Origin: a virus
Taxonomy: Duplodnaviria > Caudoviricetes
Reading direction: 5' to 3' (one strand)
Virus record (IMG/VR): IMGVR_UViG_3300025718_000005
Location: 1,976-65,975 of that record
Length of the DNA stretch: 64,000 nt
The translations under genes and the position numbers were made by a program. Each line of letters opens with the position of its first letter. Positions within the stretch are counted from its first letter, which is position 1. The notes under the pieces were generated by a model. The model ran no database searches. It was given only the letters and a program-made list of their open reading frames with translations, and was not told where the DNA came from. Shown here piece after piece: positions 1-64,000 of the stretch.

Positions 1-62
1 ATTTGGAAAGGGCAATTTGTATGGTGCTTTTTTATTAAATCTGTCGCCATTTTTTTACGCAT
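1..62 (-). CDS. ImmA/IrrE-family metallopeptidase (anti-repressor protease), 5' fragment; runs off the left edge
   Basis: RBS AGGAGG (74-79) then ATG at 62; reads MRKKMATDLIKKHHTNCPFQI, like the ImmA-type N-terminus (LIKKYxTxxPF); directly downstream of an XRE repressor. Confidence 0.6.
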   Translation of the reverse strand, partial: MRKKMATDLIKKHHTNCPFQ

Positions 63-133
63 TTTTATACAACCCTCCTTCAGGGTTACTTTTTAAGGCT
101 TCTGATGATTTTATCGGGGGCCTCCTACCCCGA

Positions 134-835
134 CTACTCTTTGCGGTACTTTTTAGGTGTGAATTTCTTCTTAGCCATTTGTTTGGCTATTTGCATAGAT
201 GTTAATAGGCTGATGCGTAATAATTCCCTGTCCTCCTCATCCATACCATCCATAGGTTCACCATCATAAAAAGACATGCCATTATCGTTTTCTAAATTAG
301 CTAGTATTTTTTCTAAATCGCGGGCAATATCACGTTCTTCTTTGGGAGAGAGGGTGGTATATTTTTGATTCTTGACAGGGACATATTTAATTATGTTTGT
401 ATCAGGGGTTTCGGGTATTTCATTGGGGTAGTATCCGCCCGCCTTTAAAATCTCATCGCGTGTAATAACTGAGTAAGGGTTATTAGCTGCAATTCGTTCA
501 AGTGTATCTAATGACGGACGCTCTACAGCTGTGCTAGTACAAAGGCTGGCTAACTCCTGTAAATCTGCGTCTGTTTCAAGAGAGAACACTTCGAATGTTC
601 TACCATCTCTAACAAGGTTAATAAGAGCATTGAACAGCGCGCGTTCAAAACCATATAGTAAGTGATCTGTAGATACTTTGAAGTATTCAGCTACTTTTTG
701 GAGTTTATCGGTAGCGGGTGAGCTTTCGTTCCATCTACGAATAGATCCATTTGCAAGTGCTAATTCTTTTTCTAAATGAGAAATCGGTAAACCCTTGTTT
801 TTACAAAGGCGCTGGATGTTTTCGCAAATACCCAC
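134..835 (-). CDS. XRE-family HTH phage repressor (ImmR/CI-like)
   Basis: N-terminal HTH (ISHLEKELALANGSIRRW...KVAEYFKVSTDHLL); probable GTG start at 835 after AGGAG; divergent from early lytic genes; no S24 peptidase domain seen. Confidence 0.9.
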   Translation of the reverse strand: MGICENIQRLCKNKGLPISHLEKELALANGSIRRWNESSPATDKLQKVAEYFKVSTDHLLYGFERALFNALINLVRDGRTFEVFSLETDADLQELASLCTSTAVERPSLDTLERIAANNPYSVITRDEILKAGGYYPNEIPETPDTNIIKYVPVKNQKYTTLSPKEERDIARDLEKILANLENDNGMSFYDGEPMDGMDEEDRELLRISLLTSMQIAKQMAKKKFTPKKYRKE

Positions 836-889
836 GTTTTTCACTCCTCTTAAACCAGTATAATTTCGGATGTATGCTAAAAATAAATG

Positions 890-918
890 TTGACTTTTAG
901 CATACACGCTAATATAAT
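890..918 (+). promoter_or_regulatory. Rightward sigma-A promoter with operator in its spacer
   Basis: TTGACT(890-895)-17 nt-TATAAT(913-918); spacer holds the palindromic TTAGCATACACGCTAA (897-912). Confidence 0.85.
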
Positions 919-1031
919 AGCATTAAAGCTCAAACATTAGCATACAGGCAACAAAAAACCAAGGGTTTACAAAACCCGTTTAAAAAAATCGTTGGGGAAC
1001 GATGTGTTTTCTGTTGTATTACTTATACTCT

Positions 1032-1060
1032 ATTTTAGAGTATATGCTAATGAATGTCAA
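1032..1060 (-). promoter_or_regulatory. Leftward sigma-A promoter (repressor promoter) with operator in its spacer
   Basis: Minus strand TTGACA(1060-1055)-17 nt-TAAAAT(1037-1032); operator TTAGCATATACTCTAA (1050-1035). Related TTAGCATACA half-sites at 871-880 (-) and 937-946 (+). Confidence 0.8.
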
Positions 1061-1111
1061 TATTTAAGCTAACTATTTTACTGGATATTTACAGAAAGGA
1101 GGAAAAATATT

Positions 1112-1795
1112 ATGAGCAAACTAATACTTTTACCAAATGACCATCAAGGTATGGGAATTTATTCTAGTAAAGATATTATTTGTACCAGTCGGGCGATAGC
1201 TGAAATATTTGGGAAAAGACATGACAATGTTTTAAGGGATGTTGAAACGTTGGAATCTGATCTCCTCAAAATTGAGGAGATTGTCGACAGCTATTTTATC
1301 AAATCTACCTATAAGGATGATAAAAATAGAAAATATCCTGAGTATCTTTTAACCCGCGACGGATTCACTTTACTAGCAATGGGATTTACAGGCAAGAAAG
1401 CTCTGCAATTCAAAATAGCCTACATAAACCGATTTAATGAAATGGAACACGCATTAAAAGATCGCCAACTAGCTAGAATGGAGTGCCGCCAATTAACGGA
1501 CGCAATCAAGCAATCTCATGATCCTGCGAAACCCTACCACTTTAGCAATGAAATGAATATGTTGTTAACCATTGTTGCTGGTAAAAATGCAAAACAGTTA
1601 AAGCAGGAAAGAAATTTACCAGATGCTGCGGCCGTTAGAGATTACCTAAACCCTTCCGAGATAAAACTACTTGCCTCACTTCAACCAGTGGCCGCGTTCC
1701 TAAACGCTAGCAATGTCGATTATGCCGAACGCAAAAAGATGCTTGCAGATTACGCTGATAAATTAAAGATTCCAGTATTAAGTCAGTCAGCATAA
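1112..1795 (+). CDS. Rha-family phage regulatory protein / antirepressor
   Basis: TSRAIAEIFGKRHDNVLRD...YLLTRDGFTLLAMGFTGKKALQFKIAYINRFNEME is the Rha signature. Confidence 0.9.
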   Translation: MSKLILLPNDHQGMGIYSSKDIICTSRAIAEIFGKRHDNVLRDVETLESDLLKIEEIVDSYFIKSTYKDDKNRKYPEYLLTRDGFTLLAMGFTGKKALQFKIAYINRFNEMEHALKDRQLARMECRQLTDAIKQSHDPAKPYHFSNEMNMLLTIVAGKNAKQLKQERNLPDAAAVRDYLNPSEIKLLASLQPVAAFLNASNVDYAERKKMLADYADKLKIPVLSQSA

Positions 1796-1819
1796 AACAA
1801 GAAAGGAGAATTATAAAGA

Positions 1820-2014
1820 ATGAACTATACAGAATTTGGTCATCAAGCGCGAAGAATAATGCTTGAGAGAAAGATTACTATGACTGCTCTTGCCAAAGAA
1901 ATTGGAGTGTGTACGCCATATGTTTCTGAAATATTTAAGGGAACAAGACCAGGAAAACTTCAAAAAGTAAAAATAGCAGAAATACTGGGCATGAAAAAAG
2001 ATTGTATTAATTGA
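1820..2014 (+). CDS. Cro-like small HTH regulator
   Basis: 64 aa, HTH pattern ITMTALAKEIGVCTPYVSEIFKG; early operon position. Confidence 0.8.
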   Translation: MNYTEFGHQARRIMLERKITMTALAKEIGVCTPYVSEIFKGTRPGKLQKVKIAEILGMKKDCIN

Positions 2015-2028
2015 CAGGAGGTTAAATT

Positions 2029-2322
2029 ATGAATTGCAAATGTGGCGCGAAAATCCCGGCCAAAGCAAAATTCTGCCCTGAGTGCGGATGTTCTGCACCG
2101 ATCCCTGATATTAAAGTGGAAATACAACCAATTAAACAGGTAGCTCATATCCTCACGGTGCAAGAAGCTTCAGAGTTCTTAAAAATATCCAGTAGTAAGT
2201 TGTATGAGCTAATTAACGAAAATGATATACCGTGGTTTCCCGTCGGATCACATAAAAGGTTTTTGACTCAGGAGCTACTGGATTGGGCTAGGAGTCGAAC
2301 GAGCGGTAATCAGATAGCGTAA
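2029..2322 (+). CDS. Zinc-ribbon + HTH_17 (excisionase-like) protein
   Basis: CKCG...CPECG N-terminus; ILTVQEASEFLKISSSKLYELI...IPWFPVGSHKRF is the Xis-like HTH_17 pattern. Confidence 0.8.
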   Translation: MNCKCGAKIPAKAKFCPECGCSAPIPDIKVEIQPIKQVAHILTVQEASEFLKISSSKLYELINENDIPWFPVGSHKRFLTQELLDWARSRTSGNQIA

Positions 2323-2416
2323 CCTACTAAGTCAAGCGGCCCATAGCGGTGTACCCGCGCTCGGAGTACATCAACAGAGGGTGGGTAGGGCTAAAAATAA
2401 AAGAGGAAGTGTGATC

Positions 2417-2755
2417 ATGCCAAATAAAATAAAGTTAACCAATTTATTAAGAGAAATAGGTGTTCCGGCGCATATATTAGGTTATAAATACCTGCAAGAC
2501 GCAATTGAGCTAGTAATTGAAACTCCAACCATCATTCATGCAGCCACAACTGAGCTTTACCCAGCCGTGGCGCGGATAAATGATTCCACTGTAAGTAAGG
2601 TGGAACGCGCAATAAGGCACGCCATAGAAGTAGCATGGGGCTGTGGGAGCCAAGAACTCATGCTCAGGATCTTTAGAACAGTACCCATATGTAAGCCCTG
2701 TAACTCTCACTTTATTGCTACTCTAGCCGACACACTGGCTAAAGATATGTATTAA
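2417..2755 (+). CDS. Stand-alone Spo0A C-terminal DNA-binding domain (no receiver domain)
   Basis: IGVPAHILGYKYLQDAI...TTELYPAVA...SKVERAIRHAIEVAW...KPCNSHFIATLAD closely matches the Spo0A effector domain. Confidence 0.93.
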   Translation: MPNKIKLTNLLREIGVPAHILGYKYLQDAIELVIETPTIIHAATTELYPAVARINDSTVSKVERAIRHAIEVAWGCGSQELMLRIFRTVPICKPCNSHFIATLADTLAKDMY

Positions 2756-2771
2756 TTGAAAGGAGAAATAA

Positions 2772-2969
2772 ATGTTTATTGAAATTGAAGGATTCATTAT
2801 CAAAGCTGATTCGATCATTTCCGTAACCAATGATGTTAACTCCATAACTATCCAAGCGGACAAGCCCTACCAAATTAGCTTTCTGACAGCAGAAGAATCA
2901 GCTAGATACATGCATGATCTTAAAATTACGCTTGATAATCGTTTTGGTGTAATCAAATTAAGTGTGTAA
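2772..2969 (+). CDS. Hypothetical phage protein
   Basis: Good RBS (AAGGAG), 65 aa, co-oriented in the operon. Confidence 0.6.
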   Translation: MFIEIEGFIIKADSIISVTNDVNSITIQADKPYQISFLTAEESARYMHDLKITLDNRFGVIKLSV

Positions 2970-2987
2970 AGGAGGTGAAAGAATGAA

Positions 2988-4379
2988 ATGATTACCGAAA
3001 TTAATATCCAGGGATTTCAGTCCCACGTAAATACAACTATCAAACTGTGCGATGGTCTAAATGTAATCACCGGTGCGACAGACTCAGGTAAGACGGCGAT
3101 TCTAAGAGCAATACGGTGGGTGGCCCTCGGTGAACCTGCAGGTGATGCCTTTGTCAATAAAGCTGTAGGAGAGGCCCTGGTAACAATAATCACGGATACT
3201 GGTTACATTGTTACGAAAACCCGTAAAGGGAACAAAACATCTTATGGTATAACCGCACCAGATAACTCTACAGCGTTTTACGAAAAAGCCGAGATTCCCG
3301 AGGAAGTCAAAGAAATTCTAGGGATCACAGAAAGTACCTTCGGGGATTTTACAGCTACACTGAATTTTGCATACCAGTTGGACGCCCCATTTCTACTCAG
3401 TGAACCGCCATCTGCCGGGGCCAAAGTTCTGGGTAAACTCGCAGGGACCGAGATAGTGGACATGGGCATCAAAACATCAGCTCAAGAAAAGTACCGTCTT
3501 ACACATGAACGCGCAGCGGCTAAAAAAGAATCCACAGCTCTTGAGGTTCAGCTTAAGGAGTACCAGGGCCTCGAATTTGTAAAAGAGAACCTAGACGTGT
3601 GTGACATACTCATCAGCAGGGTTGATAAAAAGTTAGACAAGCATAAATCATTAACTGCGTGGAAAGAAGCTCACGAACAGCTACAAACAAAACTAAAAGC
3701 TGTAGAATCCACGCTAGAAAAATTTCTAATCCTGCCTGAACTCGAAGAAGACATTAGGCACATAGAAAAAGCCCAGCAACGCTACGACACGTTACTGAGC
3801 CTATATAGTCGGCACAGCACTCTCTCCAAAGTCCTGTTTGACCTAACTATCTCTTTACAAAAGTATAAAAGTTTATCGGAAGCATCTACAGCTATTACTG
3901 AATTAGATAAAGCTGAAGCGCGTCACGTGAAACTTAAAAATCTCCTCACATTATACAATGCGGCTCAAAATAAATCAAATGAGTGCGATGACGTGTTACA
4001 GCAGACGGCAGGAGTAGGTAAAGCTGCCGAGCTACTAAATGGGGTAACAATTAAAAACGCTAGACTAAGCGCTCTTTCCCTAATACTTAATAACCACAAT
4101 AAAGCGCATAGCGCCCTAAAAATCGCGGATAAGGTTATAAGTAGTCTACTTAGCACTGATATAGCAGGGCAGAGGCTAACCGCCTTAGATAGGCAATACG
4201 CCCGTCATAGTGTGCTGTCAAAGTTACAGGCACAAGCAAGTGCAGCTAGTAGCAGTCATAAGCAGTGCACATCTAACTTAAGTAAAGCTGTGACTGGTCT
4301 AGGATTCGCTGATATGGAGCTCAAGGAATTTTGGGATACTCTTGCAGTATGCCCATTATGTGAAAGGAACATACATTAA
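2988..4379 (+). CDS. SbcC/Rad50-like ATPase, N-terminal half (Walker A, coiled coil, zinc hook)
   Basis: GFQSH, GATDSGKTAILRAI (Walker A), FAYQLD (Q-loop), long coiled coil, ends at CPLC. Confidence 0.88.
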   Translation: MITEINIQGFQSHVNTTIKLCDGLNVITGATDSGKTAILRAIRWVALGEPAGDAFVNKAVGEALVTIITDTGYIVTKTRKGNKTSYGITAPDNSTAFYEKAEIPEEVKEILGITESTFGDFTATLNFAYQLDAPFLLSEPPSAGAKVLGKLAGTEIVDMGIKTSAQEKYRLTHERAAAKKESTALEVQLKEYQGLEFVKENLDVCDILISRVDKKLDKHKSLTAWKEAHEQLQTKLKAVESTLEKFLILPELEEDIRHIEKAQQRYDTLLSLYSRHSTLSKVLFDLTISLQKYKSLSEASTAITELDKAEARHVKLKNLLTLYNAAQNKSNECDDVLQQTAGVGKAAELLNGVTIKNARLSALSLILNNHNKAHSALKIADKVISSLLSTDIAGQRLTALDRQYARHSVLSKLQAQASAASSSHKQCTSNLSKAVTGLGFADMELKEFWDTLAVCPLCERNIH

Positions 4380-4401
4380 AAAGTAAGGAGGCGTAACCAG
4401 T

Positions 4402-4713
4402 ATAAAAAACGCATACGAAACACGTGATTCTGTCACTGTTATTTTTTTACGCCAAAAACGGTCAAATCAGTTAAAAATAGCCGAAATAGACACAGAAGAT
4501 CTACCAAAAGTACTGAAATTCAAAGGTTCGTTTTGGGCTAGAACATACAAAGATCGCACATGGGTACAGTGCGAAAAGCCTGAAAGATTTTGCCTTCACC
4601 GCATCATAGCGGAGGCTAAAGAGGATGAACATGTAGTGTTTCTGGACGGCAATGGCCTTAATTGTAAAAAACAAAATTTAAGAGGGGGAAAGTTAGTTGG
4701 ACAACAAAGATAA
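4402..4713 (+). pseudogene. Degenerate HNH-endonuclease-like ORF (non-canonical start), absent from the ORF track
   Basis: RBS AGGAGG 4386-4391, open frame from ATA 4402 to TAA 4713: ...LHRIIAEAKEDEHVVFLDGNGLNCKKQNLR resembles HNH_3 but lacks the VDH histidine. Confidence 0.65.
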
Positions 4714-4930
4714 AATCGAATTACTGAAAGCTAATTTGAAGAAAGCAGAGCAAGCCAAAACGGTAGCCGAGACTCAGAAGGCGGCAGCTACTGATCAGAT
4801 CGCAGATATCGAAATTGATATGGCATCAAACGGTGTAACCCCAGCGACCATAACAGCCGAGATTGAGAGGCTGGAAAAAGAGATCGTTGAGGCAATCGCA
4901 AGCGTCGAATCGCTTCTTCCTCATGATTAA
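4697..4930 (+). CDS. Short coiled-coil protein, probably the middle piece of the split SbcC
   Basis: 77 aa with heptad pattern; lies between the SbcC N- and C-halves. Confidence 0.6.
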   Translation: MDNKDKIELLKANLKKAEQAKTVAETQKAAATDQIADIEIDMASNGVTPATITAEIERLEKEIVEAIASVESLLPHD

Positions 4931-5567
4931 CTCCTACAGCGTTAACAAAGCCAAGCTAGACCTTCAAACAGCGCACAAACGATACGCTGTAAAGCTAGGT
5001 AAGAAAGAACTGCTTGATACTCAGTTTGCGGAGGCCTTAGAAAAAGCGTCTAACGCACTTCTGCAACTGGACGTGATTGAAAAAGTATCTATGCTCCTGC
5101 AAAAGACGAGTGAGTTCGCAAGGCAGCAGGCGAAATCCAAGATCGAGGAAATCGTAACATCGGCTCTCAGTGTGGTTTACGGTACAGACTACAAATTTTA
5201 TCTTGAGCTCACCGTGCGGAGCAGTCGCCCAGAGCTTGACTTCTACCTACAGTCAGGGACAACCGTAACCCAGCTTAAACCGCCTGATTACGACCGGGGC
5301 GGGGGCATAGTTGATGTGATAACCCTTGCCCTAAGACTCGCCATATCAGAGCTGGAAGGTATTAAAGGTCCACTCCTGCTTGATGAGGTTGGGAAGCATG
5401 TCTCAGCGGAATACGCCGCCAATGTTGCATACTTTCTCCGGCAGTACAGTGAGAAGTTCAAAAGGCAAATAATCCTCATTACACATCAAGATAATCTTGC
5501 CGCGGCAGGGCAGCTCAGTTTCTCGGTGAGTCAGAAAAATAATAAAAGTGAGGTAATTTCGATATGA
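4923..5567 (+). CDS. SbcC/Rad50-like ATPase, C-terminal half
   Basis: GGGIVDV (ABC signature-like), LLLDEVGKHV (Walker B/D-loop), ILITHQ (H-loop). Confidence 0.88.
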   Translation: MINSYSVNKAKLDLQTAHKRYAVKLGKKELLDTQFAEALEKASNALLQLDVIEKVSMLLQKTSEFARQQAKSKIEEIVTSALSVVYGTDYKFYLELTVRSSRPELDFYLQSGTTVTQLKPPDYDRGGGIVDVITLALRLAISELEGIKGPLLLDEVGKHVSAEYAANVAYFLRQYSEKFKRQIILITHQDNLAAAGQLSFSVSQKNNKSEVISI

Positions 5568-5773
5568 CCAAGAAAAGTAAAGTTCTAGTAGTTACTCCAA
5601 TGGTTTGTCATAAATGCGGACGTGGTTACAATAACTCGATTTTTGATAAAAAAGGCGCTAAGGTCGGTAATTCCGGTAGTTCCACGCTCCACAAAGATGG
5701 TAATCGATACGTATGTACTGACTGCAATCCTAAACGCCTAGCCCCACGCCGGGAGCGCCGAGGCAACGTATGA
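5564..5773 (+). CDS. Small zinc-ribbon protein
   Basis: CHKC...CTDC; overlapping stop/start coupling. Confidence 0.6.
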   Translation: MTKKSKVLVVTPMVCHKCGRGYNNSIFDKKGAKVGNSGSSTLHKDGNRYVCTDCNPKRLAPRRERRGNV

Positions 5774-6279
5774 GGTACTTTGAGGTAACCCCTGAAGCCA
5801 AAGCTTACCCAGTGATGCACGCTTGCTTTACGGATGGACAAGCATGGAACTCAGAAGAAGTAACAAAAGACTTTACTGAGAAGCTAGGTTTTGATCCTAA
5901 GATCGCTAACATGGCAATCGATGTACATAACTTGTATGTCAGAAAGCTCCCGGCTGGGCTTGAAAAGCAGTTTAGTAAAAGTAGTGACCACTTTGACGGG
6001 TACTACAAAGCACATAGTAATTCAGCGCTCAATAAAGCGTACCTAGTTATTATCGACAAGCACAATCTTAAAAGCACGTCTACCTTTGACGTGGTTGTGG
6101 CTCTTGGCCATACGAACCGCGGAAAAGTTGAATATTACAGCATGGACGACAAGTACTATATAGCTGGTGATCGTAAGTTCCATGATAAAGACGAACCACC
6201 AGAAGGAATTATCGAAATGACCGCCCCAACTTGGCACCGACTACGAGCTGATTTTCTAGAAAGGCAGGATGATAAATAA
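5770..6279 (+). CDS. Hypothetical phage protein
   Basis: 169 aa, translationally coupled. Confidence 0.6.
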   Translation: MRYFEVTPEAKAYPVMHACFTDGQAWNSEEVTKDFTEKLGFDPKIANMAIDVHNLYVRKLPAGLEKQFSKSSDHFDGYYKAHSNSALNKAYLVIIDKHNLKSTSTFDVVVALGHTNRGKVEYYSMDDKYYIAGDRKFHDKDEPPEGIIEMTAPTWHRLRADFLERQDDK

Positions 6280-6521
6280 TGGCTGAAGAATTACGTTGCC
6301 CGGACTGCGGGTCGCCGCCTCACTTAAAGCACTTAAGGAACTGCAAGTCACACGGTAACCCTGATTATGTTCTTGGTTTTAAGGCATCCAGGGCGCAGAT
6401 TGACCTTATGGCAGACCTTATTAAACAGTTGGGGCATGATGAGGACAACTACAACCTTGATACATTAAACTCGGTGCAGGCCAGTACTTTGATTCAAGAT
6501 CTGTTAGAAGAAAGGGGTTAA
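6279..6521 (+). CDS. Hypothetical protein (CPDC motif)
   Basis: 80 aa, coupled start. Confidence 0.55.
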   Translation: MAEELRCPDCGSPPHLKHLRNCKSHGNPDYVLGFKASRAQIDLMADLIKQLGHDEDNYNLDTLNSVQASTLIQDLLEERG

Positions 6522-6617
6522 CTATGTTACCCGCGCCGTTAATTATACTGATATTAGTCTGGCTAGTGGCGTTTCGGTTTGCTGTTAAAAAAGTATAAAA
6601 GAAAGGAGTTGATACAA

Positions 6618-6863
6618 ATGAGTGAAAAAGTAGGGATCATTACTAGTCCCGTATTCGATACCACAGTATTCAGGGTAGGAAAAGCTGTAGAGATTAGTGG
6701 CCCAGGCATTAACAAGCACGCTTTGATTACACAGGTAAATCCTATAACTATCAGCATTGTGTATAGGTTGTCTGGTGGGGATGACGAGGAAATTAATATT
6801 CCAGTAGCTGACGTTATTAACTCAAAGTATTACATTTACCCGCTAGAGAGGGTGAAAGCATGA
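6618..6863 (+). CDS. Hypothetical phage protein
   Basis: RBS AAGGAG before ATG 6618. Confidence 0.55.
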   Translation: MSEKVGIITSPVFDTTVFRVGKAVEISGPGINKHALITQVNPITISIVYRLSGGDDEEINIPVADVINSKYYIYPLERVKA

Positions 6864-7819
6864 AATTTCTTATGATCGGCGACATCCACATCCGCGGCAC
6901 GTCACCTAGGAACCGCACTGATAACTACGTTGAAGCTTGCAAAGCAAAGCTTCGTGAGTGCTGGGAAATCGCGAAAGAACACAACGTAACCGCGATCCTC
7001 CAACCGGGAGACGTGTTCCACAGCCCTGAGGTATCTATCGGAACACTGCTGGAGTTTGTCACTATATTTCAAGAGTGCCCAGTACCTATCTATTGTACAG
7101 TCGGTAACCATGATGTTTTCAGCTATAACCTTGAAACGTATGGTAGGACAAGTTTACAGCTCTTGCAGATGCTCCTTAATGGGAAGCTTAATGTCTTCGC
7201 GGTAAATGTCCGGGATACTATTTTTGGAGATGTTTGGTTAGCGGCACAACCTTATACAAGTCAGGTTGATGTCAATGGTTGGGGTTACTCCACGCAGGTG
7301 GGCTTTGTAGGGAATTGTAAGGCTAACATACAAATGACTCACGGCATGCTCCTGGACCACAACCTGCCCTACGAAGCAAAATTTACGAATCTCTATGAAG
7401 TAGAAACGAATGCCAATATCATCCTCACGGGCCATGATCACACGGGATACGGAGCAATTAAAAGATCTGACGGTAAACTCTTCGTGAATCCCGGGGCGCT
7501 CATGAGGCTCAGCGCATCAACAACAGAGCTGGAAAGACCAATTCAAGTAGCTATCATTGACACCGATACGCTTACAGCTACTTTAATCCCGCTGAAATGC
7601 GCTAAGCCTGGCCCCGAAGTATTAGATCGTACCAAGATCGAAGAAAACAATGCTCGGCAGTACGCAATGGAAGAGTTTTCAGCACTGATACAAACTGGTG
7701 ATGGTCAAAAAGTACTGCTAAATATCCCGGATATCATTGAGAGAATCGGTAAGCAGGAGAAGTTACCGGCTAACGTGATCAAAAAAGCGATTGAATTATT
7801 GGGAGGCGATTTAAGTTGA
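6860..7819 (+). CDS. SbcD/Mre11-like metallophosphoesterase nuclease
   Basis: GDIH, GDVFH, GNHD, THGM, GHDH, NPGALMR motifs; near the SbcC halves. Confidence 0.9.
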   Translation: MKFLMIGDIHIRGTSPRNRTDNYVEACKAKLRECWEIAKEHNVTAILQPGDVFHSPEVSIGTLLEFVTIFQECPVPIYCTVGNHDVFSYNLETYGRTSLQLLQMLLNGKLNVFAVNVRDTIFGDVWLAAQPYTSQVDVNGWGYSTQVGFVGNCKANIQMTHGMLLDHNLPYEAKFTNLYEVETNANIILTGHDHTGYGAIKRSDGKLFVNPGALMRLSASTTELERPIQVAIIDTDTLTATLIPLKCAKPGPEVLDRTKIEENNARQYAMEEFSALIQTGDGQKVLLNIPDIIERIGKQEKLPANVIKKAIELLGGDLS

Positions 7820-8094
7820 TATTCAAATTATGGTTATGGGTTTTTGAGTTTAAGTTACGGCGTAAGAAAAACGACGAACGTATCAAGTTTTTAGTTCATA
7901 GTTTACTGTCCGAGGTGGAGGGGCAAGGATACCGCTTGCAGAGTACTCCGGACGTTCAGAGTTGCTCTATAGGCATACATAAGAGTGCCTACGGTATAGC
8001 CAACTACTGCTACGTTGGTAATGTTAGCTCTAAATGGGAAGTTCTTTGTGGGTCCTACGATATAAAAGGAGGTTATACAAATGAAAACGATTGA
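7816..8094 (+). CDS. Hypothetical phage protein
   Basis: TTG start coupled to the previous stop. Confidence 0.45.
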   Translation: MIFKLWLWVFEFKLRRKKNDERIKFLVHSLLSEVEGQGYRLQSTPDVQSCSIGIHKSAYGIANYCYVGNVSSKWEVLCGSYDIKGGYTNEND

Positions 8095-8758
8095 TGAACA
8101 GTTACAAGTATTAACCCAGTCTTACGGAAAAGAAATTATAATGAACGCCTGCCGTAAACTGCTTACAAACAGCGGGGAAAGGCAAGAGATCGAGTTTAAT
8201 GTAAATGCTGTAGCTTTAAGTACTGCATTTGAGCAGTTTAATACTGGGGCGTTGGGTTTAGTAGACGTAGCGCAGTTATTTGTAGAAGGTGTCCATCAGC
8301 TCGGGGCCGTAGTCAGAGAATCAAATAAACTCCCTGCCATCCCCACGCAGTACGCAATGCTGTTAAGTCCAGGCATGATCATGGAAACGATAGATCAGTT
8401 AGAGGGTAGCATCACGGATAACATGAACCGCGCTGATGTTTACGGGGAAAAGGGCCCGCTCCTTCGAAAAAAGTCACTCCTAGAAAACGCGATTAAACTC
8501 ACGGAAGCTACAGCAATAATGACGCCTGAGTTTGCACCGCTGAAGAATGATACTTTAAGAGACGCGTTCCGCAGAGAAGCGTCAAAGGTAGAACGCACAC
8601 AGCTTGCCGAAGTCGATGGCCAAATCTTCGAAATTGATGTAGCCGTAGCAAAAGAGCGCGACGCCCGGCAGTCTCTCATAGTCGCCACGGAGTCCGCACA
8701 CCGTAAGGCAGCCCTCCAAACTTCTATGCTCAACTTCTTGGCCGGGGGCCGAGTATAG
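8081..8758 (+). CDS. Hypothetical helical protein (possible recombination mediator)
   Basis: Good RBS; coiled-coil C-half; function suggested by context only. Confidence 0.5.
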   Translation: MKTIDEQLQVLTQSYGKEIIMNACRKLLTNSGERQEIEFNVNAVALSTAFEQFNTGALGLVDVAQLFVEGVHQLGAVVRESNKLPAIPTQYAMLLSPGMIMETIDQLEGSITDNMNRADVYGEKGPLLRKKSLLENAIKLTEATAIMTPEFAPLKNDTLRDAFRREASKVERTQLAEVDGQIFEIDVAVAKERDARQSLIVATESAHRKAALQTSMLNFLAGGRV

Positions 8759-8976
8759 TGTGTAGTTGCATAACCGAGATGACAGCGAAGCTAAAAGAAA
8801 AATTCCCCGAAGCTGTAAATATTACTATGCCAGTAGAATTATTATCTGGACAAATATATATCGAAATCGAAAAACAGGTTATTCATAAGGGGAAAACCAA
8901 AAAAGAACCCATCTTCATGACCTTATCAAAGTGCCCATTCTGCGGGAAAGCGTATAGGAGTGAGGCGGATGGATGA
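8758..8976 (+). CDS. Small Cys-rich protein
   Basis: CSC...CPFCG; coupled start. Confidence 0.55.
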   Translation: MCSCITEMTAKLKEKFPEAVNITMPVELLSGQIYIEIEKQVIHKGKTKKEPIFMTLSKCPFCGKAYRSEADG

Positions 8977-9154
8977 CTTCATGGTGGCAATCAAACCAGG
9001 TAACGCCCTACCTATCCCAGGCGCCCTAATACTTGTTTCTAGCGCACTTGGTGAAAGTACTGCGTTTAGTGTAAAGGTAAAAAAGATAACGAATTTACGG
9101 TGGAACAAGGCCGGGGCCATCGTAGTAGAGTTCCTAGGGGTGAAAATGAAATGA
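8960..9154 (+). CDS. Hypothetical protein
   Basis: Co-oriented small ORF in a densely packed operon. Confidence 0.45.
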   Translation: MRRMDDFMVAIKPGNALPIPGALILVSSALGESTAFSVKVKKITNLRWNKAGAIVVEFLGVKMK

Positions 9155-9280
9155 GCAATAAACGTTCCCCTGAAGCCTTAAAAAGAAGGCAAGAAAAGAA
9201 ACTAGCTAAACTTGCAACGAAGATCGCCAGTGGTGCATTGCCGGTAGAAAAACCGCAAAAAAAAGTAAGGAGCGATAAAA

Positions 9281-10003
9281 ATGGCGCACGATAAAAGCCC
9301 ACGATCATACAGACTCAATACGGGGCCAGTACGTAAATCGGAAACTGACACCAAGATAGATGCTGTGGAGCCCTGCAAAACAGCCATACCAACGCCGGTA
9401 GATTGCCTGAAGTACGGAATACCCCTTGAAAAAGCAAAAATTATGAAGCTTAATGACCTGACTTTGGCTGATTACCTGTATTTGCGGAAAATGGGCGGAC
9501 TTAATAAACAGAAAATTAGAGGGCTATATGGATTCGAAAACAGCGCTGCGTTCTACAATAAATTAAGGGATATTGGCGCATTTCCAGAGCCAGGGCAGAC
9601 AGACGAAGATCTTGATGAATCTGAGTCGGCTGAGCCCGCGAAGTCTAAGGTTGTTGAAACTATAGCACCGCATATTGAAACAGAACTACCGAGAGTCATC
9701 GAAGCTGATAATGCAGAACTGGTTAAAGCTACCATTGATGAACCCGTCAGTACTCAATATAATCCGCAGAAGCCTCTCATCATAACGAAACACATTTGTC
9801 CGGTTTGCAATGAGGAATACGATGTTTTGGCAGATGCTGAAACGTGTTTAGACGCACATGCATGGATAGCTAGCATCAATAAAACTGACGGATTATGCGC
9901 GTTTAACTGCCCCGCGTTTGTGTATGTCAATATGAATGATGGCCGTATCATGAAGTACGTAGCGTATGGGTTTGAGGAGGACGAAGAATGCTCGCAATAT
10001 TAA
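9281..10003 (+). CDS. Hypothetical protein with C-terminal Cys cluster
   Basis: RBS GGAG; CPVC...C...H. Confidence 0.55.
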   Translation: MAHDKSPRSYRLNTGPVRKSETDTKIDAVEPCKTAIPTPVDCLKYGIPLEKAKIMKLNDLTLADYLYLRKMGGLNKQKIRGLYGFENSAAFYNKLRDIGAFPEPGQTDEDLDESESAEPAKSKVVETIAPHIETELPRVIEADNAELVKATIDEPVSTQYNPQKPLIITKHICPVCNEEYDVLADAETCLDAHAWIASINKTDGLCAFNCPAFVYVNMNDGRIMKYVAYGFEEDEECSQY

Positions 10004-10578
10004 AACATGCTAAGAATTTTGTAGCTGTTCCTCATCAAGGTAAGCCAATGTTTGAAGGTATTCACTTTGATGGTCAGCGGGCCATGGTTACCAATACACA
10101 TTTAATTGTTATAGCAAACAACTTCCCGTCAGAAAAGAAAACGATCCACTGGAAGACAAACACTGTGATCGAAGGCAACTGGCCTGACCTTACAAAAATT
10201 ATCCCAGAAAAATGCGATACTAGCTTTGACTTCATTGATTTAAAAGAATGGATCAGAGTATCAAAAATTGCTATGGCGGTTGCATTTGATCAAGAACCTA
10301 CTAACAGATGCCGCCTAGACATTAAGGGTGATTTTGCAACTCTGTCAGCTGTGGGTCTAGAATCCAAGTTTGAGGCCAACCTTACTATAGTAAAACCAAA
10401 AGGTAGCCTAAGCAGCATAGCATTCAACGCTAAATACCTTCACGACATCCTGGTATTCTTCAAAGACTCAGACGTGAACATAGTGACGATGGGATTCAAT
10501 ACAGCACTATCACCCATGAAGCTGACCACGGATAAAGAAGTACTAGCAGTGCTTACCCCAGTTAGGGCAGAAGTGTAA
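9988..10578 (+). CDS. DNA polymerase III beta-clamp-like protein (truncated)
   Basis: C-terminal IAFNAKYLHDIL...SPM...AVLTPVR is typical of beta-clamp domain III; only 196 aa. Confidence 0.75.
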   Translation: MLAILKHAKNFVAVPHQGKPMFEGIHFDGQRAMVTNTHLIVIANNFPSEKKTIHWKTNTVIEGNWPDLTKIIPEKCDTSFDFIDLKEWIRVSKIAMAVAFDQEPTNRCRLDIKGDFATLSAVGLESKFEANLTIVKPKGSLSSIAFNAKYLHDILVFFKDSDVNIVTMGFNTALSPMKLTTDKEVLAVLTPVRAEV

Positions 10579-10609
10579 AAATATAAAAAGAGCAGAAAGG
10601 AGAAATTGA

Positions 10610-11536
10610 GTGCCAAAGATACAGTATGGCCCTGATATTAAGTTTAGCAAGTCAACCCTCAGTGTAATAGAAAAAGCAAACAGTATTATTGAAGATTATT
10701 CTCAACAAGGTTTTGATCTAACCTTACGGCAACTTTACTACCAATTCGTAGCAAGAGACTTAATAGCAAATAAGCAGTCGGAGTATAAACGATTAGGATC
10801 TATTCTAAACGATGCTCGATTGGCTGGTATGGTAGATTGGAGCGCTATTGTTGACCGCACGCGTTTCTTGCGAGGCTACTCGTTTTGGGACAATCCAGCC
10901 AGCGTTATAAGGTCAGCCGCCCACAGTTTTAAAGTGGATAAGTGGAAAAATCAGTCTTGCCGAGTGGAGACGTGGATAGAAAAGGACGCGCTTGTTGGTG
11001 TGGTGGAAAAGGCGTGCACTGGTATGGAGGTTCCATATTTCTCTTGTCGCGGATATGTTAGCCAATCAGAAATGTGGTCTGCTGCGCAAAGAATCTATGC
11101 TGCTTACGAGAATAATGGCCAAGCGACAGTTATAGTGCACCTAGGAGACCATGATCCTAGCGGAATTGACATGACAAGGGATATTGTCGATAGGCTCAAA
11201 TTATTCATAGGGGCTAATAACGACTGGCCAGACGACGTAATAAGTATTGAGCGTATCGCTCTTAATATGGATCAAATTAGACAGTTCAATCCTCCTCCGA
11301 ATCCCGCTAAACTGACAGACTCTCGATTTGAGGGGTACCGTAAAAATTATGGCGATAACAGTTGGGAACTTGATGCCCTTGATCCAAGAAATCTATCAGA
11401 ACTTATCACTGGTACTATAGCCCAGTATGTTGACTATGAGAAGTGGGGCAAGGATAAGGATTATGAAACCGATACCAAGGATGTAATCGAGGTAATAGCG
11501 TCAAATTACGACAAGGCCAAAGAGTTATTTTATTAG
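10610..11536 (+). CDS. Winged-helix + TOPRIM protein (Topo VI-A/Spo11-like)
   Basis: LTLRQLYYQFV, WIEKDAL, CRGY, HLGDHDPSGIDM, WELDAL motifs. Confidence 0.8.
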   Translation: MPKIQYGPDIKFSKSTLSVIEKANSIIEDYSQQGFDLTLRQLYYQFVARDLIANKQSEYKRLGSILNDARLAGMVDWSAIVDRTRFLRGYSFWDNPASVIRSAAHSFKVDKWKNQSCRVETWIEKDALVGVVEKACTGMEVPYFSCRGYVSQSEMWSAAQRIYAAYENNGQATVIVHLGDHDPSGIDMTRDIVDRLKLFIGANNDWPDDVISIERIALNMDQIRQFNPPPNPAKLTDSRFEGYRKNYGDNSWELDALDPRNLSELITGTIAQYVDYEKWGKDKDYETDTKDVIEVIASNYDKAKELFY

Positions 11537-11554
11537 TAGAAGGAGAATAACAAC

Positions 11555-11902
11555 ATGAAATTTGTAAGAGTAACAATGCCTGATCAATCCCAGTATGATG
11601 TTCCTATGCAGGTTCTTAAGGAAAAGCTTGCGGATAAGTATGCTACCAAGAAAGCAGAAGAAGCATATCCTGGTAGCAAGTATAAGCCTGACAACAGCTA
11701 CTACATGAGTGTCTATGAAGAAGAGTACAAGGACCATATGTATTCCCTAGACTGCTCCCGCGAAAGCGAAGTACTCGAAGAAGCAAAATCCTTGTACTGG
11801 AAATCCGATGTTGAGCCTTACGCGGTCCGTGTCACGAAGGCCGAAAAGGTTGATCTTGTAAATGGCTGGACAACGGGTGACAAAGAGATTGTAGAAAAGT
11901 GA
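11555..11902 (+). CDS. Hypothetical phage protein
   Basis: RBS AAGGAG, 115 aa. Confidence 0.55.
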   Translation: MKFVRVTMPDQSQYDVPMQVLKEKLADKYATKKAEEAYPGSKYKPDNSYYMSVYEEEYKDHMYSLDCSRESEVLEEAKSLYWKSDVEPYAVRVTKAEKVDLVNGWTTGDKEIVEK

Positions 11903-12393
11903 GTAATTACAGCTCTCAGTCACAAGCCGATAAACGCCAGCGCGGGGAAAATTTTCAAGAAGAGATCCGCAGGAGCTGGGCGCTTATTCCTAACTGCTGG
12001 AGAATGCGGATCACGGATGATTGTGGGAGTCGCCCTGCAGACGAAATCGTAATCCTGCCCCATGTTAATTTCCTTATTGAGATGAAGCGCAAAGCGGATG
12101 ACAGACTAAATCTAGCCGACTTACGGACTAATCAAATAGGTGGTCTAATCGATTTCATAAAAGCTGGAAATAAAAACGTTGGAATGATTTTTGTATCCTT
12201 CTTAAGTGAAAGTGTGGATGCAACATACGCGATCAGTATCAGAACTTTTCTACAGCATTTAAAAAAGATGGACAGGCTGTACATGGATCGGCAGGAGATT
12301 AGCGAGTACCAGGAGGCTATACTATTGCCACGCATTATGGTGGACGCTGATCCTGCAAATAACTTAAGGGGGCTGGTAGATTGGTTCAAATAA
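11899..12393 (+). CDS. RecU-like Holliday junction resolvase
   Basis: RGENFQEEI...PAD...FLIEMK...NQI PD-(D/E)xK pattern of RecU. Confidence 0.75.
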   Translation: MSNYSSQSQADKRQRGENFQEEIRRSWALIPNCWRMRITDDCGSRPADEIVILPHVNFLIEMKRKADDRLNLADLRTNQIGGLIDFIKAGNKNVGMIFVSFLSESVDATYAISIRTFLQHLKKMDRLYMDRQEISEYQEAILLPRIMVDADPANNLRGLVDWFK

Positions 12394-12560
12394 ATGATGT
12401 AATCACTATTATTAAACTGGTGCTTGATACTATTGGTAATGTTGCAATGATGATTGTAGCGGTAGTATTTCTAATATGGGCTTTACTCGGTGGCACGATT
12501 AGCGTACAACTTAACGGTTTAGCTGAGACAATGGGGTGGATCACAAAATGGTTCAAGTAG
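12381..12560 (+). CDS. Small membrane protein (59 aa, below the ORF-track cut-off)
   Basis: TTG 12381 after a G-rich RBS; hydrophobic VAMMIVAVVFLIWALLGG. Confidence 0.45.
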   Translation: MVQINDVITIIKLVLDTIGNVAMMIVAVVFLIWALLGGTISVQLNGLAETMGWITKWFK

Positions 12561-12901
12561 AGGAAGAAGTATTCCAACATACACTACATAAAGAGTTGTG
12601 GCAGTGGTTAGCGGATAACCCTGATAAGGAAAAAAATGAGTGGCCCAGATGGTCCAGTAATGGTGGGGATATAGGCTACGTTACTGCAAGGTGTTTTGCT
12701 TGTAACTATAATAGTGATTGTGTTGATTGTCCTTTAGTATGGCCCGATTACCCAGATAACGAAGGTGATATTTGTGGCAAGGATGGTAGTTTATTTGATC
12801 GTTGGCTATTTACTACAGGTAGTAGCGAAGGGGACAAACGTAGTAGATTAGCAGAACAAATCCGCGACCTCCCAGTGAAAGAAGGTGTTCTAACAGAGTG
12901 A
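12536..12901 (+). CDS. Hypothetical Cys-rich phage protein
   Basis: HKELWQWLA...CFAC...CVDCPL. Confidence 0.55.
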   Translation: MDHKMVQVEEEVFQHTLHKELWQWLADNPDKEKNEWPRWSSNGGDIGYVTARCFACNYNSDCVDCPLVWPDYPDNEGDICGKDGSLFDRWLFTTGSSEGDKRSRLAEQIRDLPVKEGVLTE

Positions 12902-14562
12902 TACAAATTACAGTAGATAACAAAATCAGAATCAGGGGAGCGACAACCCCATTACGTGCCGCGATAACCGCCGCTCTAACAGTGGACAACCCCGAGTACA
13001 AAAAGCGAAAAGCCCGCCGGCAGCCAACGTGGGGGCTTGACGCAAAACTTAAACTTTACAGCTGTGATGGTACAGATCTGATTGTTCCGAGGGGTTTCTG
13101 GGAAAGTCTGATTGATATAGTGACAGAAGCGTCCTTTACAGACTTACAAACAGAAGGTAGTATTCATAATTTTGGATACTGGTCATCTAACTACGAACTA
13201 TCGGATAGTCAATTTGAGGCTCACGTGGCTATACTGCCGAGAAATGGAATACTGATAGCCCCCGCAGGAAGTGGAAAGACGGTATTAGGTCTTAACTACA
13301 TCTTTCAGCATAAAAGACCTGCCCTATGGATCACTCACACCAAAGACCTCCTAGAGCAAACTGCAAAAAGTGCCCTGAAATGTATGCCCGACATTGGCGA
13401 AGTTGGTAAGCTCGCAGAGGGTGTAGTCAACTGGGGAAGCGGTAAACTGATTGTAGCTACCGTGCAAACCCTTCAATCAAACCCTGCACTAATCGATCAA
13501 CTAAACCAGTTCATAGGCACAGTTGTAGTCGATGAATGCCACCATTTACCTGCATCTAGTTTCTTAGAGGTTGTCGGTCAGCTAAAAGCGCGGTACATGC
13601 TCGGACTCACAGCAACCCCTGACCGTAAAGACGGACTAGAATGTTATATGTATGCTGGGATTGGCCCAAAACTCTACGAAATCGAAAGAGCGGGCCTATA
13701 CGAATCAGGCAGACTAATCAAGCCAGAAATCAAGTTCATATACACGGCCTTTGATTACGAGCAGGCCTCAGTCAGAAACGCAATTAACAGCGTAGATGCT
13801 GGGGGCGAAGAGCTCGACTATAGGGAACTACTGAACAAACTAATTGCTGATGAAGATCGACTACAACTCATAGCCAGCACAGTAGCCCAGCAAGCGGGGT
13901 ATCAAATAGTAATAGCTGATAGTATCCCATACTGCCATTACCTTCATGAAAAGATAGTTAATGCTTATATGAAGGTCAATCAGCTAGTACCACGGATAGC
14001 AGTAGTCCATGGCCCTTTGCAAAGATGCACGTGGATCGTGGCCCGCTCAGAGTCAGACGCTCTCCAGCAAATACAAGACGGAAAAGCGCTAGCAGCTAAG
14101 TATGATAAAAAGGCTAAACGCTGGAAAGTACAAGTCCCCCAATACACGGAAGATCAGTATAAGAGCTGGAACATCACAAACGCCGATCGAAAACAGATCA
14201 TGGTAGACGCGGCAGATAGGAAGATTGATATCTTGATTGCCACGGGCCAATTGGTCCAGGAAGGCTTAGACTTACCACACCTCAATCATGGCCATCTTAC
14301 AATGCCGAAGCGCGGAGATGCGAACGGTGGTAATAATGGCTCAGCTGTTGAGCAGGCCATCGGGCGGGTTATGCGCTCCGATCCACGGAATCCGAATAAG
14401 CAGGCTGTATGGTGGGACTACGTAGATCACAAAAATGGTGTATTAAAATCGCAGTACTATAGTAGGCGAAAAGTTTATGAACGACTGCAATTAAAATTAC
14501 CTAGCAAACCCAAAAGGAAAGGAAGTGATATAGAGGATTTCCTAAATAAAATGCAGTGGTAA
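12898..14562 (+). CDS. Superfamily II DEAD/DEAH-box helicase
   Basis: APAGSGKT, VDECHH, GLTATPDR, EGLDLP, QAIGRVMR. Confidence 0.93.
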   Translation: MIQITVDNKIRIRGATTPLRAAITAALTVDNPEYKKRKARRQPTWGLDAKLKLYSCDGTDLIVPRGFWESLIDIVTEASFTDLQTEGSIHNFGYWSSNYELSDSQFEAHVAILPRNGILIAPAGSGKTVLGLNYIFQHKRPALWITHTKDLLEQTAKSALKCMPDIGEVGKLAEGVVNWGSGKLIVATVQTLQSNPALIDQLNQFIGTVVVDECHHLPASSFLEVVGQLKARYMLGLTATPDRKDGLECYMYAGIGPKLYEIERAGLYESGRLIKPEIKFIYTAFDYEQASVRNAINSVDAGGEELDYRELLNKLIADEDRLQLIASTVAQQAGYQIVIADSIPYCHYLHEKIVNAYMKVNQLVPRIAVVHGPLQRCTWIVARSESDALQQIQDGKALAAKYDKKAKRWKVQVPQYTEDQYKSWNITNADRKQIMVDAADRKIDILIATGQLVQEGLDLPHLNHGHLTMPKRGDANGGNNGSAVEQAIGRVMRSDPRNPNKQAVWWDYVDHKNGVLKSQYYSRRKVYERLQLKLPSKPKRKGSDIEDFLNKMQW

Positions 14563-14579
14563 AAATTTTTTGACTAGTA

Positions 14580-14600
14580 ATTAGACAATTTTTGTACAAA
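14580..14600 (+). promoter_or_regulatory. Conserved 21-bp site, copy 1 (ATTAGACA-atttt-TGTACAAA)
   Basis: 16/16 fixed positions shared with copies at 15830, 20803 and 25456; lies just before an RBS. Confidence 0.85.
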
Positions 14601-14613
14601 TGAATTTAAGGAG

Positions 14614-15264
14614 GTGATTAAAATAGCTAAGCCCTTAGACATTACTGGGGAATCTTTCGAGCGGCTAACGGCCGTTAGAAGAGTAGGTACTACAAAACAG
14701 GGCCATGCACTGTGGTTATTCCACTGTGCATGTGGTGGGGAATGTACTTCTGTTTTGGGTAATGTTCGTAGCGGAAATACGACTAGCTGCGGGTGCTTAA
14801 GTAGTAGATTGTACAGAACCCACGGAATGAATGGGACACGGTTATTTGGTATTTATCGAAAAATGATTGATCGGTGCTATAACGCTAAGAATAAATACTT
14901 CCATCGTTACGGCGGCCGCGGGATTGCGGTTTGCAAAGAGTGGCTAAACGATCGTTCAATATTTTTTGAGTGGGCTAAAATGACCAGATATGCCAATAAC
15001 TTATCTATTGATCGTAAAAATAACGATGAAGGATACTCGCCAGGCAATTGTCGGTGGGCGACACAACGGGAACAGGTAAACAATAGAAATAACACTATTT
15101 TTATTACAGTAAACAACCTAACAAAACCCCTAGCCGATTGGGCGCGAGCAGTGGGAATGAAGCCATCAGTTGTCAGGAGTAGACTAAAGCTTGGGCGTAG
15201 CCCAGAAGATGCGTTAAATCCAAATTTGTTTAATAAGGAGAATAACTTTGAAAGAAAAATTTAA
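14614..15264 (+). CDS. HNH homing-type endonuclease
   Basis: FERLT...WLFHCACG...SCGC, THGM, MIDRCYN, YGGRGIAVCKEW, SIDRKNNDEGYSPGNCRWAT. Confidence 0.9.
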   Translation: MIKIAKPLDITGESFERLTAVRRVGTTKQGHALWLFHCACGGECTSVLGNVRSGNTTSCGCLSSRLYRTHGMNGTRLFGIYRKMIDRCYNAKNKYFHRYGGRGIAVCKEWLNDRSIFFEWAKMTRYANNLSIDRKNNDEGYSPGNCRWATQREQVNNRNNTIFITVNNLTKPLADWARAVGMKPSVVRSRLKLGRSPEDALNPNLFNKENNFERKI

Positions 15265-15811
15265 TGAGCTACTTTATTCAGTACCAAGGGATGGTATTAC
15301 TAAACTTTTAGAATGGCTAGAAACTGGGGATATGTACGTAGCCCCTGCCAGTACAAAGCATCATGGAGCTGTAGAAGGTGGCCTAGTGGCCCACAGCCTA
15401 GAAGTCTATGAGAGTCTTCAAAAGATCAATGAGGCCTTTAATCTAGGGATTACAGAGGAAACTATGATTATCACGGCTCTATGTCATGACCTTTGTAAAG
15501 TGGGCTACTACAAGGTATCCAGTCGTAACATTAAAAATGAATACGGAAAATGGATACAAGTCCCTTACTATGATATAGATGATAAATTCCCTATTGGTCA
15601 CGGGGAGCGCTCCGTTATTCAACTCCTGCAATTCATCAAACTAACTGAAGAAGAAATGCTGGCCATTAGATATCATATGGGCGGGTTTGATGACTCAGCG
15701 CGTGGTGGGTACTCCGGTAGTCAATCAATGAGCGCCGCGATGGGTAAATATCCACTGGTAGCCGCGCTACACTTAGCGGATATGGCCGCTACCAATTTCA
15801 GCAGTAAGTAG
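15248..15811 (+). CDS. HD-domain phosphohydrolase
   Basis: HHGAVEGGLVAHS, CHDLCK, GHGERS, IRYHMG, LHLADM. Confidence 0.88.
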   Translation: MKEKFNELLYSVPRDGITKLLEWLETGDMYVAPASTKHHGAVEGGLVAHSLEVYESLQKINEAFNLGITEETMIITALCHDLCKVGYYKVSSRNIKNEYGKWIQVPYYDIDDKFPIGHGERSVIQLLQFIKLTEEEMLAIRYHMGGFDDSARGGYSGSQSMSAAMGKYPLVAALHLADMAATNFSSK

Positions 15812-15829
15812 CCCTAAGTCTGCCCAATG

Positions 15830-15850
15830 ATTAGACAAAAAATGTACAAA
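15830..15850 (+). promoter_or_regulatory. Conserved 21-bp site, copy 2 (ATTAGACA-aaaaa-TGTACAAA)
   Basis: Exact motif match; intergenic, 25 nt before an ATG. Confidence 0.85.
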
Positions 15851-15875
15851 ATAAAATAATGGGGGAATTATTAAT

Positions 15876-16610
15876 ATGAAAAAGACAGAAGTTGAAAATC
15901 AAGCGGTAGAAACTCAGGTATTAGCAGAAGGTGCGGTAGTTGTAGCAGCACCAAGTGCGGTGGCAGTGGTCAAAAAGAACTATATCACTGCAATGCTCGA
16001 GGCCACTAAAGCCAAATTCATGGAAGTAAATGAGGGCCTTGACCTTGATTTCGTAAGACTGGGCCAGTGGCTCAAGCTTAATAAGAAGGGACAGTTTGTA
16101 CTTAGTGCCGATGAAGAAGAGTCTTTCGGTGATACCTTGGATGTAGTTGTTGCAAAAGGCGAAACTCGTTACATGCTCTGGGGCGCTAAGAAAAGCCCTG
16201 AAGACGGTGAACTCATTGTAGCTGAAAAAACTCTTGCCGAAGCTGAGACACTACTTACTGAATGGCTGGCAAATAACCCAGACCCAACTGCCGCATCCCG
16301 CTATGAGCTATCCGATATTAAAATCAGCTACCTAGCATATGTGGTAATGGTCTCCACAATCACTGCTGAGGATATGCCTGAAGTCTACCTCATGTCATTC
16401 CCTCAAACAGGCTCCTACAGCTTCGGGCAGTACGCCATGAGCGTGTTTAAAGGCGATAAGACAAGAGGAATCCCTAGAAACTCAGGTGTGAATACAGTCG
16501 TGACTCGCATCTCTAATAAAGAAGAAAAAGGGCGCAACGAATCATACCTTGCTTACACCTTTGAAGTTGTAGGGAAGTTCGTACCCGCAGATTACGGAAT
16601 TAACGCATAA
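15876..16610 (+). CDS. Phage replication protein, possibly ssDNA-binding
   Basis: Located before the primase-helicase; beta-rich composition; function is inference. Confidence 0.45.
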   Translation: MKKTEVENQAVETQVLAEGAVVVAAPSAVAVVKKNYITAMLEATKAKFMEVNEGLDLDFVRLGQWLKLNKKGQFVLSADEEESFGDTLDVVVAKGETRYMLWGAKKSPEDGELIVAEKTLAEAETLLTEWLANNPDPTAASRYELSDIKISYLAYVVMVSTITAEDMPEVYLMSFPQTGSYSFGQYAMSVFKGDKTRGIPRNSGVNTVVTRISNKEEKGRNESYLAYTFEVVGKFVPADYGINA

Positions 16611-16625
16611 GCCCTAGGAGGATTC

Positions 16626-19600
16626 ATGATGGCAGTAAAATCCGAACCAACTGAATACTGCTACGTTGATGCGAGACACGTAACCCAAAACAATGTACAG
16701 TCGCCCTGGTCTCGAATCAAGGTAGATGAAATAACTAAATATCAACAAGAATCTGCTGGGAATTACGCTGTTTTTGCGACTGTCCAAATGTATGCGGCTC
16801 CAACTAGAAAGAAGGGAGAGGCGTATATTGCGCCTCTCTTCTTTGATTTAGATAGCCCCGACGTTGCTATAAGCCAAACGGACGCCGTAAAGCTAATTGA
16901 TTTTTTAACCAAGGAACTTGATGTTCAGCCTACCGATATGCGTATCTATTTCAGCGGTTCAAAAGGTTTCCATATTATCATTCATCAAAAAGCCGTAGGG
17001 ATCTTGCCAGCTACCAATACCCATAAAGTAATGAAGCATCTCAGTGGTTACTTAATACATCGATTAGAACTTACCACAATGGATCTAGTTGTTTACACAG
17101 ATGCCAGAATGTTAAGACTCCCTAACTCAGTTCATGAAAAAACAAAGCTATTTAAAACGGAATTATCAATTGAGGAAATTACTACTTTAACAGTTGAAGA
17201 TATTAAGGAACTCGCATCGCGTCCACGGATTAACCCGGTATTTACACCAGAGGAACGATTTGAGTGCTTAGCGCTCCGTGGTAAAACATCCTATTTTTAT
17301 AACAACAAGCTAAAAGAATACTTACAATCTTTAGCGTCCACGTCAGACAGGTATAAGGACGATACCTATATTTTTAAAAAAGGGCAGCACCCCGCGTGTG
17401 TAATCGATATCCTAGAGAACGGGTGGAAGAAAGACGGTGATCGAAACCCTGCGACGATACAGCTAGCTTCCTACTTTAAGGCAGCTGGTTACACGAAACT
17501 TGAAGCGTTAACAGCACTTGAACCATGGGTAACCAAATTCACGTCAGCGTCAAGCGGGTACCAGGTTGATCAGCGCATAGCAAATACCCGGGGCGCCACG
17601 GATGCCGTTTACAGTAGCTCGGAAAACTATCGCTTTGGTTGCGCATTCATTCGTAGTCTACACGGTGACCGTAAGCCGGGGCAAAAAGATTATGTGAGGG
17701 TAAAATGTGCAGGAGATTTATGCCCATGCCTGATGGAGCCTGAGGCTGATGAAGAAATAGCTACTTTGCATTTAGCCAGCACGGGTAGCGCGGATCTGAC
17801 AGGTAAGCTGATTAAGACGCGGGTTATGATAGCCGGTAAAAAGCAAACTCCTTATATCATACCTAAAAGCGTAGAGTACCACTGCTGGGGCTGGAAGACT
17901 TGTAAAAAAACTCATTGCCCACTGTTTGACCTAGATACCCATACAGGCTACAAAAACCTTAAAAGCACGAATAGAGAACTTATCCAGATGACGTCATCTG
18001 ATGACAGCACGATTGACAAAATACTCAAAGAGTTATCGGATATACCTGATTGTAAGCGTTTTAATATAGAGGTGGTAGAGACAATTAATGTCGATGAACT
18101 ACTCGTTATCCCAATGGCAGATGCGGAAGATGATGATAAGGCTGGAAGATATGTACTTCGTAGAATATATAGCTGTGGGGAGCTGAATATCGATGAAAAT
18201 AAGTATTATGAAATCTGTGGTTACGTTTATCCCCATCCAAGGAATCAAGAAGGAACCATTTTACTTAAGAGTGCTAAACCACTACAGGATGTGGTGGAAA
18301 GCTTCCAACTTACGAACGATGTTAAAGAGCAACTTAATATCTTTAGACCAGCGGGAGAAGATTATGGACCCGAAGCAATCGATACAAAACTCTCCCAGAT
18401 ATGCAGTGACCTCACGTACAACGTCACCCATATTGTTGAAAGAGATGATACCTTACTCGGAGTACTGCTTGTCCAGCATTCCGTGCTCAGATTGTCAGTC
18501 CCCTGGGACACGAACCCAATACGGGGATGGCTCGAGCTTATGGTGCTGGGAGATACGGGAACCGGGAAGTCAGCTCTAATCGAAAAAATGATGCGGTTCT
18601 CGGGACTTGGATCGCGGATCAATGCTGAAAGCACAAGTAGGACGGGCCTTACTTATAAGATGGAGCAGTCAGGTCCTGGTGGCGCGTGGTACATAGTATG
18701 GGGCGCGTGGCCGTTAGCCGACAAAGAACTAGTTTGGGTAGATGAGGCTACAGGGATAACAAAAGAGCAGTACGGTGAAATGACCCAGGCTAGAAGTGAC
18801 GGAAAACTCGAAGTAAAAAGAGCTGTAACAGCCGAAACGCCTTGTAGGGTCCGCGCGATACTCTCCAGCAATGTAGCAAAAGGAAAACGTATCTCGGATT
18901 ATACCCACGGAGCCGAGGCACTGAAGGACATTTTCAATAATGAGGATATTCGGCGTTTTGACTTTGGTATATTCATGAAAACGACTGATGTTGATGCGGA
19001 AAAGTACAACAAGATTTTAGGGACATATCCGAAGTCGATCACGGCAGACGCGCTGAAAAACAATATTCTTTTTAGCTGGAGCCGCACTCCGGATCAAGTA
19101 GTATTTCCGCTAGATACGATTGAAGAAATACTGAGGGTTTCTACAGCTTTATCAAAGATTTATGGTATGGCTGCTGAAGTTCCCTTGGTATCTCCCTCGG
19201 ATCAGAGAAATAAGGTAGCCAGGCTTTCATCGGCTCTCGCAGCACTAACGCACTCAGTCGATGACTCAGGGGAAAAGATTGTTGTATATCCTGGTCATGT
19301 TCAGTACATCGAGGCTTATTTAAAGCTCATCTATAACGCCCCAGGGTGCGGCCTAAACTTCTTGTCACAAATGTCCGTGAAGGAAGAAGAGCTCACGCCG
19401 AAGTCCTATGAACGCCTATCGAAAAAGTTAAGAGAATTGCCCGTACTCAAAGAGGATGGCCTCTACAGGGAATTCGTAAACTTGTTCGCTAAGCAAAGAT
19501 ATTTAGGGGTTAAAGATGTTGAGGAGCTGCTGAATATTACAAAGGATCAAGCTAAATCAGTAACTACGTTTCTCGCTAGAAATAACATGGTAATTAAAAC

Positions 19601-19691
19601 GTCAGGCGGACTACGGAAAACACCTCTATTTAACAGTTATGTGCAGATGTGCTTTGCGGAGGGAATGTTTGACGATAATCGAGATGATTGA
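16626..19691 (+). CDS. AEP primase-polymerase fused to an MCM-like AAA+ helicase
   Basis: N-terminal FFDLD / SGSKGFH / RMLRLPNS (AEP); Cys clusters; C-terminal GDTGTGKS, LADKELVWVDE, RRFD (MCM Walker A/B and Arg-finger pattern). Confidence 0.85.
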   Translation: MMAVKSEPTEYCYVDARHVTQNNVQSPWSRIKVDEITKYQQESAGNYAVFATVQMYAAPTRKKGEAYIAPLFFDLDSPDVAISQTDAVKLIDFLTKELDVQPTDMRIYFSGSKGFHIIIHQKAVGILPATNTHKVMKHLSGYLIHRLELTTMDLVVYTDARMLRLPNSVHEKTKLFKTELSIEEITTLTVEDIKELASRPRINPVFTPEERFECLALRGKTSYFYNNKLKEYLQSLASTSDRYKDDTYIFKKGQHPACVIDILENGWKKDGDRNPATIQLASYFKAAGYTKLEALTALEPWVTKFTSASSGYQVDQRIANTRGATDAVYSSSENYRFGCAFIRSLHGDRKPGQKDYVRVKCAGDLCPCLMEPEADEEIATLHLASTGSADLTGKLIKTRVMIAGKKQTPYIIPKSVEYHCWGWKTCKKTHCPLFDLDTHTGYKNLKSTNRELIQMTSSDDSTIDKILKELSDIPDCKRFNIEVVETINVDELLVIPMADAEDDDKAGRYVLRRIYSCGELNIDENKYYEICGYVYPHPRNQEGTILLKSAKPLQDVVESFQLTNDVKEQLNIFRPAGEDYGPEAIDTKLSQICSDLTYNVTHIVERDDTLLGVLLVQHSVLRLSVPWDTNPIRGWLELMVLGDTGTGKSALIEKMMRFSGLGSRINAESTSRTGLTYKMEQSGPGGAWYIVWGAWPLADKELVWVDEATGITKEQYGEMTQARSDGKLEVKRAVTAETPCRVRAILSSNVAKGKRISDYTHGAEALKDIFNNEDIRRFDFGIFMKTTDVDAEKYNKILGTYPKSITADALKNNILFSWSRTPDQVVFPLDTIEEILRVSTALSKIYGMAAEVPLVSPSDQRNKVARLSSALAALTHSVDDSGEKIVVYPGHVQYIEAYLKLIYNAPGCGLNFLSQMSVKEEELTPKSYERLSKKLRELPVLKEDGLYREFVNLFAKQRYLGVKDVEELLNITKDQAKSVTTFLARNNMVIKTSGGLRKTPLFNSYVQMCFAEGMFDDNRDD

Positions 19692-19795
19692 CGATAAAAG
19701 TTTTTGGTAGATGCAAACAAAGAACGGTTGCAATAGCTTTAAGACATACCGTTTAACATTGGAGGATAGACAACATTTAAGGAGCGTGACAAATT

Positions 19796-28947: not shown

Positions 28948-29306
28948 TGCAAACAAAACCTGTGTTAGTGCCGCGATCTACAGCGATTAGTTGTAGATCA
29001 GCGCAGTGGACTTTGTATAACCCAGAGGACGTAGCAAAAAGACTAGATAAGCCTGTAGCCACTGTAGATTTAGCTCTTGAAGAAACAGGCTTCAATAAAG
29101 CTGTAAGAATCCGAGAAGATGTGATTAGGTGGAAAACAAATCTATTGACCGAGCAAAAGCAGATAGCCAGAGATCAACAAGAATTAAGACATAAGCAATT
29201 AGCATTAAAAACCAGAGCAAATCAAGTCGAAGAAATGTTAATTAATGTCCGTAATATTTTAAGGATACCGAGAGAAAAACCTACGCATGAAAGCAGGACC
29301 CGATGA
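28944..29306 (+). CDS. Hypothetical coiled-coil protein
   Basis: Coupled start; heptad pattern. Confidence 0.55.
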   Translation: MMQTKPVLVPRSTAISCRSAQWTLYNPEDVAKRLDKPVATVDLALEETGFNKAVRIREDVIRWKTNLLTEQKQIARDQQELRHKQLALKTRANQVEEMLINVRNILRIPREKPTHESRTR

Positions 29307-29591
29307 GTAAAGGGCCAAGTTTAGATGAAGTGGTAGACGGTTTTCGTGAGCAGGAAGGCAATAGCCGGCGGTGCAGACACGCTACACGGTTATCCAAGCG
29401 GGAACAGAAAATATTCACTTGGTTAAAAGAACTGCAGCGTAGGCGGAAGGGGGTAGAGTGATGGGTATAACAATTGTAATTATCGTGATGGCCATAATTA
29501 TTGCAACATACCCAAAATGGAGTTATAGGCAATGGTGCTATAGGTGCGAGAAAGATATTATCCCATTTACAGGTAGACGAAAAGGGGCAGA

Positions 29592-29825
29592 GTGATGATG
29601 AAGGAAGCCATTATAGTCTCCAACAACATCAAGCACTGTATCGACTACTGCTACTTTAAACGATTAAACCGAAATGATTACTATCTTGTTGATGATATAT
29701 ACCGGTTACATGGTCTGTCCCCAAACATACCAGTAATCATCACCCACTGCTCAGCCCCACTTGATGATAGTATGGCGGCGATGCTGAAATATAGGTTTAC
29801 TAACGTAACTCTAGAAAACTACTAA
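29592..29825 (+). CDS. Hypothetical protein
   Basis: Co-oriented small ORF with RBS. Confidence 0.45.
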   Translation: MMMKEAIIVSNNIKHCIDYCYFKRLNRNDYYLVDDIYRLHGLSPNIPVIITHCSAPLDDSMAAMLKYRFTNVTLENY

Positions 29826-29840
29826 GGGGACGTAATAATT

Positions 29841-30023
29841 ATGAAACATCTAATAGAAGGCATGAGATGCTACGACTGCAAGATGCTCCTGGTGGTATAC
29901 GATAGCCGGACGATTGATTGCTACCAGCGGGGGAATGGAACCCACCCAAGAGCAAAGAAGTGCAATAAACACATGGCAGGCACGCAAGGGTGGGCAGGGA
30001 AACGTGGGGAGGAACAAGCATAA
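29841..30023 (+). CDS. Small Cys-rich protein
   Basis: CYDC...C...C. Confidence 0.45.
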   Translation: MKHLIEGMRCYDCKMLLVVYDSRTIDCYQRGNGTHPRAKKCNKHMAGTQGWAGKRGEEQA

Positions 30024-30211
30024 TGGAATGCCCATACTGTGCACAACAATTAACCCATGACGATTGCTTTGGCCGGTTCGCGGCTCACCAGGACGGTAAG
30101 ACGTGCGGTGATATTTATAAGTGTAATAACGAGGAATGTGAAGCCTACCAGCAGCCGTTCTATACTTACCGACATGACGGGGGAGAGCTGCATGAAGGGT
30201 ATCCGTGTTAA
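30023..30211 (+). CDS. Small zinc-ribbon protein
   Basis: CPYC...CNNEEC; RBS GGAGG. Confidence 0.55.
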   Translation: MECPYCAQQLTHDDCFGRFAAHQDGKTCGDIYKCNNEECEAYQQPFYTYRHDGGELHEGYPC

Positions 30212-30238
30212 CACTAAAATAATAAGGAGGAATACTTG

Positions 30239-30541
30239 ATGAAAGAATTTATTAAGGTAACATCTTATGAGGAGGGAGTCACGGCTTATGTAAGAGCTAG
30301 CAGTATTACAGCGTTGGTTACGAGAGGCAAAGGGACATATCTTACAGTATTAGGTGCGGAAGACGCTAATCATGTACAAGAAACGCCTGAAGAAGTGTTG
30401 CAACTAATTGAAGAAGCGAGTCAATCGGATATAGTTTCTAGTGTATTTAACACTGTAACACTTAGTCCTGAATACGTGAATACAGGCATTGATCATATCA
30501 CTCAAGAAATGTTGCGGAAGATGAAGAATATCACTGTGTAA
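30239..30541 (+). CDS. Hypothetical protein
   Basis: RBS AAGGAGG. Confidence 0.55.
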   Translation: MKEFIKVTSYEEGVTAYVRASSITALVTRGKGTYLTVLGAEDANHVQETPEEVLQLIEEASQSDIVSSVFNTVTLSPEYVNTGIDHITQEMLRKMKNITV

Positions 30542-30547
30542 ATAAAA

Positions 30548-30578
30548 ACTACGTGCCTCGTTTTGCGGGGCACGTAGT
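30548..30578. terminator. Intrinsic terminator between convergent genes
   Basis: ACTACGTGCC...GGCACGTAGT stem. Confidence 0.75.
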
Positions 30579-30587
30579 ACGAATCAC

Positions 30588-30806
30588 TTATTTACCGAGG
30601 TTAGCCAAGGCGCTCCGTACTAGATACTGACTGATGGATATATCTAGACGAGTAGCTTCTGCTTTTATTAGATCAGATTGTTCGGATGTAGGGTATGCCT
30701 TGACCATGACCGTCGGTATTTCGTTGCGTGGACGGCCCGATCCAGGACGCGGTCCACCATGATTTAAACTAGGTATTATCAATTGTTTAGCGCTTGCTTG
30801 TGTCAT
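30588..30806 (-). CDS. Small DNA-binding protein (GGxRPGxG motif + ribbon-helix-helix-like), paralogue A
   Basis: HGGPRPGSGRP...KAYPTS...LIKAEATRLDISISQYLVRSAL. Confidence 0.7.
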   Translation of the reverse strand: MTQASAKQLIIPSLNHGGPRPGSGRPRNEIPTVMVKAYPTSEQSDLIKAEATRLDISISQYLVRSALANLGK

Positions 30807-30844
30807 ATGTAGACTTCCTTTCTTATTAAAGATGTGTACCACAA

Positions 30845-31204
30845 TTATTTACCTATGTTAGCCAAAGCGCAATTTACTAAGTACTGACTAACGGACAACG
30901 ATAAGCGATCAGCTTCAGCTTTAATTAGGTAGGCGTGATCAGAGGTAGGGTAAGCTTTTATCACAACTTTTTTAACATCACTAGGCTTCCCACCAGCTCC
31001 AGGACGATAACCACCTCTAGTATTAAATGTAAGACCTTTACCGTGGCCCACATATTTAGCATTAGCAATGTGGTTACCAGAATTATCGCTCACAGAACCG
31101 AACATACCCATGAACAGCTCCACGGCATTTTTAACACATTTTTTAAGTTTTCGGTTGTCGGGTTTAGTTAGCCCAATCATAGTGTCTGCATTGAATTTTG
31201 CCAT
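30845..31204 (-). CDS. Small DNA-binding protein (GGxRPGxG motif + RHH-like), paralogue B
   Basis: RGGYRPGAGGKP...KAYPTS...LIKAEADRLSLSVSQYLVNCAL. Confidence 0.7.
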   Translation of the reverse strand: MAKFNADTMIGLTKPDNRKLKKCVKNAVELFMGMFGSVSDNSGNHIANAKYVGHGKGLTFNTRGGYRPGAGGKPSDVKKVVIKAYPTSDHAYLIKAEADRLSLSVSQYLVNCALANIGK

Positions 31205-31447
31205 AAATAACCCCCAAAAACCCTGCTATCTATATAATGGTACCATGGGATCATAGAACCGTCAATGTGTATTTATTCTATATATTGGTAAACGTCTTGT
31301 TAGCTTTAACTGTTATTTGTGACTTACAGTGTCGTTGAGTATTTCAATTACTGAGGGAAAAGAGATGCCATGTTCTATGATCATATAGTACCGCGAAACT
31401 CGGAACACACGCCGCGTATGGGTTTGCAGGTGTTTTGGGGCCGTTAG

Positions 31448-31693
31448 AAAATATATATATTTGTTTTCAAATCGGACCCCTCTCTATAGTAACTATTACA
31501 GCAACAACAAAAGTAAAACAGTAAAAAGTTAAGCACCCTGAAACAAAGACAAATATATATATTTTATCTACAGTGATAAAAGGTATGAGGAACGAAAGGA
31601 GATGAGAAAAGAAAGAGAGAGAAGAGTATATTATATATACTATATATATTATATTTATATATTTATATTTATATTATTATATATAGTATATAT
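31448..31693. repeat. AT-rich non-coding region with two perfect inverted repeats; candidate replication origin
   Basis: 17-bp IR 31448-31464/31549-31565; 16-bp IR 31633-31648/31678-31693; 31627-31693 contains only two G/C bases. Confidence 0.7.
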
Positions 31694-31755
31694 GTAGTTA
31701 TTTTATTTAACTTCGTAGTTACCATTTATTTACTTTTACCTAAAGGAGCGATTAA

Positions 31756-32142
31756 ATGATTCAAGATACTTACTCTAAAAAGGCCGTAGAGTCGTGGCTG
31801 GAGAACTACCAGGCGTTAATTGCTGGCGACAGCTCAGCGGATGCTCCACCTTCCAATAGTGGCCCAAAAGCGTATGACGGTATAAACAACCGTATATTAA
31901 TTCGGATCATGTTAGAAGATGCGCTTAGCAAGTTACCTGAACATCTTTACAATACTGTTTGTCATAGGTGGTTAATGCCTGTGGGCAGGGATAAAGCTCT
32001 TGATTTATTGAGCTGTAGTAAAGATGTGTATTATGCCCGGTGCAATAAAGCTGTAGATACATTACACAGTACTATTAATGGCTTATCTGAGAACTACGTT
32101 CATTTACTGCATAAAGTGACAGAAATACCACCAGAATGTTAA
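31756..32142 (+). CDS. RinA/ArpU-like late transcriptional regulator
   Basis: Region-4-like pattern (ALSKLPEHL...ALDLLSCSKDVYYARCNKA); sits immediately upstream of the packaging genes. Confidence 0.65.
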   Translation: MIQDTYSKKAVESWLENYQALIAGDSSADAPPSNSGPKAYDGINNRILIRIMLEDALSKLPEHLYNTVCHRWLMPVGRDKALDLLSCSKDVYYARCNKAVDTLHSTINGLSENYVHLLHKVTEIPPEC

Positions 32143-32168
32143 AATATTGATACAATGCATTACATATC

Positions 32169-32204
32169 AAAAAGAGGTCGGACATAACAGTCTTACCTCT
32201 TTTT
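32169..32204. terminator. Bidirectional terminator-like hairpin
   Basis: AAAAAGAGGT...ACCTCTTTTT. Confidence 0.65.
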
Positions 32205-32231
32205 GTATTTTAATTATAAGAGAGGTGGCGC

Positions 32232-32438
32232 ATGACAACTTGTGATAATCATAGATGTGAGCATAATAGCGCTGGCATATGTGGGTTAAAGGATAGGTCT
32301 ATTGTTGATTGCTCATGTGTTAGCCGACGGAAAAAGCCAAAAGAAGAAGACTACTCTAAACTTATGATGGCCGGGAGGCCGAATTGTCATAGTTCAGGTG
32401 GTAAGTATAAATCAGATAGAGTGTCGTTAGTGAAATAG
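32232..32438 (+). CDS. Small Cys-rich protein
   Basis: CDNHRCEHN...C...CSC. Confidence 0.55.
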   Translation: MTTCDNHRCEHNSAGICGLKDRSIVDCSCVSRRKKPKEEDYSKLMMAGRPNCHSSGGKYKSDRVSLVK

Positions 32439-32448
32439 AGGTGAGGAT

Positions 32449-33120
32449 ATGGCAGGTACACCTGGTAATAAAGAGATATATAATCGACTAGATAGCGTGA
32501 TTACACCTGTTATACCTGGTGATATAAAAAATCATGACTTAACACCTATTGAGGACAATAGTATTATCCCCTTTGAAAAGCTGGAGGCTAGGCGTCAACG
32601 CTTTGTAGATGAATGGATGATTGATTTTAATAACACAAACGCGGCTATTAGAGCTGGTTATAGCCCTAGAAGTGCTAATGAGCAAGGCGCACACCTATTA
32701 GCCGACGTAAGTATTCGTGCGCATATAGACCGCCGCTTGGCTGAAGCTAGCCGTCGTACAGGTGTTAATGAGCATCGAATCGTCAGAGAGTTAGCCCGAA
32801 TATCGTTTGCAAACCCCGCCAATGCTATAGATGAAGAGGGCCGCATACGTGATACTGCCAGTGAGGATGACAAAGCTGCCATCCAATCAATCAAAGTAAA
32901 GACTACAGTAGGTAAGAACGGCACTACTACAGAGCGCGAGGTGCGCTTTTATGATAAGAATAAGTCATTAGAGCTGCTTATGCGCCATGGCGGTATGCTC
33001 ATCGAGCGTAAGCAGGTTGATGTGCACCAAACTATTGAGACCATGACCAGTGATGAACGTGAACGTAGGATTCAAGAGTTGTTGGCTAAGCGGAATACTA
33101 TTGATATTGAATGTGAGTAG
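32449..33120 (+). CDS. terS: Terminase small subunit
   Basis: RQRFVDEW.IDFNNTNAAIRAGYS.RSA...G..LL (Terminase_2 pattern). Confidence 0.9.
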   Translation: MAGTPGNKEIYNRLDSVITPVIPGDIKNHDLTPIEDNSIIPFEKLEARRQRFVDEWMIDFNNTNAAIRAGYSPRSANEQGAHLLADVSIRAHIDRRLAEASRRTGVNEHRIVRELARISFANPANAIDEEGRIRDTASEDDKAAIQSIKVKTTVGKNGTTTEREVRFYDKNKSLELLMRHGGMLIERKQVDVHQTIETMTSDERERRIQELLAKRNTIDIECE

Positions 33121-33222
33121 TGACTATTTTGTGCGTGTGGGGTGGATTTTCACTGGTTTTACAGTAACTAAAACAGTGGAAACCTATGAACGTGCGCAGT
33201 TACTGGGTTTGTGGCACTGTGT

Positions 33223-33254
33223 GAATGTTAACTAATATGTAAAAGTTAACATTC
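33223..33254. repeat. Putative tyrosine-recombinase core site
   Basis: Perfect 11-bp IR GAATGTTAACT-aatatgtaaa-AGTTAACATTC. Confidence 0.7.
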
Positions 33255-33494
33255 GATAGGTACAAGGGTTAAATACCTTATATAGTGCTGGTGTAGGGGG
33301 CTGGTAAAAAGTCTAAAAGTCGGAGCAAAAAATAAGGATTGTTAGTTTTCGGCCCGTCAACGCGCTGTCTACTATATGCGAAATTTTTAATACCAATAAA
33401 CTTCACCATTCTGAATAATTATTCCCCAAAACCATTATTAAAAATTTATATATAAAATACCCTACATATGAGGGTTTTTCTACGGTTACACCTC

Positions 33495-33542
33495 TTGACT
33501 GAATGTTAACTTTTAGTTATAATAAGTACATAAGTTAACATT
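33495..33542 (+). promoter_or_regulatory. Sigma-A promoter of the recombinase, overlapped by a second pair of the same repeat
   Basis: TTGACT(33495-33500)-17-TATAAT(33518-33523); GAATGTTAACTT 33501-33512 and AAGTTAACATT 33532-33542. Confidence 0.8.
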
Positions 33543-33561
33543 AAAAAAGAGGTGTACATAT

Positions 33562-34131
33562 ATGAATGAGAAAGGTTCATGCTCGACTGTCGAACCGATC
33601 AGAGATATTAAGCAACTTAACAAGATGAAGGCGTACTTACTAAAGAAAAATGAACGCGACTACTTAATGTTTGTACTTGGCATTAATTCCGGACTCCGGG
33701 TATCGGATCTATTAAGACTAACAGTTGAAGAGGTAGCCGGTGCGGATTTCATAATTATTAGAGAACAAAAAACTGGTAAGGTGAAACAGTTCTCGCTATC
33801 CGATGCTTGTAAGAAAGCTATCGCTACTTACTTAAAGAACAGCGGGGAAACTACTGGACCCCTGTTTAAGAGTCGCAGTGGTGATAAAGCGATTACTAAA
33901 ATGCAGGCGTGGCGCGTTATAAATGAAGCTGCGGAATATGCCGGTGTAACTGAGAATGTAGGCACTCACACGATGCGGAAAACTTTTGGGTATCATGCGC
34001 TTCGGATGGGGATTAGCATAAATAACCTGCAGGATTGCTTTAATCACAGCTCGCAGGCAGTGACTAGAAGATACTTAGGCATTACGCAAGACGAATTAAA
34101 CCGGGATGTATATTTAAAAATGAATTTATAG
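33562..34131 (+). CDS. Short tyrosine recombinase (catalytic domain only)
   Basis: SGLRVSDLL (R), EQKTGK (K), GTHTMRKTFGY (HxxR), FNHSS (H), TRRYLG (Y). Confidence 0.93.
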   Translation: MNEKGSCSTVEPIRDIKQLNKMKAYLLKKNERDYLMFVLGINSGLRVSDLLRLTVEEVAGADFIIIREQKTGKVKQFSLSDACKKAIATYLKNSGETTGPLFKSRSGDKAITKMQAWRVINEAAEYAGVTENVGTHTMRKTFGYHALRMGISINNLQDCFNHSSQAVTRRYLGITQDELNRDVYLKMNL

Positions 34132-34138
34132 ATTAGTA

Positions 34139-34236
34139 GACAGCGCGGCGTGGTGGGTTACACGCATGGCACAAATTCCGGATTAATCACTATCTGGTGG
34201 AAACGGTAAATAGCAGGTTCGAATCCTGCCGCTGAT
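34139..34236 (+). ncRNA. tRNA-like element (canonical T-arm and D-arm; non-canonical anticodon region)
   Basis: GCAGG-TTCGAAT-CCTGC T-arm (34213-34229); GCGTG/CACGC D-like stem; CAGCG/CGCTG acceptor-like stem; 47-nt centre does not fold as a standard anticodon arm. Confidence 0.5.
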
Positions 34237-34267
34237 TTAATAATAAAATTAAAATAAGTATATAAAA

Positions 34268-34302
34268 GAGCACTCATTAGGTTGGGTGCTTTTTCTTATG
34301 CC
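34268..34302 (+). terminator. Intrinsic terminator + TTATGCC before terL
   Basis: AGCACTCA...TGGGTGCT stem, T-tract, TTATGCC 34296-34302. Confidence 0.6.
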
Positions 34303-34333
34303 TATTTTTTATAACAGAAAGGTAGGCGATAAC

Positions 34334-35770
34334 TTGGCACTAACAAAAGAAGAAGACGATCTACTACTTGAATTACTAGATAAACAAGCTAAGCAAGCTG
34401 AGATTAACAAGATGTTTCTGCCGCAACCCGGGCCACAGACAGATTTCTTAAATAGTAAGGCTGATATCACAATATATGGCGGCGCAGCAGGGGGAGGAAA
34501 AAGTTTTGGAATACTGCTGTCATGTTTAGAAGATATTGATAACCCTAAATATGGGGCTGTAATCTTTCGCCGGACATCAATGCAGGTATTTGGTCAAGGT
34601 GGACTATGGGATGAGGCTGTTAACCTATATAGAGCCAAAGGCGGAGTGCCCGTACAAACACCAAGACCTACAATCAAGTTTCCAAATGGAAGCAAAGTGG
34701 CCTTCGGTCATTTACAACACGCTACAGATGTTCAGTCATGGGATGGATCACAGATTCCAGTGATTGCATTTGATGAACTTTGCCATTTTGAGCGTTCGCA
34801 GTTTATTTACCTTTTGAGCCGTAATCGTTCAAACAGTGGTTGTAGAAATAGAGTAATAGCTAGTTGTAATCCTGATGCAGATAGTTTTGTAGCAAATTTA
34901 ATCGAATGGTATATAGACCAAGATACGGGATTTCCTATTCCGGAACATGCTGGCGTTATGCGCTACATGACAATCATTGAGGATGCGTTTCAATGGGGAG
35001 ACACAAGGGAAGAACTTGCTGAAAGGTGTAATATTGAACCTAATCTTATTAAAACTTTCGTGTTTATACCCTCGCTTGTAACTGATAATAAAATACTCCT
35101 AAAAAACAATCCTACATATCTTGCTAGTCTTAATGCCTTAGGTACTGTTCAAAAAGGTAGATTGCTATATGGTAATTGGAAAATAAAAAATTGCGCTGGA
35201 ATGTTTTTCAAAAGAGATCAAGTTCAATTGGTTAATAAAATACCGGGTAAAATTCGTAGGCTTTGCAGAGCGTGGGACTTAGCTGCGAGCATACCGACGC
35301 CAAACTGTTCTAGCCCGGATGCGACTGCTGGCGTTCTTATGGCTAAACTTGACGATGGTAAATATATTGTAATTGATGTTATCCATGGAAGATGGACTTC
35401 TAATGATGTGCGTAAAATTGTACTTCAAACGGCAAAACAAGATAAGGCTAGGTACGGCAGGGTAACAATACGAATTCCGCAGGACCCTGGTGGGGCCGGG
35501 AAGGATCAGGCTGAGGGTTATCGAAAGTTACTAGCCGGTTTTATTGTGAAAACAAAACGAGTTACTGGTGATAAAGAAACAAGATTTGAACCAGCAGCGA
35601 GTAGTTTTCAAGCTGGTGATATCTATATACTTACTGGATCTTGGAATGACGGTTATTTTATGGAACTAGAAGCGTTTAACGAAGGCAAGCATGATGATCG
35701 TGTTGATGCTACCAGCGATTCGTATTCTGAGATAGTAATCGGTCGCTCATGGGCAGGCGTTATCAGTTAA
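34334..35770 (+). CDS. terL: Terminase large subunit
   Basis: YGGAAGGGKS (Walker A), IAFDEL (Walker B), SCNP, AWDLA, HDDRVDA nuclease motifs; TTG start after GAAAGGTAGG. Confidence 0.95.
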   Translation: MALTKEEDDLLLELLDKQAKQAEINKMFLPQPGPQTDFLNSKADITIYGGAAGGGKSFGILLSCLEDIDNPKYGAVIFRRTSMQVFGQGGLWDEAVNLYRAKGGVPVQTPRPTIKFPNGSKVAFGHLQHATDVQSWDGSQIPVIAFDELCHFERSQFIYLLSRNRSNSGCRNRVIASCNPDADSFVANLIEWYIDQDTGFPIPEHAGVMRYMTIIEDAFQWGDTREELAERCNIEPNLIKTFVFIPSLVTDNKILLKNNPTYLASLNALGTVQKGRLLYGNWKIKNCAGMFFKRDQVQLVNKIPGKIRRLCRAWDLAASIPTPNCSSPDATAGVLMAKLDDGKYIVIDVIHGRWTSNDVRKIVLQTAKQDKARYGRVTIRIPQDPGGAGKDQAEGYRKLLAGFIVKTKRVTGDKETRFEPAASSFQAGDIYILTGSWNDGYFMELEAFNEGKHDDRVDATSDSYSEIVIGRSWAGVIS

Positions 35771-35815
35771 GACACAGATGGTGTCTATTTTTTATACGTA
35801 AAGTGAGGTGATTCA

Positions 35816-37249
35816 GTGTCTAGGAGAAGGAACAAACAACCAATGCCAACAGAACCACAAAAGCAAAAACGATCATACCGTTCAGATGGATTCGTCAATT
35901 CTGTTATTGGCCATTCTAATAAACAAAAGGATCCTATGGCGAATTTTTCTTTTATCGCAAATCCTAGAATGTCAGATAGCTTACTATTAGCTATGTTCAA
36001 GAAAGCGGCTCTTGCTAAGCGCATTGTGAGTCTCCCAGCGGATGAATCTACAAAACACTGGATCGAGATCAAAGCTGACAAAGAAAAGTTGATAGAGAAT
36101 ATGCTAGATGTTCTTGGCGCAGAAGAAATATTTGCTGATGCTGTTCGTTGGTCACGATTATACGGTGGTAGCGTTATTCTTATGCTGGTGAATGATGGCC
36201 AAGGCCTTGAAGACGAATTGGATGAAAAAAATATTCAATATGTGGAACAGCTGAGAGTATACGATAAGACACAGGTTTTCTTTTGGGACAATCTGCTGTT
36301 GTACGATGACCCTGCAAGCAGTAAGTATGGTGAACCTATGTATTACCAAATCAATCCTATTGGGGGCAATCCGTTTTATGTGCATGAAAGCCGGCTATTA
36401 AAGTTTGCTGGCGATCCGATCCCTGATATTGAGCGTGTAGCAAATCAAGGATGGGGCGATACGGCTTTAGGTGCCCTTTGGGACGAAATCCTAAATAACA
36501 CCCACTGTCACAAACTAGCAATCTTAATCATGGAGCGTATGGGACAAGTAGTCCTCCAATTAGACGGTTTGCTTGAAGTTCTTGAGGAGGAAAATGGAGA
36601 TGCCCAGGTAAAAGCTCGTCTAGATACAATCGATATGGCAAGAAGCATCCTAAACACAATTGCTATCGACGCTAAAGACGATTTTAAAATTCATAACTTG
36701 TCAGTCTCAGGAATCTCTGACCTAATAGATCGTTTTGGATTCGCCCTTTCTGCAGCTTGTAACATTCCTTTCGTCATACTCTTCGGACATAACCCTAAAG
36801 GTAGTGGATTAAGTCAGTCAGGTGGTACTGACCTTGAAAGTTGGTACAATTTTGTTGGTCAGATACAAAAGAGGCATATAAAAAAACCTCTTTACAGGCT
36901 AATTAAACTGCTGATGCTATCGAAAAACGGTCCATTCAAGGGCAAAGAGCTGGATAAGTGGTGTATTGACTTCAAACCTTTATGGAGCCCAAGCGAACTA
37001 GAGCAGGCTCAGGCCAATGATGCTGACGCTAGTTCAAACTTCAAAAATGCCCAGGCCAATACCTTAATGATCACAAACAAAGTCCTCAGTAGCGCTGAAG
37101 TACAACGCAAACTAGGCTATACGCCTGAGGAAATAGTAATTATTGATGGCGAAGTATCTAAGGAGTCAGAAAGTAAGTTGGCCGATACTATTGGCCACTC
37201 ATTTAATGATGTACCCAACACTAATCCTGTTGATGTGGTGGTGAAATAG
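35816..37249 (+). CDS. Portal protein (DUF1073/HI1409-like)
   Basis: Position after terL; W.RLYGGS, HESR, IPFVILFG, SYN-like SWYN...Q motifs. Confidence 0.85.
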   Translation: MSRRRNKQPMPTEPQKQKRSYRSDGFVNSVIGHSNKQKDPMANFSFIANPRMSDSLLLAMFKKAALAKRIVSLPADESTKHWIEIKADKEKLIENMLDVLGAEEIFADAVRWSRLYGGSVILMLVNDGQGLEDELDEKNIQYVEQLRVYDKTQVFFWDNLLLYDDPASSKYGEPMYYQINPIGGNPFYVHESRLLKFAGDPIPDIERVANQGWGDTALGALWDEILNNTHCHKLAILIMERMGQVVLQLDGLLEVLEEENGDAQVKARLDTIDMARSILNTIAIDAKDDFKIHNLSVSGISDLIDRFGFALSAACNIPFVILFGHNPKGSGLSQSGGTDLESWYNFVGQIQKRHIKKPLYRLIKLLMLSKNGPFKGKELDKWCIDFKPLWSPSELEQAQANDADASSNFKNAQANTLMITNKVLSSAEVQRKLGYTPEEIVIIDGEVSKESESKLADTIGHSFNDVPNTNPVDVVVK

Positions 37250-37250
37250 T

Positions 37251-38492
37251 GTGGATGAAGAATTACAGCAACTAAATTCCGGCTATAACAGCCAACTTCA
37301 ACAGTTAAACACCAAAACAAAAGCCATAATAGCCTACTTCCTTCTATATGTCTCCAAAAACGTCCTACAAGGCGACTACGATCAAACTAAGTACAAGTTA
37401 TTAACCGTAGCAACAACCACGCTTAAAACATCAATCGTGAAATTAATACAAGATAACATGCAGCTAGCACTAGAAACTTCTCAGCAAATCACTGATATTT
37501 ACCTAAAATACTTCCAAAACGAGGTTGAAGCCGTTTTAAACTCGAAAAATACAGATAAAACGGCCAAAATGGCTAGTTTGGCAGGTATCATGGTAAAAAT
37601 GAGCGATTCTGATAAGCAAAACGCAATTAACGCGATTGTTAATAAGAAGTGGCCTGATGGATTAGTGGTTATTGATCGTATTAACTTGCTGGGGAATAAG
37701 ATCAAAAAATTTACCGAAAACACTATAATTCAGTCAAATATTATGGGGTTATCGCCTGAAGAAGTAGCCGCTACGCTGAAAAGCAGATTTATTGATGGTG
37801 GTATTGAACAAAGAGCGATGCTCAGACTATCAACTCATACCGTTAATATGGTAAAAGAAAAGGCTTTTGCTGATATTGCTACTAAATCTGATTCCATTAT
37901 CGGTATTCATATTATGAGGTCGCCTACCGGATCGGTTAAGTGTATGATATGCGCAGAACATGCTGGTGAAGTTGGCGGTAATGGCGTAAAATACATGAAA
38001 GAAAATGGAGATATTGATATAATGGCAGAAATGCCACCATACCACAGTAGGTGTTTATGTTATGAAGTGCCGATTTTTGAAGATGCTGATACATTTATTA
38101 AAAATGCGGAAAAAGAGTTTGCAAGTGGAGAAAATAAGGAATATACTACAAATAAATGGGTAGATGCAAATGGTAAAATTAAATGGCCGGATAATGACGG
38201 ATTTCAAGATAACCCGGTAAAAACAGTTCTTCAACCGGGGATGCTAATCGACAGGTACGGAGATGAAAAGGGAAGTTTTGTTTCTCCTAAAGGAACACCT
38301 TATAAAATGCGCTCATTATCACCTGGATCAGAAACTAAAGCGTATCATGTGTATGAAATACTAAAATCGATTGAAGTATTAAGTGGTGAAACTGCGGCAT
38401 GGTTTGACAATCCGGGTGGCGGAACGCAACATAAGTTTAGTAAAAGGATTAAAGACCTTCTAAAAGAGGGGTATATAAGCGAGGTGAAATAA
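37251..38492 (+). CDS. MuF (Mu gpF/SPP1 gp7-like) minor head protein with C-terminal TNT (DUF4237) NAD+ glycohydrolase toxin
   Basis: CMIC...PPYHSRCLC MuF motif; WPDNDGF...IDRYG...FVSP.G.PY..RSL...Y..Y...G..AAWFDNPGGGTQ TNT motif. Confidence 0.88.
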   Translation: MDEELQQLNSGYNSQLQQLNTKTKAIIAYFLLYVSKNVLQGDYDQTKYKLLTVATTTLKTSIVKLIQDNMQLALETSQQITDIYLKYFQNEVEAVLNSKNTDKTAKMASLAGIMVKMSDSDKQNAINAIVNKKWPDGLVVIDRINLLGNKIKKFTENTIIQSNIMGLSPEEVAATLKSRFIDGGIEQRAMLRLSTHTVNMVKEKAFADIATKSDSIIGIHIMRSPTGSVKCMICAEHAGEVGGNGVKYMKENGDIDIMAEMPPYHSRCLCYEVPIFEDADTFIKNAEKEFASGENKEYTTNKWVDANGKIKWPDNDGFQDNPVKTVLQPGMLIDRYGDEKGSFVSPKGTPYKMRSLSPGSETKAYHVYEILKSIEVLSGETAAWFDNPGGGTQHKFSKRIKDLLKEGYISEVK

Positions 38493-38720
38493 ATGACAAA
38501 GCTAGAATTGCAGTCTGTATTAATTAAAAAGAATATAGACACAGCAGATTATTCTCTTAATGGCGGTCTTCCTAATGAAGCATTTTGCCTAAATAAAGTT
38601 GATGGAAAATGGGAAGTGTATTATAGTGAACGAGGGAATAAGACGGGATTAAAGATATTCGACACAGAGGATGGTGCTTGTCAATATTTCTATGATGAAT
38701 TTACATGGGAAAACAACTAA
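38493..38720 (+). CDS. Cognate immunity protein of the TNT toxin
   Basis: 75 aa directly downstream; WEVYYSERG...FDTEDGAC pattern typical of genes that follow TNT domains. Confidence 0.75.
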   Translation: MTKLELQSVLIKKNIDTADYSLNGGLPNEAFCLNKVDGKWEVYYSERGNKTGLKIFDTEDGACQYFYDEFTWENN

Positions 38721-38756
38721 CCGCCAAGCGTAAATGCAAGGCGGTTTTGTTATGCC
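38719..38756 (+). terminator. Intrinsic terminator + TTATGCC
   Basis: AACCGCC...GGCGGTT, T-tract, TTATGCC 38750-38756. Confidence 0.7.
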
Positions 38757-38818
38757 CGATTTTAAAGAAAGAGGAAGGTGGTCACTGTGAGCAATTGCAG
38801 TCAATGAGTCTCTAACTG

Positions 38819-38852
38819 GCGACTGTCTGACGATAGTCGCTTTTCTTATGCC
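38819..38852 (+). terminator. Second intrinsic terminator + TTATGCC
   Basis: GCGACTGTC-tgac-GATAGTCGC, T-tract, TTATGCC 38846-38852. Confidence 0.7.
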
Positions 38853-38883
38853 TTATTTTGGTAAAAGGGGGTGAAAAAGAAAA

Positions 38884-40014
38884 TTGACAGTACAAAGATT
38901 TGATAAAATAGAAATAAAAGCCATAAAAACCATTGAAGGTTATGTGGAAGATAGCCCGATCATAGGTCGAACAGGTTTGCTTAAATATATGCAAGCTGAT
39001 GGATCGACTAGGTACGAATACCGCCCCGATTCGGAGGCCTTTTCAATTGAAAGTCTAGCCAGCATTCGCGGCAAGCCCGTAACAATCGGTCATCCTGGGT
39101 TAGTTCGAGCTGATAACATATCTGCCGTTAAGCCTATTGGTACAGTGCTTAGCGAAGGCAAGCAGGATGGTAATAATATCCGCGCTGACATTGTTATTTA
39201 CAATCTTGATACAAAAGACAGGGAATTATCATGTGGCTATACGGTTGATCTTGACGAAACGCCGGGTGTATTTGATGGGATTGCTTATTCAGCTATTCAA
39301 AGGAATGTAAAATACAATCATCTAGCGATTGTTAAAAAAGGTCGTGCTGGAGAAGAAGCCCGTCTCAACATGGATTCTATGGACCAAATATACGAAGAAG
39401 AAAAGGAGCCTGAACAAATGGAAAAACTTAAACTGGATAATGGTATAGCTTACGATGCTTCACCTGAGGTAATCGTCGCATACAACCAACTCAAAGTTGA
39501 TAATGCCGACCTAACAAAGAAAGTAACCGAAACAAAAACTGCCGCAGAAATTGCCGCTAAAAAAGCACAGGCCGAAATGGATGCCAAAGATGCGAAATGC
39601 GACACGCTCAAAGCGCAAGTGGATAAAAACGCTGGCGATCTTGAAAAAGTCAAGAAAGATGCTGCTGACTCAATCCAAGCTGCTGTAACCGCTAGAATTG
39701 AAATGCTGAAAGTTGCTGATAAATTCAAACTTGATAAGGCAGATGAGCTATCCGACAAGGATATCAAGCTGGCCGTAATTAAAACGGTTCGCGGTGATGG
39801 CATGGATTTAACCGGCAAGTCTGATGATTATATCCAAGCGTCCTTTGATATGTGCAAAGAAGATTCTGTGACGCGAGCTGATGCGATGGCGGAGCAACGC
39901 AAAAAAGCCAATGACAAGTTGAAACAAGATAAAGGCGAAGCGCAAACGTCAGATGAAGCCCGCCAAAAAATGATTGACCAAACTAAAAACGCTTACTTAG
40001 GAGGTAAAAAATAA
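38884..40014 (+). CDS. DUF2213 head maturation protease/scaffold
   Basis: EYRPDSEAF..ESLAS, KPVTIGHP, RELSCGY, YNHLAIV..GRAG. Confidence 0.88.
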   Translation: MTVQRFDKIEIKAIKTIEGYVEDSPIIGRTGLLKYMQADGSTRYEYRPDSEAFSIESLASIRGKPVTIGHPGLVRADNISAVKPIGTVLSEGKQDGNNIRADIVIYNLDTKDRELSCGYTVDLDETPGVFDGIAYSAIQRNVKYNHLAIVKKGRAGEEARLNMDSMDQIYEEEKEPEQMEKLKLDNGIAYDASPEVIVAYNQLKVDNADLTKKVTETKTAAEIAAKKAQAEMDAKDAKCDTLKAQVDKNAGDLEKVKKDAADSIQAAVTARIEMLKVADKFKLDKADELSDKDIKLAVIKTVRGDGMDLTGKSDDYIQASFDMCKEDSVTRADAMAEQRKKANDKLKQDKGEAQTSDEARQKMIDQTKNAYLGGKK

Positions 40015-40487
40015 TGCAACTATCTTATAACATGAACATGGGTACTGCCATTGCTGGCACGATCTATGATAATTCCCCGCGAACTATTGATTCGCTTATT
40101 GCCGAGGGTACTATTGGGCTAGGCAATGGCGTTATTGCTGGTACTAACCCACAAACTCAGGCAATTGTTCCTACTGCTACGTTCACCGCTGGCTTTAAAG
40201 GGGTGGCACTATTGCAGGCTAAAGAACAGAATCTTGACGGTACTGTTACCTTTAAGGCTAAAGAAACCGTTCCTGTCCTGCGCAAAGGTCGCGCTAACGT
40301 GCCCTTTATCAGTGGGCAGGCAATCGTCGCTGAAACTGCCGCTTATCTAGTATTTAGCGGTGTAGATGCGGGTAAATGGACTAATGCTACTGGTGCTAGT
40401 ACTACTGCTGTCGCTGTGACCGGTGCTAAGTTTATTAACTCAAATTCAAGTGCAACTGGTGGCGTAGTAGCTATCGAGTTAGCGTAA
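40014..40487 (+). CDS. Head decoration/cement protein
   Basis: Position between scaffold and capsid; beta-rich, VLRKGR motif. Confidence 0.7.
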   Translation: MQLSYNMNMGTAIAGTIYDNSPRTIDSLIAEGTIGLGNGVIAGTNPQTQAIVPTATFTAGFKGVALLQAKEQNLDGTVTFKAKETVPVLRKGRANVPFISGQAIVAETAAYLVFSGVDAGKWTNATGASTTAVAVTGAKFINSNSSATGGVVAIELA

Positions 40488-40503
40488 AGGGAGGATTAAA
40501 TAC

Positions 40504-41487
40504 ATGCAAGAAAGATATGATGAAAACACCCTAAACTACATTATGTCCACAGGTCGCTATGATGCCAATGAAGGGCTATTCATGGCTAAAGAGTTGGAGA
40601 AGATCAAAACCAAGTCCTATGATGTTCTCTACCCGGAGTTTACAGCTACTAAAAACATTCCCGTTTCAACTGATGCTGGCCCTGGTGCCGAAACAATTAC
40701 TTATTTCCAATATGATTCTGTAGGTGTTGCCAAAATTATTTCTAATTATGGCACCGATACACCGCGGATTGATTTGGTTGGTAAAAAGTTCACTTCTGAC
40801 ATTAAAGGCGTGGCTGATAGTTACGGCTATTCAATCCAAGATGTTAGAGCCGCACGAATGGCGGGTAAACCATTAGAACAACGCAAGGCCAATGCCGCTA
40901 GAAAGGCAATTGACCAGGAAATTAACCGTATTGCCTATTTTGGTGATGCCGCCAATGGGTTGAATGGTTTGTTTACCCATCCGAACGTTACGGCTTATGT
41001 CCTACCAACTGATGGCGTACTAAATGGTGCTGTTGCTGGTACTGCAGCTGCCACCAAGTTCGTGAATAAAACTCCTGACCAGGTACTACGTGATCTTAAT
41101 GGCATGGTAGACGGTATTGTTTCGCTGACGAAGGGAGTTGAGACTCCTAATACTATGTTGATTACTCATAAAACAAATGGAGATTTGACATCCCGTCCAC
41201 GTGCTACAACTTCTGATACAACGATCCTTGCTTTTTTTCTTGCTAATAACCCTTATATCAAAAATGTTGAAGTTGTTCCCGAAGCGCAAGGTGCTGGCAC
41301 TGGTGGTACTGATTTAATTGTTATGTACAATAAAAACCCTGATAAATTGACCTTGGAGATTCCTCAAATGTTCGAGCAGTTCCCTCCACAACTAGAAGGG
41401 CTTGAAACTGTAGTTATCTGTCACGCGAGATGCGGTGGAGTTATCATTTATTACCCATTGTCCGTAATTAAAGCTGAAGGCTGCTAA
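40504..41487 (+). CDS. Major capsid protein (DUF2184 family)
   Basis: GAETITYFQYD.VG.A, YGYSIQD, IAYFGD...GLFTHPN. Confidence 0.9.
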   Translation: MQERYDENTLNYIMSTGRYDANEGLFMAKELEKIKTKSYDVLYPEFTATKNIPVSTDAGPGAETITYFQYDSVGVAKIISNYGTDTPRIDLVGKKFTSDIKGVADSYGYSIQDVRAARMAGKPLEQRKANAARKAIDQEINRIAYFGDAANGLNGLFTHPNVTAYVLPTDGVLNGAVAGTAAATKFVNKTPDQVLRDLNGMVDGIVSLTKGVETPNTMLITHKTNGDLTSRPRATTSDTTILAFFLANNPYIKNVEVVPEAQGAGTGGTDLIVMYNKNPDKLTLEIPQMFEQFPPQLEGLETVVICHARCGGVIIYYPLSVIKAEGC

Positions 41488-41557
41488 TTTCCGTTTTCAA
41501 GCGAGGGCGGCTTTGGATGCCCTCTTTCCCTATTTTTAAATTGAAAGGATGTCATTT

Positions 41558-41779
41558 ATGAGTAAATATATTAATCAGTCCGAACGTGTTCACATTATTG
41601 GAGAAAAGTTTTCTATCCCTGGTGGTGAAGCAATTGAATTAACCGCAGATGAAGAGTCTAATCCAATGATCAAGCAGTATATTGCTGATGGCAAGTTGGT
41701 AAAAGTCCCTGAAGCTGTTGCTGAAGTTACTACTGACAATACCGACTCCAACGATGCAAATGCAAAAGGTAAAAAATAG
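41558..41779 (+). CDS. Small head-associated protein
   Basis: Position after the capsid gene; RBS GAAAGGA. Confidence 0.55.
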   Translation: MSKYINQSERVHIIGEKFSIPGGEAIELTADEESNPMIKQYIADGKLVKVPEAVAEVTTDNTDSNDANAKGKK

Positions 41780-41794
41780 ATTCGAGGTGTTACC

Positions 41795-42076
41795 ATGACG
41801 GAATCTGATGCACTGACGCAATTAAAACGTCAGTGCAAAGTTTTATCTAAAGTCATGACAGATGATGAACTAATCGGATTCTTGAATGACTACAAGGCAG
41901 GCGTTGATTACGATGTTAGGCGGAGCATCTACCATGCCCTCACTTCAGCAATTACTGTCATGGATCAAATAATGAAGCGTGGTGGCGTAGATAGCACTAA
42001 GGCTGACCTATTAGAGATTCGCAAGATGTTTAGGCCGAGGGGAGTTGTTTCTGTTGTCGTACGTGATATTTCCTGA
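41795..42076 (+). CDS. Head-tail connector protein (putative)
   Basis: Position and size. Confidence 0.55.
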   Translation: MTESDALTQLKRQCKVLSKVMTDDELIGFLNDYKAGVDYDVRRSIYHALTSAITVMDQIMKRGGVDSTKADLLEIRKMFRPRGVVSVVVRDIS

Positions 42077-42362
42077 GTCTAAACAGATGACGGTTCAAAA
42101 AATGGGGACTATTCAAAATGATATGGGCGAGATAATCCCTGATTGGATAGATGATTATATTATTAGTGGCGAAATATGGCCCCTACAAGGCAATTACAAG
42201 CGTAATGAAATGGGCGTTACAGAGAAAAGTACTCATAAACTTTTCACGACTGATGCTGTCAAGAGTAATACGCTGCTAATTGCTGATAGTGGGGTGTACT
42301 TGACTGGGTATGTGCAAGACTGGGGCACTCATCGAGAGGTTATTTTGGAGTTGGTGCTCTGA
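42063..42362 (+). CDS. Head-tail adaptor/stopper (putative)
   Basis: NDMGEII..W...THKLFT pattern; position. Confidence 0.65.
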   Translation: MIFPESKQMTVQKMGTIQNDMGEIIPDWIDDYIISGEIWPLQGNYKRNEMGVTEKSTHKLFTTDAVKSNTLLIADSGVYLTGYVQDWGTHREVILELVL

Positions 42363-42757
42363 TGGATATTGGACAAGGTAGTTTAATTGCCGGGATGAAC
42401 GCTTTTAAAATGGCAATGGTAGCTGAAACGGTTATCGCTGTAGATAATACGGCTAAAAACATTGTCGCATACGCTAAGCTGACTCATGGCATGCAAGGTG
42501 GGGTTACTAGTGGCGCAGGTAAAAACGTCTTTCAGAATCAGACCTACGACCTTGAAACGAGTATTTATAGCGAAGCACCAAAGGTTAATGGTAATGTAAT
42601 TGAGACTAATGTACGTGCCACTATGGATTATGCTGAAGCTATAGAGTTTGGTAGTTCGACCAATAGGCCCTACCCATTTGTAAAGCCTTCAGTAGAGGCG
42701 AATGCAAAGGTATTAACCCTTGAATTAAGACTGGCATCAGTAAGAGCAAGTAGGTGA
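42362..42757 (+). CDS. HK97 gp10-like tail completion protein
   Basis: YAEAIEFGSS...YPFVKPS motif. Confidence 0.75.
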   Translation: MDIGQGSLIAGMNAFKMAMVAETVIAVDNTAKNIVAYAKLTHGMQGGVTSGAGKNVFQNQTYDLETSIYSEAPKVNGNVIETNVRATMDYAEAIEFGSSTNRPYPFVKPSVEANAKVLTLELRLASVRASR

Positions 42758-42761
42758 TAAT

Positions 42762-43139
42762 ATGAAATCAGTAAAAGTGGATATATTTACAGCATTAAAA
42801 GCGAGTACCACTCTACTGGCACTGGTCGGATCTGATACAAGTGGTATTAAGCAAATATTTTCAGCTTATCCGGCATCGACAGCAGTTTATCCGTGTGTAG
42901 GATTTTATCGTATAAGCGGACAGGCAGGAACGGTAGATGGTAAGATATCTAAAAATAAAGATGAACTATACTCTATTGATGTTTTTTCAAAGTCGATGAC
43001 TACTGCTGAAGATATTGAAATGGCAATCGACGATGCTATGAATACCCTTGACTACGTAATCACTGCTGAACATGCATCAGATCTGTTCGAGGAAACAACA
43101 AAAATCCATCATAAGCCATTAAGATATAGATTCAAATAA
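42762..43139 (+). CDS. Tail terminator (DUF3168-like)
   Basis: YPCV.F...YSIDVFS...HHK..RY pattern; position. Confidence 0.7.
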   Translation: MKSVKVDIFTALKASTTLLALVGSDTSGIKQIFSAYPASTAVYPCVGFYRISGQAGTVDGKISKNKDELYSIDVFSKSMTTAEDIEMAIDDAMNTLDYVITAEHASDLFEETTKIHHKPLRYRFK

Positions 43140-43156
43140 AAATAGGAGTTGAGTAT

Positions 43157-43753
43157 ATGACGTTAGCAAAATCAAGTGGAGTCGTTGGTGTAAAGAACCT
43201 AAAAGTAACTCAGTTATTGACTGATGAAGAGGGCGCCGCTCCAACTTTTGATACTCCCAATAAAATCAGTATTTTGGGTATTAAATCCCTTAAAATGTCT
43301 AAAAAAACTAAGGAAGTTGAGTCCAGAGGAGATGAACGACTAAGAGACAAAGAAACGTCTTTTGATAGTCTTGATATTTCGTGGGAAAATGAAGAAATCC
43401 CAATGGATGCTATTGTAATGATTGCTGGTGAGGCCCCAATAGTTCATACAGTTGCTACTACTGGCGCAGAGGGCACTCCTGAAATGAATCAAATTATTGA
43501 GTCGTCTGACGCAGTAGGTAACTACTTTAAAATTGAATGCGATTCTAAGCGGGGCAGTAAAGGCAAAGGTGTTAAAAATGTTGGCGTAGAGATATTTAAA
43601 GTACAAGGCAGTTTAAGTTATGATTTTGTAGGTGAGGGGTTCGCAGTTTGCTCGTTTAAAGGAACGGCTTTTGCTTGTGAAGGTACGATTGCTGGAGTAG
43701 AGCACCCATACCGCAGACTTACTTTTGCTGATGGCGCGATCACATACGCATAA
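43157..43753 (+). CDS. Major tail tube protein
   Basis: GVKNLKV..L.TD...F; position before the chaperone and tape measure genes. Confidence 0.75.
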   Translation: MTLAKSSGVVGVKNLKVTQLLTDEEGAAPTFDTPNKISILGIKSLKMSKKTKEVESRGDERLRDKETSFDSLDISWENEEIPMDAIVMIAGEAPIVHTVATTGAEGTPEMNQIIESSDAVGNYFKIECDSKRGSKGKGVKNVGVEIFKVQGSLSYDFVGEGFAVCSFKGTAFACEGTIAGVEHPYRRLTFADGAITYA

Positions 43754-43756
43754 TTG

Positions 43757-43787
43757 ATAGGCAGGGGAGCACCTGCCTATTCTTTTT
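43757..43787 (+). terminator. Terminator after the major tail gene
   Basis: ATAGGCAGG...CCTGCCTAT + T-tract. Confidence 0.7.
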
Positions 43788-43801
43788 ATAAGGAGGATAA
43801 A

Positions 43802-44254
43802 ATGAAAATTACGGAGCTTTTTCCTGAACTACCGGCTGTAATGTTAAATAGCAAAGAATACGAACTGAAGTTTGCCACCAGAGCAATATTGCAGCTTGAA
43901 ATAGAATACCCTGACCAAGCTATTGAAGGTGGGATAATAACATCACAGGAACGAATATTAAACGCCTTAAATAGCGGGTTTACTCGAATGAAAACCGCAG
44001 ACCTAGTTAATTTGCTACACGCTGGGCTAGCCCATACAAAAGCCTTCAATAAAGAAACCTTAATCGATGCTATGCAGCCTTATGATTTCCCCCTTTATAT
44101 TAATCACATTATAACCGCTTACCAATTATCTAAATCAACACCAGAACAGCTGGAGAAGATGGAAGTCATGGCGCAGGCGAATAAGTCAAAAAAAAAGATG
44201 GAGAAAGGGACTACGGTTCCGAATACGCCTACTACCGTATTGAATGTGGATTAA
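43802..44254 (+). CDS. Tail assembly chaperone (gpG-like)
   Basis: YELKF.TRAILQLE; position before the tape measure gene. Confidence 0.75.
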   Translation: MKITELFPELPAVMLNSKEYELKFATRAILQLEIEYPDQAIEGGIITSQERILNALNSGFTRMKTADLVNLLHAGLAHTKAFNKETLIDAMQPYDFPLYINHIITAYQLSKSTPEQLEKMEVMAQANKSKKKMEKGTTVPNTPTTVLNVD

Positions 44255-44367
44255 GTAAAGATGAATATCTGGACAGTACTGAGCGTGAGTTGATGGCCCT
44301 GTCGATTGGCAATAGTGAGATGAACGGCGCAAAGACTGAGTATGATGACATCACGGAATTCTTATAA
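44188..44367 (+). CDS. -1 frameshift extension of the tail chaperone (gpGT-like)
   Basis: A9-G slippery run 44188-44197; -1 frame open to TAA 44367 (DGERDYGSEYAYYRIECGLSKDEYLDSTERELMAL...). Confidence 0.75.
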   Translation, partial: KKKDGERDYGSEYAYYRIECGLSKDEYLDSTERELMALSIGNSEMNGAKTEYDDITEFL

Positions 44368-44403
44368 TAAAAACCGCCTTCAGCTTGAAAGCGGTTTTAG
44401 TGG

Positions 44404-44892
44404 TTATTGAGGGTACTTATCTTTTATTGATTGGTTTAATTCCTTTGTTTTGTCGGCTATTTTGGTGTATAAGCCAGAAATTACATTGCCCATTAAATAT
44501 TTATTTCCGGGTTCCTGGTATTTAGCCATAACGTCTGGGTATTTTTCTATATAGCCTTTACAAATACTACCTGCCCCGAATAAGAAAATATCTGGACTTG
44601 ATATTTTTAATCCCCAAAGAGAGGCTGTATCAGTGTATATAGTTAGTATGTTATCAAATTTTCCATTGAATTCTCCATCAGGATAATTTTCTGAGTACAT
44701 TTTTGTTGCAACATATAGCCCTTGCTTAATGTCTTGGAAGTCGTGGTATGAAACCCCTGATTCTAGCTTAAAACGTGCTTCTGTAAATTTAGTAAGTAGT
44801 TGTTTTGTATCCTGCTCCGGTTGAGAAGACGCAAACACGGTATTGCAAACTAAGATCATTAACAAAAATGCTATTGACAGTATTTTGTTCAT
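44404..44892 (-). CDS. Exported moron protein
   Basis: Signal-peptide-like N-terminus; opposite strand; own RBS; bidirectional terminator at 44370-44398. Confidence 0.7.
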   Translation of the reverse strand: MNKILSIAFLLMILVCNTVFASSQPEQDTKQLLTKFTEARFKLESGVSYHDFQDIKQGLYVATKMYSENYPDGEFNGKFDNILTIYTDTASLWGLKISSPDIFLFGAGSICKGYIEKYPDVMAKYQEPGNKYLMGNVISGLYTKIADKTKELNQSIKDKYPQ

Positions 44893-44993
44893 TAGGGCAA
44901 CTCCTTATATTTTAATAGTTAATTTAGTACTACCACAGTTAGTCAAAATATTCCTGCTATTTTTAAAATATTTTCCGAATTGGAGGTGATCGA

Positions 44994-47900
44994 ATGGCAG
45001 ATGGAACAAGTGTGGGCGGGATAGTTGCCCCAGTACAGGCAGATATAACCGATTTTATGCGTAAATTTGACCAAGTGAATGAGAAAACTAATGTTGTGAG
45101 TAACAACATTATTAGTAGATTAGATATGATTAGTCGCGCCCTTCATGATGTTGGTGCTCAGGGGTTAGATCTGAAAATACCTACAGGCACTACGAATGAA
45201 CTCTCTCGCACGTTACAGATGACGGATGGTATTAAACAATCCAAACAACAAATAGCGGCTATTGACCGTAATTTATTTGAGCAGCTACAAAAAAATAACG
45301 GCATGGAAAATACGAGAACTGGCGAGCTAAGAAGACAAAAATCGGAGATTGAAGGACAGCTTGGTGCGCTTAAAACTCAAAAAGAAGTTCACGATTCTGT
45401 TGGAAAATCAATATTTGCAAATAATGCGTTTTTACAACAGATGAAAGGTCACCTAACTTGGATGGCAACCGGTGGCGCTGTGATGGCATTGATTGGTGCG
45501 CCAGCTATAGCTATTAAAACAATTGCTGACGTTGAGCAACAAATGGCGGGTATGCTTCAAACATTACCTAGTTTGTATCTAAAGACCGCTGACGGGATAC
45601 AGACACATACCGTCAATCAGGCAGCCTTAAATAGTGTCACTCAGCAGTTTATCGGCATTGCATCTCAATATGGATTTGAAGTTGATAAGGTTGTTGAAGC
45701 TGGTAAGCTTTGGAGCCGTGGATACAAAGATGTTGGCGATGTAATGAAACTCACAGGAGTTAGTACAAAACTGGCAATTGCCGATATGATGGATGTAACA
45801 CTTGCTAATAGAGCGGTAGAAGCAACCGTGAGTGGGTATAAACGTCAAGGAGATGCGGTAGCGTTCTCTAACCATATTGTAGATTCGTTTACCAATGTTG
45901 CCCATAATGCTCAAAGTTCAGCTACTGACCTAGCTGAAAGCTTGCTAAGGTCTGCTTCAGCCGCTAATGTTGTTGGTATATCGTTCGATACAGTTACGGC
46001 ACTGGCAAGCACTATGATTAAAAATACAGGGCAATCCGGGGCTATAGTAGGAAATAGTTTAAAAAATATTTTCTCAACTTTAGATAGCAAAAAAGGTCGT
46101 GCTGCTCTTGAAGATTTAGGAATCGGCATGTACAAGCTTGATACTGATGGAACAAAACATCTACGCAATATGGAAAATGTTATTGTCGATATTATGCTTG
46201 CTGTTTCAGGGACGAATAAAAGTTTACAAAAAGACTTTGAAGGACTAAGTTCTAAATTCCAATGGGGTAGAGCCGCCGCATTATTCGGTGATTATGCCGA
46301 GTTTATTAAAAACTATAATCTATCAATAAATTCTGCTGGCGTAGCTGATCAACAGGTACAGGCTCAACTTGATACTATTAACCGTAAGGTAGAGCAGATC
46401 AAGGCTAACATGACAGGTGCTTTGATGGGGCCTGCTAGTGCTGGTCTGGGTCAATATATAAAAGATTGGCTTGATGGCATTAATATGTTTGTCAAAGGAT
46501 TACAACAAGTGCCAACAGAAGCTTTTGTTGTCATTGGCAAAATGACAGAAGTTGCGGTATCGATATTTGCGGTAAGCAAATTTATAGGGCTGTTATCGGC
46601 GGGGTTTGCCGGGCTATCAATATTCGCCGGCACTAGCGCAGTAGCATTAGAAGTTGAAGCTGTAGCGGCGACTGAAGCGGCGGTAGCTACGACCGCATTA
46701 GGTGGTGCAGTAACATTCGCTACTGGTGGGTTAAACTTAGTTTTAGCGGCTATTATCGCAGCTGGGATTGGCGCTACTATTTACGCTACTAATGTCGGTG
46801 AAGCAGTTAATGCAATTGATAAAGAACGTCAAGCAACTGCCGACTCCATTGCAACTAAAGAATCTCAGATTGCTATGAATGCTAAACAAACTGAATTTAT
46901 TGGAACACTCGGTAATGCCTATGTTAATCTACAAGAAAAATTAGTAGGTGTTCAGGGCGATGAAGCTAAGACTGCTGAAATTAATAAAAATATTGGGGCC
47001 ACTCATGAGGAATTAGCAAAAATAGTTGGCAAGACTACCGCTGACAGGGTACTCGCTTCCGATGATATCAAAGGCGCGATAACCCAAGAACAAAAAGTAC
47101 ACGCCCAAAAAGCAACTGAGATGCAATCGGTAATGGATGATTTAGTAGGCAAGCAAAGAGCGTTGACGAGCGCGGCCATCGATGAGTGTAATGAGCGGAT
47201 TAAAGCAATAAACCATGAAGCAGATGCAACATATACTGCTGCGCAATCTATCAGCGCATCACTCGGCATGATATCAGGAGCCATGTACTCATACTATAAG
47301 GGTAAAGCTGAATCAGCTACTCAAAGCGCTAATACGTTAGAAGCAATTAATGCTGAAAGTGCAAATATGCCCTGGTACGCTAAAGTTGGTATGGCTCTGA
47401 ATAATTCCGATTTAAACGATGCTGGTATGTCTACAAATACTGAAGAATTACGGCAACAAGCTAATCAAGCCAATGCTAACGCGGCGGCGATAGAGCAGAA
47501 AGCTAAAACAGTTGAAGAATCCAAAAAACTTACACTAATGACTGATCTTTATAAACGTGGTACTGGTGGTAATACCCGTACCGGTGGCGATGTGGTCTCC
47601 CCGGACTCACCTGGTAAAACAAAAGGTGCCGGAGGTAATAATGTTGACCCTACCCAAAGTATGGAAAATCGCCTACAGCGTGATGGAAATCAAGAGAAGA
47701 AAAATGATCTATTACTGCAGGCTAAAATATCGGCGGATAATTACGCTACAGCATTAGATGATGTTACTGTAAAAGAATCATTATTCGGCGTTACTACAGC
47801 AACTACTGCAGAACGTGCAAAAGTAAAAACCGATAGGGTAGTAGAATTAATAGGGGAGCAAAAAAAATACTCAGACCAGATGGATGATCTTCATGCCCAG

Positions 47901-49007
47901 GCTGATAAGGAAAGAGAATCGTTATCTGGAATAGAGGATCAGCTTGATTTAAATGGCGTAGCTTTTAAGAACTTGACTAAAGTGCAAAAACAAGAGATGC
48001 GGGAAGCTAGCACGGAATGGAAAATGCACGAATCAACCATAAAAGAACTCGGAAAAGAATGGGATAATCTTGCTGAGCATGCCTCTACAGCTGGGAAAAC
48101 TTCTAAGAAAATAGCTAATGAAGCGAAGATTGAGGCTGTAAAAGCCCAGCAGGATGAGTATAACAAGCAGTTTCAAAATACTAACTATGATAAGGAATCA
48201 GGGATATTATCACTGGGCCGAAATTATAGTAAAGAGCAAGCAGATGTAATTGAATTGACGGCTGCTGTTAAAAATCTTTACTCTGCTAAAGAACAATTAA
48301 TAGTTACAGAAAATCAATATGGCAAAGACTCTACTCAATATAAACAACAACTAATCACCGTTGGTCAGCTTACCAATCAAATTGATACCCTAAACGATAA
48401 AACCCTAATAGTCCGAACCAGTACAGCCTCTATGTTCGATGGCATGATGCGCGGGACTTCTATATTCCAAGACTTCTGGAAGAACGCCTGCCTTGATTTT
48501 GGTACTCAGATGCTTAACCAGATTTGGAATATCAACCAGGCTGGAAGTCAATCATCGATATTAGGGCAAATGTTTGGTGGAATTTTCGGTGGAAGTAAAA
48601 CAAATGGGACAACCGCAAATATAACAGCTAAGGCATCGTCTGCATCTCAATATTTTCCATCAACAGCATTCCGAGAAAGTGGAGGACCAGTGACCGCAGG
48701 ACAATCTTATATAGTAGGAGAGAAGCGTCCTGAACTATTTGTCCCTAATACTAATGGATCGATCATACCAGATTTAAGCACAGTTAGGACAGGCGGAAAT
48801 AATAGTAGTAATGGCAGTAACTCAAATGGCGGCGGGGATACGTACCACACAACCTCAGTAGCTTTTAATCCAACATTTGTTAGTCCCGATCCTGCCGCCA
48901 ACATGAAGCAGTTTAAGCAACAAATGCCGATGTTCAAAGCGGAAATCATAAAAGCAATGAAAAACGATCCATCCATGCGTAATGCTGTATCAAAGGCGGC
49001 GACATAA
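44994..49007 (+). CDS. Tape measure protein
   Basis: 1337 aa, Ala/Gly-rich helical; TP901-like core (VDSFTNVAHN..S...LAESL); C-terminal RESGGPV..GQSYIVGE.RPELFVP. Confidence 0.92.
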   Translation: MADGTSVGGIVAPVQADITDFMRKFDQVNEKTNVVSNNIISRLDMISRALHDVGAQGLDLKIPTGTTNELSRTLQMTDGIKQSKQQIAAIDRNLFEQLQKNNGMENTRTGELRRQKSEIEGQLGALKTQKEVHDSVGKSIFANNAFLQQMKGHLTWMATGGAVMALIGAPAIAIKTIADVEQQMAGMLQTLPSLYLKTADGIQTHTVNQAALNSVTQQFIGIASQYGFEVDKVVEAGKLWSRGYKDVGDVMKLTGVSTKLAIADMMDVTLANRAVEATVSGYKRQGDAVAFSNHIVDSFTNVAHNAQSSATDLAESLLRSASAANVVGISFDTVTALASTMIKNTGQSGAIVGNSLKNIFSTLDSKKGRAALEDLGIGMYKLDTDGTKHLRNMENVIVDIMLAVSGTNKSLQKDFEGLSSKFQWGRAAALFGDYAEFIKNYNLSINSAGVADQQVQAQLDTINRKVEQIKANMTGALMGPASAGLGQYIKDWLDGINMFVKGLQQVPTEAFVVIGKMTEVAVSIFAVSKFIGLLSAGFAGLSIFAGTSAVALEVEAVAATEAAVATTALGGAVTFATGGLNLVLAAIIAAGIGATIYATNVGEAVNAIDKERQATADSIATKESQIAMNAKQTEFIGTLGNAYVNLQEKLVGVQGDEAKTAEINKNIGATHEELAKIVGKTTADRVLASDDIKGAITQEQKVHAQKATEMQSVMDDLVGKQRALTSAAIDECNERIKAINHEADATYTAAQSISASLGMISGAMYSYYKGKAESATQSANTLEAINAESANMPWYAKVGMALNNSDLNDAGMSTNTEELRQQANQANANAAAIEQKAKTVEESKKLTLMTDLYKRGTGGNTRTGGDVVSPDSPGKTKGAGGNNVDPTQSMENRLQRDGNQEKKNDLLLQAKISADNYATALDDVTVKESLFGVTTATTAERAKVKTDRVVELIGEQKKYSDQMDDLHAQADKERESLSGIEDQLDLNGVAFKNLTKVQKQEMREASTEWKMHESTIKELGKEWDNLAEHASTAGKTSKKIANEAKIEAVKAQQDEYNKQFQNTNYDKESGILSLGRNYSKEQADVIELTAAVKNLYSAKEQLIVTENQYGKDSTQYKQQLITVGQLTNQIDTLNDKTLIVRTSTASMFDGMMRGTSIFQDFWKNACLDFGTQMLNQIWNINQAGSQSSILGQMFGGIFGGSKTNGTTANITAKASSASQYFPSTAFRESGGPVTAGQSYIVGEKRPELFVPNTNGSIIPDLSTVRTGGNNSSNGSNSNGGGDTYHTTSVAFNPTFVSPDPAANMKQFKQQMPMFKAEIIKAMKNDPSMRNAVSKAAT

Positions 49008-49378
49008 TGGATACTTTTAATTTCTATCGTGATAGAGAACACGACTATGGTATCGAGTTTAAGACTGATGTTGATAGCGAATATTCGGCACATGAACAAA
49101 GAAACGATCTATGGAGAAACCCACGTAGAAGTTGGACACTTACATTTAGCAAAACACCAGCGCAATGGCCCTTAATTGAGGCTTTTTTTGTTGCCCAAAA
49201 AGGGAAGAAGAAATCTTTTTACTGGAAATATGATAAGACAGTAAACGGCAAACCTGCTGGTGGTGACGATGTTACCTACACGGTCAGGTTTGATACTGAC
49301 AAGTTAGAGGTAAAAGTAAACGAACTTGGTTACAAATCTTTAACTATATCCATTATCGAGGTGGTGACGAGTGAGTGA
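49007..49378 (+). CDS. Distal tail protein (gpM/DUF2460-like)
   Basis: EQRN..W..PRRSWTL...FF..KG...F.W...VRFDTD. Confidence 0.7.
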   Translation: MDTFNFYRDREHDYGIEFKTDVDSEYSAHEQRNDLWRNPRRSWTLTFSKTPAQWPLIEAFFVAQKGKKKSFYWKYDKTVNGKPAGGDDVTYTVRFDTDKLEVKVNELGYKSLTISIIEVVTSE

Positions 49379-49983
49379 GTAAGGATATATCAACCACACT
49401 AGAAACCGCGTCGCAAGAACAGGAGATCAGCACCAGAACACTTGTTACCATTTATCTTGATGAGGCAACACAACGATTTATCGCTAATGACAACCAAGAT
49501 TTGCAGTACAACGGTAATACTTACTTAGCGGCATCTATTGAGATAGGAGATGTTGAGTCTACAACTGACGCTAAAGTAGAGCAGGTTGAATTAACGCTAA
49601 CGAATAAATGGCTGGAATGGGCATCTTATTTTGCCACTGTCGGCAATAAAATGAATGGCAAACGATGCACTATCGAAGAAGTTTTTCTTGATTATCCGGA
49701 TGAAGAAAGTATTTGGGTATTTAATGGCAAGTTAAGCGGACCGCATATGACTGTATCCGAATTAAAGGTTAATGTAGTCCGCAGCATGATCAATTTTGAG
49801 GCCGAAGGACCATTAATGGACTACGACCCCAATTGCCAATATCGAAAATTTAAGGATGAACGATGCCAATACGCAGGGACTGAGACGATATGCGACATGA
49901 CACCGACAAGATGTTTTGAACTTGGTAATATTCTTAATTTTGGGGGCCATCCTTCTGTGGCGCGAGAAATGGTAACTAAATGA
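49375..49983 (+). CDS. Tail hub protein (gpL/DUF2163-like)
   Basis: C-terminal CQY...C.Y.G...CD.T...C...GN..NFGG.P. Confidence 0.75.
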   Translation: MSKDISTTLETASQEQEISTRTLVTIYLDEATQRFIANDNQDLQYNGNTYLAASIEIGDVESTTDAKVEQVELTLTNKWLEWASYFATVGNKMNGKRCTIEEVFLDYPDEESIWVFNGKLSGPHMTVSELKVNVVRSMINFEAEGPLMDYDPNCQYRKFKDERCQYAGTETICDMTPTRCFELGNILNFGGHPSVAREMVTK

Positions 49984-50345
49984 CCATTGATGAGTTAAAA
50001 AAAGAAGTGCTGAGCGGGCATGTTTATCGGAAGATTAATGATGATGGATATGCCGAAGGGTGTTTATTGCCGTTATATTTGTTATTACCGGGCATGCCCC
50101 GTTACAAGTGGATTGACGATGATATGTTAAATGCCGTTATTGATGCATTAGATAGTCTTTTCAATAAAATATCAATAGATGAACTTAAGCCAGGAGATAT
50201 CCTGGTTTTTCGTATGCCCTTCAAAAAGGCGCATATCGGTATTTATTGTGGAGATGGGGAAATGGTGCATTGCACTCAAAATACAAATCTTGAAATTTGC
50301 CAAACATCATTGTTTATCAGCCGTGCAGAGGAGGTGTTTAGATGA
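49980..50345 (+). CDS. NlpC/P60 tail-associated protein (gpK-like)
   Basis: GC...PGDILVF...AHIGIYCGDGEMVH. Confidence 0.8.
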   Translation: MTIDELKKEVLSGHVYRKINDDGYAEGCLLPLYLLLPGMPRYKWIDDDMLNAVIDALDSLFNKISIDELKPGDILVFRMPFKKAHIGIYCGDGEMVHCTQNTNLEICQTSLFISRAEEVFR

Positions 50346-52117
50346 CGGTACCAGCAGCTTGGGGATTAAAAGGCATTTGGCTAGCTTTAGCTAATGTAGT
50401 TGTTTCATATGGAGTAAGCACGCTAACAAATAAATTGTTTGGTCCCAAGGCAAAGTCGCAAGACTATCAAAATGGAACGACAGAATGTAACTCGAACAAT
50501 GTAGTTCCTATGGTATATGGTCGCATGCGTTGCGGTGGTAACATCACATGGAACTCTGACGGCAATACTGAAAGCATCCACCGATTAGTTAGTTTTGGTG
50601 ATGGGCAAATAAAAGGTATTTCAGGGGTATGCTTTTCTGACATGCTGGTTAATAACGGCCCTATCATGAATGTACAAAATACAAAATATAGCGATGCAAC
50701 GGTACAAATTTATCAGACTAACTCCCCTACTGTTGACGATAAATTACTTATTTTACATGCAAACGGGGCAGCGAATAATATTATCTTAGCAGGTGCTGGC
50801 GACAACAACTCTAATGGACTACAAAATTATAACTGTTATGTTACTGATTTAATGTCATATATTAACAATCTTGGTAATGGGTGGATAGCAACATCTGTAA
50901 CCGGCAGTAGCACATCAAATGGATGCCAGGACATTTGGGATATAAATTCTGTGAGTTGTTATAATTCCCCCATAGATTTTAATATTGATGGTATTGATGA
51001 CTGTACATATACTGTTTATACGGGTAACGGAACGCAAGAAATAGATAGTCGTATTCCTGGTTATACGCAAGCCGATAAAGCTAAAATTGTGGGAGGCTTA
51101 CGGCACGAAGCATATATTGCCCTAACTGCGAAATTAAGTAGCTCATTGGGTGGTAGTTTTAATGTTACGGCAATTGTTGAAGGACGATTAGTTAGAATTT
51201 ACATGAATGCTACAGATTATATTGTGGCTTGGAGCGATAACCCTGCATGGTGTATCCTTGACTATATGTTAGCTTACAATGGGATATACATGCCAATTGT
51301 CGAGATAAATATCCAATCGTTTATTACAGCCGCCGCTTATTTTGACATTGTTGTAAATGGCTATAAAAGATTTACGTTAAATATGTCTATAGATAGTTCT
51401 AAAAGCCATCAGGCGTGGATTACTGAAATGTTGAAAACGTGCAGGTCGTGGCTAACGTACCAAAACGGTAAATACGGAATTTTGGTAGAAAAGGCTGAGT
51501 CCATAAGTCAAACATTTACGCTCGACCCTGACGAACAATGGGAAACGTGGTGGCCCGAACTTTCCGATGAAGTCGATATAGTAAAAATAAAATATGTCGA
51601 TCCTGGCTACGAGTGGACACAAGTTGCAGCGCAGGCGCGACGCGATGTAATAGACCGATCCCCAGCACAAGAAAAAGTTATTGAAATTATAGGAATAACA
51701 CGATTTGAGCAAGCCAGTGCGTTGTCTTGGTTTATGCTTAATCAAGAGGTTGATTGCCCTCAATACGCCACATGGCACGCGAATAGACGCGTTATTAACC
51801 GTACAATTGGCGATGTAATGCAAATTACAGATCCTTGCGGTATGACTAAAAAATGGCGCATTTTATCTATAAAAGGCACAACTAAAAAAGAACTTACACT
51901 GAGGGAGTATAATGAGTATTTGTACTCTGATACATTAGGTAGCGTTAAATCAATACCTGCTATTACTAAACTTGCTAATCCGTATATGCAACCCCCTAAA
52001 ATAACTAATGTTGAATGCTGGACAAACGATGACGGTGAAATATTAATAGAGCACGATGCTAGTACGCTATTTAACTTTAAAGAATATCGCCACTATGTAG
52101 AGGAGGTGGAAAGCTAG
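50342..52117 (+). CDS. Tail tip / host-specificity protein (gpJ-like, N-terminal part)
   Basis: VPMVYGR...GG, VEGRLV, WSDNPAWCILDY, YVDP..EW. Confidence 0.8.
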   Translation: MTVPAAWGLKGIWLALANVVVSYGVSTLTNKLFGPKAKSQDYQNGTTECNSNNVVPMVYGRMRCGGNITWNSDGNTESIHRLVSFGDGQIKGISGVCFSDMLVNNGPIMNVQNTKYSDATVQIYQTNSPTVDDKLLILHANGAANNIILAGAGDNNSNGLQNYNCYVTDLMSYINNLGNGWIATSVTGSSTSNGCQDIWDINSVSCYNSPIDFNIDGIDDCTYTVYTGNGTQEIDSRIPGYTQADKAKIVGGLRHEAYIALTAKLSSSLGGSFNVTAIVEGRLVRIYMNATDYIVAWSDNPAWCILDYMLAYNGIYMPIVEINIQSFITAAAYFDIVVNGYKRFTLNMSIDSSKSHQAWITEMLKTCRSWLTYQNGKYGILVEKAESISQTFTLDPDEQWETWWPELSDEVDIVKIKYVDPGYEWTQVAAQARRDVIDRSPAQEKVIEIIGITRFEQASALSWFMLNQEVDCPQYATWHANRRVINRTIGDVMQITDPCGMTKKWRILSIKGTTKKELTLREYNEYLYSDTLGSVKSIPAITKLANPYMQPPKITNVECWTNDDGEILIEHDASTLFNFKEYRHYVEEVES

Positions 52118-52413
52118 TGATAAATATTCATACAAAAATGTTTTGCCAATGTGGTAAAAGATTTACTCATGTATACCCTGATAATACTGCCATTCCCAGA
52201 GTATTAACAATTACTGAAAAATGTCCATTTTGTGGAGCATTAAATATAGCCAAATATGAATTTGATGCTAATTTTAAATGCCTTGTTCCTGGCGAATTAC
52301 ACTATATTCGTGACCATTTTAGAATAAATAACGGGAATACATACGAGGAGTATTATCCCCGCCATTGCGTGTGTGGAGAAGAAGTTCTATTAAGACAGAG
52401 GAGGGTTATATAA
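52117..52413 (+). CDS. Cys-rich hypothetical protein
   Basis: CQCG, CPFCG, HCVCG. Confidence 0.55.
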   Translation: MINIHTKMFCQCGKRFTHVYPDNTAIPRVLTITEKCPFCGALNIAKYEFDANFKCLVPGELHYIRDHFRINNGNTYEEYYPRHCVCGEEVLLRQRRVI

Positions 52414-52842
52414 ATGGTTAATATTACGTTTACTTGCAATGGGCAGACTCTTACAGAAACAAATGCCTTGGATTTCAATACGGTACAAGCTGGTTTGTCC
52501 AGCGAGATAAAAGCAATCACAGTAACTAATACGGGCGATAGTGATGCTCTTAATTTCACAATAGAGCCAGTTGAAGCTACGATATCAAATGGTTTTGCTG
52601 CTGATATTCAAGTTGGAACAGTGCAAGAGACCGTGCAAGCAAGAAAGTTTGCAGCGGCAATGGACGGACCATGGTATCCGCTTGGAGTAGTGGGGGTTGG
52701 TAAGAATTTTTCGACTGGACTAGGTGGAACATTGGCAAACACGTCAGGAACGGATGTATTTTATACAACGTGGAACCCTCCAATTAATGGGACGAGCGGC
52801 CTTAAAGTACATGGGGATAGAGGGTCATGCGTATACGTCTAA
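52414..52842 (+). CDS. Hypothetical virion-associated protein (beta-rich)
   Basis: Tail-tip context. Confidence 0.5.
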   Translation: MVNITFTCNGQTLTETNALDFNTVQAGLSSEIKAITVTNTGDSDALNFTIEPVEATISNGFAADIQVGTVQETVQARKFAAAMDGPWYPLGVVGVGKNFSTGLGGTLANTSGTDVFYTTWNPPINGTSGLKVHGDRGSCVYV

Positions 52843-52861
52843 TAAAGGAGTTGCATGACTG

Positions 52862-53680
52862 ATGGATTTTAATATTGGATTTACTAGCATTGGCGGCGAT
52901 GAAGAAGCGCCCTATACAGAAAGTGAAAATAAAGAATCAACGTTTAACATAGGGATGACTGGCATTGGCGGCGATGATGTAGAATATCAGTCAACTTTTT
53001 ATACTATTAAAGGCAAGGTAATGCGTAACTATGATGGTGGTTATACGGTGCAAGGAGTTATTCAATTAGCTAAAAGTGCAATATATAAAATAAAAGGTAG
53101 GCTGATTTCCCCTAACTTTAAAAACTATTACGCTGTGAAAAGCGCCATTTCTAAACCTATAAATATGATATATAAAGTGGTTGGAGCCGTAAGAGCTAAT
53201 CACTCGTCAGGATACTCTATAAAGGGAGTATTGGCGATAGGAGCACAAACTGTATACAAGGTAATTGGAGAGTGCAAGGCTAATTATTCTGCTGGATATA
53301 CAGTTAAGGGTGCGTTACAGCAATCGTTAAATAAACATTATCTTGTAAAAGGTATATTAGTGGCTAAGAGCACATCAATATACAAAGTAAAAGGAATATT
53401 ATCAATACCTGTTAAATCTTCATATGCAGTTAAAGGGGTATTGGCCTATGGGAAAACGTCAATGTATATGGTGAAAGGTAAACTTCAGCAATCTACGAAT
53501 ACTTTTTATAGCGTTACTGGAGATATTGCTAATACATGGGGGCAGTTTTTTTATGCCGTGAAAAGCAAAATAAATATCGCAGCCTTTATATCATCAACAC
53601 CAAAGAGGATACAAGAATTCGTTACAAATAAAATTTGGTATAAAGATGATGGCGATAACCGTACAAAGCGGGGGAATTAG
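52862..53680 (+). CDS. Tandem-repeat protein: 14 repeats of about 14 aa, YxVKGxL consensus
   Basis: Periodicity read directly from the translation. Confidence 0.75.
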   Translation: MDFNIGFTSIGGDEEAPYTESENKESTFNIGMTGIGGDDVEYQSTFYTIKGKVMRNYDGGYTVQGVIQLAKSAIYKIKGRLISPNFKNYYAVKSAISKPINMIYKVVGAVRANHSSGYSIKGVLAIGAQTVYKVIGECKANYSAGYTVKGALQQSLNKHYLVKGILVAKSTSIYKVKGILSIPVKSSYAVKGVLAYGKTSMYMVKGKLQQSTNTFYSVTGDIANTWGQFFYAVKSKINIAAFISSTPKRIQEFVTNKIWYKDDGDNRTKRGN

Positions 53681-55300
53681 ATGGTAGAAAGAGTACAGGA
53701 TATTATTAAAAATGGTCTTAAGAAGGGTAAGTATTACAAAGTATATGTTACTCAGGTCAATACTGCGGGAGTTGAAAGTCCCAAATCTGATGCGGTAATG
53801 ATCAGAGTTGGCGATACTTTAGCCCCGCCAATCCCTTTGCTATCATTGAATAGTCTGCGTAAAAATAAAGGGTCTGTTGACGTTATGCTGACGTGGACAC
53901 CTAGTATATGTGACGATCTATCTCATTATATACTGTATACTTGGCGGAGCTGGGCTGATTGGGATAATGATGGGGTAAGGCTAAAAGACAAAGCTGCGTC
54001 AGCATCTACTAACATCATAATACAAAATACAGTTACAAGTTATACCCTACAAGGGCAACGAAATCAAGAATATGTTTGGATTGGGATGCAGGCGGTTGAT
54101 ATATCAAATAACCATTCTGATATCTACGTTATACGTGTACTTGCCGAGGATACCAGTGTATTAGATCGCCCTGCTGACGCACCAACGGTCACCCCTGGCG
54201 TATGGCTAATACAAGTAGATATTGACTGCCCTCAAAGTACGCAAATAGAAAAAATAGCAATATACCGCGATAATCAGGCTACCACATTTGATGGAATATC
54301 ATGTGTTGGCCTGATACTTTTTTACCCCGGAATGGTTGTAAGCTATATTGACAATTTGCGTGTGCTTGACGGGCTTACTCATTATTATACTTATGCGTGG
54401 ATTGATTATAATGGCAATGTTTCGCCGCGTAGTCCTGCTAGTGCGACTGTTACGGCGAAGGCTATCGATACTACGGAAATTGATCTAGTGGCCTTTGAGG
54501 CGTTAAATAACGCGTGGTCTAGTGATTTTATTAGTAATGGTGGCGTTGTAGATATTGAAAAGTTAAAAACAGATTTAGCTACACAATCTGCTAAGATTGT
54601 CAGTTTAGCTAATCAGCTTTTAACCGTCCAAGATAATTATGATGCCATCTATAATAAATACAATTTGCTAGTCAATACATTAAGTATTATTAGTGCAAAA
54701 ATAGATCAACAAGGAAATATACAGAGTGCCATGCAAACAGCGATACAACAAAACGCGACTGATATTAATTTGAGGGCAACTAAGATTGCACTTGATATGA
54801 CTACTAATCAAATTACTGACGCTTACACTTCGCTGTTTAACATGAATGCCCAAAGTATTGCACTCGTTGTATCAAACTTAAATAATGATAAATTAGCTTA
54901 TGCGACAATTGCAGAAAACTATGATGCGATACAACTTAAAGTAAATCAAAACGGGATTATATCCGCGATTAATTTATCCCCTGAAGACATTGATATATCA
55001 GGGAGCAGGCTACATATTTCAGCGGACACGCTGTTTGATGGCAATGTAAACATTAATGGCATACTTAATGCTAATGCAATATATCAGGCTGGATTTAAAC
55101 TAAGGGAAGCAGTTATTAATAAGGGAACTATTGGTCCTGGAGGGACAATACCATTGCCTAATGGGTATACAGAAGATCAATGTTCGTGGAGTTTTCTGGG
55201 TAAGGTTTGGGATGTTGATGAAGCACAGTGTTCTTTGAGATGGCGAACACTTTACTCAAATGGAACACCTGCCTACTATTCGATAACGGGGGTGAAATAA
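53681..55300 (+). CDS. Central tail fibre protein (Fn3-like domains + coiled coil)
   Basis: YKVYVTQVN.AG.ES, DTLAP..P, YTYAW.D.NGNVS; GIISAINLSPE..I.G. Confidence 0.7.
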   Translation: MVERVQDIIKNGLKKGKYYKVYVTQVNTAGVESPKSDAVMIRVGDTLAPPIPLLSLNSLRKNKGSVDVMLTWTPSICDDLSHYILYTWRSWADWDNDGVRLKDKAASASTNIIIQNTVTSYTLQGQRNQEYVWIGMQAVDISNNHSDIYVIRVLAEDTSVLDRPADAPTVTPGVWLIQVDIDCPQSTQIEKIAIYRDNQATTFDGISCVGLILFYPGMVVSYIDNLRVLDGLTHYYTYAWIDYNGNVSPRSPASATVTAKAIDTTEIDLVAFEALNNAWSSDFISNGGVVDIEKLKTDLATQSAKIVSLANQLLTVQDNYDAIYNKYNLLVNTLSIISAKIDQQGNIQSAMQTAIQQNATDINLRATKIALDMTTNQITDAYTSLFNMNAQSIALVVSNLNNDKLAYATIAENYDAIQLKVNQNGIISAINLSPEDIDISGSRLHISADTLFDGNVNINGILNANAIYQAGFKLREAVINKGTIGPGGTIPLPNGYTEDQCSWSFLGKVWDVDEAQCSLRWRTLYSNGTPAYYSITGVK

Positions 55301-55461
55301 TGTACGCAGTTATCAAAGACGGCAAGGTAATCTGTATTTGCGACTACGAACCATCATCGCAAGATTTACGGAAACGAGGAGAAACATATGTATTTGCAAA
55401 TTTTAAACTAGAAATAGGGCAGGAGGTTAATAATGACGTTACCAATATTTCACGACCATAG
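55300..55461 (+). CDS. Small tail-associated protein
   Basis: MYAVIKDGKV; coupled. Confidence 0.5.
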   Translation: MYAVIKDGKVICICDYEPSSQDLRKRGETYVFANFKLEIGQEVNNDVTNISRP

Positions 55462-56869
55462 TCCGGCAGCTCCCTGGCATGTGACAGACGAACCAGCCCA
55501 CATAATTGATAGCCTTGGGTATGTGCGATTGATTTATAAGCCTAAAAAAGACAGTCCATCTACTGTCGCGATTGCAGGCTTTACCGAAACAACTAATTCT
55601 AGCCCAGGTTTGACTGAGTTTTATATCGACTATCAAGATCAAACTCAATATCGCACAGCAACCCAACTAGTGAAATTTAATTTATCACAAGTCGGCAATA
55701 GCATTTCCGCCATCTATTTGGGGGTTGGTCAACGGCTATATGCTGACAACCTTAATGAGATTAAAAGTCATGTCGAAAACACAGGGATTCATTTGACTGC
55801 TGGCCAAGCCACGCAGATTGCAGGGGCCGTAGTAACTACAGATCCTAGATTATCTGACGCTAGAACCCCAGTAGGCCATAATCAAGACTGGAGTACTATC
55901 ACAGGAAAGCCAACTACCATAGCAACCAGTGAAATAAGCGATGTTTATACTAAGGCTCAAGTGGACGCCTTGGATGCAGTAAATGATTGGGCAATTAGCA
56001 CAGCATATACATTGAATCAACTAGTGGTAAGCGCAGGAATCCTCTACCGTTGTACCTCCGCCCATACCTCCACAGTAACCTTCGATGCTACTAAATTCAC
56101 GGAATTAGGAGGAACTTCCAGTGGTGGAAGCAACCTACTAACTCTCTTACATACCAATAATGAAGCAACAACTTCTGAAATAACTTTTGATTATCTTTAT
56201 GATGGTGTTATTATACCGGATTTTACCAGACATACAAATAAGTTGAAAATAGGCACAATTTCTAGTGGAAATGGACAAGTTCAAGTGCAAATTACTGACG
56301 GAACAAATACCGTTACGCAAAATATGACAGTGATAAACTCTGTAGGACGCAAGAAAGATTCTGTAAATATTGATTGTAGTACACTCGCAGATGTGAGTAC
56401 AGGAAAGTATTGGAATGTAACAATTTACGCCAAGGCAGTAACAGGGGATTATACTCTAAGTAAATTCACACTACAAGGTATTCCAGTGGATTTTATGAGT
56501 GGACAAACAATGATTCAAACTAATCCAATGACTAGTGTATCAACTAACATTGCAACTATGTTAGATACTAGAAATTTTCCCATAAACTATGCAATTGATA
56601 ATTCATGCCAGATTAGATTTTTAGCATGTGTCACTTTAGGCACTGGTGTAACCTCTGCTGAATTACGATGTAGGCTTACGACTTCCAATGGTTCTACTGT
56701 GTCAACTAACGAATGTCTTTTAAGTGTTAGCGCAAGTGGAATTGTGCAGGGATACATTGACTTTCCTAATATCGTTGCCCCTACGGTGAAGGTGGAAGTG
56801 CTTGGACGAGTCGTAGGTGGTACAGGGGTGGTTACGTTGGGACATTATGAGTGTTGGATGGAGGTATAA
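55433..56869 (+). CDS. Tail fibre / receptor-binding protein with a CBM5/12-like module
   Basis: RLSDAR, H..DWSTITGKP fibre motifs; WAISTAY..NQLVVSAG.LYRC..AHTS. Confidence 0.7.
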   Translation: MTLPIFHDHSPAAPWHVTDEPAHIIDSLGYVRLIYKPKKDSPSTVAIAGFTETTNSSPGLTEFYIDYQDQTQYRTATQLVKFNLSQVGNSISAIYLGVGQRLYADNLNEIKSHVENTGIHLTAGQATQIAGAVVTTDPRLSDARTPVGHNQDWSTITGKPTTIATSEISDVYTKAQVDALDAVNDWAISTAYTLNQLVVSAGILYRCTSAHTSTVTFDATKFTELGGTSSGGSNLLTLLHTNNEATTSEITFDYLYDGVIIPDFTRHTNKLKIGTISSGNGQVQVQITDGTNTVTQNMTVINSVGRKKDSVNIDCSTLADVSTGKYWNVTIYAKAVTGDYTLSKFTLQGIPVDFMSGQTMIQTNPMTSVSTNIATMLDTRNFPINYAIDNSCQIRFLACVTLGTGVTSAELRCRLTTSNGSTVSTNECLLSVSASGIVQGYIDFPNIVAPTVKVEVLGRVVGGTGVVTLGHYECWMEV

Positions 56870-56872
56870 GGT

Positions 56873-57478
56873 ATGGCATGGGATGTTAAATATGATGCTG
56901 ATGTATTGCCAACCTTAGCTAATCCTCCTTGGGCTTTTGCTTACAGTTCTAGTATGGGTGCGCAAACAGTTAGTGGGGGCTTTTTAACCATGACTGGAGA
57001 TGTTAACTGGCAACAATATAAAATGTCAAACTCTGTTTCCACTAAAGGTTTACATATCAATATTAGATTAAGAATATCTTCTGTTGGTAGTTATGGTCAA
57101 AATATTAGAGTTGGCATAAAAGGGTTTTCTACCATAGATACTCTTGTAAGTACGAACTTTGTTTCCGTTGCTGGCACTGGTTATACAAGTGACACTACTG
57201 GTTACTATGTTGATATGACTGTTTATAGAAATATTGAAATATTTATTACTTCAAATGGTTTAGCTACGTTTTATGTAGATAATGTTTTAATTAAAACTGT
57301 TCAACTTGGGACTTCTTCTCCTAGCACTGAAACATATTTATCCTTTTTGACTGTCCAAACTTCCTCTATCGTTGTTATTGATTACATGTATGTTAATTGG
57401 TCTAGTACAGTTGATAAGCCCTCTCCCCTCCCCACGACCTCCCTATTTCTTCCCACCTCAATAGAGAATAGCCTATGA
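56873..57478 (+). CDS. Beta-sandwich (lectin-like) adhesin cassette 1
   Basis: ConA-like pattern (ATFYVDNVL, VIDYMY); Pro-rich C-terminal tail. Confidence 0.55.
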   Translation: MAWDVKYDADVLPTLANPPWAFAYSSSMGAQTVSGGFLTMTGDVNWQQYKMSNSVSTKGLHINIRLRISSVGSYGQNIRVGIKGFSTIDTLVSTNFVSVAGTGYTSDTTGYYVDMTVYRNIEIFITSNGLATFYVDNVLIKTVQLGTSSPSTETYLSFLTVQTSSIVVIDYMYVNWSSTVDKPSPLPTTSLFLPTSIENSL

Positions 57479-57521
57479 TGAATTTATTGCAAATAAATTG
57501 CAATAGAAAGGAAGTGATTAA

Positions 57522-58412
57522 ATGGCATTAACAAGATATGATGATCAGAATCCCAATATAAGTTTAACAGGAACATGGTCTTTTGCTACAGATGGTGGGT
57601 ACTTAAATACCTACCACTATAACAATGAGATAGGGGCGTCTGCTAGATTTAATTTTACGGGTAGTTCTTTACAATTATATGGTAGTGTGAATACCAATAG
57701 GTCTACGTCTATATCGGTGTTTGTTGATAATTTTTTAATTGGTACATTCAGCCAATATGCTGGCTCTGGGGTTCCCAGTATTGATTTTACAACAAACAGT
57801 CTTAGTAATACCGAACATTATTGTAGGGTCGTTAATAATACGACAGGTCTGTATGTGCTTGATGCTATCGACATAGACTCCACAGGAATACTAAAACCCT
57901 ATAATACATTAACTGTAGGTCAAGTGTGGACAACACCACCAGCAGGAATGACTAGATATGATAATACTAATAGTAGTATAGCTTATATTGGCACAGGATG
58001 GTCGCCAGATACGAATTCTGGTTATTACAATAATACGCTTAATGCTACAAATGTCAATGGAGATAGCGTGAAGTTTAATCTCATTGGTACAAAATTTATG
58101 CTTATTGGGAGGATACATCCCCTTTATAGTGGTTCAATAAGTGTTTATGTTGATGGTATAAATAAATTAAATGCCAGTTTATACAATTCTACCCCAATAG
58201 ATCAAGTATGCTATGGGAGCATAACAGGACTATCTATTAATGAACATTCTGTACAAATAATAAACAATACCACCTCATGGATGGGGATTGATGCTATAGA
58301 TATTGATAGTGCAGGATTACTTAAACCATATAATGCTAATCCTCCTAAATATATTATACCTAACCCTTTAAAAACTTATCACTACTTACCATTCTCAATG
58401 GAGCGACTATAA
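57522..58412 (+). CDS. Adhesin cassette 2: two tandem galactose-binding-like domains
   Basis: Internal duplication TRYDD..TGTW...LDAIDIDS.G.LKPYN / TRYDN..GTGW...IDAIDIDS.G.LKPYN. Confidence 0.65.
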   Translation: MALTRYDDQNPNISLTGTWSFATDGGYLNTYHYNNEIGASARFNFTGSSLQLYGSVNTNRSTSISVFVDNFLIGTFSQYAGSGVPSIDFTTNSLSNTEHYCRVVNNTTGLYVLDAIDIDSTGILKPYNTLTVGQVWTTPPAGMTRYDNTNSSIAYIGTGWSPDTNSGYYNNTLNATNVNGDSVKFNLIGTKFMLIGRIHPLYSGSISVYVDGINKLNASLYNSTPIDQVCYGSITGLSINEHSVQIINNTTSWMGIDAIDIDSAGLLKPYNANPPKYIIPNPLKTYHYLPFSMERL

Positions 58413-58454
58413 TGAAGAAATTTATTTGTAATAAATTTAGAAAGGAGGAACTAA

Positions 58455-58985
58455 ATGGCATTTATTCGTGATCCAAACAATCTTATTCCTATAATGACTA
58501 GTGATGTTGATCCAAAAGGAAAAGTAATTTATAGCACACAATTTGCTGGTTATTATGGATGGAAAGCATTTTCTGGTCAACTATTAACCTGGGCAGATGC
58601 TTGGATTAATGGAGTAGACAATGGATGGATTGGTTATGATTTTGGTACTGCTAGATGTGTTAATCAGTATAGGATTTATTGCGAAACTGATAATCCGCTA
58701 CGTGTTCCTGCTTATTGGACTTTTGATGGATGGAATGGCGTATCTTGGGTTGTCTTAGATGTTCAAAATAATGTTACTGGTTGGGTGGATTTTGTAGGAA
58801 AAACATTTAACATCAAAAATGTATCTTGGTATACAAAATATAGACTAAATATTTTATCACCAGAAGATGGATATGTAGCTGTGGGTAAATTGGAAATGAT
58901 GGGGTTAACAAGTAGATCACAACCACTCAACCCTCAGATATACTATCAAACTCAAATGGAATCCTCATACCCAATGGGACAGTAA
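58455..58985 (+). CDS. Adhesin cassette 3: discoidin/F5-8 type C-like domain
   Basis: GWKAF, WIGYDFG, P..WTFDGWNG..W.VLD, KYRLNI. Confidence 0.7.
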   Translation: MAFIRDPNNLIPIMTSDVDPKGKVIYSTQFAGYYGWKAFSGQLLTWADAWINGVDNGWIGYDFGTARCVNQYRIYCETDNPLRVPAYWTFDGWNGVSWVVLDVQNNVTGWVDFVGKTFNIKNVSWYTKYRLNILSPEDGYVAVGKLEMMGLTSRSQPLNPQIYYQTQMESSYPMGQ

Positions 58986-58997
58986 GTAAACCAAGGA

Positions 58998-59029
58998 ACT
59001 CTGCAAATAGGCAGGGTTATTTTTATGCC
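58998..59029 (+). terminator. Intrinsic terminator + TTATGCC
   Basis: AACTCTGC...GCAGGGTT, T-tract, TTATGCC 59023-59029. Confidence 0.65.
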
Positions 59030-59063
59030 AAAATATAAATAAAAAATAAGGAGTGATTTAACA

Positions 59064-59405
59064 ATGGTTGAATCTTATATTACAAACATATTTAAAGACT
59101 TTGGACTTTCTGAGGAAACAGAATTTGCACCAGAGGTGTTTTTCCCTTTATATGCAAAGTATAACAAGTTGCAAGAACTGGCGAATGCACAGGCCAATCT
59201 AGCCAATCTAGAAAATCAACTTGTCTATCCAAAATCCAGAGTAGAACAATTGAACGCTAATATTTTAGTTGCTATAGGCGATACGAAATTAACTTTAGAA
59301 GCTGAATTGGCAAGTGTTAATGATCAAATTACATCTTTACAATCTCAGATTGCTACTCAGCAAGCTACTATAGATCTATTAAAAAATGAAATGGGGATGA
59401 TCTAA
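59064..59405 (+). CDS. Coiled-coil hypothetical protein
   Basis: RBS AAGGAG; heptads. Confidence 0.55.
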   Translation: MVESYITNIFKDFGLSEETEFAPEVFFPLYAKYNKLQELANAQANLANLENQLVYPKSRVEQLNANILVAIGDTKLTLEAELASVNDQITSLQSQIATQQATIDLLKNEMGMI

Positions 59406-59406
59406 T

Positions 59407-59817
59407 ATGGCAAATAGATTTAGTAATATTACAACTGTTATTTCTGCAACTGATTCCGTAATGGTCAATAGCACATATACATTATTTGCTCAAATAATTG
59501 CTACAGATCAGGCAATTTGCGGAGAGTTATATTTGCAATCTAAACTAACAACTGGTAGTGCCAGTCAAAAATACGATGTTTATGCAGTATGCAGTGAAGA
59601 TGGGATTACCTTTGAGGATGCTAATGTAGCAAATAATAAGTTAATTGGCACAGTCAATTTCATTAATGATACAGGAACTTATCATATCTATAGAATTCCT
59701 TTAGATGGTCTAAGTGTTGTAAGTAAGTATATGAAAATTGCTTTACTTCCTGCTAGTGCCAGCGCAGGAACAATCTTGGCAGGTAGTTTGAAAATAGTTA
59801 TTAGGAGTCCTAAGTAA
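59407..59817 (+). CDS. Hypothetical beta-rich protein
   Basis: Coupled; late region. Confidence 0.5.
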   Translation: MANRFSNITTVISATDSVMVNSTYTLFAQIIATDQAICGELYLQSKLTTGSASQKYDVYAVCSEDGITFEDANVANNKLIGTVNFINDTGTYHIYRIPLDGLSVVSKYMKIALLPASASAGTILAGSLKIVIRSPK

Positions 59818-59920
59818 ATAACTGAGGTGATAACATGCCGCGAGAACCATGCCGCTAATGCGGTTATTTTAAATTCACGGAGCCAATTGTGGGCTCTATT
59901 TTTATTGGGGGTGGTGAGAG

Positions 59921-60355
59921 TTGGATCAACACTGCGAAAAACACGAATTTGCAATAGGCCAACAAGGTACACAGATTACCGACTTATACGGGAAACTTGG
60001 GCTACTGGCAACACTACCCGGCAAGGTTGATACGCAAACAGAGGTATTAAAGGAATTAGTAGTAGGCATGCAATCACTATCAGACCACAAGGCACAAATT
60101 GCGGTGTTGTGTGAAATAGTATCAGATTATAAACTTCATAAAACTGAATACCTGGAGTTTAAAAAGGATTATTCAGAATTTAAGATTAGAGCAAATCTAG
60201 TAGATCCTGATCAGGTAGATGATGACCATGACGTTGTAATTAAAATGGACGCTGAGTGGAAATTAGTAAAATACGTTATTCCAACTGTTTCAGCTGGAGC
60301 GGGTGCCGCATTAGGATTATTCCTCGACTACTTGAAGACAAAGATAGGTGGCTAA
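59921..60355 (+). CDS. Lysis accessory protein (coiled coil + C-terminal TM)
   Basis: TTG start after GGTGGTGAG; C-terminal hydrophobic segment; precedes the holin. Confidence 0.6.
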   Translation: MDQHCEKHEFAIGQQGTQITDLYGKLGLLATLPGKVDTQTEVLKELVVGMQSLSDHKAQIAVLCEIVSDYKLHKTEYLEFKKDYSEFKIRANLVDPDQVDDDHDVVIKMDAEWKLVKYVIPTVSAGAGAALGLFLDYLKTKIGG

Positions 60356-60584
60356 CATGAAGATATTCAGAGATTTATTAATGACCCTTTATGACGACAC
60401 AGAGGGGAAGCTAATTTCCCTTCCACGTGTCGTCTTTGCTTTATCCTGTTTGTGTGTAGTAATTGCGTGGGTAGCAGACCAGTTTCTTAATTATCACTAC
60501 GCCAACATGACTCAACTTGTAGGATGGTCTACGGCTAATGCCGGGGCTTATGCAGTTAAGAAATATGTAGAGGGAGGTAAATAA
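60348..60584 (+). CDS. Holin (putative)
   Basis: 78 aa, two hydrophobic segments, charged C-terminus. Confidence 0.65.
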   Translation: MANMKIFRDLLMTLYDDTEGKLISLPRVVFALSCLCVVIAWVADQFLNYHYANMTQLVGWSTANAGAYAVKKYVEGGK

Positions 60585-60586
60585 AT

Positions 60587-60769
60587 ATGAGTTGGGGTTT
60601 TATTAAAATAATGCTTATCCACGTTAGTGGTATTGCAGGCCTATGCGGTGGCTGGTATGCGCTTAGCGTTGGACAATTGTATCTAGGATATGCGTTATTA
60701 GCAGTCGGAGCAATCCCGTTGCTGTTTTGCTTAAGTGCATATTGCCTGTTACGAAATTTTAAAATGTAG
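60587..60769 (+). CDS. Small two-TM protein (second holin/antiholin?)
   Basis: Hydrophobic, inside the lysis cassette. Confidence 0.5.
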   Translation: MSWGFIKIMLIHVSGIAGLCGGWYALSVGQLYLGYALLAVGAIPLLFCLSAYCLLRNFKM

Positions 60770-60782
60770 AGGAGATTAAATT

Positions 60783-61331
60783 ATGATAATTTGTATTGAT
60801 CCTGGTCACGGTGGATCAGATCCAGGTGCAGGAGGTAACGGATTGCGCGAATGCGATATTGCATTGATTGTAGCCTTAAAGGCTAAAGGGTATTTGCAAG
60901 CCGTTGGGCACAGTATCTTTATGACTAGGGAGACAGACAAGGACGTAGGGTATGCTTACGACTCAGTAGTTGAGGAATTACAGCCTAGATGTGATATCTC
61001 GAACAGAGCTGATTCTGATATTTTGGTGTCTATTCACTGCAATGCTTTTAACTCTGAGGCAAACGGCACTGAGACATTTTATTATGCGGGCAGTGACAAC
61101 GGTCGCAAATTAGCGGAGTGCGTGCAAAGCCAGATTATTGGATTAGGCGGACTAACAGATCGCGGTGTTAAAAATACGTCGTTGTATATGACTAAGCATC
61201 CTAATGCTGTAGCGATTTTAGTCGAGCTGGCTTTTATTGATCAGGCAGACGATTCGGCAAAACTTGGTGATCCCGCATGGCAAGATGATTTTGCCCGGGC
61301 CATCGCAAGGGGGATAACAGATTATGTTTAA
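60783..61331 (+). CDS. Endolysin, N-acetylmuramoyl-L-alanine amidase (Amidase_3)
   Basis: IDPGHGG.DPGA, E, VSIHCNA, AILVELAFID. Confidence 0.93.
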   Translation: MIICIDPGHGGSDPGAGGNGLRECDIALIVALKAKGYLQAVGHSIFMTRETDKDVGYAYDSVVEELQPRCDISNRADSDILVSIHCNAFNSEANGTETFYYAGSDNGRKLAECVQSQIIGLGGLTDRGVKNTSLYMTKHPNAVAILVELAFIDQADDSAKLGDPAWQDDFARAIARGITDYV

Positions 61332-61959
61332 TAGTTTAACAGCGAGGGGTAAAATTATCCTCTCGCTTATTTTAGTTGTTGTCGTATTGGTGGTATGTGG
61401 TGCTGGATATTATGCATGGCAGAAACACTCTGATACCGTAGATAAATTACAGCAGGCCACAGTGTTGAGTCAACAACAAGCCCAGGATGCAAATGTCCTA
61501 CAGAATAAACTAGACCTGAGTAAGCAAAATGCTGAGATGTTGGCCAGCTTTATTAAACAAGCTCAAGCAGGCCAGGTGCAGCCAATAAATAATTTTACAG
61601 TCCAGGCGCCAGACGTCCAGCAAGCAGCAGAACAGGTAGCCAATCGTATTAATGCCAAAGATCCCACATTGCCTCCTGCAGCATTAGAAAAGACTGACAA
61701 TACTATTGTGACACCTAATATAAATAAAACTCCTCAGGCTAATTATGATGTTGCTGTATTTAAAAATAATAATTATAGGAATTGGGAATGGTCTGCCGGC
61801 TATGGCCAGCATGGCGGTGATCGATATATTCCGGTAGAGCTACAGCGGAATTTTAGCAAGGATGCTGCTGTGAGTGCGGAGTATCATTATGGTGGCAATG
61901 AAAAAGGTTTTGAGGTTAAGTATACTCATAAGACTGATAAGTTATTTTTGCTATTTTGA
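61324..61959 (+). CDS. Spanin-like protein (N-terminal TM, coiled coil, C-terminal amphipathic beta strands)
   Basis: Overlaps the endolysin stop; topology read from the sequence. Confidence 0.5.
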   Translation: MFNSLTARGKIILSLILVVVVLVVCGAGYYAWQKHSDTVDKLQQATVLSQQQAQDANVLQNKLDLSKQNAEMLASFIKQAQAGQVQPINNFTVQAPDVQQAAEQVANRINAKDPTLPPAALEKTDNTIVTPNINKTPQANYDVAVFKNNNYRNWEWSAGYGQHGGDRYIPVELQRNFSKDAAVSAEYHYGGNEKGFEVKYTHKTDKLFLLF

Positions 61960-62061
61960 AACGTCCATGGGATGCATACCGTAACGCCATAATGGTTATC
62001 AATAGCTTTATACGTGTGCATCACGTAAAAAATAAGTGCTATAATAAGAGTAGAGAGGGAA

Positions 62062-62353
62062 GTGTTTTAAAACGAGATGTACAATCATTAAGAATATACT
62101 AGTCCATATAAGTGGCGATGATATTAGCGCTGAAGAATTATCAATCTATCTTAGTGTGGCTCAGGTCAAGCAAAAACATAAGATTATTAAGGCTAATGTT
62201 GCTGTGGATGGTGAGTATGTAAGTATCCACTCCATATTCGATCCGGTACCCTTCGACCGCATACGCCGCATCACCGGCTACCTTGTAGGCAGTACTAATC
62301 GTTGGTGTGATAGTAAGCGGGCGGAGGAACACGATAGGGTTAAGCATGGGTAG
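62062..62353 (+). CDS. Stand-alone NrdD C-terminal (glycyl-radical loop) peptide; 5' end uncertain
   Basis: FDRIRRITGYLVGSTNRWCDSKRAEEHDRVKH; the frame is open upstream of 62156, but the RBS-linked GTG at 62062 is one base out of frame. Confidence 0.75.
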
Positions 62354-62392
62354 GTGATTCCATGCAAATACAATAATGTAAAATAAATGAAG

Positions 62393-62432
62393 TTATCCAC
62401 AAATATCCATCTTATAAACAGGTTTATCCACA
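62393..62432 (+). promoter_or_regulatory. DnaA-box cluster
   Basis: TTATCCACA at 62393-62401 and 62424-62432, with degenerate boxes between them (TTATAAACA 62412-62420). Confidence 0.65.
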
Positions 62433-62436
62433 CGAA

Positions 62437-62476
62437 GGCCACTATCGAGCGTAATTGCTTGGTAGTGGCCTTTTTT
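62437..62476 (+). terminator. Strong intrinsic terminator
   Basis: GGCCACTA...TAGTGGCC + T6. Confidence 0.8.
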
Positions 62477-62486
62477 AGTTACTTAA

Positions 62487-62511
62487 AGGATAATATTAAT
62501 AACAGTCGAAT
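62487..62511 (+). promoter_or_regulatory. SigH-type promoter (putative)
   Basis: AGGA(62487-62490)-17 nt-GAAT(62508-62511), the B. subtilis sigma-H spacing. Confidence 0.5.
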
Positions 62512-62543
62512 ACTTTCCATGATAAATAGTAGGAGGTATTTTT

Positions 62544-62819
62544 GTGGCTGAAGAAAAAATGCATAATCCAGAGGATTTTATTGATGTACCAGCTCCAACT
62601 CATGGTAAGGATGTCTATTATAGAGTATGTTATGGTACAGTGATCTGGCCTAATAAAGAGGAGCATAAGGCAATATTTACAGTAATGAGCTATCCAGATA
62701 GAATTAATTATCGTTCAGTTGCGCATATGATAACTACCCCGAGTAATGCTAATAGCCTATCAGAATTTGATCAAGTTTTAGCTGCCATGCAGAAATTAAG
62801 AGATAGATATTGTAAGTAA
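62544..62819 (+). CDS. Hypothetical moron protein
   Basis: Own promoter, RBS AGGAGG and terminator (62825-62864). Confidence 0.6.
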   Translation: MAEEKMHNPEDFIDVPAPTHGKDVYYRVCYGTVIWPNKEEHKAIFTVMSYPDRINYRSVAHMITTPSNANSLSEFDQVLAAMQKLRDRYCK

Positions 62820-62881
62820 TTGTTTAGCCGCCTTGCTCTTAATTGGGTGAGGCGGCTATTTTATTTGCCAACAACTACTAC

Positions 62882-62927
62882 TTGCTTTTTGAGTACCTTA
62901 ACTCTATAATGAGTAGAACATACGTTT
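62882..62927 (+). promoter_or_regulatory. Sigma-A promoter with LexA (Cheo) box
   Basis: TTGCTT(62882-62887)-17-TATAAT(62905-62910); GAAC-atac-GTTT at 62916-62927. Confidence 0.75.
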
Positions 62928-62950
62928 GTAGAGGAAAAGGTGATATTATT

Positions 62951-64000
62951 GTGAGTCGTACAATTTTGCACGTTGACCTTAATAACTTTTACGCATCTGT
63001 AGAGTGTTTGTACCGACCGGAAATCCGCGATAAACCTGTTATTGTTTGTGGTGATATTGAGGCACGCCATGGTATAGTCCTCGCGAAAAATTATCCTGCA
63101 AAGGCTCTAGGAGTCAAAACAGGTGAAGCAATATGGCAAGCAAAACAAAAGTGTCCAGGACTAGTAGCGGTGCAGGCTGATTATAGCAAGTATCTGCGAT
63201 TTTCTAAGTTAGCGCGAAAGATATATGCTGATTATAGTGAAAAAATTGAAGCATTTGGGATCGATGAAAATTGGATCGATATCTCTGGAACAGAAAAAAT
63301 GTTCGGGACTGGACCGGAAATCGCAGATGTAATTCGAAAACGATTGCGTGATGAACTTGGATTAACTGGATCTGTTGGTGTGTCATGGAATAAAATATTT
63401 GCTAAGCTGGGCAGTGATATGAAAAAGCCAGATGCGACGACGATTATTATGGAAGATAATTTTAGAGATAAAGTGTGGCCACTACCAGTTGGCGATTTAC
63501 TTTATGTCGGCCGTTCAACCAGGCAAAAACTCGAGAACAGAGCCATATATACAATTGGTGATCTTGCAACGCGCGATGTCAGTGATCTGAAGCGAATGCT
63601 TGGAGTTTGGGGAGAAACATTATGGTACTTCGCCAACGGCCTTGACTCGGCTGCGGTACGGAAATCCGGTGAAGAAAGTATTGTTAAATCAGTTGGGAAT
63701 AGTACCACTACCCCTAGAGACCTAATAAATAATGAGGATGTAAAACTAATTATCTATGTACTTGCTGAGAGTGTGGCGGCTAGGTTACGCAAACATGGTC
63801 TCAAGTGCAAGACTGTATCGATCAGTGTAAGAGGCAATGATCTTATATCTTTTGAGAGACAAGGTAAGGCCTCTGGTCCAACATTTTTATCGGGTGATAT
63901 TGCAAAAAAGGCGATGGAACTTTTCATTGAAAATTATCGCTGGAATAATCCTATTCGTAGTCTTGGTGTTCGGGGGAGCGATTTAGTGACGGCTGATGGG
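62951..64000 (+). CDS. dinB: Y-family DNA polymerase IV (DinB), truncated by the window edge; absent from the ORF track
   Basis: GTG 62951: ILHVDLNNFYASVE, AKNYPAK..GVKTG, FGIDE, SVGVSWNKIFAKLGSD.KKPD. Confidence 0.93.
   Translation, partial: MSRTILHVDLNNFYASVECLYRPEIRDKPVIVCGDIEARHGIVLAKNYPAKALGVKTGEAIWQAKQKCPGLVAVQADYSKYLRFSKLARKIYADYSEKIEAFGIDENWIDISGTEKMFGTGPEIADVIRKRLRDELGLTGSVGVSWNKIFAKLGSDMKKPDATTIIMEDNFRDKVWPLPVGDLLYVGRSTRQKLENRAIYTIGDLATRDVSDLKRMLGVWGETLWYFANGLDSAAVRKSGEESIVKSVGNSTTTPRDLINNEDVKLIIYVLAESVAARLRKHGLKCKTVSISVRGNDLISFERQGKASGPTFLSGDIAKKAMELFIENYRWNNPIRSLGVRGSDLVTADG

Follow-up and report, generated by a model that had tools for sequence, protein, structure and literature searches.

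The window that we analysed is a stretch of 64,000 nucleotides, comprising bases 1976-65975 of a 65,975-b IMG/VR virus record, at the left end of which a tyrosine-type integrase gene adjoins tRNA-Thr. The lysis cassette ends at 61959, and 3' of it we place a small gene whose product is a free-standing protein with the glycyl-radical loop of NrdD, the class III ribonucleotide reductase (RNR) (Table 1). The open frame of this gene spans 62054-62353 (99 codons) and contains, counting from the upstream stop, no ATG, GTG or TTG before codon 29; the first canonical start is the GTG at 62156, which would yield 65 aa.

Table 1. Features of the small gene and of a paralogue found in other genomes; positions refer to the window unless a locus is named.
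Feature	Position	Strand	Remarks
Putative extended -10 element, TGcTATAAT	62037..62045	+	Read from the sequence; -35 weak; not flagged by the consensus scan
Shine-Dalgarno-like purine run, GAGAGGGAAG	62053..62062	+	About 10 nt 5' of codon 62072; identical in L157
GTG of the earlier note	62062..62064	+	Out of frame (GTG TTT TAA); not the homologous start
Small gene, free-standing NrdD-type glycyl-radical-loop protein	62072..62353	+	93 codons plus stop; ACG at codon 1, against ATG in relatives
N-terminal domain, residues 1-56	62072..62239	+	Predicted beta-beta-alpha-beta-beta
In-frame GTG, codon 29, the only canonical start	62156..62158	+	65-aa product that would miss half of the N-domain; no SD
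Glycyl-radical domain part, residues 57-93	62240..62350	+	Beta-hairpin FDRIRRITGYLVG plus helix (KRAEEHDRVKH)
Codon GGC, G69, predicted radical glycine in RITGY	62276..62278	+	Invariant across the 116 aligned members
Intrinsic terminator-like hairpin plus T-run	62434..62483	+	Hairpin at 62434-62473; 18-pair stem with 8 G-C pairs; partly conserved in L157
Gly-less paralogue	L149:3065-3256; L150:3041-3229	-	Also in 11 more genomes; profile positions 3-65 only

Start codon, selection and phage setting

When aligning the open frame with its relatives, we find that codon 62072 coincides with the initiator Met in 55% of 120 homologues. In L003, at 78% identity the closest relative from a virus, AAA ATG GGA TGT stands opposite AAA ACG AGA TGT of the window, and the Shine-Dalgarno (SD) geometry is the same as in the window, with AAAGGA, 11 nt and then ATG. 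Judged from this alignment, the ancestral ATG of the gene is an ACG in the window copy. ACG is not a start codon in translation table 11, and translation may begin either at this ACG, which is preceded by an SD, or at GTG 62156, which is not; in the relative P0001/L157, gene callers chose the in-frame GTG equivalent to 62156.

Among metagenome contigs, an exact pattern matched none, and a codon-degenerate pattern retrieved L157 and L158. The first of these is an independent contig that is 93.5% identical over the cassette, has a different lysis module upstream and carries the same SD, the same ACG and an identical -10 (TGcTATAAT), with the DNA farther upstream diverging. The presence of the ACG in this independent contig rules out a sequencing error as its source. 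A perfect 5+5 palindrome, ACGTG-TGCAT-CACGT, lies over the putative -35 position of the window (62012-62026) and is not conserved in L157.

The earlier note, made from the letters of the window alone, had given the product 65-97 aa and had observed that the GTG linked to the ribosome-binding site is one base out of frame. Both statements are correct, the homologous start giving 93 codons. Its further suggestion that the 5' end is slipped or damaged does not hold, given the ACG at the homologous start, the same ACG in L157 and the purifying selection described below. A frameshift or slippage at the GTG-TTTT-AAAA run (62062) is not needed, since the homologous start is at 62072 and L003 does not have such a run.

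The window copy could also be a dying gene, silenced when its ATG became ACG and lingering as an open frame. This would be in keeping with the missing canonical start between the upstream stop and codon 29, with an ACG that falls outside table 11 and with an internal GTG that has no SD. However, window and L157, which share ACG, SD and -10, differ by 12 synonymous and 4 non-synonymous changes (dN/dS 0.09), and the comparison with L003 gives a dN/dS of 0.18, likewise 0.18 over the 28 codons 5' of GTG 62156. These ratios indicate that the gene is still selected as a protein. Moreover, the gene is free of stops and frameshifts in three related contigs, and the spacing from SD to ACG matches that from SD to ATG in L003. 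We regard a dying copy as very unlikely.

Together with its putative promoter and the terminator-like hairpin, the small gene is, as far as can be read from these elements, a one-gene unit and a typical moron. Downstream of it lies a 91-aa ORF (62544-62819) with a terminator of its own (62825-62858), which has no Pfam match and in whose place L158 has other DNA, followed by a gene for a Y-family (IMS) DNA polymerase that starts at ~62954. The small gene recurs beside genes of this kind: L158 has the pair of small gene and Y-family polymerase with a different 700-nt insert between them, and P0126 is an in-frame fusion of the small protein with the last two-thirds, on the C-terminal side, of a Y-family polymerase. 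The two genes may form a mobile stress-cargo module.

The gene lies near the right prophage end and represents only the 3' end of nrdD, both of which would suit a remnant of the host nrdD 3' end at the prophage attachment site. Yet the integrase is at the other end, by tRNA-Thr, that site is not repeated in the last 6 kb, and in L157 the lysis module that precedes this cassette is another one. In addition, the 56 residues 5' of the loop form a domain that is conserved in thousands of free-standing homologues. The family alignment and the missing repeat rule this origin out, and its probability is close to nil.

We also examined the rest of the phage. In the virus record there is no barrel, full nrdD, nrdG or radical-SAM gene (PF04055 and PF13353 unmatched), and the small protein must therefore work with host proteins. 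The best matches of the large terminase are below 48% identity and belong to unrelated phages. In the early region, a gene for a receiver-less Spo0A C-terminal domain (2381-2755; PF08769, E 2.8e-32) points to a spore-forming Firmicute as host. Near the replication genes, the window encodes a PF18909-related protein (dATP/dGTP diphosphohydrolase N-domain) and an HD-domain protein (26079-26513 and 15248-15811); as judged from these predicted functions, the phage's commitment to nucleotide metabolism goes further than the small gene.

The encoded protein and its family

The last ~35 residues of the small protein correspond to the glycyl-radical loop of NrdD, RIRRITG69YLVG...DRVKH. The PF13597 match covers positions 533-562 of 562 (the C-terminal ~32 aa; 27.4 bits against a cut-off of 26.2), NF011292 matches with an E of 3.6e-11, and hhalign against the C-terminus of a Ruminococcus NrdD gives a probability of 99.3% over 38 columns. 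The best solved relative of the loop is the NrdD of Prevotella copri (8p23, residues 702-738), and G69 aligns with the Gly of RITGYLVG in both 8p23 and the Ruminococcus NrdD. The reading of the earlier note, a free-standing NrdD glycyl-radical loop on an ORF without barrel, is borne out by these four matches. With respect to the other parts of NrdD (PF13597 / TIGR02487), the ten-stranded alpha/beta barrel with its Cys finger loop (~550 model positions) is absent from the 93-aa protein, residues 1-60 contain no CxxC pair of the four-Cys Zn ribbon, and hhalign finds no NrdD homology outside the last 38 columns; the C-terminal loop, R-x-x-G-Y followed by the conserved helix, is present. The scores of the small protein, 26.5-42 bits, fall far short of the NrdD equivalog cut-offs of 326-764. 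The Gly_radical domain of the pyruvate formate-lyase (PFL) type, PF01228, was not matched, PF13597 being the sole Pfam model that hit at E up to 1.

Upon modelling with AlphaFold2 (AF2), the protein reached a mean pLDDT of 80, with a helix at 80-89 and hairpin strands at residues 62-66 and 69-73, the second of which starts at G69. Among 116 aligned sequences there is no variation in the loop residues F61-R-I-R-R-I-T-G69-Y-L-V-G73 or in K82, E85, D88, R89 and H92; in the N-domain E22 is invariant, and G15, Y26, D46 and G47 are conserved in at least 90%. A Foldseek search of the model against the PDB gave no match at E up to 0.001, and VIA-align of residues 1-60 gave only a generic alpha/beta match, to the ToxR periplasmic domain (Z 6.5).

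We next consider the extent of the family. With candidates limited to a length of 35-114 aa, at least 7994 of the 8000 scored match; the best 120 homologues are mostly about 86-102 aa long, and their alignment includes the non-NrdD N-domain too. The gene is present in at least 80 species genomes; 583 stretches matched in genome contigs, and only the 80 loci that were kept are counted as carriers, because the 583 may include C-termini of full-length NrdDs. When sampling 121 genomes of the Megamonas class, with a carrier defined by a small gene that covers the whole family profile, 74 were carriers. Pfam, NCBIfam and PHROGs hold no dedicated model, and the names in the source databases are 'hypothetical' or 'NrdD-like'. 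The earlier note had allowed that all homologues might be decayed fragments of full-length nrdD; thousands of them keep both parts, and by its alignment the small gene is a member of a large family and not a decayed nrdD fragment.

Gene neighbourhoods in the family are mostly variable, with nrdG adjacent in ~4/107 loci. Neighbours linked to oxidative stress recur among Ruminococcus-type loci, where rubrerythrin lies directly downstream in 7 and a divergent regulator of the Crp/Fnr family upstream in 8-9. No fusion of the NrdD barrel with the N-domain was seen among the longer matches, which were tandem-loop NrdDs or loop-only proteins without barrel.

NrdD with and without its own loop in carrier genomes

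In Megamonas (L085), Anaerovibrio (L133) and G085 (L151) we observe the gene order nrdD'-small-nrdG, neighbouring genes lying a few tens of bases apart or overlapping by as much. In all three loci NrdD stops right after the Zn motif, which stays on the large protein (...CPRCG...), and the R-x-x-G-Y loop is missing. Other truncated NrdDs stop in a decayed first hairpin strand (...LIVDRIRV*, ...ERIRRFTHLEARN*, ...RERIHRIIAVG...*) and a shorter NrdD class stops soon after CPxCG, each of these forms being followed by nrdG. Truncated NrdD is thus seen in at least four different forms; the sequences point to a cis loop that was lost independently several times. The truncated NrdDs of L153 and L154 (G128, G164), with decayed first hairpin strands (ERIRRFTH.., RERIHRIIAVG..), look like intermediates in this loss.

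Upon partitioning the 121 sampled genomes by the state of NrdD, scored as truncated where PF13597 is matched no further than position 540 of 562, at least 26 have a truncated NrdD. All 26 are among the 74 carriers, against 0/47 genomes without the small gene among the matches listed (Fisher p 4e-7, kinship ignored), and ~17 of the 26 lack NrdD at full length. Where the sole NrdD is loop-less, the small protein is apparently the only visible source of a radical glycine. In the 2.23-Mb contig of G085 no class I/II RNR was found by PF02867, an absence that is not watertight because the search also misses one cyanobacterium in its control. Of five split-NrdD genomes tested, four have a class I/II RNR besides, which means that not every such organism depends on its split enzyme. 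In addition, the Selenomonad-type genomes with split NrdD contain a paralogue with the same N-domain that reads ..PFE(R/C)IRRI.. and ends before the radical glycine (Table 1); it may plug the loop-less NrdD without supplying a radical, or regulate it.

When examining 43 carriers for NrdD itself, we found it in all 43, and in ~37 of them at full length, including Ruminococcus, Oscillospiraceae and Coriobacteriia. Since most carriers have a complete NrdD, the need for an extra loop has to be deduced there. In three cases the loop of the small protein is identical at 28-29/32 positions to that of the full-length NrdD of the same genome, with lineage-specific residues in common. The closest bacterial relatives of the phage copy in the sample (G042, G090, G022 and G053) are all in genomes with full-length NrdDs, and this favours a spare-part role for the phage copy, a suggestion based on the genomes of these relatives.

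We also scanned the 160 nt upstream of each small gene for NrdR boxes, using random windows of the same loci as controls. Matches of at least 13/16 precede 32/106 small genes, compared to 3/1050 control windows (p 3e-32), and many of these loci belong to genomes in which every NrdD is full-length. Second boxes occur with a modal spacing of 31 nt from start to start, which corresponds to the canonical 15-bp spacer of NrdR sites, whose 16-bp boxes come in pairs 15-16 bp apart (PMC12051234). The window copy has no NrdR box upstream, its best match being 9/16.

A further arrangement is found in P0121, P0122 and P0123, NrdDs of 827-846 aa with two tandem near-identical loops, in the layout ...ERIRRITGYLVG...DRVKH, a linker of 10-20 aa and again ...ERIRRITGYLVG...DRVKH. 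They stem from three sources and differ in sequence, so an assembly artefact is unlikely. In these proteins the second loop looks like a built-in spare, and the three clusters suggest that redundancy of the loop has been selected in another form too.

These genomes bear on two other readings of the small protein. In the first, the free loop would be a decoy or regulator that competes for NrdG or caps the NrdD barrel and so tunes or blocks class III RNR, whether for phage takeover or as a radical buffer. A phage that lacks nrdD and nrdG of its own is compatible with this, as is the Selenomonad-type paralogue with N-domain and ..PFERIRRI.., which resembles a non-radical plug, and membership in the NrdR regulon also suits a regulator. 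However, genomes with only a loop-less NrdD need a loop, and it is there that nrdD' and nrdG flank the small gene; all 116 members have the same radical glycine with the same residues around it, and the identity to the resident loop takes in the C-terminal helix, which would be superfluous for a pure decoy. We consider a decoy unlikely.

In the second, the small protein would serve another glycyl-radical enzyme (GRE) or an unrelated role, with an NrdD-like loop reused. Most loci do lie away from nrd genes, and the N-domain has no informative fold match. Against this stand a loop specific to NrdD by PF13597, NF011292 and 8p23, with no PF01228, the NrdR boxes, which are specific to RNR operons, the NrdD in every carrier checked and the perfect association with truncated NrdD, and we hold such a role to be highly improbable.

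A proposed trans-acting loop and its known parallels

Oxygen destroys GREs by cleaving the backbone at the radical glycine. Our preferred reading, which we consider probable, is that the product of the small gene is a glycyl-radical loop that serves class III RNR in trans. The host activase NrdG, a radical SAM protein, would take a hydrogen from G69 of the free small protein, and the activated hairpin would then insert into an NrdD barrel that is without a working loop. The loop may be missing from the barrel because O2 cleaved it at the glycine, which would make the small protein a spare part, or because the host nrdD no longer encodes it, which would make the pair a two-subunit enzyme; accordingly, the small protein would be expected to act as a spare alongside a complete NrdD and as the regular radical subunit alongside a truncated one. 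The N-domain would, we infer, dock on NrdD or NrdG, or shield the free loop. A likely effect of the prophage copy would be that dNTP synthesis is maintained in the lysogen or during infection. We infer radical installation, docking and rescue after O2 by analogy, as the glycyl-radical domain of NrdD flips out of the barrel for activation by NrdG and then returns (PMC12662201), and activated YfiD/GrcA replaces the lost piece of PFL (PMC8683613, PMC13450708).

The earlier note had already proposed an autonomous NrdD radical piece that acts in trans. The split genomes, the operons, the NrdR boxes and the loop identity all speak strongly for this part of the proposal, whereas its picture of a spare does not extend to the several lineages in which the small protein apparently carries the sole loop. 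The note's alternative, a decoy for NrdG, is in our view the less likely one.

The closest parallels are two autonomous glycyl radical cofactors (PF01228, IPR011140), E. coli GrcA/YfiD and Y06I of phage T4. Like them, the small protein is small and free-standing and joins an extra N-part to the C-terminal loop of a large GRE; the loop is very similar to that of the resident enzyme, and the gene is phage-borne, as in the T4 case. At ~90 aa and with a gene of its own, it has the GrcA-type architecture of a small free-standing duplicate of the resident GRE loop, and the proposed role is also alike, in that the activase would install a radical and the piece would replace an O2-cleaved loop. Unlike GrcA/YfiD, its loop derives from NrdD and not from PFL, with no match to PF01228, its N-part is a predicted folded alpha/beta domain and not a disordered tail, and its proposed partner would be class III RNR with NrdG. 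Furthermore, there are natural genomes in which NrdD has lost its own loop, and we know of no PFL that has lost its own loop altogether.

With NrdD the small protein shares homology over its last ~35 residues, RITGYLVG plus helix, but it has no catalytic barrel, ATP-cone or Zn-ribbon cysteines, and its 56 N-terminal residues have no counterpart there. In the split class II enzyme NrdJa/NrdJb of Pseudomonas aeruginosa, an RNR chain is likewise divided into a barrel protein and a separate C-terminal piece (PMC9669993). That enzyme belongs to another RNR class with another cofactor, and NrdJb contributes Zn-finger/IscU-like domains for re-reduction and not the radical site.

A GRE review of June 2026 describes spare-part proteins only for formate lyases and leaves their existence for other GREs undetermined (PMC13450708), and in comprehensive surveys of RNRs, PMC9669993 among them, split enzymes come up for class II but not for class III. 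In the full-text literature, with few subscription journals covered, we found neither an NrdD spare part nor a split or two-subunit class III RNR described. The idea of a spare part is well supported by sequence comparison; the family would be an autonomous glycyl-radical cofactor that serves class III RNR, differs from known ones in its N-domain and occurs naturally in obligate two-subunit forms as well. We lean, by a little, towards a wider reading in which the small protein would be the first autonomous radical cofactor for a non-PFL GRE, would have displaced the cis loop completely in several independent lineages and formed an NrdR-controlled two-subunit RNR there, and would be spread by temperate phages as a moron.

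Many strict anaerobes, abundant Firmicutes of gut and rumen among them, obtain their DNA precursors mainly through class III RNR. The small-protein family offers a concrete candidate for the open question of spare parts outside PFL, and it flags thousands of genes that are now 'hypothetical' or mis-labelled as NrdD fragments. The loop-less NrdDs with an adjoining small gene and nrdG are ready-made trans-complementation systems. If the proposed role is true, the oxygen-labile radical site would be a cheap, replaceable cartridge under NrdR control, which suggests how anaerobes and their phages may sustain DNA synthesis through oxygen pulses.
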